Origin: Gemmata obscuriglobus
GTDB taxonomy: Bacteria; Planctomycetota; Planctomycetia; Gemmatales; Gemmataceae
DNA: 32,000 nucleotides
Direction of reading: 5' to 3'
Assembly (NCBI RefSeq): GCF_008065095.1
Contig: NZ_CP042911.1
Span: 7,350,001 to 7,382,000, forward strand
Position 1 is the stretch's first letter. Each line of letters opens with the position of its first letter. The notes beneath the pieces are model-generated. The model was not told the origin of the DNA. It saw only the letters and a program-made list of their open reading frames with translations, and searched no databases. This document shows positions 1-32,000 of the stretch, in pieces. The translations under genes and the position numbers were made by a program.

Positions 1-9
1 TGGTACATC

Positions 10-67
10 GTGCCCCGGGTGCGCGGGCGGCACTCACCGACCGCTCCCCGGATGGGGTGGGGGAAGG
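10..67 (+). repeat. Degenerate, shortened attC-like remnant at the window edge
   Basis: CACCGACCGCTCCCCGGATGGGGTGGGGG resembles the conserved 3' half GCACCGCTCATCCGGTGATGGCGGTGCAGG. No GTTCGGC core is retained. Confidence 0.25.
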
Positions 68-69
68 CG

Positions 70-153
70 ATGTTCCTTTGGCCGCTCCTCGCGGTGCTCG
101 GTTGCGGGTGCCTGTTGGACATCGCCCAGACAATCCGGGAGGCTTGCCGTTGA
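70..153 (+). CDS. 27-aa lipoprotein-like micro-ORF, or the 3' end of an ORF entering from the left edge (frame 1 is open from nt 1)
   Basis: ATG at 70 is preceded by GGGGGAAGG. It translates to MFLWPLLAVLGCGCLLDIAQTIREACR with a lipobox-like LGC. TGA is at 151-153, 42 nt before repeat 1. Confidence 0.25.
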   Translation: MFLWPLLAVLGCGCLLDIAQTIREACR

Positions 154-194
154 CCAGGCGGCGCTTGTGGGCGCTCGGCTGCAGCGATAGGCCC

Positions 195-281
195 GCCGAA
201 CCCGGCGCGGCGCCGGACACCGCCGGCTGAGTTGTGACGCACCGCTCATCCGGTGCTGGCGGTACAGGTGAGTTGTTCGGC
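195..281 (+). repeat. attC-like repeat 1 (canonical copy, 87 bp)
   Basis: GCCGAAC (195-201) ... GTTCGGC (275-281). Internal imperfect dyad: GCGCCGG/ACCGCC vs GGCGGT, and TGAG vs CTCA. Confidence 0.7.
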
Positions 282-301
282 CACAGGGAGGGTGGAGAGG
301 C

Positions 302-595
302 GTGGAAGATCTAAACCACGTGGGCATGCTCCTGTTTGCCTTCCTGCTGGTCTGGATCGCAGCCCCAGCGGCCGTCGCGGCGATCAAAGGGTACGAAGCG
401 TGGCCGTGGCTCCTCGCTTGCGGGGTGGCCGGGGTCGCGGCTCTGGCCTTCTTCCCGCGCGTGGGCACGGCCACCCCCGGCGCCACGCGGTGGCAGGGGC
501 GGGCCAGCCGGCTTGGGCTCGCACTCTCGGGCGTGCAACTGGCGGCATTCGGGGTGGCGTGTGCGGCGAGCGCGTGGCGCACCCACACCCGGTAG
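302..595 (+). CDS. Cassette 1: small integral membrane protein (97 aa), hypothetical
   Basis: GTG start follows GGGAGGGTGGAGAGG. Three hydrophobic helices are visible (LLFAFLLVWIAAPAAVAAI, WLLACGVAGVAALAFF, LALSGVQLAAFGVACAA). It stops 10 nt before repeat 2. Confidence 0.55.
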   Translation: MEDLNHVGMLLFAFLLVWIAAPAAVAAIKGYEAWPWLLACGVAGVAALAFFPRVGTATPGATRWQGRASRLGLALSGVQLAAFGVACAASAWRTHTR

Positions 596-604
596 CAAAG
601 ATCA

Positions 605-695
605 GCCGAACCCGGCACTACGCCTGACGCCGCCCGATATACTGGGACGCACCGCTCATCCGGGGGTGGCGGTGCCGGTGAGTTATTTGTTCAGC
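605..695 (+). repeat. attC-like repeat 2 (91 bp)
   Basis: GCCGAAC (605-611) ... GTTCAGC (689-695). The 3' half GACGCACCGCTCATCCGGGGGTGGCGGTGCCGGTGAGTTATTTG is conserved. Confidence 0.65.
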
Positions 696-711
696 GGCGG
701 AGGGCCTCCGG

Positions 712-1032
712 GTGGGCAAGGTGGTGAGCGGCGTGTTGGTACTCGTCGGCGTCGCGCTGTTCGCACGCGGCGGGTTCGATGCCTGGCTGTTCCTGGTCAC
801 CGAGGCGTGGGAGCGGCCGGACGTGGCCCGCGGGTTGGGCGGGGCCGCCGCCCTGGCGGTCGGCACCTACGGGCTGGTGCGGGGCGGCCGGGCCGAGGTC
901 GCTGACGAACTGCGGCGGCGGAACGTCGCGCTGGAGTTGGAGGTGCTGGCCCTGTCCGCCGAGTTGGGCCGCCGTCCGCCGCCCACCGGAGTTGGGGCGG
1001 CTCCGGGCGCCGAACCCAGCAAGGGCACCTGA
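712..1032 (+). CDS. Cassette 2: small membrane-anchored protein with a coiled-coil-like tail (106 aa), hypothetical
   Basis: GTG start is 7 nt after GGAGGG. It has an N-terminal TM segment (VVSGVLVLVGVALFA) and the heptad-like stretch ADELRRRNVALELEVLALSAEL. It terminates inside repeat 3 in the shared frame. Confidence 0.55.
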   Translation: MGKVVSGVLVLVGVALFARGGFDAWLFLVTEAWERPDVARGLGGAAALAVGTYGLVRGGRAEVADELRRRNVALELEVLALSAELGRRPPPTGVGAAPGAEPSKGT

Positions 1033-1101
1033 CACCGCCGGCTGATTCGGGACGCACTGCTGACGGTATCGTGGCGGTGCAGGTAAACTTGATCGTTCGG
1101 C
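1009..1101 (+). repeat. attC-like repeat 3 (93 bp)
   Basis: GCCGAAC (1009-1015) ... GTTCGGC (1095-1101). The GACACCGCCGGCTGA block is conserved. Confidence 0.65.
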
Positions 1102-1119
1102 GGCGGAGGCGGGGCGCGG

Positions 1120-1623
1120 ATGGTTGAAGCGGTGGGACGGGCGAGAGCGTTCGCGGTCGTCGCTCACGGTGAACAGCGGTATGGCGATCAGCCGTACTCC
1201 GTTCATCTCGATGCGGTCGCCGAGTTACTCGCGCCGTTCGGGGATGTAGCACAAGTCATCGGCTACCTGCACGATGTGGTCGAGGACACTGACGTGCCCC
1301 TTGATACAGTAAGGCAGGGATTCGGTGACCGCGTAGCCGCATGTGTGTCCTTGGTCACCGATGAGCCGGGAGCCAATCGACGAGAGCGAAAGGCGAAAAC
1401 CAACGCCAAGCTCTCGACGGTGTCAGGCGAAGAGTCGTTAGCTCTGGTCGTTAAAGCTGCCGACCGGTTGGCCAACCTTCGAGCGTCGGCCAGTAACGAT
1501 TCGGGCTCTAAGCTCGGCATGTACCGCCGTGAGCACCCGGCGTTTCGGGAGTCCGCATACCGGCCCGGGTTGTGCGATTCACTGTGGCGGGAGATGGATC
1601 GCATCTTGAGTGACGAGGCGTGA
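1120..1623 (+). CDS. Cassette 3: HD-domain protein of the RelA/SpoT hydrolase type (small alarmone hydrolase-like)
   Basis: AHGEQRYGDQPYSVHLDAVAELL ... YLHDVVEDT ... VVKAADRLANL match the His...HD...ED signature of (p)ppGpp pyrophosphohydrolase domains. The protein is 167 aa with no synthetase domain. Confidence 0.8.
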   Translation: MVEAVGRARAFAVVAHGEQRYGDQPYSVHLDAVAELLAPFGDVAQVIGYLHDVVEDTDVPLDTVRQGFGDRVAACVSLVTDEPGANRRERKAKTNAKLSTVSGEESLALVVKAADRLANLRASASNDSGSKLGMYRREHPAFRESAYRPGLCDSLWREMDRILSDEA

Positions 1624-1624
1624 C

Positions 1625-1721
1625 GCCGAACCGGTCCCTGCACCGGCCCCGGTCACGTAGTTTCTTTCCCATCGCTCAGCGGCTGGTTTCGATCACGCAG
1701 CAGGTGAGCGGTGAGTTCGGC
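1625..1721 (+). repeat. attC-like repeat 4 (97 bp, divergent interior)
   Basis: GCCGAAC (1625-1631) ... GTTCGGC (1715-1721). The cores are intact but the internal sequence is largely different from the other copies. Confidence 0.5.
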
Positions 1722-1735
1722 TGCGAGGGTCCCCG

Positions 1736-2029
1736 ATGGTCCCGGAGCGCGCCTTCACCCGCTGGTGCATCGCCCTATCGTTGTTGTGGGTCTTCGCCAA
1801 CTGGCCCTCGACCTCGGGTCTGGGCGGGTTCTGGCTGCACGCCGGGTTTCCGTTTACATTTGCGTGGGGCGCCTTCGGCCGCTTTGAGCATTTCGATGTG
1901 CGCCTCTTGCTCGCGGACGTGCTGTTCGGGCTCCTGACGGTCGTTGGAATTGCTTGGCTGTGCGCCCGGTCGCGTGGGCATCGATCGCCGCCCGCCGAAC
2001 CCGGCGCGGCACCGGACACCGCCGGCTGA
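1736..2029 (+). CDS. Cassette 4: small membrane protein (97 aa), hypothetical
   Basis: ATG is 7 nt after GAGGG. Hydrophobic segments are CIALSLLWVFANW and LLLADVLFGLLTVVGIAWL. It ends with the repeat-encoded AEPGAAPDTAG tail. Confidence 0.55.
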   Translation: MVPERAFTRWCIALSLLWVFANWPSTSGLGGFWLHAGFPFTFAWGAFGRFEHFDVRLLLADVLFGLLTVVGIAWLCARSRGHRSPPAEPGAAPDTAG

Positions 2030-2081
2030 TGCGGGCACCGCTCGTCCAGTGATGGCGATGCAGGTTGGCTCATAGTTCGGT
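1994..2081 (+). repeat. attC-like repeat 5 (canonical, 88 bp)
   Basis: GCCGAAC (1994-2000) ... GTTCGGT (2075-2081). Confidence 0.7.
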
Positions 2082-2096
2082 CCGGAGAAGTTCCTT

Positions 2097-3035
2097 ATGA
2101 TCCGTAGCCTTGTCGTCGGTGCGGCGCTTTTCGCCGGCTGGGTCGTCTCGGCCGACGAGCCGCGCCGTGCCCCCAGCGGGAATGCGTCCGTCAGGGGCAA
2201 GGCCGGTTCGTCCGAGATCGTCATCACCACCACCAACCGCCTCGCCGGAGCGATTCACTCGCTGACGTGGGGCGGCAAGGAGTTCATCGACAGCCACGAC
2301 CACGGGCGACAGCTCCAGTCGGCCGCCAGTTTCGACCGCGCGGCCGCGGGTGAGTTCTGGGCCGAGCGCTACAACCCAACGGAAGCGGGCTCGCGGGCGG
2401 ACGGCACCGGGGAGAAGACCTCCAGCCGGTTGCTGCGGCTCCGGGCCGAGGGGGCCGAACTGAAAACGACAACGCAGATGGCGTTCTGGCTCGCCCCCGG
2501 CGAGAAGTCCTTCGGCCGACCGGCTCTCAACGACAAGGTGCTGTCGGATCACCTCGTCGCGAAGCGCGTCCGCATCGGGCACAAGGCGCTCGCCCACGCC
2601 ATCGAGTACGAGGTCACGTTCTCGGTTCCAAAGGGCGAGCGGCACACCTACGCGCAGTTCGAAGCGCTGACGGGGTACATGCCCCCCGAGTTCGCCTCGT
2701 TCTGGACGTTCCGGCCGGACTCCGGCAAACTGGAGGAGCTGAGCGACGGCCCCGGCGAGCAGGAGTTCCCGGTCGTCTTCGCGACCGAGAGCAAGACCCA
2801 TGCGATGGGCGTGTTCTCCCCGGACCAGCCGTCGAACGGTTACAAGACGGCGGGCTACGGCCGCTTCCGGTTCAAGGAGGAGAAGGTGGTCAAGTGGAAC
2901 TGCGTCTTCCGAGTTCGGAACGATAAGGGCATTGCCGCCGACGAGTACCGCTTCCGCATGTTCATCGCCGTCGGCACCTTGGAAGACGTGAAGCGGACGC
3001 TGGCGGCGTTGACTCAGGAGTTCGCGGGGCGCTGA
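2097..3035 (+). CDS. Cassette 5: secreted hypothetical protein (312 aa)
   Basis: ATG follows GGAGAAG. The N-terminal signal-like sequence is MIRSLVVGAALFAGWVVSA. Codon third positions are G/C-rich throughout. I do not recognise a family. Confidence 0.7.
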   Translation: MIRSLVVGAALFAGWVVSADEPRRAPSGNASVRGKAGSSEIVITTTNRLAGAIHSLTWGGKEFIDSHDHGRQLQSAASFDRAAAGEFWAERYNPTEAGSRADGTGEKTSSRLLRLRAEGAELKTTTQMAFWLAPGEKSFGRPALNDKVLSDHLVAKRVRIGHKALAHAIEYEVTFSVPKGERHTYAQFEALTGYMPPEFASFWTFRPDSGKLEELSDGPGEQEFPVVFATESKTHAMGVFSPDQPSNGYKTAGYGRFRFKEEKVVKWNCVFRVRNDKGIAADEYRFRMFIAVGTLEDVKRTLAALTQEFAGR

Positions 3036-3132
3036 GATGAGGGGCGCGGCACCTGACGCGCGCCGCCGAGTCGCGTTCTGGGGCTTCATGCCCCACTGAC
3101 GCGGGCCGGGCCGGTGGGCGTCCTCGTTCGGC
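3034..3132 (+). repeat. attC-like repeat 6 with eroded R'' core
   Basis: GGCGCGGCACCTGAC (3043-3057) matches the canonical GGCGCGGCACCGGAC. GTTCGGC (3126-3132) is intact, but GCCGAAC is replaced by GAGATGA. Confidence 0.45.
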
Positions 3133-3148
3133 CACAGAGGTGCGACCG

Positions 3149-3415
3149 ATGGCGAAGCGGTTCCGGTGCCCGCGCTGCGGTTGCTTGACACTGGACGAGC
3201 GTTGCGACTGGGACGTTTGCGAGGTTTGCTATTGGGAAGACGACGGACAGGGCGACCACAACGCCGATGCGGTGCATGGCGGCTCGAACGGCGCGCTGCG
3301 CCTGACGCAGGCGCGGGCGAACTACCGGGCGTTCGGTGCGTGTGAGGAGGCCATGCGACCGCACGCGCGCCCGCCCCGACCGGACGAATTGCCTGACTCA
3401 CGGTCCGGCTGGTAG
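3149..3415 (+). CDS. Cassette 6: CPCC-family cysteine-rich protein
   Basis: FRCPRCGCLTLDERCDWDVCEVCYWEDDGQ...GGSNGALRLTQARANYRAFGA matches the CPCC-domain pattern (CPCC ... C.VC.WEDD ... G.N..SL..A..N). ATG at 3149 is 9 nt after AGAGG. The track start at 3140 (GTG) is the alternative. Confidence 0.8.
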   Translation: MAKRFRCPRCGCLTLDERCDWDVCEVCYWEDDGQGDHNADAVHGGSNGALRLTQARANYRAFGACEEAMRPHARPPRPDELPDSRSGW

Positions 3416-3418
3416 TAT

Positions 3419-3508
3419 CTGTTTCTTGTGGCACAGACATTCCTGTCTGTGCGGCGCGATAAGGCCGCACAGACAGGAATGTCTGTGCCACAAAGATAAA
3501 AACCAAAA
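3419..3508. repeat. Dispersed palindromic element, full-length copy (30-bp perfect stem)
   Basis: TTGTGGCACAGACATTCCTGTCTGTGCGGC (3426-3455), an 8-nt loop, then GCCGCACAGACAGGAATGTCTGTGCCACAA (3464-3493). The asymmetric flanks are CTGTTTC on the left and AGATAAAAACCAAAAC on the right. Confidence 0.9.
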
Positions 3509-3547
3509 CGGACAGCAACAGCCGGCTTGTGTATGAGCGAAACGTTC

Positions 3548-3617
3548 GCCGAACCAGGTAGCGTGTAGCCCGCGAGCGTCACCCAGCTCATCGTCCAGAG
3601 CCGCCGGGCCGAGGCGG
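3548..3617 (+). repeat. Partial or degenerate attC-like half-copy
   Basis: GCCGAAC (3548-3554) overlaps an inverse GTTCGCC (3544-3550). It is followed by CGTCACCCAGCTCATCGTCC, which resembles GACGCACCGCTCATCCGG. No own R' core is present. Confidence 0.3.
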
Positions 3618-3708
3618 ATCGAGCCCGGCGCTGCACCGGACACCGCCGCGGGGTTTGTGACACACCGCTCATCCGGTGATGGCGGTGCAGGTGAGTTATT
3701 TGTTCGGA
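3618..3708 (+). repeat. attC-like repeat 7 (R'' partly eroded, 91 bp)
   Basis: ATCGAGC replaces GCCGAAC. CCCGGCGCTGCACCGGACACCGCCG and the full 3' half are conserved. R' is GTTCGGA (3702-3708). Confidence 0.55.
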
Positions 3709-3723
3709 GAGGGAGGGCTCGCG

Positions 3724-4275
3724 GTGTCGCAGTCCCAGGCACAGCGCGTGTCACTGAGTTGGCCGGGCGGCGAGTCCCTCGACCCGACGCCCGACGAGGT
3801 GCTCGCGGTCATGGCGCTGCCCTACGGCGGGAACTGGGGGCCGTACCAGCCGGTCGGCGAGATCGAGTGGTTCGACCCAGCCCGGCCGCCGACGGCGGGC
3901 GGCCGACGGGAGCGGGCGGCGCAGCTTATCCTCATCCGGCACCCTGAGCGGGGGTGGTACTTCGAGTACGATGGCCCGTCCGGGCCGGGCGGCTCGGACG
4001 AGTGGCTGGCCCCGCTCGACCCGGCCGGGCCGCCGGGTCACCTGCGGCACTGGTGCTGGGGCGAGGAGCAGTGGTTCCGGGCGGCCAGCTTCGTCCCCGA
4101 CGTGACGGCCCGGCAAGTCGTGGCGGACTTCCTGGCGTCGGGGCGGCCGTCGGCCGCAATCACGTGGGCACCGCAGGGGGATGTCGGCTCCCGGTTGTAC
4201 GACGACGAGTACGCCGAGCGGTTCGGGCCGGCCCCGAACGCCGAACCCGGCGCGGCAGCAGACGACGGGGGCTGA
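3724..4275 (+). CDS. Cassette 7: hypothetical cytoplasmic protein (~183 aa)
   Basis: GTG at 3724 follows GAGAGGGAGGG. The ORF-track ATG at 3676 lies inside repeat 7 and is probably an artefact. The tail is a variant of the repeat-encoded peptide (AEPGAAADDGG). Confidence 0.55.
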   Translation: MSQSQAQRVSLSWPGGESLDPTPDEVLAVMALPYGGNWGPYQPVGEIEWFDPARPPTAGGRRERAAQLILIRHPERGWYFEYDGPSGPGGSDEWLAPLDPAGPPGHLRHWCWGEEQWFRAASFVPDVTARQVVADFLASGRPSAAITWAPQGDVGSRLYDDEYAERFGPAPNAEPGAAADDGG

Positions 4276-4331
4276 TTTTGTGACGCACCGCTCGTCCGGT
4301 GATGGCGGTTCAGGTGAGAGGTTTGTTTGGC
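4240..4331 (+). repeat. attC-like repeat 8 (92 bp)
   Basis: GCCGAAC (4240-4246) ... GTTTGGC (4325-4331). Confidence 0.7.
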
Positions 4332-4347
4332 ACCCAGAGGGCGGAGC

Positions 4348-4827
4348 ATGCGACCGATTCTCCACCTGCCCGCCGGCGCCCAGTTGGCGGACGACTCCAT
4401 CTCGCTTGCCGCGGAAGTTGACGACATGCGGCGGTTGTGGCTGCTGTTCCTGGCGATGGCGGTCCGGGACGAGGCGTGCGCAATCCGGTGGCAGCCTTGG
4501 GAGTCCGGCCACGCCCTTTCGTATACGGTCGGCGCGGTGCTTTACAGCTTGGTGGACCCGGGCGAGGAATTCGGCGCGGTCGCTTTCGAAGCGGCTCGGC
4601 GGTTGATCTCGCCGGGGCCGCGGGGGTGGCTCGCGCGGCAGTTGTTGCGAGCCGGGGCCGGGGTGTTGCGGTGTGAGTCGGAGTGGGGGCCATCGACGTG
4701 GCAAGGTGTGTGGTGGTCGGCGGGCGCCGCGACCGGTGTCGAGTTCGTGCGCCTGGATCGGTTCCCGGTACCACGATATCCCGTTGAGCCGGTCGTGGGG
4801 TCGGCATCGGGGCCGAGTCCGGGGTGA
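4348..4827 (+). CDS. Cassette 8: hypothetical protein (~159 aa)
   Basis: ATG at 4348 follows AGAGGGCGGAG. It stops 22 nt before repeat 9. Confidence 0.5.
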   Translation: MRPILHLPAGAQLADDSISLAAEVDDMRRLWLLFLAMAVRDEACAIRWQPWESGHALSYTVGAVLYSLVDPGEEFGAVAFEAARRLISPGPRGWLARQLLRAGAGVLRCESEWGPSTWQGVWWSAGAATGVEFVRLDRFPVPRYPVEPVVGSASGPSPG

Positions 4828-4849
4828 CCGATGCGGTGGGCGCGAGCGA

Positions 4850-4936
4850 GTCGCACCCGGCGCGGCACCGGACACCGTCGGCTGAGTTGTGACTACCGCC
4901 CGTCCGATGGTGGCGTAGGTGAGAGGTTTGTTCGAC
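4850..4936 (+). repeat. attC-like repeat 9 (87 bp) with a co-varying core pair
   Basis: GTCGCAC (4850-4856) ... GTTCGAC (4930-4936). The C-to-T change at core position 2 is matched by a G-to-A change in the partner core. Confidence 0.6.
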
Positions 4937-4948
4937 GGAGGGGCACCA

Positions 4949-5440
4949 ATGGGTTTCATTCCGAGGGGCGCGCGGTGGTATCTCGCCGATGTGGTGCTGG
5001 AACACCGGATCGATGGCGACGCTGAAAACCTTGTGCACGTCAACACACACCTGATCGAAGCCGGCACCCCTGATGTGGCCTACGACAAGGCCGTCGCCCT
5101 GGGACTCCAGCAGGAGCGGGAGTACGAGAACTCCGATGGCGGGCGGGTACGCGTTCTGTTCCGTGGACTGCGGGAGCTGAACGTCATTCACGAGCCGCTG
5201 GAGGACGGGGCGGAGATCATGTACACCGAGGACGTCGGCGTGCCGGAGGAGCGGCTGCGGGCGTGGAGCCGACCGCGGGAACAGTTGGGCGTGTTCCGCC
5301 CGATCGAGCCGCGTGCCGGCGGCCCGAATTGCCTGCCCGGTGTGTTCAAGCCACTCGTTGAAGGGGCCGAGCCGCCAGACGTGCCGGGTGCGGCCGTAAC
5401 GCAGGCCGAACCCGGCGCGGCACCGGACACCGCCGGTTGA
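4949..5440 (+). CDS. Cassette 9: DUF4288-like protein
   Basis: ARWYLADVVLEHRI...VNTHLIEAGTPDVAYDKAVALG...EYENSDGGRVRVLFRGLRELNVI..LEDGAEIMY follows the DUF4288 pattern as I remember it (WY..L......L..A...eA..KA......Y.N..G..V...F.G...L......G.E.Y). It carries the AEPGAAPDTAG tail. Confidence 0.7.
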   Translation: MGFIPRGARWYLADVVLEHRIDGDAENLVHVNTHLIEAGTPDVAYDKAVALGLQQEREYENSDGGRVRVLFRGLRELNVIHEPLEDGAEIMYTEDVGVPEERLRAWSRPREQLGVFRPIEPRAGGPNCLPGVFKPLVEGAEPPDVPGAAVTQAEPGAAPDTAG

Positions 5441-5495
5441 TACGGGACGCGCCGCTCGTCCGATGATGACGGTGCCGGTGAGAGGTTAGTTCAGC
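5405..5495 (+). repeat. attC-like repeat 10 (91 bp)
   Basis: GCCGAAC (5405-5411) ... GTTCAGC (5489-5495). Confidence 0.7.
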
Positions 5496-5507
5496 GGAGT
5501 GGCAACA

Positions 5508-5960
5508 ATGCGGCACGTTGGTTTCGTCTCGGTCGTCACGCTCCTTGTTCTCACGATTTCGAGCGGCCGTGCGGCCGATTTCCCATTGGCTCCCCCGCCC
5601 CGCCCGGTCGGTCCACCAACGGCCCCACGGCCACGTCCGGCCGGATTTACGGCTGAAAAGGCCAAGCAGGCTCTGATGAGATTGATGGAGACGCGCGACG
5701 AGGCGCCGGTCTGCCGCGCCGACCTCAAGACGTTCGGTGCGGTCGCAGCCAAAGTGGACCCAGATGATCTGGGTGTTGCACGCTGGGGGCCATTCACTCT
5801 CAACCTCGCCGACATGAGTTACCGGTTCCGAGTGGGTGGAGGAAAGCCCGGAGGGCCGGGCGGATTCTGGTTCATGGTGTATGAGGGCAAGTTCGAGCAA
5901 CAGGGCGGGAAGTGGGTTGCGTTGCCTTTCGAGATGGGAGAGCATGGCCGGGGGAGGTAG
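5508..5960 (+). CDS. Cassette 10: secreted Pro-rich hypothetical protein (~150 aa)
   Basis: ATG at 5508. The signal-like N-terminus is MRHVGFVSVVTLLVLTISSGRA. Its TAG stop abuts repeat 11. Confidence 0.6.
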   Translation: MRHVGFVSVVTLLVLTISSGRAADFPLAPPPRPVGPPTAPRPRPAGFTAEKAKQALMRLMETRDEAPVCRADLKTFGAVAAKVDPDDLGVARWGPFTLNLADMSYRFRVGGGKPGGPGGFWFMVYEGKFEQQGGKWVALPFEMGEHGRGR

Positions 5961-6068
5961 CCGGCACTCCGCACCGCCCCGAGGCTGACCGCCGCCGCAC
6001 CGGATCGCTGTTAAATGCGTTGTTTCACCGTGTGGCACATTCCGCGGCGGGTGAGTTTTATGTTCGGC
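5960..6068 (+). repeat. attC-like repeat 11 (109 bp, divergent)
   Basis: GCCGGCAC...CGCACCGCCCCGAGGCTGA resembles the canonical 5' half. The 3' end GGTGAGTTTTATGTTCGGCCACAGAGGG is canonical (GTTCGGC 6062-6068). Confidence 0.45.
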
Positions 6069-6085
6069 CACAGAGGGCGCAACGG

Positions 6086-6619
6086 ATGGCGGGCGTCTCG
6101 TTGGGTGCGTTGCCCGACTTCGAAGAGAATCGCGCGTACCGGGTGGCCCCTTACCTCCACGCGGCCGTCCTGCTCCAAACCGTTGGGGAGCAGGTAGCCC
6201 TTGAGACGCTGACGGCGCTTGCCGAAGACGAAGACCAAGGGCACAAGGTCATCATCCTGTGCCGAATGTTGTTCACCGCGCGGCGCGGTGGAGAGTTCCG
6301 GCGGCCAGCGATTGGTGTGCTCGGCCTCTATGGCGGGACTGAGGGTGCGGATTGGCCGCTTGAGCCGATCGCATGCGTCCGCGGGGTGCCGTTCCTCGTA
6401 TACCCCGCCCCGTACAAACTCCTCGCGGGGTTTCCGGAGCCGGGGAGTTGGTATCTCCGGTATTGTGCGGCCTCCTGCGCCTGGAGCAACGTCCAGTTTG
6501 CCCTCAAGAGCGACGCAGAGAAGGCTGAGGCATTGGGCGAGTTGTTGGCTTGTGGCAAGTGGCGAAGCCCGCTGGCCGACCATGAGGTTGAGGGGCTAGC
6601 TGCCCAAACCAGGCCCTGA
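6086..6619 (+). CDS. Cassette 11: hypothetical protein (~177 aa)
   Basis: ATG at 6086 follows CACAGAGGGCGCAACGG. The longer track ORF starting at 5912 reads through repeat 11 and overlaps the previous gene. Confidence 0.55.
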   Translation: MAGVSLGALPDFEENRAYRVAPYLHAAVLLQTVGEQVALETLTALAEDEDQGHKVIILCRMLFTARRGGEFRRPAIGVLGLYGGTEGADWPLEPIACVRGVPFLVYPAPYKLLAGFPEPGSWYLRYCAASCAWSNVQFALKSDAEKAEALGELLACGKWRSPLADHEVEGLAAQTRP

Positions 6620-6629
6620 GCAAAGGCAG

Positions 6630-6719
6630 GCCGAACCCGGCGCGACACCTGACCCGCCGGCTGAATTATGACGCACCGCGGATCGGGACGGCGCGGCGCC
6701 GGTGGGCCGTATGCTCGGC
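6630..6719 (+). repeat. attC-like repeat 12 (90 bp)
   Basis: GCCGAAC (6630-6636) ... GCTCGGC (6713-6719). The 5' half is canonical and the 3' half has diverged. Confidence 0.6.
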
Positions 6720-6763
6720 GGCGGAGGGGCGAGGGTGGACGAGGCACAGACGGGCGAGGCGGC

Positions 6764-7177
6764 ATGACTCCGAAGGCGATCGAGACGTTCAGCACGTTCG
6801 GGGTTGGCGTGCTGTGTGCCGTCCTGGGCATCATCGCGCTGGCCGTGTTCTTCACGGCCCTGAACTGGCTTAACACCCGTGGGGCCAAGCCGGAGGCGAT
6901 TGCCGTCCGCGGGGTGTTGAAGAAGGACACCTGGGCCGCCGTCCACATGCAGGGCGGGGAGACGTTCGAGCGGGTCCGGTTTGTCGGGTTCACAAGCACC
7001 GAGAGCTTCAAGACGCTCTTACCCATGGACCTCAGCGGCATGGTCATCCTGGAGGACGCACTCGGGCGGCGGTTCCTGGTCCGGGCCAGAGCGATTCGCA
7101 TGATCGTCATCGCCCCGGCGGCCGCCGGGGGCGCCCCAAGCGCCAAACCCGGCGCTGTACTTGACGCCACCGGCTGA
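6764..7177 (+). CDS. Cassette 12: N-terminally membrane-anchored hypothetical protein (~137 aa)
   Basis: ATG at 6764 follows GAGGCGGC. The TM segment is FGVGVLCAVLGIIALAVFFTAL. It ends inside repeat 13 in the shared frame (SAKPGAVLDATG). Confidence 0.55.
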   Translation: MTPKAIETFSTFGVGVLCAVLGIIALAVFFTALNWLNTRGAKPEAIAVRGVLKKDTWAAVHMQGGETFERVRFVGFTSTESFKTLLPMDLSGMVILEDALGRRFLVRARAIRMIVIAPAAAGGAPSAKPGAVLDATG

Positions 7178-7217
7178 CTCGGGACGCACCGCTCATCGTG
7201 TGAGGGCGGCGTTGGAG
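7142..7217 (+). repeat. attC-like repeat 13 (last copy, degenerate and shortened)
   Basis: GCCAAACCCGGCGCTGTACTTGACGCCACCGGCTGA plus GGGACGCACCGCTCATCG are recognisable. The R' core is reduced to GTTGGAG (7211-7217). Confidence 0.4.
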
Positions 7218-7232
7218 GTCACGGAGGTGCCG

Positions 7233-7709
7233 ATGTTTCGAAGTCTCGGGCGGTGGCTGTGGTTCTTTGCCCTCGCGTGTGGCACCGTTGGGGTGTACGG
7301 GCTGGCGGACCTCGGCACCGCGGAGCCGGCTGGTAAGCTGCTGCTGGTCGGGCCGCACGCGGCGGGCGTCGCGGTGGCCGCCGGTGTCGGCCGTCGGCGG
7401 GCGGCGGCCGGGTTGGTCGCGGTCGCGGGCTCCGCGACAATGGCGGGCTTGTCCTGGGTAGATGCTCTGGACCGGCAAGCCGAGGGGTTCGAGTGGCGGT
7501 TCAACAACGCCCTGTCCGGAGCCACGTTCTGCGTGGCCAACTGGTTCGTGCTGGCGGTCGTCGGGTGTGTGGCGCTGGTCCTGTCCGACACGGCCGCGGC
7601 GCCCGCGACGCCGTTAGGAGCGGGGCCGGGCGAGGAAGGAGCGGCCTCATGTACGAGCGATACGATGATGTGCCGTGGTATCGCAAGTCGCCACACGTCA
7701 GCCTCATGA
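7233..7709 (+). CDS. Membrane protein after the last repeat (~158 aa), hypothetical
   Basis: ATG at 7233 follows ACGGAGGTGCCG. It has multiple hydrophobic segments. Its 3' end overlaps the next ORF by 61 nt, so the true stop or frame is uncertain. Confidence 0.45.
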   Translation: MFRSLGRWLWFFALACGTVGVYGLADLGTAEPAGKLLLVGPHAAGVAVAAGVGRRRAAAGLVAVAGSATMAGLSWVDALDRQAEGFEWRFNNALSGATFCVANWFVLAVVGCVALVLSDTAAAPATPLGAGPGEEGAASCTSDTMMCRGIASRHTSAS

Positions 7710-7930
7710 CGCTCGGCGGCATTTTCTTCGGCTTCGCGCTCGTGGCCGTTTGCATCCTCGTCTTGACCGGCAACGTGTACTCCAGGAAGCGAGACGCGAA
7801 CGGCAAATTGAAGGTGTGGGGAATCGGGAACAAGGTTGCGGCGGTCATCCTCCTCGTGTTGTACTGCGTGCTGCTCGCTCGTCAGTTCGGAGCATTCGGC
7901 GATCCGGTGCCAGCGGCGCCCGAGGGGTGA
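7649..7930 (+). CDS. Small two-TM membrane protein (93 aa), hypothetical
   Basis: A strong RBS GAGGAAGGAG lies 8 nt upstream of the ATG at 7649. The sequence reads MYERYDDVPWYRKSPHVSLMTLGGIFFGFALVAVCILVL ... VAAVILLVLYCVLLA. Confidence 0.6.
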   Translation: MYERYDDVPWYRKSPHVSLMTLGGIFFGFALVAVCILVLTGNVYSRKRDANGKLKVWGIGNKVAAVILLVLYCVLLARQFGAFGDPVPAAPEG

Positions 7931-8229
7931 CCGCCTTCGAGCGGTCGGCGAAGTTGGCGTGTACTGGCACGCGCTGCCTCAAAGCGGCCCGCGTGTGTCC
8001 CATCGCGAGCGGTCGTAACTACTACCGTGGGCGCCTATGGCGGCCGATTCCGGAAGGTCCCAGGGCAACGGCCTGACGCAAGCGGACGCTTGACAATCCC
8101 GGGAGCGGGCTCGCGTTGCGAGTCTGGCTGACGGCGGTCGATTCGGTATCAAGGACGGCAAGGCCGCTGTCGTCGGTGCCGGGCTCCGACCCGGCGGGCG
8201 GCCGGTGCGGCCGGGTGAGGACGCACTGA

Positions 8230-9633
8230 ATGCCCCACGTTGTTGTCGTCGGTGGGGGGCTGTCCGGCCTTACGGTCGCCCTCCGGCTGAAGCAGTTCTC
8301 CCCCGGCACGGCGGTGACCGTGCTGGAACCGCGGGACCGGCCGGGCGGGAACATTCACACCGAGTCGGACCGCGGGTTCCGCGTCGAGCACGGCCCGAAC
8401 GGCTACCTCGACCGCACGCCCGCCCTCCCCAACCTCGTGCGCGATCTGGGATTGGCGGACCAAGAGATCGCGGCCAGCGACGGCAGCCGCAAGAACCGCT
8501 ACGTCTTCCTCCGCAACAAGTTGCGCAAGCTGCCGGGCGGCCCGCTCGGGCTCCTCACCACGTCCCTCCTGTCCCTCCGCGGCAAATGGCAGCTCCTGGC
8601 CGAACCGTGGCGCAAAACGCCGCCGCCGAAACACGAGGAGACGATTCAGGAGTTCGTCACGCGGCGCGCCGGTTCGGAAGCGGCAAACGTGTTCGCCGAC
8701 GCGCTCGTGACCGGCATTCACGGCGGCGATCCGGCCATGCTCAGCGTGTCCGCCGCGTTTCCCCGGTTGCCGGTCATGGAGCGCGACGCCGGCAGCATCG
8801 TCCGCGGCTTCATGCGCGCCGCCAAGAAGCGGAAAGAGGACGCGAAAGCCAACAACCAGCCGCCGCCCGGCCCGATGCGGATGTGGTCGTTCCGCGACGG
8901 GTTGCAGGTGCTGGTGGACGCCCTGGCCGCACAGGTCGGCGGCGGGTTGCATTGCGGCACCCGGGTCGAAGCGGTGTCCGAGGCGGCGGGCGTGGCGCCG
9001 TGGACCGTTCACGGGCAGTCGGGGTACACGTGGTCCGCGGACGCGGTGGTGCTGGCGTGCCCGTCCTACGAGCAGGCCGGGATCGTGTCGGACATCAGCC
9101 CCGAACTGAGCGCGGAAATGGCGGCGATCCCGTACAACCGGATCGCGGTGGTGGCGCTGGGCTACCGGGCGGAGCACTGCCCCGGGAAGCACGACGGGTT
9201 CGGGTACATCGCCCCGCAGAACACCCGGCGCGATTTGCTGGGCGTGCAGTGGTGCTCGTCGATCTTCCCGGACCGCGCCCCGCAGGGGTTCGTGCTGTGG
9301 CGGGCGCTGTGCGGCGGCGTTCACCGGGCGGAGCAGATCGACTGGCCGGACGAGCAACTGGTAAAGGCGGTCCACGCGGAAATCACGCTGGCGATGGGCG
9401 TGACCGGCGCGCCCGTGTTCAAGAAGGTCGTGCGCTGGCCCAACGCAATCCCGCAGTACGTGCTGGGGCACCTCGACCGCGTCGCGCGGATCGACGAGTT
9501 GGCGTCGCGCCACCCGGGGCTGTTCCTGACGGGCAACTCGTACCGCGGGGTCGCGATGGCCGACTGCGTGGAACAGGGCGAGGCGGTCGCGGCGAAGGTC
9601 GCGCTGCACCTCCAGCAGGCCAAGCCGAGGTGA
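8230..9633 (+). CDS. hemY: Protoporphyrinogen/coproporphyrinogen III oxidase (HemY-type, FAD-dependent)
   Basis: N-terminal VVVVGGGLSGL dinucleotide-binding motif. It is 467 aa long with typical PPOX blocks (GGNI.T...GF..E.GPN ... FLTGNSYRGVAMADCV). Confidence 0.85.
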   Translation: MPHVVVVGGGLSGLTVALRLKQFSPGTAVTVLEPRDRPGGNIHTESDRGFRVEHGPNGYLDRTPALPNLVRDLGLADQEIAASDGSRKNRYVFLRNKLRKLPGGPLGLLTTSLLSLRGKWQLLAEPWRKTPPPKHEETIQEFVTRRAGSEAANVFADALVTGIHGGDPAMLSVSAAFPRLPVMERDAGSIVRGFMRAAKKRKEDAKANNQPPPGPMRMWSFRDGLQVLVDALAAQVGGGLHCGTRVEAVSEAAGVAPWTVHGQSGYTWSADAVVLACPSYEQAGIVSDISPELSAEMAAIPYNRIAVVALGYRAEHCPGKHDGFGYIAPQNTRRDLLGVQWCSSIFPDRAPQGFVLWRALCGGVHRAEQIDWPDEQLVKAVHAEITLAMGVTGAPVFKKVVRWPNAIPQYVLGHLDRVARIDELASRHPGLFLTGNSYRGVAMADCVEQGEAVAAKVALHLQQAKPR

Positions 9634-9636
9634 GCC

Positions 9637-10359
9637 GTGATCTTGCGCAAGCGCTGGGAACAGGGGCACAGCGCCGGTGAGATGATGCGCTCGGCGCTGC
9701 ACTGGGCCAAAAACCCGGAGCGCAAAGCGCGACTCTACCGCGCGGCCTTGGTGCGCGAGGTGTGGGACGAGTTGCCGTGGCTCAGCCAAGTGCTGACCGA
9801 ACTCGCCGAGCGCCAGGCCGACGGTGAAGACGTGGAGGCGCAACTGGCCTGCCCACTGGAGTACCTCGCGGAAGGCGTTTATTTCAGTGCGCTCGGCGAC
9901 GGAATAACGAAGCACTTTCCGAACAAGTTGTTTGAAGACTACGAGCGTTACTTGATCGACGCAGGCTATTCCAAGCCGTCCGACGCGAACGATGCCGCCG
10001 CGCGCCTCACCCCTGAACGCCTTGAGGCTATCACTTGGCTGGCTTACAGCCAGCACTTCGCATGGCCCTGCCCCCGCGACTGGAGCGCGGGCCGGGGACA
10101 AGATTCCACCCCCATTCTCCGCGACATCTTCGGCAACCCGTTCCGCCCGGTCACGTTCTCACCCGCCTGGCGCACCGGCACTACTATCGCTCTTGCGGCG
10201 CAGATGTACGAGTCGCGTGACTTCGGCGCGATGCCGATTCTGGCCGACGCGCTCCAAGATGCGGGCTGCGACTCGGACGACATCCTGAGCCACTGCCGCG
10301 GTGAGGGACCGCACGCGCGCGGGTGTTGGGTGGTCGATCTGGTGCTGGGCAAAGGGTAA
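9637..10359 (+). CDS. Conserved hypothetical protein with a C-terminal LADALQDAGC....L.HCRG.GPH.RGCWVVDL motif
   Basis: It starts 3 nt after the hemY stop. From memory, the C-terminal motif recurs in many Gemmata and myxobacterial paralogous hypothetical proteins. Confidence 0.65.
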   Translation: MILRKRWEQGHSAGEMMRSALHWAKNPERKARLYRAALVREVWDELPWLSQVLTELAERQADGEDVEAQLACPLEYLAEGVYFSALGDGITKHFPNKLFEDYERYLIDAGYSKPSDANDAAARLTPERLEAITWLAYSQHFAWPCPRDWSAGRGQDSTPILRDIFGNPFRPVTFSPAWRTGTTIALAAQMYESRDFGAMPILADALQDAGCDSDDILSHCRGEGPHARGCWVVDLVLGKG

Positions 10360-10363
10360 CTGA

Positions 10364-10786
10364 TCAAACGGCCCAGTCTTCCCACGACAGGCCGGGAACA
10401 CGGGCAAAGTCGCGTGCGTTGTTGGTAACAACCGTCGCGCCGACCTCAAGCGCAACGGCTGCCATCTTCAGGTCCATCTTACCAACGTTCAGCTTCAGCT
10501 TGACGAGTCGATCGAAGCGATCGAGCGCGGCCTCGGTCGTCGGGAGCACGGCGAACCGAGCGAGCAACCCCATCGCATCCGCGAGCGCCTGGGCCGCTTG
10601 CCCTTCCTGGGTAGTCGTCTTGGCTCGGCGGAGAAGCGCGAACCACCCACCAACCACCTCCTCCACGTTCACGGTGGTCACCCCAAGGGTATCGGTCGCG
10701 TGTGCGACGACCGCGGCCGTAACCCGGGTGTGCCGCCGCTGGAGCAAGGTCAGGGTGGTGGTGTCGAGCAAGTAAAGCGCCATCAC
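10364..10786 (-). CDS. vapC: PIN-domain ribonuclease toxin (VapC-like)
   Basis: LLDTTTL (N-terminal acidic residue), internal E/D positions, and VVTNNARDF near the C-terminus. The protein is ~139 aa. Its start overlaps the upstream small ORF's stop (GTGATG). Confidence 0.8.
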   Translation of the reverse strand: MMALYLLDTTTLTLLQRRHTRVTAAVVAHATDTLGVTTVNVEEVVGGWFALLRRAKTTTQEGQAAQALADAMGLLARFAVLPTTEAALDRFDRLVKLKLNVGKMDLKMAAVALEVGATVVTNNARDFARVPGLSWEDWAV

Positions 10787-11073
10787 CCGGCGGCCGGCAC
10801 GGTGTTGTTCTGCCGCCGATACTCCTCAACCTCGCGCGCCCAGTCCTCGAACAGCGGGCTCTCGCCCACCTTCCGCGCGGCGTCGACAACCGCGGTTGCG
10901 TCCGTAACCGTCACCGCGCGGACTTGCCCGCTGTGGAGCCGCGCGGCGATCAGCGAGCGAAGCGCGTCCACAGCCTCGTCTGGTGTGGAACCGTCGGCGG
11001 TGAGATCAAACGGACTGCCCGCCGACGCGCGAAACCCGACCTGTTGCGGCGACACGAGTACGGGAAGTTCCAT
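10783..11073 (-). CDS. Putative cognate antitoxin (96 aa)
   Basis: It lies directly upstream of vapC and is translationally coupled to it (stop/start overlap). It is small and acidic. The family was not recognised from sequence alone. Confidence 0.6.
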   Translation of the reverse strand: MELPVLVSPQQVGFRASAGSPFDLTADGSTPDEAVDALRSLIAARLHSGQVRAVTVTDATAVVDAARKVGESPLFEDWAREVEEYRRQNNTVPAAG

Positions 11074-11255
11074 ATGCCCCCTCCCTTAAATCCTTTATGC
11101 GCTCAAGATAACACGAAACGCCGGCCGTCCACAGCTCGATCGAATCAGTTCCCGTCGCTAACGCCCCACTGAAACGCCAGCGCATCAACTCGACCCAACA
11201 CGGGTTCGAGCGGGCACACCGCGGCACCCACTCCATGCGTGCGCCGTTCGTTTAG

Positions 11256-11275
11256 CCTGGAACTTGGAACTACTG
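11256..11275 (+). promoter_or_regulatory. Exact 20-nt motif CCTGGAACTTGGAACTACTG (copy 1), upstream of the DinB-family gene
   Basis: It is identical to 24813-24832. It contains the tandem direct repeat TGGAACT-TGGAACT and lies 131 nt upstream of the ATG at 11407. Confidence 0.4.
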
Positions 11276-11406
11276 CAATCAAGTACGCAACTGGTGCCCC
11301 CCCGGGCGCGCGAACGCACCGTCCGCAGACGGCTCGGGTGCGAACCTCGCACGGTTTCCCGGGCTCCTGAAAATTGGCCCCGAAACTCGGACCCACTGGG
11401 AACGTC

Positions 11407-11877
11407 ATGGACCGGAACCTCATCGACCAGTACGAGCACGCCCCCGCCCGGCTCCGCGCCGCCGTCGCGGGTCTCACGCACGCGGAGCTGACCGCCCGCC
11501 CCGGCCCCGGGAAGTGGTCCGTTCTGGAGGTGGTCGTTCACATCGCCGACAGCGACGCCATCAGCATCGACCGGATGAAGCGCATCCTCACCGAGGACAA
11601 CCCGCCGCTGCTCTACGCCAACGAGACCGCCTACGTCGATCAGTTGTTCACGCACGACCAGAGCCTCGAAGACGCCCTCACCCTGCTCGAAGTGGGCCGC
11701 CGGCAGTGGGCACGGGTGCTGCGCCGGCTCCCGGACGCGGCGTTCGCCCGCACCGGCCAGCACAACCGCCGCGGCACCGTTTCGCTCGGCCAGCTCGTGG
11801 GTGATTACATTAACCACATCGACGAACACCTCGTGTTCGTTCACGGCAAGCGGGCCGCCCTCGGCAAGCCACAGTAA
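11407..11877 (+). CDS. DinB-family (DinB_2/YfiT-like) metal-dependent protein
   Basis: WSVLEVVVHIADSD ... DYINHIDEHL shows the His triad spacing typical of the DinB four-helix bundle. ATG at 11407 is preferred over the track start. Confidence 0.75.
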   Translation: MDRNLIDQYEHAPARLRAAVAGLTHAELTARPGPGKWSVLEVVVHIADSDAISIDRMKRILTEDNPPLLYANETAYVDQLFTHDQSLEDALTLLEVGRRQWARVLRRLPDAAFARTGQHNRRGTVSLGQLVGDYINHIDEHLVFVHGKRAALGKPQ

Positions 11878-11904
11878 CGGAACGCCACCACACCCGGGGC
11901 ACTC

Positions 11905-13854
11905 ATGCGCACGCGACTCGCGCTCCTCGTTCTCGCACTGGCCCCGGGCGCGGCCCGGGCCGACGGGCTCGAACCGCTGAAGTACAACCACCCCGGCCTC
12001 GTGACGGACCTCGGCGTCGGGCTGTGGGCGTGGCCGGTGCCGTGCGACGCCGACGGGGACGGCGACTACGACCTCATCGTGTCGTGCCCCGACAAGCCGT
12101 CCAACGGCGTCTGGCTGTTCGAGAACGTCACCGGCGACACCGCGAAGAACAAGTTCCCCGTGTTCAAGCCCGCACGCAAGCTGAGCCCCGCCGCCCACTA
12201 CGTCATGCCCAGCTACGCCGGCGGCGGGGTCCGCGTCCTGACGCCCGGCACCGAGCACCCCAACTTCATCACCAAGGGGCTCGCCGAGAAGCGCCCGCTG
12301 CCGGTGGCGAAGAACTTCTACAAGCCAGAAGGGAAGCAGACCAAAGGCCCCAAGGTGCGCCACAACCAGTGGCGCTACGCCGACTACGACGGCGACGGGA
12401 AGCTCGACCTCGTCGTTGGCATTGAGGACTGGAGCTTTTACGGGTGGGACGACGCGTACAGCGCCCGCGGCGAGTGGCAGAACGGCCCGCTGCACGGGTT
12501 CGTGTTCGTGTTCCTCGCCCAGGACGGCAAGGTCGCGGAGCCGTTCCGCGTCGAGGCCGGCGGGAAGGTGCTGGACACGTTCGGGTGCCCGTCGCCCAAC
12601 TTCGCGGACTTCGACGGGGACGGCGACTTGGACCTGCTGTGCGGCGAGTTCCTGGACGGGTTCACCTACTTCGAGAACGTCGGCACGCGCACCAAGCCCA
12701 AGTACGCCGCGGGCAAGCGGCTGAAGGACGCGAAGGGCGCCCCGCTGACGATGGACCTCCAGATGATCGTGCCGATCGCCTTCGACTGGGACCGCGACGG
12801 CGACCTGGACCTGATCGTCGGCGACGAGGACGGCCGCGTCGCGCTGATCGAGAACACCGGGAAACTCGCCGACGACCGCACCCCGGTATTCGCCGCGCCG
12901 GTGTACTTCCGGCAGGAAGCCGACGCGCTGAAGTGCGGCGCGCTCGCCACGCCGGTCACGTTCGACTGGGACGGCGACGGCGACCTCGACATCCTGAGCG
13001 GCAACACGGCGGGGTACATCGAGTTCTTCGAGAACCTGAGCGGGCCGGGAGCCGCAGAACCCAAATGGGCCGCGCCGAAGCGCCTCGAGGTGGGCGGCAA
13101 GCCGTTCCGGATCACGGCCGGCCCGAACGGGAGCATCCAGGGGCCGGCGGAGGCGAAGTGGGGTTACACCACGTTCAGCGTCGCCGACTGGGACGCCGAC
13201 GGACTGCCCGACATCGTTCTCAACAGCATCCTCGGCGAAGTCGTGTGGCTGAAGAACGTCGGCACGCTCAAGCAGCCCAAGTTGAGCGCCCCGCAGCCGG
13301 TCGAAGTCGAGTGGGCGAAGGACAAGCCGCAACCCGCACTCGCGTGGGGCTGGCGCAAGCCGCAGGGCAATGCCCTCCTGACGCAGTGGCGCACAACACC
13401 CGTGGCGCACGACTTCAACCGCGACGGCCTCCCCGACCTCGCGGTACTCGACACCGAGGGCTATCTGGCGTTCTTCGAGCGGGCGAAGCGCGACGGCAAA
13501 CTGGTGCTGCTCCCGCCGCGGCGCGCGTTCGTGTCCGAGGACGGCGCCCCGTTGCGCCTGAACCCGAACACGGCCGGTAAAAGCGGACGCCGCAAGCTGT
13601 GCGTGACCGACTGGGACGGCGACGGCAAGTTCGACCTGCTCCTCAACTCCGCCAACGCCGACCTGTTTCAACAGGTCGGCGAGAAGAACGGCACCTGGGT
13701 GTTCAAGAACGCCGGCGCGCTGGCGCAGCGGAACATTGAAGGGCACGACGTCAGCCCGGCCGTCGCCGACTTCGGCGCGGACGGCGTGCCCGACTTCCTG
13801 GGGGGAGCCGAGGATGGTCGGTTCTACTTCCTGCGCAACCCGCGTGCGAAATGA
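11905..13854 (+). CDS. Secreted FG-GAP/VCBS-repeat beta-propeller protein
   Basis: The signal peptide is MRTRLALLVLALAPGAARA. There are at least 9 repeats of D.DGDG..D..(V/L)G type (DADGDGDYDLIV, DYDGDGKLDLVVG, DFDGDGDLDLLCG, DWDRDGDLDLIVGDEDGRV, DWDGDGDLDILSG ...). Confidence 0.85.
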   Translation: MRTRLALLVLALAPGAARADGLEPLKYNHPGLVTDLGVGLWAWPVPCDADGDGDYDLIVSCPDKPSNGVWLFENVTGDTAKNKFPVFKPARKLSPAAHYVMPSYAGGGVRVLTPGTEHPNFITKGLAEKRPLPVAKNFYKPEGKQTKGPKVRHNQWRYADYDGDGKLDLVVGIEDWSFYGWDDAYSARGEWQNGPLHGFVFVFLAQDGKVAEPFRVEAGGKVLDTFGCPSPNFADFDGDGDLDLLCGEFLDGFTYFENVGTRTKPKYAAGKRLKDAKGAPLTMDLQMIVPIAFDWDRDGDLDLIVGDEDGRVALIENTGKLADDRTPVFAAPVYFRQEADALKCGALATPVTFDWDGDGDLDILSGNTAGYIEFFENLSGPGAAEPKWAAPKRLEVGGKPFRITAGPNGSIQGPAEAKWGYTTFSVADWDADGLPDIVLNSILGEVVWLKNVGTLKQPKLSAPQPVEVEWAKDKPQPALAWGWRKPQGNALLTQWRTTPVAHDFNRDGLPDLAVLDTEGYLAFFERAKRDGKLVLLPPRRAFVSEDGAPLRLNPNTAGKSGRRKLCVTDWDGDGKFDLLLNSANADLFQQVGEKNGTWVFKNAGALAQRNIEGHDVSPAVADFGADGVPDFLGGAEDGRFYFLRNPRAK

Positions 13855-13887
13855 GCGATCGGCCGTACAGAGCAGCCCATGTGCCTC

Positions 13888-14325
13888 TCATATCGAACCC
13901 GAATCGCTCCTCAGTGCCCCCGAGCGAGAAACGTCTCGGAGCACTTTGCCCACGGAGATGAGACAACCGAACGCCAACAGGAGGTAGTTGCGGCGGTTGT
14001 CGGAGAACGTGGTGGAGAAGGCCAACGACGTGTAACCGGTATCGGCCCCACTGGTCCCCTTGTACTCGGTCACGACGGTGCGGGTGGCGCTCGTTTGCGT
14101 GGCGGAGAAACGGTAACGTTCCCCTTTGTTGCCCACGCCAGTTCCTTCAAACCGCCCGTTCGGCTGCGGGTCGAGCGTCAGCTCCCGGAGTTCGAACCGA
14201 CTCCGCAGGTGGGCCTCCAGTTCCGCAGCGGAAAGCGAACGGTCCGAGCCGTTGGCGCGCAACCACTCGCCAGCGGCGATCAGGGACGCCTGCACGACCA
14301 CCGGGGGCAGCAGCTTGCGGAACAT
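13888..14325 (-). CDS. Hypothetical membrane-associated protein (145 aa)
   Basis: RBS GAAGAGGGGG lies upstream of the ATG. It has hydrophobic N- and C-terminal segments. It is co-directional with the two LRR genes upstream of it. Confidence 0.5.
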   Translation of the reverse strand: MFRKLLPPVVVQASLIAAGEWLRANGSDRSLSAAELEAHLRSRFELRELTLDPQPNGRFEGTGVGNKGERYRFSATQTSATRTVVTEYKGTSGADTGYTSLAFSTTFSDNRRNYLLLAFGCLISVGKVLRDVSRSGALRSDSGSI

Positions 14326-14460
14326 GCCCCCTCTTCAAACCGCGTCCGGTGCGTCACGGCACCCGATTCGGTCGCGTTGCGGGAGCGACGGGTGGTAACG
14401 GATCGGTTCCGGCATCAGACGCGAGCGCGGCGGCCCGGAGGCCGGCGGGGCGGCGCGGGG

Positions 14461-15708
14461 CTACCACGACCGTAACCGGCAACCGGGCCGCGCCTTGAGC
14501 AGCTCCCGTATCGCCCCGTCGGTCACCTCGGTTTCCCGCAACTCGACGTACGCCAGCTTTCGGCACGCGAACAGGCTCCGCACCCCGTCGTCCGTCACCC
14601 GCGTCGCCACCAGCGTCAGGCCGGTCAGGTTCGGCGCCGCCGCCAGCGCGCTCACCCCGTCGTCGCCCACCCGCGTGTACCCCAGGTTCAGGCGGGTCAG
14701 GCCCGGCGCTGCCGCCAGCGCCTTCGCCCCCTCGTCACCGACCCGCGTCTTCTCCAGCGAGACGGACGTGAGCCGGTTCGGCGCGGCGGCCAGCGCGGTC
14801 ACCCCTCCGTCGCCCGCCTTCGTGTACGAGAGGTCAAGGTCCGTCAGCTCCGGGAGCGCGGCCAGCTCGCGCACCCCCGCGTCCGTCACCGCGGTCGAGC
14901 TCAGCCGGACCCGCGTCAGCTTCTTGAACCGGGCCAGGTGCTTCAGGCCGGCGTCCGTCACCTTGGTGAAGGTAAGGTCGATTTCCGTGAGTTCCGTCAG
15001 CGGGGCGAGGTTCTCTAGCGCGGCGTCCGTTATCTTGGTCCCCTCCAGCCCGAGCACCCGGAGCTGTGGCATCGTGGCCAGCGTCCGGGCGCCCGCGTCG
15101 GTCACCTCGATCCCGCCGAGGCTCAGGTCCGTCAAGCCCTTGATCGCCCGCAGCTCGTTCAGACCCGCGTCGGTGATCCCGCGGTACGAGCCCGCGCTGG
15201 TGGCCCCGCGGGACGTGCCGTGGAGCGACAGGGCGCTGAGCCCGTCGAGCGCCGCGAGGTGCTTCAGCCCGGCGTCGGTGATGGACGCACCGTTCAGGCG
15301 CAGGACCACGAGGTTCGGCTGCCCGGCCAGTTCGGCCAGCTTCTGGTCCGTCACGTCGTGGTGCGCCAGGCTGAGCCCGAACGGCACCGGCACCACCGGG
15401 CGGCCGGCGAGCTTGCTCGTGCCGGTGTGCTTGAACCCCTGAACGGGGAGGGCGTACCCGGCCCGCTCGTTGGGTCGGAGGGTCATGCCACTCGTCAGCA
15501 CGTCCGCCTCGATCCACCCGGGGGAAACGAACCCCCAGGCCCGCGCGACCTCCGGGGGGATCGGCGGGGGATCGGCGCGCCGGTGCGGGGCGGGCGCGGC
15601 CGGCGTGGCGTCGCCCGGTACGGCCGCCGGGTCGCCGCCCGGAACCGCCGGGCGGCCGCACCCGCACCACAGGAGCACGAGAACGGGGAGCACACGCGCA
15701 CGCGTCAC
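14461..15708 (-). CDS. Leucine-rich-repeat lipoprotein (RI-type ~24-aa LRRs)
   Basis: Repeats of L..L.L.(G/S)T.VTDAGLK.LA. The lipobox-like sequence is VLVLLWCGCG. GTG at 15708 with GAGGAAG upstream avoids overlap with the preceding stop. The track start at 15741 is the alternative. Confidence 0.8.
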   Translation of the reverse strand: MTRARVLPVLVLLWCGCGRPAVPGGDPAAVPGDATPAAPAPHRRADPPPIPPEVARAWGFVSPGWIEADVLTSGMTLRPNERAGYALPVQGFKHTGTSKLAGRPVVPVPFGLSLAHHDVTDQKLAELAGQPNLVVLRLNGASITDAGLKHLAALDGLSALSLHGTSRGATSAGSYRGITDAGLNELRAIKGLTDLSLGGIEVTDAGARTLATMPQLRVLGLEGTKITDAALENLAPLTELTEIDLTFTKVTDAGLKHLARFKKLTRVRLSSTAVTDAGVRELAALPELTDLDLSYTKAGDGGVTALAAAPNRLTSVSLEKTRVGDEGAKALAAAPGLTRLNLGYTRVGDDGVSALAAAPNLTGLTLVATRVTDDGVRSLFACRKLAYVELRETEVTDGAIRELLKARPGCRLRSW

Positions 15709-15710
15709 AG

Positions 15711-17819
15711 CTACTTCCTCACGAGGGGGCTGTCGGGCCACCGCATCGGGGCGTTGCCCGTGAGGACCTCGCAGCGGGGGGGGAACGGCGGGGCCGGGCC
15801 GGCGCCGAGGTGCAGCACCCGGAGGTGCGGGAGCTTAGCAAGGGCCGCCAGGGTCCGCTCGCCGGTGAGCGCGCCCGCCAGGTTCAGGTACTCGAGGGTC
15901 GTGATGCCCGCCAGCGGCTCGGCTTCCCCCCTTGGGGCGCCGGACAGGTCGAGCGCGACGAGGCCCGGGTGCCGGCCCAGGGCCGCGACCCCGGCCGGCC
16001 CCACCTTGATCTCGCTCAGCCACAGGGTGCGCAGGGTCTTCACCCCCGCCAGCACCTGGACCCCTTCGTCCGTGACCCCCGTCCGCGAGAGGCACAGGTG
16101 CTTCAAGTTCGGCAGCGCCGCCAGGTCCCGGGCGCCGGCGTCCGTCAGCCGCCGCGTGTCCGACAGGCTCACGCACTCCAGCCGCTTCATCCGGGCCACG
16201 TCCCACGCGCCCTCGTCGGTGATCCCGGCGCCGCCGGTCATCAGGGCGCGCAAGTGTTTGAGGGCCGGGAACTCGCGCAGGTCCGTGTCCTGAAACGTCC
16301 CGGACAGGGTCGTGAGGTTCGGGATGGACGCGACCGCGCGGGCCATCCCGGGGACGAGCACCCCGTGCAGGTGCAGCTCCTCGAGCGTGTCGAGGGCAGC
16401 GAGCCGGCGCATCTCGGCCGGCGTGACTGCGCGGTCGTCCCCGCCGTACAGGGGCAGCGTGAGGGCGGACAGCTTTCGCAGGTCGGCCAGCGCGCCGATC
16501 CCGCCCGCGACCCGGGTGTTCCGGAGCACGAGGGTGTCCAGGTTCCGAAAAACGGTCAGCTCCTTGAGCCCGGCGCCCGTCACCGGTTGCCCGGACAGGT
16601 CGAGGTGCACCACCTCGTCGGGACCGGCCGGCCGGCCCCGCTCCGCCCGCGCCTGGGGGATGGTGTGGAGCTTGCCCGCGCGGCGCAGCCCGGCCAGCGC
16701 GTCGTCGGTGACCGTCGCCAGGTGGACGGCCTCGAGCTTCGAGGCCCCCGACAGCTCGGCCAGCACCTTGCCGTCGAGCAGGTCCGACTGGAAGTGGAGC
16801 GACCGGAGCTCGGGGAGCCCGGCCAGTTGGGCCACCGCGTCGGCCGGCCACCGCCCCTCCACGGCGAGCGCCGCCAGCGCCCGGCACGCGACGACGTCCG
16901 CGACGTCGGCCGCCTTCACCTTGGACCCCGAGAGGGCGAGGTGCGTGAGCCCCGCGCCGGCGAACGGCCGGAGCCCGGCCCCGGTGACCTGAGTGAAGAG
17001 CAGGGTCAGCGCGCGGAGGTTCTTGAGCCCGGCCAGCTCCTTGAGCCCCGCGTCGGTGACCCGCAGCCGGCTCAGGTCGAGCGCCTCCAGCCCCTCGACC
17101 GCGGCCAGGTGCTTCATCCCCGCGTCGGTGACCTGCGTCCGCTCGAGCCGGAGCGACTTGAGTTTCGGGAACGCCGCCAGCAGCTTCAGGTCGTCGTCCC
17201 CCACCCGCGAGAACGAGAGGTCGAGGTGCGTGAGGCCCTTGGCCGCGGCCAGCGCCCTCAGCTTGGCCCCGGTGTCCCTCGAACTACTTAAACCAATGTA
17301 CGTAACGTTATCGATCTTGGCGATCTCAGCGAGTTCGAACTCATTCGACTCGCCCCCGATCAACAGCCCGAACGGCCGGTCGGTCGGCGCGACCGCGCGG
17401 AGCGCGGTCAAAAGGTGCTCCCCCCCCAGCCCCCAGCCGAGAAGCGGCTCCCGAACGGCCCCCAGTTGCCTGGGGTCGAACACGCGGGTGGCCGGGTCGC
17501 CGTCCAGCCAGACCGGCACCCGGTTGCGGGTCTGTGCCGCGAGCGTCTTGGCGTCGAAGGGCATCGAGGCGCTCGCGAGCGTGGGCCGCTTGCGCGGGGG
17601 GAGCGGCGGGACGTCCTCGGCCGCGTCGTCCGGCGCGGGCCGCCGGCCGGTGCGGTCGCGCTGTTCTTTCCCGTCCCCGCGCGAAGCGGCCGCCGGTTCG
17701 GACGGGGCGGCGGCCGGGACGCCCGCTTGTGACTCGGGTGCGGGCGGGTCCGCCCGCCGCTTGCACCCTGCCGTGGTAACGAGAACGAGTAGAAATAACA
17801 CCAACGGGCGACAGATCAT
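15711..17819 (-). CDS. Large leucine-rich-repeat lipoprotein, paralogous to the downstream LRR gene
   Basis: ATG at 17819 gives MICRPLVLFLLVLVTTAGCKRR (lipobox). A Pro/Ala-rich linker is followed by about 18 LRR units (TDAGLKELAGLKNLRALTL etc.). Confidence 0.8.
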   Translation of the reverse strand: MICRPLVLFLLVLVTTAGCKRRADPPAPESQAGVPAAAPSEPAAASRGDGKEQRDRTGRRPAPDDAAEDVPPLPPRKRPTLASASMPFDAKTLAAQTRNRVPVWLDGDPATRVFDPRQLGAVREPLLGWGLGGEHLLTALRAVAPTDRPFGLLIGGESNEFELAEIAKIDNVTYIGLSSSRDTGAKLRALAAAKGLTHLDLSFSRVGDDDLKLLAAFPKLKSLRLERTQVTDAGMKHLAAVEGLEALDLSRLRVTDAGLKELAGLKNLRALTLLFTQVTGAGLRPFAGAGLTHLALSGSKVKAADVADVVACRALAALAVEGRWPADAVAQLAGLPELRSLHFQSDLLDGKVLAELSGASKLEAVHLATVTDDALAGLRRAGKLHTIPQARAERGRPAGPDEVVHLDLSGQPVTGAGLKELTVFRNLDTLVLRNTRVAGGIGALADLRKLSALTLPLYGGDDRAVTPAEMRRLAALDTLEELHLHGVLVPGMARAVASIPNLTTLSGTFQDTDLREFPALKHLRALMTGGAGITDEGAWDVARMKRLECVSLSDTRRLTDAGARDLAALPNLKHLCLSRTGVTDEGVQVLAGVKTLRTLWLSEIKVGPAGVAALGRHPGLVALDLSGAPRGEAEPLAGITTLEYLNLAGALTGERTLAALAKLPHLRVLHLGAGPAPPFPPRCEVLTGNAPMRWPDSPLVRK

Positions 17820-18212
17820 CGAGACCTCACACGAGTCGCGGCTACGCCGGTCATAACGACGTGCCGGTATCATATCAGGTTGAACCTGCCACATCGGTGC
17901 CGTAACTCCGCAATGCCCCGTTCCTGAGCGCATGCCCACTTCTCCCCTCACCCATCACCACATCACCTACGTTATCATCAAATCTCTAGTTTTGCGCCGG
18001 ACGCAATTATCCTGCGCCGGTGCGAAGTTGGCTGCGCGGGCGTGGATGCTGCGACGAATTTCGCGCCCGGCGCCCGCTCGCCAGCTCGAAACTGAAATAG
18101 CCTGCAATGAACGGGAAGCGCGCCCGGTCCCGCCTTTGAGCCCGTAACCGCAAGCTTCCCGGGCGGGCCGAACACCCGCACCGGGCTCGACCGCACCCGG
18201 AGGTTCCCACCG

Positions 18213-18293
18213 ATGCCGTTCCGCCCCACGGTTGAGCAACTCGAGGACCGGACCGTCCCCGCGCTCGTCGCGCAGCGCGGCGACCTCCGATAG
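18213..18293 (+). pseudogene. Orphan 26-codon ORF encoding a LEDRTVPA-type N-terminus (likely a gene remnant)
   Basis: GGAGG lies 9 nt upstream of the ATG. MPFRPTVEQLEDRTVPALVAQRGDLR-stop shares the LEDRTVPA motif with the protease N-terminus at 23174. Confidence 0.35.
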
Positions 18294-18583
18294 GGTCGTG
18301 CCTTTGCCGAGGCGCGGGCCTCTGGCCCGCCGGTACGCGCCCGAAGTGAGCCTCGGGTACACGCCAAGCCGAACCGAACCGCATGCGTCAAGCGGGCCAG
18401 AGGCCCGGGCCCCGGCAAAAGCACGGTGCCGGCGCGCACCAACTGGAGCGCGGATCAGACTTCCGCTCGGCAACGCGAACCGGCGCGCAATTTTTCGGCT
18501 CAGGCTTGTGGTAGTCGCTCCGTCCCGGGTAAGATCGTCCCACCTCGCCCGCACGAGGCGGGGCGCTCCAGGAGGGACCGTCG

Positions 18584-20110
18584 ATGATCTGCCGCCGGAG
18601 TTCGCTGTTCGCCGCGCTCGCCGCGGGCACACTGCTGGTTTCGGGAACCGCCTTCGCACAGGAACAGGCCGCCCAACCGCCGCAACTCGTCCTCCCGGCG
18701 CTGCCGCAACCGGTGCCAGCGCCACCCGCACCGAACGTCGGCACCGTGTTCGGGCAGCAGTCGTTCATTCCCATACCGGGGCGGCCGGCCGGACCGCGGT
18801 TCAGCTTCAAGATCGATCCCAACACCCCGGTGAAGGACCTGTTACCGGTCGCGCCGAAGGCCGCACCGGCGCGGGGGCCGCTCCTCGCGGACGACCTGAA
18901 CAAGGTGCCCGAGGTCGAGTTCGAGGCCCGCGCCGACCAGCCCGCCGATCACGGCAAGATGACGGAGCGCACCGCGCACCAGTTGGCCAAGATCAGCCAC
19001 ATGAACGCCAAGAAGGCCGACGCGTTCATGGGTGCGCTGATCGAGAGCCGCGCGGACCTCGCCGGCATGCCGTTCGTCATGGGCGACGACTGCCGGAGCG
19101 GGCCGGAGCGCGCCGCGCACTTCGCCGCGGCCGTCGCGCTCGTCCGCCGCGCGATGCAATCCGGCGGCAGCGGGCGGGCCTTCTGGACCAACTACAACGC
19201 CCTCTGCGAGCAACAGGACGAGGCCGCCCCGCGGAGCGACAAGGCCCTCAAAGAGCATTTCACGGTGGCCCGCATCGCGGCGCTGACGCAGATGCTCGCG
19301 CCCGAAACGGCTGAGATGCGGGCCGGGCTGGTGAAGCACCTCACCGGGGTGCCGCACGTCGAAGCGACCCGGGCGCTCGCGCGGCTCGCCGTCTTCTCAC
19401 CGGAAGACGACCTGCGGTTCGCCGCCGTCGACGCGCTCAAGGTGCGCCGCGAGAAGGACTACACCGACGTGCTCGTGAAGGCGCTGCGGTACCCGTTCCC
19501 GGCGGTCGCCCGGCGCGCCGCCGACGCCATCGCCCGGCTGGAGCGCGCCGACCTCACCGGCGAACTGGTCGCCGTGCTCGACGAGGAGGACCCGCGGCTG
19601 CCGCAGGCGCGGAAGAACGGCAAGGCGCAGTTCGTGCGCGAGATGGTGAAGGTGAACCACCACCGGAACTGCATGATGTGCCACGCCCCGGGCACCAGCG
19701 GCGTGTCCGCCGCGTCCGACGTCACCGCCGAGGTGCCGGTCCCGGGCGAGCCGCTCCCCTCCCCCTCGCAGGGGTACCGGCAGTCGTCGCCCGACCTGAT
19801 GGTGCGCATCGACGTGACGTACCTGCGGCAAGACTTCTCGGCCCGGCTCACGGTGCCCGACGCGCTGCCGTGGCCCGACCAGCAGCGGTTCGACTTCTTC
19901 GTCCGCGAGCGCGTCGTGAGCGACGAGGAGGCCGGCGCGTACCGCGAGAAGCTCACGTCGAAGGAGCCCGGCGTGCTGTCGCCGTACCACAAGGCCGCAC
20001 TGGCGGCGCTGCGCGAGCTGACCGGAAAAGACACCGCGCCGACGGCCGCCGCCTGGCGCAAACTTCTGGACGCGCCGGCCAAGCCCGCGCCTCAATCGCG
20101 GCGTGACTGA
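18584..20110 (+). CDS. Secreted HEAT-repeat protein with a single CXXCH haem-c motif
   Basis: The signal peptide is MICRRSSLFAALAAGTLLVSGTAFA. HEAT-like helices include RALARLAVFSPEDDLRFAAVDALK and FPAVARRAADAIARL. NCMMCH lies at nt 19670-19684. Confidence 0.75.
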   Translation: MICRRSSLFAALAAGTLLVSGTAFAQEQAAQPPQLVLPALPQPVPAPPAPNVGTVFGQQSFIPIPGRPAGPRFSFKIDPNTPVKDLLPVAPKAAPARGPLLADDLNKVPEVEFEARADQPADHGKMTERTAHQLAKISHMNAKKADAFMGALIESRADLAGMPFVMGDDCRSGPERAAHFAAAVALVRRAMQSGGSGRAFWTNYNALCEQQDEAAPRSDKALKEHFTVARIAALTQMLAPETAEMRAGLVKHLTGVPHVEATRALARLAVFSPEDDLRFAAVDALKVRREKDYTDVLVKALRYPFPAVARRAADAIARLERADLTGELVAVLDEEDPRLPQARKNGKAQFVREMVKVNHHRNCMMCHAPGTSGVSAASDVTAEVPVPGEPLPSPSQGYRQSSPDLMVRIDVTYLRQDFSARLTVPDALPWPDQQRFDFFVRERVVSDEEAGAYREKLTSKEPGVLSPYHKAALAALRELTGKDTAPTAAAWRKLLDAPAKPAPQSRRD

Positions 20111-20140
20111 CCGACCAGCCGACGACACCCATCCGAAGAC

Positions 20141-20172
20141 CGCGGGCCGTGTTCAGCCGAACACGGCCCGCG
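20141..20172 (+). terminator. Strong GC hairpin downstream of the HEAT/CXXCH gene
   Basis: CGCGGGCCGTGTTC-AGCC-GAACACGGCCCGCG forms a 14-bp perfect stem 31 nt after the stop. Only a weak T-tract (ATCGTTTACC) follows. Confidence 0.45.
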
Positions 20173-20317
20173 ATCGTTTACCGCCACGGGCCGTAAAAGT
20201 ACGGTACCGTACACGCCTATTTCGTGGCCGTCGCGCCCGCACGCGAAATTTTCCCGTCCTTCCCGAATCGATGAAGCGATTATCCGTAAATCCGTGAGAC
20301 ACCCCGACAGTCGCGCG

Positions 20318-20344
20318 TTGGGGCGCGACCGCGTGCGGTATAAT
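20318..20344 (+). promoter_or_regulatory. Possible sigma-70-like promoter upstream of the kinase gene
   Basis: TTGGGG-N15-TATAAT (the -10 at 20339-20344 is a perfect hexamer, rare in this GC-rich DNA). The spacer is short and the -35 is weak. Confidence 0.25.
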
Positions 20345-20487
20345 CCGAGCAACCGGCACGTCCCGACGAGCGAGGCCTGTTTGTGTGCCTCGCGCACTCG
20401 ATGAATTATCGAGCGACCGGAACGGGTTGTGACTCCGAACGGAATTCGGCCGCTCGGCCCTCGATACAGTAACGGACCCGCCCGCAC

Positions 20488-23148
20488 ATGAGTGCCCAGT
20501 TCCAGCCCGGCCCGGCCGTCGGCACCGACTGCGAGAACCCGAAAACGGCGGTGTGGGACTCGCTCGATCCGGCCGTGGGCGGTGCGACCACGCGGCGCGA
20601 GTGGCGCCCGGGCGATCACGTCCTCGGGTTCACCCTCGTCGAGTTCCTCGGCAAGGGGACGTTCGCCCAGGTGTTCCTGGCCGAACAGGAGGCGATCGCG
20701 GGCCGGCTGGTGGTGCTCAAGGTCACCAGCACGCCGACCCCGGAGCCCGACCGGCTGGGCCGGCTCCAGCACCCGAACGTCGTCCCCATCCACTCGGTCC
20801 ACAGCGCGCCGCCGCACGAACTCATCTGCATGCCCTACCTGGGGCGCACCACCCTGGCCGACGTGTTGCGCGCGGAGCGCTACCGTAACCCGTCGCACCC
20901 CACGCGGTTCGCCCACTCGGGGAGCAGCCCCACGCAGCCCGGAACCGGCTCGGTCCCGGTCGCGGGGCTGCGCATGCTGCCGGCGGCTCCACCCGGGGAC
21001 GGGTTGCTCGGTGACCACCGGCGCGTCCTGCGGTTGCTGTCCGACCTCGCCGCCGGGCTGGACCACGCCCACCACCGCGGCATCCTGCACCTGGACATCA
21101 AGCCGGCGAACGTGCTGCTCGCCGACACCGGCGAGCCGATGCTGCTCGACTTCAACCTGGCCCACGACACCACCGCCACGGCCCGCGGGCCGGTCGGGGG
21201 GACGCTCCCGTACGCGGCCCCGGAGCAGCTGGCCGAGATCGACACGCGGGCCGGCCACGCGGTCGACGAGCGCGCGGACCTGTACGCCCTCGGGGCGCTG
21301 GCCTACGAGCTGTTCACCGCCGAGCAGGCGTTCCCCGCGGGCATGATGTCGAAGTCGGAGTTCAAGCAGTACATCGCGAACCGCCGGACGGTGCCCTCGG
21401 TCCGGGCCGCAGCCCCGGCCGTGCCCCGGGCGGTCGATGCGATCGTGCGGAAGCTCCTCGCCCCGAGCCCCGCGGACCGGTACCAGACCGCCCTCGAACT
21501 CAAAACCGACCTCGACCGCCAGCTCGCCGACCTGCCGCTCGCGTCGGCCCCGGACCGCTCGCCGGTCGAGCGGCTCGGCAAGTGGCACCGGCGGAACCCG
21601 TGGCTGGCGCTGCGGCTGGCGCTCGCCGCGGTGGTGGGGCTGGCGCTGGGGTTCGGGGTCGTGGTCTACCGCCAGGAGGGCGCGACCCGCGCGCGCGCCG
21701 CGGCGGAGCAGGCGCTCGCGGCCCAGAACCAGATGCCGGCCCTGCGGCTCGACCTGACCGCCCCGGGCGACTCGCCGAGCCGAGCCCGGGGGCGGGCGGC
21801 CGCCGAGCGACACCTCGCCGCCTTCGGGCTGCCCGGCGACGACAACTGGCGCAACGCGGAGCCGTTCGCCCGCCTGCCGGACGGGTTCAAGCCCGGGGCC
21901 GCGGCCGACCTCGGCGAACTGCTCCTGTTGCTCGCCCACGCCCGCACCCAGGACGCGCGGGCTCTACCCGAAGACGAACGCGCCGCGGCCCTCCGCGAGG
22001 CGCTCCGACTGAACCGGCTCGCCGAAGGCTGCTTCGCCCCGGACGCCGTTCCCCCGTTCCTGTTCGCCCAGCGGGCGCGGCTCGACGGGGAGCCCGCGCC
22101 CGCCCCAACCGAACCGCGGCACCCGCGCGACCACTACCTTGAGGCGGTCGGCCTGATCGCCGACGGCCGGTTCCGCGCCGCGACCGGACCGCTTGAACGG
22201 ACCGTCGCCGGCGCCCCCGCGCACGGCGCCGCCCACTTCGCGCTCGCCTTCTGCCGCCAGCAGCTCGGCCAGTACCAGCGGGCGCTGGAGCGGTACGACA
22301 CCGCCCACGCGCTGCTCGCGCGCGACCCGCGCCCGGCGTTCAACCGCGGGATCGTGTACGGGCTCATGCAGAAGCACCCGGAGGCCGAGGCCGAGTTCGC
22401 ACTGGCGCTCGCGATCGATCCGGGGCACGCCGAGTCGCACCGGAACCGCGCCGTCGCGCGGCTCGCGCAGCGCAAGCACCCGGAGGCCGAGCAGGACCTC
22501 ACGGCCGCGCTCGAGAAGGGCGTCTCCCCGCTCCTCGTGTACCCGCTCCGCGCGCAACTGCGGGCGCTCCGCGGCGACGCCACGGGGGCCGAACAGGACC
22601 GCGCCGCGGCCGCCGCGCACGAGCCGAAGACCGAGAGCGAGTTCATCGCCCGCGGGCTGGCGAGGCTGGCCGCCGACCCCGCGGCGGCGCTGCGCGACTT
22701 CGAGGCCGCGGAGCGGGTCAACCCGACCTCGCTCCGGGCCGTCCAGAACCAGGCCCACGTCCACTCCGACCACCGGAAGGACTCGAAGCGCGCGCTAGAA
22801 CTGGTGACGCGGGCCGCCGAACTGTACCCGGAGTACGCCCCGGCCCGCGCCGGGCGGGCGGTGCTGCTGGCCCGATTCGGCCGCCGCGCCGAGGCCCACA
22901 AGGAGGCCGAAACGGCGCTTACGCTGTCCGACGCCGCGGACGTCGCTTACCAGCTCGCGGGGGTGTACGCCCTGACCTCCGCGACCGCCCCGGCCGACGC
23001 CGGCCGCGCGTTCGAGCTGCTCCGGCAGGCGCTCCGCACCGGGTTCCGCGACGCGCGCACGCTCGCCGCCGACCCCGACCTCGACCCGATCCGTAACCGC
23101 CCTGAGTTCGGCGCGCTCGTGGCCGCGCTCAAGGATCTGAACCGCTAA
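20488..23148 (+). CDS. Transmembrane Ser/Thr protein kinase with a C-terminal TPR domain
   Basis: Kinase motifs GKGTFAQV, VVLKV, HRGILHLDIKPANVLL, DFNLA and PYAAPE are present. The TM segment is WLALRLALAAVVGLALGFGVVVY. Multiple TPR-like units follow (A.F.LA.C...LG.Y..AL..YD.A). Confidence 0.9.
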   Translation: MSAQFQPGPAVGTDCENPKTAVWDSLDPAVGGATTRREWRPGDHVLGFTLVEFLGKGTFAQVFLAEQEAIAGRLVVLKVTSTPTPEPDRLGRLQHPNVVPIHSVHSAPPHELICMPYLGRTTLADVLRAERYRNPSHPTRFAHSGSSPTQPGTGSVPVAGLRMLPAAPPGDGLLGDHRRVLRLLSDLAAGLDHAHHRGILHLDIKPANVLLADTGEPMLLDFNLAHDTTATARGPVGGTLPYAAPEQLAEIDTRAGHAVDERADLYALGALAYELFTAEQAFPAGMMSKSEFKQYIANRRTVPSVRAAAPAVPRAVDAIVRKLLAPSPADRYQTALELKTDLDRQLADLPLASAPDRSPVERLGKWHRRNPWLALRLALAAVVGLALGFGVVVYRQEGATRARAAAEQALAAQNQMPALRLDLTAPGDSPSRARGRAAAERHLAAFGLPGDDNWRNAEPFARLPDGFKPGAAADLGELLLLLAHARTQDARALPEDERAAALREALRLNRLAEGCFAPDAVPPFLFAQRARLDGEPAPAPTEPRHPRDHYLEAVGLIADGRFRAATGPLERTVAGAPAHGAAHFALAFCRQQLGQYQRALERYDTAHALLARDPRPAFNRGIVYGLMQKHPEAEAEFALALAIDPGHAESHRNRAVARLAQRKHPEAEQDLTAALEKGVSPLLVYPLRAQLRALRGDATGAEQDRAAAAAHEPKTESEFIARGLARLAADPAAALRDFEAAERVNPTSLRAVQNQAHVHSDHRKDSKRALELVTRAAELYPEYAPARAGRAVLLARFGRRAEAHKEAETALTLSDAADVAYQLAGVYALTSATAPADAGRAFELLRQALRTGFRDARTLAADPDLDPIRNRPEFGALVAALKDLNR

Positions 23149-23173
23149 GCTCTCCGACGCCCAGAGGATCTCC

Positions 23174-24751
23174 ATGACCCGCACCGCCAAACTGGCCGTT
23201 ACGCCGCTCGAAGACCGCACCGTCCCCGCCGTGTTCGGCAACACATGGGTGGACACGAACCTGACCGTCAGCTTCGCCCCGGACGGGACCGACGTGGCCG
23301 GCGCGCCCTCCGACCTGTTCCGGCTGCTTGGCGCCCGCGCCACCGCCGCCGAGTGGCAGGGGGCGATCCGCGACGCGTTCCAGAGCTGGGCCGCCCCAAC
23401 CAACCTGAGCGTCTCGTTCGTGCGCGACGACGGGCGATCCCTCGGCACCCCGGGGCCGGTCCAGGGGTCACCGTTTGTCGGCGACATCCGCATCACCGCG
23501 CGGCCGCTCTCGGACAACGTGCTCGCGATTTCCAACCCGTTCGACCTGATCAGCCCGTGGGCCGGCGAGATCATCATCAACAGCAACAAGGTGTTCGGCA
23601 CCGACGGCTCGGCCGGCGCCCACGACCTGCGGGCCGTGGTGCTCCACGAGATCGGACACGTACTCGGCCTCGAAGGGAACGCGGACCCGGCGTCGGTGAT
23701 GTACGAGTCGTACACCGGCCAACGCCCCGGGCTGTCGGCTGGCGACGTGTCGGCGGTCCAGGGGCTGTACGGCGTGCGCGGGACGGCCGGCGGGTCGGTG
23801 ATCGTCGGGGTCGACGGCACCGCCGCCACCGCGGGCGACTGGGCGAGCGGAACCGGCACCAACGACACGCTCGCGACCGCGACGAACCTGGGACAGAACC
23901 GCGACATCACCGACCGGCGCTGGGACTTCGCCGGCACGGCTACATTTGGGGCGCCCGGCGACGTGGACGTGTACCGCGTGCAAGCGAACACGGCCGCGGG
24001 CCGGGTGCTCGTGGTGTACGTCAACACCGCTCACGGCGGGGTTTCGCCGAACGTCACCGTGTACGACCGGAACGGCAAACCGGTAGCGGCCGAGGCGCTC
24101 GTTCAGAACGGCGAGGTGATCGCCGTCCAGATCCGGAACGTCCAACCTAACCAAGCCTATTTCGTCGCGGTACGGGCGGCCGACCCGGCGGCGTGGACCG
24201 GCCGGGAGTCGTACAGCCTCGGCATCGATTTCCGTGATACCGCGATTTCGCCCCCGTCGTTCGCGGCCGCGACGCTGACGAGCGCGGCCCCGCAGATCAC
24301 CCGCTCGCTCGAGGTGACCCGGACCCAGGCGTTCCAGTTCCGGCTCGCTGCGCAGAGCCTGAGTGACCCGGGTTGGGCCGGCGCGCGGCTTACGGTCTTC
24401 GATGCAAGCGGAGCAGCGGTCCTCACCCTTGTGGCCCAAAACGGTCAGTCCGTCGCCGACGAAGTCTTCCTGCACCCTGGCACGTACACGGTGGTAATCG
24501 CCGGGGCGACGGCCAACGGCTCCCCGCTTAAAGCCCTGCAAATCAGTGCCACGCTTCTCGCCCTTACCGATCCCATCGGCCCGGCGCTCGCGGGCGACTA
24601 TGACACCCTTACAACAAGTACGACGACCACCACCACGACGACCACAACGACCACGACGACAAGCAGCACCGGGTTCTACTGGCTCGCACCATCGACCTCT
24701 GGTACGAGTTTCCTGAGCCCAACCAGTCCGTTCAGTTCGCCGTGGTGGTAA
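23174..24751 (+). CDS. Secreted zinc metalloprotease (metzincin-like HExxH) with PPC-type domains and a poly-Thr linker
   Basis: The N-terminus contains LEDRTVPA. VVLHEIGHVLGLEGNADPASVMY carries HExxH plus a Met-turn. Two bacterial pre-peptidase-like segments are present (NDTLATATNLG...GDVDVYRV). A T15-rich tract lies near the C-terminus. Confidence 0.8.
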   Translation: MTRTAKLAVTPLEDRTVPAVFGNTWVDTNLTVSFAPDGTDVAGAPSDLFRLLGARATAAEWQGAIRDAFQSWAAPTNLSVSFVRDDGRSLGTPGPVQGSPFVGDIRITARPLSDNVLAISNPFDLISPWAGEIIINSNKVFGTDGSAGAHDLRAVVLHEIGHVLGLEGNADPASVMYESYTGQRPGLSAGDVSAVQGLYGVRGTAGGSVIVGVDGTAATAGDWASGTGTNDTLATATNLGQNRDITDRRWDFAGTATFGAPGDVDVYRVQANTAAGRVLVVYVNTAHGGVSPNVTVYDRNGKPVAAEALVQNGEVIAVQIRNVQPNQAYFVAVRAADPAAWTGRESYSLGIDFRDTAISPPSFAAATLTSAAPQITRSLEVTRTQAFQFRLAAQSLSDPGWAGARLTVFDASGAAVLTLVAQNGQSVADEVFLHPGTYTVVIAGATANGSPLKALQISATLLALTDPIGPALAGDYDTLTTSTTTTTTTTTTTTTTSSTGFYWLAPSTSGTSFLSPTSPFSSPWW

Positions 24752-24812
24752 GCAGGTCCGTCGTTCCACGTAAAGTCCAAAGGCACGCGCATGACCCGGA
24801 ACGTGTGCCGGA

Positions 24813-24832
24813 CCTGGAACTTGGAACTACTG
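24813..24832 (+). promoter_or_regulatory. Exact 20-nt motif CCTGGAACTTGGAACTACTG (copy 2), upstream of the hybrid histidine kinase
   Basis: It is identical to 11256-11275 and lies 116-182 nt upstream of the candidate starts. AAGT(A/G)CG follows in both copies. Confidence 0.4.
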
Positions 24833-24948
24833 AAGTGCGTGTGTCGAGTCGCGCGTAAGTGCGAGGAAGCGGCACCGTTCCGGGGCACTACACTCGATGA
24901 AAGCGCCCACCACGTCAGGGGTAGAGCGCCCATGGCCGCGAGAGGCGA

Positions 24949-26721
24949 TTGCGCCGCGCGGCCGTGGCGCCCGCTGACGCGACCCGCCGCGGCGGCACCG
25001 CTCGGAGTTCGTTCGTGAACCTCTCCGCCCTCGCCCTCGTACTCGCCGGCCTGGCGCCCCTGGCGCATCTGTGCGCGCGGGCCGGGCGCTGGCACCCGGT
25101 GATCGGGCGGACGTTCCGCGGGGCGTCCGTGGTCGTAACCGTTTGCGTGCTCACCGCGGCGTGGGCCGGGCCCGGCGTCCCGTACCTGACGGTCACGGGC
25201 GCGGTCGTTCCCCTCGCCCTCGTCGGCGCCGCCTTCGACCGGGCGAGTCGCGAGCGCCGCCCCGGCGCCGACCAGCAGCACCGGGACCGGCTCCGGCTGC
25301 TCGACGCGGCGCTCGGCGCGTCCCGCGACGGGGTGCTGGTGACCGCAGCGCGGCCGACCGTCGTCGGGCTCCAGATCGTGTACGCGAACCCGGCGTTCGA
25401 GAGGCTCACCGGGTACGGAATCGACGAGGCCCTCGGGCAGAGCCCGAGCATGCTGTACGCCGAAGATTGCGAAGCCGACCGGGAGAAGGTGCGCGCCGCG
25501 CTGCGGTCCGACGCCCCGGGGCGGTTCGAGGTGCCGGCCCGGCGCAAGGACGGAACAGAAGTGTGCGTGGAGTGGGACGTGGTCCCGGTGCCCGGGCCGC
25601 CCGACGGGTGCGAGTACCGGGTCGCGGTGCTCCGGGACACGACCGAGCGGCGGCGGCTCGAGGAGCAGCTCCGCAACGCGGCCAAGCTCGAGGCGGTGGG
25701 GCGGCTGGCGGCCGGGGTGGCGCACGACTTCAACAACCTCCTCACCGTCATCGGCGGCAGCGCGGCGCTGCTCGACGGCCCGGCGGGTCGGGGGCCGAAC
25801 GCGGCCCGGCTCGTGGGCGAGGTGCGGTTCGCCGCCGAGCGCGGCCAGTGGCTGGTGCGCCAGTTGCTCACGTTCGCTCGGCCCCAAGCCGCCGGGCGCG
25901 AGCCGCTGGACCTGGGCCGCGTCGCGTCCGACCTGGCGCCCATCCTGGCCCGGGTCGTGGGGCCGGCGATCGAGACCGACGTGGACACGCCCGCCGAACC
26001 GGTGTTCGTTCTGGCCGACCGCGGCGAACTGGAGCAGGCGCTGTTGAACCTGGCCACCAACGCCCGGGACGCGATGCCGGGAGGCGGCCGGTTGGCGCTG
26101 CGGGTGCGGGCGGGGGCCGACTGGGTGCGGGTCGCGGTCACCGACACCGGCTCGGGGATGCCGCCCGAGGTGCGGGAACGTATCTTCGAGCCGTTTTTTA
26201 CCACCAAAGGACCGGACGTGGGCACCGGGTTGGGTTTGACAACCGTGAAACAAGTGGCGGAGCGGTGCGGCGGCCGGATCGCGGTCGAGTCCGCACCGGG
26301 GCGCGGCACCACATTCGACATCGACCTCCCGCGGTGCCCGGCGCCGGCGCCGGCGCCGACCGGCACCAGCCGGACGGTGCTGCTCGCGGAGGACGAGCCG
26401 GGGGTGCGTGCGCTCGCCCGCCTGATCCTCCAAGGGCAGGGGTACAACGTTACCGAAGCCGCGGACGGGGCCGAGGCGCTGAAGCTGCTCGAAGGCGGCG
26501 GCGCGTTCGATCTGCTGGTCACCGACGTGCGGATGCCGGGGGCCGACGGGGGCCGGGTCGCGGCCCGGGCGCGGGAGCTGCTCCCCGCGGTGCGGGTCGT
26601 GTTCATGTCCGGGTTCACGGACACGGAGCCCGCGGTCCCGGGCTCCGTATTTCTGCCCAAGCCGTTCCCACCCGCCGCCCTCGCCCGGGCCACCCAGCAC
26701 GCTCGTTCGCCCCACAACTGA
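24949..26721 (+). CDS. Hybrid sensor histidine kinase (TM, PAS, HisKA, HATPase, receiver)
   Basis: H-box AHDFNNLL, N-box LNLATNARDAM, G1 DTGSGM, G2 GTGLGL, and receiver VLLAEDEPGVR...DLLVTDVRMPG...KPF. The start is uncertain: TTG at 24949 or GTG at 25015. Confidence 0.9.
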   Translation: MRRAAVAPADATRRGGTARSSFVNLSALALVLAGLAPLAHLCARAGRWHPVIGRTFRGASVVVTVCVLTAAWAGPGVPYLTVTGAVVPLALVGAAFDRASRERRPGADQQHRDRLRLLDAALGASRDGVLVTAARPTVVGLQIVYANPAFERLTGYGIDEALGQSPSMLYAEDCEADREKVRAALRSDAPGRFEVPARRKDGTEVCVEWDVVPVPGPPDGCEYRVAVLRDTTERRRLEEQLRNAAKLEAVGRLAAGVAHDFNNLLTVIGGSAALLDGPAGRGPNAARLVGEVRFAAERGQWLVRQLLTFARPQAAGREPLDLGRVASDLAPILARVVGPAIETDVDTPAEPVFVLADRGELEQALLNLATNARDAMPGGGRLALRVRAGADWVRVAVTDTGSGMPPEVRERIFEPFFTTKGPDVGTGLGLTTVKQVAERCGGRIAVESAPGRGTTFDIDLPRCPAPAPAPTGTSRTVLLAEDEPGVRALARLILQGQGYNVTEAADGAEALKLLEGGGAFDLLVTDVRMPGADGGRVAARARELLPAVRVVFMSGFTDTEPAVPGSVFLPKPFPPAALARATQHARSPHN

Positions 26722-26727
26722 TCCGCC

Positions 26728-26753
26728 CGCGGGCCGCGCGATCCCGGCCCGCG
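26728..26753. terminator. GC hairpin between the convergent kinase and msrA genes
   Basis: CGCGGGCCG-CGCGATCC-CGGCCCGCG forms a 9-bp stem. There is no U-tract on either strand. Confidence 0.3.
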
Positions 26754-27446
26754 CTACCCGCCCTTCATCCGGTCCCGGAACACCTGCCGCAGTTTCTCGA
26801 CTTTCGGCCCGATGACCGCGCGACAGTACCCCTGGCGCGGGTTGTTCGCGAAAAAGTTCTGGTGCTCCGCCTCCGCCGGGTAGAACGCCGTGAACGGCAC
26901 GATCTCCGTCACCACCGGCGCGCGGAACACCTGCGCCGCGTCGATCTTCTGCTTGTACTGCTCCGCGAGTCGCTTCTGGCGTTCGGAGTGCGTGAAGACC
27001 ACCGACCGGTACTGCGGGCCGCGGTCGTTCCCCTGGCGGTCCGGCGTGGTGGGGTCGTGCGACCGCCAAAACACCTCCAGCAGCTCGGGGTACGAAACCT
27101 GGTTCGGGTCGAACGTGACCTGCACCACCTCGGCGTGCCCGGTGCGCCCGGAGCACACCTGCTCGTAACTCGGGTTCGGCACCGCCCCGCCGCTGTACCC
27201 GGACTCGACCCGCGTGACGCCCTTCAACTGTGCGAACACCGCTTCGGTACACCAGAAGCACCCCGAACCGAACGTCGCCACCTCTTCGGGCGCGCCGGCG
27301 TGCGGCTCGACGGACCCGAGTTCCGCGGGCTCGAGTACCGGGAAGTGTTCGGGCACCGCGCTCCCGCCGCCGGCAGACCACCGGAGGTACAGCACCGCGA
27401 GCGCGAGCAGCACGATCGGAACGAGAAACAGGGCGTTGCGCCGCAT
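26754..27446 (-). CDS. msrA: Peptide-methionine (S)-S-oxide reductase with an N-terminal membrane anchor
   Basis: GSGCFWCTEAVF active-site motif, plus GYSGG, HAEVVQV.FDP and FWRSHDPTT blocks. The N-terminal TM segment is ALFLVPIVLLALAVLYL. Confidence 0.95.
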   Translation of the reverse strand: MRRNALFLVPIVLLALAVLYLRWSAGGGSAVPEHFPVLEPAELGSVEPHAGAPEEVATFGSGCFWCTEAVFAQLKGVTRVESGYSGGAVPNPSYEQVCSGRTGHAEVVQVTFDPNQVSYPELLEVFWRSHDPTTPDRQGNDRGPQYRSVVFTHSERQKRLAEQYKQKIDAAQVFRAPVVTEIVPFTAFYPAEAEHQNFFANNPRQGYCRAVIGPKVEKLRQVFRDRMKGG

Positions 27447-27706
27447 TGCGGGCCTCGCGTTGGTGGGTTGGTCGCACGAACCGGCTTCGGGCCATTATTC
27501 GCACGGGCGCTACCGAACCTCAAGGCACGAACCGCCGGTTCGCTCGCGCCGCAACGGCGGCGCGCCTACCCCGGCTCGGGTGTTGTCGTGGCGGCTTGAC
27601 CGCCATGCCCTTCCCGCCCCAGACCAACTCCGCATCGCACGGGACGTGCTCCACGCGCTAACCCGCAGCGCGGGGCCGTGACCGTCCACCGCCTCTCGCG
27701 AAACTG

Positions 27707-28091
27707 GTGCGGCTCGCAGCCGGATCGTCTATGCATAATCGCAAGCCGCACCGGCTGGCTGGACGGGACCGCGACGCCGACCGCCGCGGTGCGCTCTGGA
27801 ACACAGACAACCGCCGCGCCCCGCCCGCGCGTGGCAACGTGTGCAAGCAGCCGCCCGACCGCGTTCACCACTTTACGACTCGCTGTGTCCGACGTGTGCC
27901 GGCCTGAACTTCGCGAAGCGGGACCGAACGACCGACCTGCACGAGCGGGTGGCGCGGGTGACCGGCGGGCGTGTGAAGACCGGGTACCACACTGAAAACT
28001 ACCGCGCGCCGGCGCTGAGGTGGTTGCCCCACCCACGAAGCTCCCCGCGGCGTGCGCACGGACCCGTTCGTTTAACGAGTATGGCACCTGA
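27707..28091 (+). pseudogene. Frameshifted, truncated remnant of an SDR-family oxidoreductase with a Cys-rich N-terminal extension
   Basis: Three frames must be joined: ..CKQPPDRVHHF | YDSLCPTCAGLNFAKRDRTTDLHERVARVTGGRVKTGYHT | KLPRAGAEVVAPPTKLPAACAR.. From memory this matches the family pattern HHFY..LCP.C...N..KR....DL.GR.ALVTGGR.KIGY..ALKLLRAGA.V..TTRFP. A 1-nt loss is inferred in the T-run at 27872-27874. The rest of the ~250-aa SDR domain is absent. Confidence 0.45.
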
Positions 28092-28157
28092 TCTCATAAC
28101 CCGTGGAGACGGGGGTGCGAGTCCCTCACGGGGTTCTTATTCCGAACACAGAATCAC

Positions 28158-28219
28158 AGCGGGCGCTTGATACCGGGAAGCCGCCCGGTTGTTGGCGCCC
28201 GCTTTGGTTTTTGTCTTTG
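28158..28219 (+). terminator. Intrinsic-terminator-like hairpin plus T-tract
   Basis: The stem is AGCGGGCGC (28158-66) / GCGCCCGCT (28195-203), with an inner hairpin CCGGG-AAGCCG-CCCGG. It is followed by TTGGTTTTTGTCTTTG. The T-tract is also the flank of the dispersed palindromic element copy. Confidence 0.4.
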
Positions 28220-28256
28220 TGCCACAAGCATTTCTGTCCGTTCCACAAGAAACAGG
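28203..28256. repeat. Dispersed palindromic element, collapsed copy in inverted orientation
   Basis: TTTGGTTTTTGTCTTTGTGCCACAAGCATTTCTGTCCGTTCCACAAGAAACAG aligns to the reverse complement of both flanks and outer arms of the 3419-3508 copy, with the central ~35 bp missing. Confidence 0.75.
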
Positions 28257-28499
28257 CATGACCTCCCGGATCGCGTATCCGTTCAAAGTGTCTACCCCCG
28301 CCGCTTAGTTCAGTACCAGCGAGCGAAAACGCTGAGCAACAGTGAGCGGGGCGGTTGGGGCTTCAAGCCCCTGCGGCCCGGCGCGCGACTACGGAACCGT
28401 TCCCAGGCTCGGCTCAGCCGCGCCCGCGGTCCAGGGAAGCCATCGACGTTCTTCCGCGCGGTGATCTTGGGAGCGCACATTCGAGACGGGAGAAAACGC

Positions 28500-29927
<1,428 letters not shown>

Positions 29928-30027
29928 TGTCGGGTTCGGCCGCGCCGGGGCGGCGAGACACTCGGAAACCGACCACAGAACCACATCCGGTTGGTGTGTC
30001 GCGGTACGGTGTTCGCGTGCGCGCCCG

Positions 30028-30130
30028 CTGTCTTTCTCGAAGGCAGGAGAGCAACCCACCGAGGAACCGCCCGGTGCGGCCCCCTCGCGCCGCACCGGCA
30101 GGAATGTCTGTGCCACGAAAACAAAACCAC
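30028..30130. repeat. Dispersed palindromic element, diverged copy
   Basis: The right half GCCGCACCGGCAGGAATGTCTGTGCCACGAAAACAAAACCA closely matches 3464-3505. The left flank is CTGTCTTTCTCG. The inner hairpin is CCGGTGCGGC-CCCCTCGC-GCCGCACCGG. Confidence 0.7.
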
Positions 30131-30142
30131 CCGGGACTGCGA

Positions 30143-30345
30143 ATCCCGTCGTTTCAAGTTCGGGCCTGAAGTGTGGTCCGCTCACTCCGTGAGCGGTCGC
30201 TCGGCACCTCGAATGCGCGTTGCACACAACGACCGAGCGAATGACACCGGGAGCGGATCAGATACGCGGAGCGACCGCTCACGGAGTGAGCGGACCATAC
30301 TCCGAACCAGCGCACCGCTCCAAGGTGCGAACTTGAAACGACGGG
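30143..30345. repeat. 203-bp nested inverted-repeat element (MITE-like or structured RNA)
   Basis: Outer 19-bp perfect IR: TCCCGTCGTTTCAAGTTCG (30143-61) / CGAACTTGAAACGACGGGA (30327-45). Inner 29-bp perfect IR: 30173-30201 / 30268-30296. Each inner arm contains the palindrome CCGCTCAC-TCC-GTGAGCGG. Confidence 0.85.
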
Positions 30346-30372
30346 AATCAGTTCGGCCGCCACCGGTAGCAT

Positions 30373-31800
30373 CTACGCGCGGCTTGGGACTACCCCGAAG
30401 AGGACGCCCAGCCCCTCGGATAAGGTCGGGTGGGTCAGAATCATGTCGCGGAGGGCGGTGTACGGCAGCCCCGCGGCCATCACCACCTGCACGGGAGCGA
30501 GCAGCTCCCCGGCCCCCGGGCCGAACGCCGCGAACCCCAGCACGCGATCGTCCGCCCCGATCAGGGCCTTCAGGAACCCCCGCGTTTCGGAAAGGGTTCG
30601 GGTCCGCAGCACGGCCTCCATCGGGATCTTGGCGAGCCGGTAGCCGGTGCCGCGTTCCCGCGCCTCCCGCTCGCTGAGCCCCACACGAGCGAGTTCGGGG
30701 TCTGTGAACAGGCAGAACGGAACCTGCCGCCCGGTGGTAACGCGGCCCCTCCCGACGAGGTCGTCTCGGACCACCCGGAAGTCGTCGAGCGCGACGTGGG
30801 TAAAGTGCGGGCTGCCGGCGCAGTCGCCGACCGCCCACACGCCGGGCGCGGTGGCCCGCAACCGCTCGTCCACCCGAACGTGGCCGCTCGGTTCCACCGC
30901 GACGCCGGTCGTTTCGAGCCCGATCCCGTCGGTGTTCGGGGTCCGCCCGCCGGCCACAAGCAGGTGCGTCCCCTCGATCAGGGTCCGACCGCCGGCGCGG
31001 CAGACGCTCAACCGCACGCCGGCGCCGGACCGCCCTTCGACCGCCTCAACGCGCGTACCCGTTACGACCTCGATTCCCTCGTCACGGAACAGCTCGGTGA
31101 CAGCCGCCGTCACGTCCGGGTCCTCGCGGTGGATCAGCGCGTAGTTCCGCTCAACGACCGTCACCGCGCTCCCCAGCCGTCGGAACGCCTGGGCCAGTTC
31201 GAGCCCGACGTACCCGCCACCGAGCACGATGAGATGCTCCGGGGTCGCGTCCAGTTCCAGGGCCTCAATGTGGGTCAGCGGGGCGGCCTCGCGCAACCCG
31301 GGTGTGTCGTCCACCCGCGCCCGCGAGCCGGTGCTGATGACCACGGACGCGCCCCGCAGCGTCCGGGTTCCGCCGCCGTGGAGGGATACCGTAATCGTCC
31401 TCGGCGCGACGAACGTCCCGTTACCCATCACCAGTTCGGCCCCGCTGGTCCGGAACTTGTGCTGGTGCATCTCGACCAGCCCGGCCACCATCGCCCGCTT
31501 GCGCGCCCGGACGGCGGCCATATCGACCGGCGCATCGACGACCGGAAGGCCGAACTCCGCGCCGCGGCGAAAGTACGATGCGATTTTCGCGCTGTGGATG
31601 ACGTTCTTGCTAGGCAGACAGGCAATGTTGGGGCACGAGCCGCCAACGTACTGCCGCTCGATCACCGCCACGCGCTTACCCTCGGGCGCCAGCGCCCAGG
31701 CCAGGTACTTACCCGCCTCCCCGCTGCCCAGCACGACGAGGTCGTATTCTTCCACAAGCGATTCAGTCGCACCGGTATTGCCATGTTCGATCACGTTCAT
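30373..31800 (-). CDS. Class I pyridine nucleotide-disulfide oxidoreductase (FAD/NAD(P)-binding; mercuric reductase/dihydrolipoamide dehydrogenase superfamily)
   Basis: DLVVLGSGEAGK (FAD), redox-active GGSCPNIACLPSK, LIVLGGGYVGLE (NAD(P)), VWAVGDCAG, and a C-terminal dimerisation domain ending HPTLSE. Confidence 0.9.
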   Translation of the reverse strand: MNVIEHGNTGATESLVEEYDLVVLGSGEAGKYLAWALAPEGKRVAVIERQYVGGSCPNIACLPSKNVIHSAKIASYFRRGAEFGLPVVDAPVDMAAVRARKRAMVAGLVEMHQHKFRTSGAELVMGNGTFVAPRTITVSLHGGGTRTLRGASVVISTGSRARVDDTPGLREAAPLTHIEALELDATPEHLIVLGGGYVGLELAQAFRRLGSAVTVVERNYALIHREDPDVTAAVTELFRDEGIEVVTGTRVEAVEGRSGAGVRLSVCRAGGRTLIEGTHLLVAGGRTPNTDGIGLETTGVAVEPSGHVRVDERLRATAPGVWAVGDCAGSPHFTHVALDDFRVVRDDLVGRGRVTTGRQVPFCLFTDPELARVGLSEREARERGTGYRLAKIPMEAVLRTRTLSETRGFLKALIGADDRVLGFAAFGPGAGELLAPVQVVMAAGLPYTALRDMILTHPTLSEGLGVLFGVVPSRA

Positions 31801-31827
31801 GTTTGGCCTCTTTCGGAGTCGGTACTC

Positions 31828-31979
31828 ATACCAAATCCGCTTGAAGAGTAACTACTCGGCAGTGCGTCGGTTGCACCCGCCGGCTGACACCGGCGGTTCG
31901 ACGAGCCGCGGTCGAACCGCCGGTGTCAGCCGGCGGGTGGCGCTCCCAATCACCGATACTCTTCAATCGGATTTGGTAT
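31828..31979. repeat. 152-bp nested inverted-repeat element upstream of the oxidoreductase gene
   Basis: Outer 23-bp IR with 1 mismatch: ATACCAAATCCGCTTGAAGAGTA (31828-50) / TACTCTTCAATCGGATTTGGTAT (31957-79). Inner 29-bp perfect hairpin: 31874-31902 / 31911-31939 with an 8-nt loop. Confidence 0.85.
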
Positions 31980-32000
31980 CACACCCGGCGCCGGACGACC

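Follow-up and report, generated by a model that had tools for sequence, protein, structure and literature searches.

The chromosome of Gemmata obscuriglobus carries an array of about 11 kb formed by 18 attC sites and about 20 small gene cassettes. With high confidence, we consider it to be an integron cassette array without an integrase of its own, that is, a CALIN. The array occupies approximately positions 663,950–675,167 of CP025958.1 and is flanked by the gene of a 360-aa membrane protein, adjoining purF, on one side and by hemY on the other. Its larger part lies in the window, the whole stretch of 32,000 nucleotides that was analysed; coordinates below refer to the window unless a contig is given. 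Each unit comprises one small ORF, usually with no evident promoter, followed by an attC site of about 90 nt. The cargo ORFs are mutually unrelated, their function is mostly not known, and there are no resistance genes among them.

Repeats and cassettes of the window

The repeat is an imperfect palindrome of about 90 nt, GCCGAAC…GTTCGGC, present in 13 copies at about 195–7215, all in a single orientation. One site stands after each small ORF of the + strand, and the start-to-start spacing is 369–1047 nt. This agrees well with the sequence-only reading, which had counted 13–14 copies of a repeat of about 90 bp, all in one orientation and lying between single small + strand ORFs. Eleven of the sites are matches (E ≤ 2e-4, region 195–7230) of a covariance model (CM) built from the repeat copies themselves, and two divergent ones, at 3041–3132 and 5961–6068, were spotted by eye, each having GTTCGGC and the inner dyad. 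A 36-nt consensus of the 5' part yields four matches with at most three mismatches, compared to zero expected. The repeat is thereby confirmed as real, far beyond chance. The same reading had every copy bounded by GCCGAAC and GTTCGGC; this holds for four window copies, where exact GCCGAAC and GTTCRGC occur together, while the remaining ones have 1-nt variants of the 7-mers, or are devoid of R'' (3041 and 5961, in part also 3618) or of R' (7142).

All cassette ORFs and sites described here are on the + strand. The window opens with the 3' end of a cassette ORF (1–153) that begins to the left of it (115 aa, 8687–9034 of contig L001), a called gene with no Pfam match. The attC that follows (195–281, CM score 97.3 bits) has the ends GCCGAAC…GTTCGGC; its recombinogenic bottom strand would be the − strand, and the DNA fold of this strand has z = −2.3. 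Then come an ORF of 89–97 aa without a known domain (302–595), an attC with R' GTTCAGC (605–695, 91.5 bits), a 106-aa ORF (712–1032) whose stop codon is inside the next attC, and that attC (1009–1101, 79.1 bits, fold z = −2.9). The 167-aa ORF at 1120–1623 encodes a RelA/SpoT-type HD hydrolase domain (HD_4, PF13328, with a partial match to TIGR00691) and is followed by a divergent attC (1625–1721, 30.5 bits). A 97-aa ORF (1736–2029) ending with …AEPGAAPDTAG runs into its attC (1994–2081, 86.3 bits, R' GTTCGGT). A 312-aa ORF without a known domain (2097–3035) precedes the first of the sites seen by eye (3041–3132), which has no recognisable R'' and has R' GTTCGGC; its counterpart in Gemmata sp. 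JC717 (contig L126, 5530–5629) scores 26 bits.

The Cys_rich_CPCC cassette (PF14206, ORF of 88 aa at 3149–3415) contains, in addition, a near-perfect hairpin at 3420–3500 with a stem of about 34 bp and a lower GC content. The hairpin is conserved in JC717, and its RNA fold has an energy of −83.2 kcal/mol (z = −12.4). In the attC of this cassette (3618–3708, 95.4 bits), R'' has degenerated to ATCGAGC and R' reads GTTCGGA; close to it, at 3546–3552, lies an orphan GCCGAAC.

The ORF at 3676–4275, at most 199 aa, shows a weak match to Imm1, below the cutoff, and has its stop codon in the attC (4240–4331, 79.8 bits, R' GTTTGGC). It is followed by a 159-aa ORF without a known domain (4348–4827) with an attC having R'' GTCGCAC and R' GTTCGAC (4850–4936, 75.4 bits), and by a 163-aa ORF with DUF4288 (4949–5440, PF14119), which again stops in its attC (5405–5495, 100.2 bits, R' GTTCAGC). 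In JC717, a 93-aa ORF stands directly after the latter site. The next three ORFs are absent from JC717, namely one of 150 aa with a signal-peptide-like N-terminus (5508–5960), one of 177 aa (6086–6619), and one of 137 aa with the stop codon in attC (6764–7177). The site of the first, seen by eye (5961–6068), is divergent or degenerate, with a weak fold, no clear R'', and R' GTTCGGC. In that of the second (6630–6719, 77.5 bits) the crossover triplet is mutated (R' GCTCGGC). The third site is truncated (7142–7210, 48.5 bits): comparison with a cassette of Gemmata algarum demonstrates that R''–L'' and the centre are kept and about 20 nt with L'–R' are deleted.

The ORF at 7233–7709 is fused to the previous unit. 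Since it shares 74% identity with a cassette of G. algarum flanked by attC, it is a cassette with its own attC deleted. The terminal unit of the array is a 93-aa ORF (7649–7930) which in JC717 directly follows an attC with R' GTCCGGC. Outside the array, on the right, is hemY (8230–9633, + strand), encoding protoporphyrinogen oxidase (TIGR00562, 308.8 bits against the cutoff of 97.85); this flank is syntenic in Gemmata sp. SH-PL17 and JC717. The array had earlier been thought to end at 7217 beside hemY; the identity of the gene stands, but the end point does not, as the two last cassette ORFs lie beyond it. On the left, the array does run past the edge of the window, as had been suggested: five further sites are found in 3.3 kb of contig L001.

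Structure of the attC sites

Read 5' to 3', the site opens with R'' (GCCGAAC) and an 8–9-nt spacer; a 6-bp and then a 7-bp stem follow, separated by one extrahelical base, after which come a variable centre and the mirror arm ending with R' (GTTCGGC). The '' arm exceeds the ' arm by 2 nt, and a second extrahelical base is ambiguous. The structure statistics come from 139 distinct sites of the Gemmataceae. The alignment (about 140 sites) was fitted to the structure of the model, which inflates the pairing counts; with this reservation, 89.7% of cells are paired, compared to 25–41% when the partners are slid, and the number of cells with double, compensatory changes is 318, compared to 119±9 in shuffles (0/500). 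In these 139 sites the R box is kept as sequence, whereas the inner stem covaries among CG, GC and AU.

The R boxes pair in 92.8% of cases, and AAC and GTT are each retained in 70–75 of 80 sites. Core position 4 is G/C instead of Y/R, hence the letters of RYYYAAC/GTTRRRY are not reproduced exactly, but complementarity is kept. The departure of the R' core, GTTCGGC, from GTTRRRY at this position had been pointed out already from the window sequence. On the bottom strand, a bulged base between the 6-bp and 7-bp stems of the R''–L'' arm is T in 77 out of 80 sites. The repeats thus carry the hallmarks of attC, namely paired R boxes, structure conserved over sequence, and an extrahelical base.

Covariation among the 13 best copies of the G. 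obscuriglobus array alone is not significant. The z-scores of single bottom-strand folds against shuffles range from −4.8 to +1.0, often being no better than the shuffles. The check by bottom-strand folding proposed in the sequence-only reading is borne out by the family, which has a common structure with compensatory changes and a near-invariant extrahelical T; of the single folds, only six out of 18 reach z ≤ −2. The counts of G·T and A·C mismatches, 74 vs 79, do not indicate the folding strand.

By analogy with established integron biology, the bottom strand of attC would fold into a hairpin in the cell, with the R and L boxes bound by the tyrosine recombinase IntI, which would cut at G|TT. 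Recombination between two attC sites would then excise a cassette as a circle, and reinsertion might occur at attI. Recognition of the Gemmata sites by IntI and activity of this system at present are assumed in such a scheme.

Integrases and cassette turnover in related arrays

In three related contigs (L033, L044 and L131), the array begins 150–250 bp past the stop codon of intI, in the same direction. The TIGR02249 scores of the integrases are 398.7, 347.9 and 449.7 bits, respectively (cutoff 265), the L131 match being full length (1–315 of 315). The L033 integrase aligns to VchIntIA (2A3V) without gaps through the IntI-specific insertion. Judged by sequence, the proteins beside related arrays are bona fide IntI, including the domain absent from XerC/D. 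Their identity is about 70% to the IntIs of Proteobacteria from soil and freshwater, e.g. Methylomonas, and about 54% to a sequence taken as IntI1, and hence they do not form a distant lineage.

At the locus itself, tblastn with a pair of IntI proteins of the Gemmata type (E ≤ 5), applied to the left flank in L001 and to the window, found neither intI nor its remnant in 5.6 kb on the left side and 24.8 kb on the right (about 42 kb around the array). The sequence-only reading had noted that no integrase was in view; the search to the left of nt 1 yielded no intI and no attI either. As the locus has none of intI, attI and Pc, any movement of cassettes here would have to be catalysed in trans by an IntI, which probably comes from the complete integron that the IntegronFinder 2.0 table reports elsewhere in the genome.

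The closely related Gemmata sp. JC717 has an array at the same site, and the shared blocks are 91–96% identical to those of G. obscuriglobus. One extra cassette in JC717 has both of its breakpoints precisely at G|TT; as seen from the comparison of junctions, it is inserted exactly after the G of the R' of the attC at 1994–2081. On the other hand, JC717 lacks four G. obscuriglobus cassettes, and the upstream cassettes are entirely different. In the more distant Gemmata sp. SH-PL17 the site is empty, with no attC within 20.7 kb of the syntenic region. Whole-cassette differences with such breakpoints are what the sequence-only reading had proposed to look for in related genomes. Moreover, cassette c7357 turns up again in a different Gemmata array between other neighbours, homology beginning at R'. 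Where the core is variant (six cassettes), R'' is complementary to the TTxxxx that starts its own cassette and does not match the R' beside it; the overall count is 19 against seven. These comparisons show the cassettes to be delimited by crossover at G|TT; two cases that depart from this, on the R'' side, are described below.

The array is partly decaying. The R boxes are perfectly complementary in seven out of 18 sites and imperfect or missing in the other 11. R'' is missing from three or four sites, the crossover triplet GTT of one site is now GCT, another has lost L'–R', and one cassette is left with no attC at all. The intI genes beside related arrays are often damaged as well: those of L033 and L044 lack the N-terminus, the catalytic Tyr in L044 is replaced by Asp, and the 17-site array of L138 has only a short (31 aa) IntI-like match just past one end. 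One may suppose that the array is a frozen relic, its sites being attC by descent, with recombination ceased and erosion under way. We regard this as possible but rather doubtful. Despite the high identity of the shared blocks, at least five cassettes differ inside the shared part, and all of them do upstream; at least one of the JC717 indels is exactly at G|TT, implying recombinase-type turnover since the lineages split; seven sites are intact; and the genome is reported to contain a complete integron as well (PMC9024848).

In another alternative, the arrays differ mainly because the conserved 5' halves of their repeats recombine with each other, by a RecA-type process or by slippage, and not through IntI. 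Indeed, the most conserved part of the site is its 30-nt 5' half, and ORFs and attC sites are re-assorted in two cases. The attC at 1625–1721 is 91% identical to a JC717 site (L126, 3570–3666) that stands after a different ORF, and the homology starts exactly at GCCGAAC. Conversely, an ORF is 91% identical in G. obscuriglobus and contig L053, while the attC interiors are unrelated. Both cases break on the R'' side, and recombination at G|TT alone is not their source. Still, as the main cause such exchange is unlikely. The extra JC717 cassette is bounded by G|TT on both sides even though its own attC has hardly any sequence in common with its neighbour. The six variant-core cassettes follow the circular-cassette rule, which is not created by homologous exchange.

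Class of the element and comparison with known systems

GC-rich imperfect palindromes following stop codons at the 3' ends of ORFs are reminiscent of REP/BIME elements, acting as terminators or mRNA stabilisers and spread between genes independently of integrons. Single isolated copies are indeed observed in some genomes, e.g. in L081 and L093. REP elements, however, are genome-wide and occur in both orientations, whereas the Gemmata repeats are confined to arrays, strictly unidirectional, adjacent to IntI genes in three contigs, and bound whole-unit gains and losses. With filters off, there are no copies above 15 bits in the region 7300–32,000 (24.8 kb to the right), and none in L001 1–5590 (5.6 kb of the left flank), in contig L124 (a second G. 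obscuriglobus locus), in contig L125, or in the syntenic region of SH-PL17. The REP check of the sequence-only reading thus favours confinement, with no scatter among ordinary genes in the regions scanned. Together with the indels at G|TT and the fit of R'' to the cassette's own 5' end, this largely refutes the REP explanation, which we consider highly improbable.

It is still less probable that the locus is a complete sedentary chromosomal integron with an integrase just beyond the sequence examined: 18 sites is large for a CALIN, and in relatives IntI is at the 5' end of the array, the side leaving the window, but contig L001 covers 5.6 kb past the first cassette up to purF, which is conserved and syntenic in SH-PL17, the tblastn search yielded no IntI, no ORF of at least 70 aa in this flank has a Pfam domain, and the beginning of the array resembles the attI region of L033 no more than shuffled sequences do. 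An integrase within the 4-kb or 10-kb distances used to define integrons is refuted.

A CALIN is defined as a cluster of two or more attC sites, with gaps below 4 kb, that has no integrase of the integron type within that distance (PMC4889954). Here 18 sites are present, the largest gap is about 1.6 kb, and there is no IntI match at E ≤ 5. As neither intI nor its remnant is nearby, the locus is assigned to CALINs and not to complete integrons. The sequence-only reading had offered a sedentary chromosomal integron or a CALIN, and the second option is retained. Its general integron-type interpretation is supported by the confinement of the repeat, its structure, the linkage to IntI in three contigs, the indels at G|TT, and the published complete integron in the assembly; those of its proposed checks that were run all spoke for it.

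Elements of this kind are already known and have been catalogued for the G. obscuriglobus genome. Table S3 of IntegronFinder 2.0 lists, for GCF_003149495.1, four CALINs, which have 39, 47, 133 and 48 attC sites, plus one complete integron with 78, making 345 attC sites in total, no coordinates being given (PMC9024848). The 18-site array matches none of these five elements by the number of sites. The idea that standard attC models generally fail on such sites is probably wrong, since 345 of them are reported in this genome.

Compared to the sedentary chromosomal integrons of Vibrio and Xanthomonas, the array is similar in being a long chromosomal one, with a homogeneous lineage-specific family of attC sites, at a fixed chromosomal position common to close relatives, and with varying cassette content. 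It differs in having no intI, attI or Pc, in the core GTTCGGC/GCCGAAC, and in the spacer from the R box to the following stem, which is longer (8–9 nt) than in the textbook attC. L033, L044 and L131 resemble the inverted-integrase integrons of the Treponema denticola type (Boucher et al. 2007, cited in PMC4889954 and PMC2426708) in that intI is co-directional with the cassettes and immediately upstream of them; the differences are that the window contains no integrase and that the related IntIs are close to the proteobacterial ones.

The closest likeness is to CALINs (Cury et al. 2016, PMC4889954; Néron et al. 2022, PMC9024848). The sites are at least two and co-oriented, no intI is present within 4 kb, nor, here, within 10 kb, the cargo is mostly without known function and has no resistance genes, and the genome also contains a complete integron and other CALINs. 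As in 95% of CALINs, there is no intI pseudogene nearby. The G. obscuriglobus array is bigger, having 18 sites against the CALIN average of about 5–6.

Extent of the array and its cassettes

The repeat of about 90 nt occurs in 13 copies at 195–7215 of the window, in a single orientation throughout, in agreement with the 13–14 co-oriented copies reported by the sequence-only reading. Its 36-nt 5' consensus has four matches at up to three mismatches, and none in shuffles. The covariance model R1, trained on the 13 copies, yields 11 window sites at E≤2e-4; two divergent sites, 3041–3132 and 5961–6068 (both on the + strand), were spotted via GTTCGGC and the inner dyad. The protein of ORF 1120–1623 is encoded on CP025958.1 (GCA_003149495.1) and also on the draft ABGO01000118.1 of G. 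obscuriglobus. The array runs past the left edge, as had been claimed: in L001 (CP025958.1 660,257–680,760 reversed, the window starting at its nt 8882) five further attC sites are seen at 6020, 6478, 7218, 7891 and 8576, making the total 18. Copies scattered among ordinary genes are absent from both flanks, with none scoring above 15 bits in window 7300–32000 (R1, filters off) or in L001 1–5590. Nor does attC occur in a second G. obscuriglobus locus, L124, reached via a paralogue of the protein beside hemY.

One small ORF precedes each site. It lies on the + strand, save for one cassette ORF left of the window, L001 6121–6399, which is on the - strand. The cargo includes HD_4, Cys_rich_CPCC and DUF4288 proteins and a below-threshold match to Imm1; the remaining cassette ORFs match nothing in Pfam or NCBIfam. 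Five of the 18 cassette ORFs enter attC in one shared frame (+ strand overlaps at 1009–1032, 1994–2029, 4240–4275, 5405–5440 and 7142–7177) and stop at the conserved TGA of the site. The C-terminal tail AEPGAAPDTAG, or a variant of it, in these five proteins comes from the recombination site and not from the cargo. The CRISPR, tandem-repeat and MITE readings were rejected, given the spacings of 369–1047 nt, a different ORF in each interval and units without flanking terminal inverted repeats.

The cassette of the CPCC protein has a peculiarity of its own. Between its ORF stop and the next attC, at 3420–3500, there is a near-perfect hairpin of lower GC content whose stem measures about 34 bp; its RNA fold is at -83.2 kcal/mol, with z=-12.4. 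In a set of 123 loci no second copy was seen; outside this set it is conserved in Gemmata sp. JC717, at L126 5923–5990 (blastn). The hairpin might serve as a terminator or a protein-binding site, or be what is left of a MITE.

The leftmost cassette ORF is L001 5618–6010, with a solitary GTTCGGC upstream at L001 5594. Between this cassette and the membrane-protein gene lie 3.3 kb in which there is no integrase (tblastn), no transposase and no Pfam domain. The best local alignment of the array start to the attI region of L033, a contig with a related array and an integrase gene, scores 21, the shuffled mean being 20.8. Hence the search left of nt 1 suggested by the sequence-only reading gave no IntI by tblastn and attI likeness at the shuffled level. 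The same unannotated stretch contains a perfect 35-nt direct repeat (L001 2863–2897 and 2935–2969, 72 nt apart), and is wholly missing from Gemmata sp. SH-PL17.

On the right, the limit of 7217 proposed earlier is too short, as the cassette ORFs 7233–7709 and 7649–7930 lie beyond it. The attC at 7142 has lost about 20 nt with L'-R'. The ORF 7233–7709 is 74% identical to an attC-flanked cassette of G. algarum, its own attC being deleted, and the 93-aa ORF 7649–7930 adjoins an attC R' in JC717. The housekeeping neighbour was named correctly: hemY (8230–9633) encodes a true protoporphyrinogen oxidase. With both ends mapped, the array spans approximately CP025958.1 663,950–675,167, a stretch of about 11 kb in which 18 sites and some 20 cassettes lie. 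At the left end of the JC717 array (L126 1370–1450) an attC is cut down to its 3' half (…GGTGATGCCGGTGCAGGTGGTTGTATGTTCGGC), directly after an unrelated aspartic-protease-domain gene; thus, rearrangements have evidently cut these arrays.

Two features of the right flank deserve mention. The gene after hemY (9637–10359) encodes at its C-terminus a domain of some 80 aa (…RGCWVVDLVLGKG) without a Pfam match. Domains of this type are also found just upstream of attC in the arrays of three other Gemmata loci (L053, L114, L060) and three times in the G. massiliana locus L093, and have thousands of homologues, some named SMI1/KNR4. Further, 2.4 kb past the array end, at 10364–11073 on the - strand (L001 19245–19954), a PIN-domain gene and its 96-aa upstream partner look like a VapBC-type toxin–antitoxin pair. 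SH-PL17 keeps the 96-aa partner and has a 46-aa ORF in place of the PIN gene; in JC717 there is no PIN call at this position.

Structure of the recombination site

The 5' half of the top strand of attC reads GCCGAAC, a 9-nt spacer (CCGGCGCnG), CACC(T/G)G, A and CACCGCC. A central stretch of some 32 nt separates it from the 3' half, which reads GGCGGTG, C(A/C)GGTG, roughly 8 nt of spacer and GTTCGGC. The unpaired top-strand A corresponds to a bulged T of the bottom strand on the R''-L'' arm, and this bulged T is found in 77 of 80 Gemmataceae sites. The R''-L'' arm is the place of extrahelical bases in canonical attC sites.

In an alignment of 139 distinct sites, itself fitted to the model, 89.7% of cells are paired, compared to 25–41% with slid partners, and there are 318 compensatory cells versus 119±9 in shuffles (0/500). 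The inner stem alternates between CG, GC and AU, and the sequence of the R box stays fixed. Covariation inside the G. obscuriglobus array alone is not significant, hence sites from other genomes were required. Bottom-strand DNA folds of the 18 single sites have z-scores from -4.8 to +1.0; since shuffles at 70% GC also fold well, single-site folding is uninformative and was replaced by pair counts over many sites. The R box was missed by RNAalifold when run on 13 sites, and therefore the structure was supplied by hand. The numbers of G·T and A·C mismatches, 74 versus 79, give no signal as to which strand folds.

Cassette boundaries in related genomes

The array of JC717 occupies the identical site upstream of hemY. 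The blocks common to the two genomes, 1623–2088, 2075–5482 and 7629–10358, are 91–96% identical. Between the attC at 1994 and the cassette encoding a 312-aa protein, JC717 has an additional cassette (a 154-aa ORF and a short, unrelated attC), and on either side of it the homology breaks at …G|TTCGG…. The check proposed in the sequence-only reading, for whole units present or absent in relatives with breakpoints at G|TT, is thus borne out by this cassette. Missing from JC717 are the four cassettes at 5483–7628, and its upstream cassettes all differ. The gene order in SH-PL17 (locus L125) matches, with purF, the 360-aa membrane protein, one 154-aa gene, hemY and the next gene, and no attC is present in the 20.7 kb examined; hence its site is empty. 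Finally, the cassette L001 7357–7884 is also found in the L053 array, at 91% nucleotide identity and with other neighbours, the homology extending from R' on. The cassettes act as units delimited at G|TT.

The variant cores provide a further indication. In six variant-core cassettes, two each in the related arrays L044, L131 and L138, R'' complements the 5' TTxxxx of its own cassette and not the adjacent R', as is predicted for circular excision and reinsertion. Over all informative neighbours, the counts for the own 5' end and the adjacent R' are 19 versus 7.

Some ORFs and attC sites have been re-assorted, and this is not a product of G|TT recombination alone. The attC at 1625–1721 is 91% identical to L126 3570–3666 of JC717, the homology starting exactly at the R'' GCCGAAC, and the upstream ORFs differ (HD_4 vs SMI1_KNR4). 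In the other direction, L001 7357–7981 and L053 1956–2578 have ORFs that are 91% identical and unrelated attC interiors. Such combinations would follow if neighbouring sites lost the DNA between their conserved 5' halves. It seems rather unlikely that we deal with a Gemmataceae-specific attC family, having the GTTCGGC core, a long spacer and a single invariant extrahelical T, that re-assorts ORFs and attC sites at R'' in addition to G|TT. If the re-assortment at R'' were site-specific and not a chance microhomology deletion, the arrays would record cassette assembly, the joining of an ORF to an attC that was there before it, a step that integron research has yet to explain.

Integrases of related arrays and known integrons

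A genome scan with an 18-base pattern gave many Gemmataceae contigs among the matches listed, and a metagenome scan gave 12 more; in almost every one of these contigs R1 detects arrays of uniform orientation. Using IntI1 as a tblastn probe solely for finding candidates, and confirming each match with NCBIfam, we identified integrase genes in the contigs L033 (from a MAG of Gemmata sp.), L044 (binned as Alcaligenaceae) and L131. Their scores with TIGR02249 (integron integrase, cutoff 265) are 398.7, 347.9 and 449.7 bits, respectively, the match in L131 being full-length (1–315/315). The L033 IntI aligns without gaps to VchIntIA (2A3V) across the IntI-specific insertion, and many proteins with the name integron integrase share about 70% identity with it. 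In all three contigs intI and the cassettes are co-directional, and the first cassette begins 150–250 bp past the intI stop, at …CATGTT(CGGC/ATGG) or …GTTAGGC; this is the 'inverted integrase' layout (PMC4889954). L138 has a 17-site array with a short (31-aa) IntI-like tblastn match about 1.1 kb past one end. L044 may be mis-binned, since it has a Gemmata-type attC at 106 bits.

The IntI genes of L033 (1204–2058) and L044 (1080–1817) appear damaged, with about 45–70 N-terminal residues missing, and in L044 the catalytic tyrosine motif MIYTHV is replaced by MIDTHV. In L131, the presumed attI region between the full-length intI and the first cassette (3460–3700, - strand) contains four copies of the palindrome GTGTTAGTCCGCGCnnnGCGCGGACTAAC. 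A different palindrome, GATTGCGCCGGCGCAATC, is common to L033 and L044, about 10–15 nt before the crossover. Both palindromes are candidate IntI-binding or regulatory sites.

As CALINs are defined by Cury et al. 2016 (PMC4889954), the array is one. The sequence-only observation of the array was right, and its integron/CALIN reading is well supported and very probably correct. Gemmata cassette arrays are already on record, as table rows only: Table S3 of IntegronFinder 2.0 (PMC9024848), with columns #attC and #protein and coordinates not included, contains for GCF_003149495.1 four CALINs (39, 47, 133 and 48 attC sites) and a single complete integron, which has 78. Also tabulated are G. massiliana, with a CALIN, and Frigoriglobus tundricola, with a CALIN as well as a complete integron. 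Gemmata is absent from the list of an earlier survey of genomes with intI (PMC2426708). None of the rows for GCF_003149495.1 has 18 attC, and as the 18-site array fits none of the five tabulated elements, it may have been overlooked in the IntegronFinder 2.0 run. Since a complete integron is tabulated for this assembly, the genome has an IntI, known here from the Table S3 row, that could act on the array in trans; it was not found among the best 120 homologues of the L033 IntI.

The array confirms that real integron cassette arrays exist in the very large Gemmata genomes. The knowledge of integrons as such is unchanged, the element type being established and the CALINs and the complete integron of this assembly already tabulated. 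What is gained is a concrete description of the Gemmata attC family, a covariance model that can be put to use, and clear evidence from comparison: one relative with the site empty, one with the site in common, and a cassette indel that falls exactly at G|TT. These make the Gemmataceae tractable as a system outside the Proteobacteria, usable to study the origin, decay and cassette exchange of integrase-less arrays sharing one genome with a complete integron.
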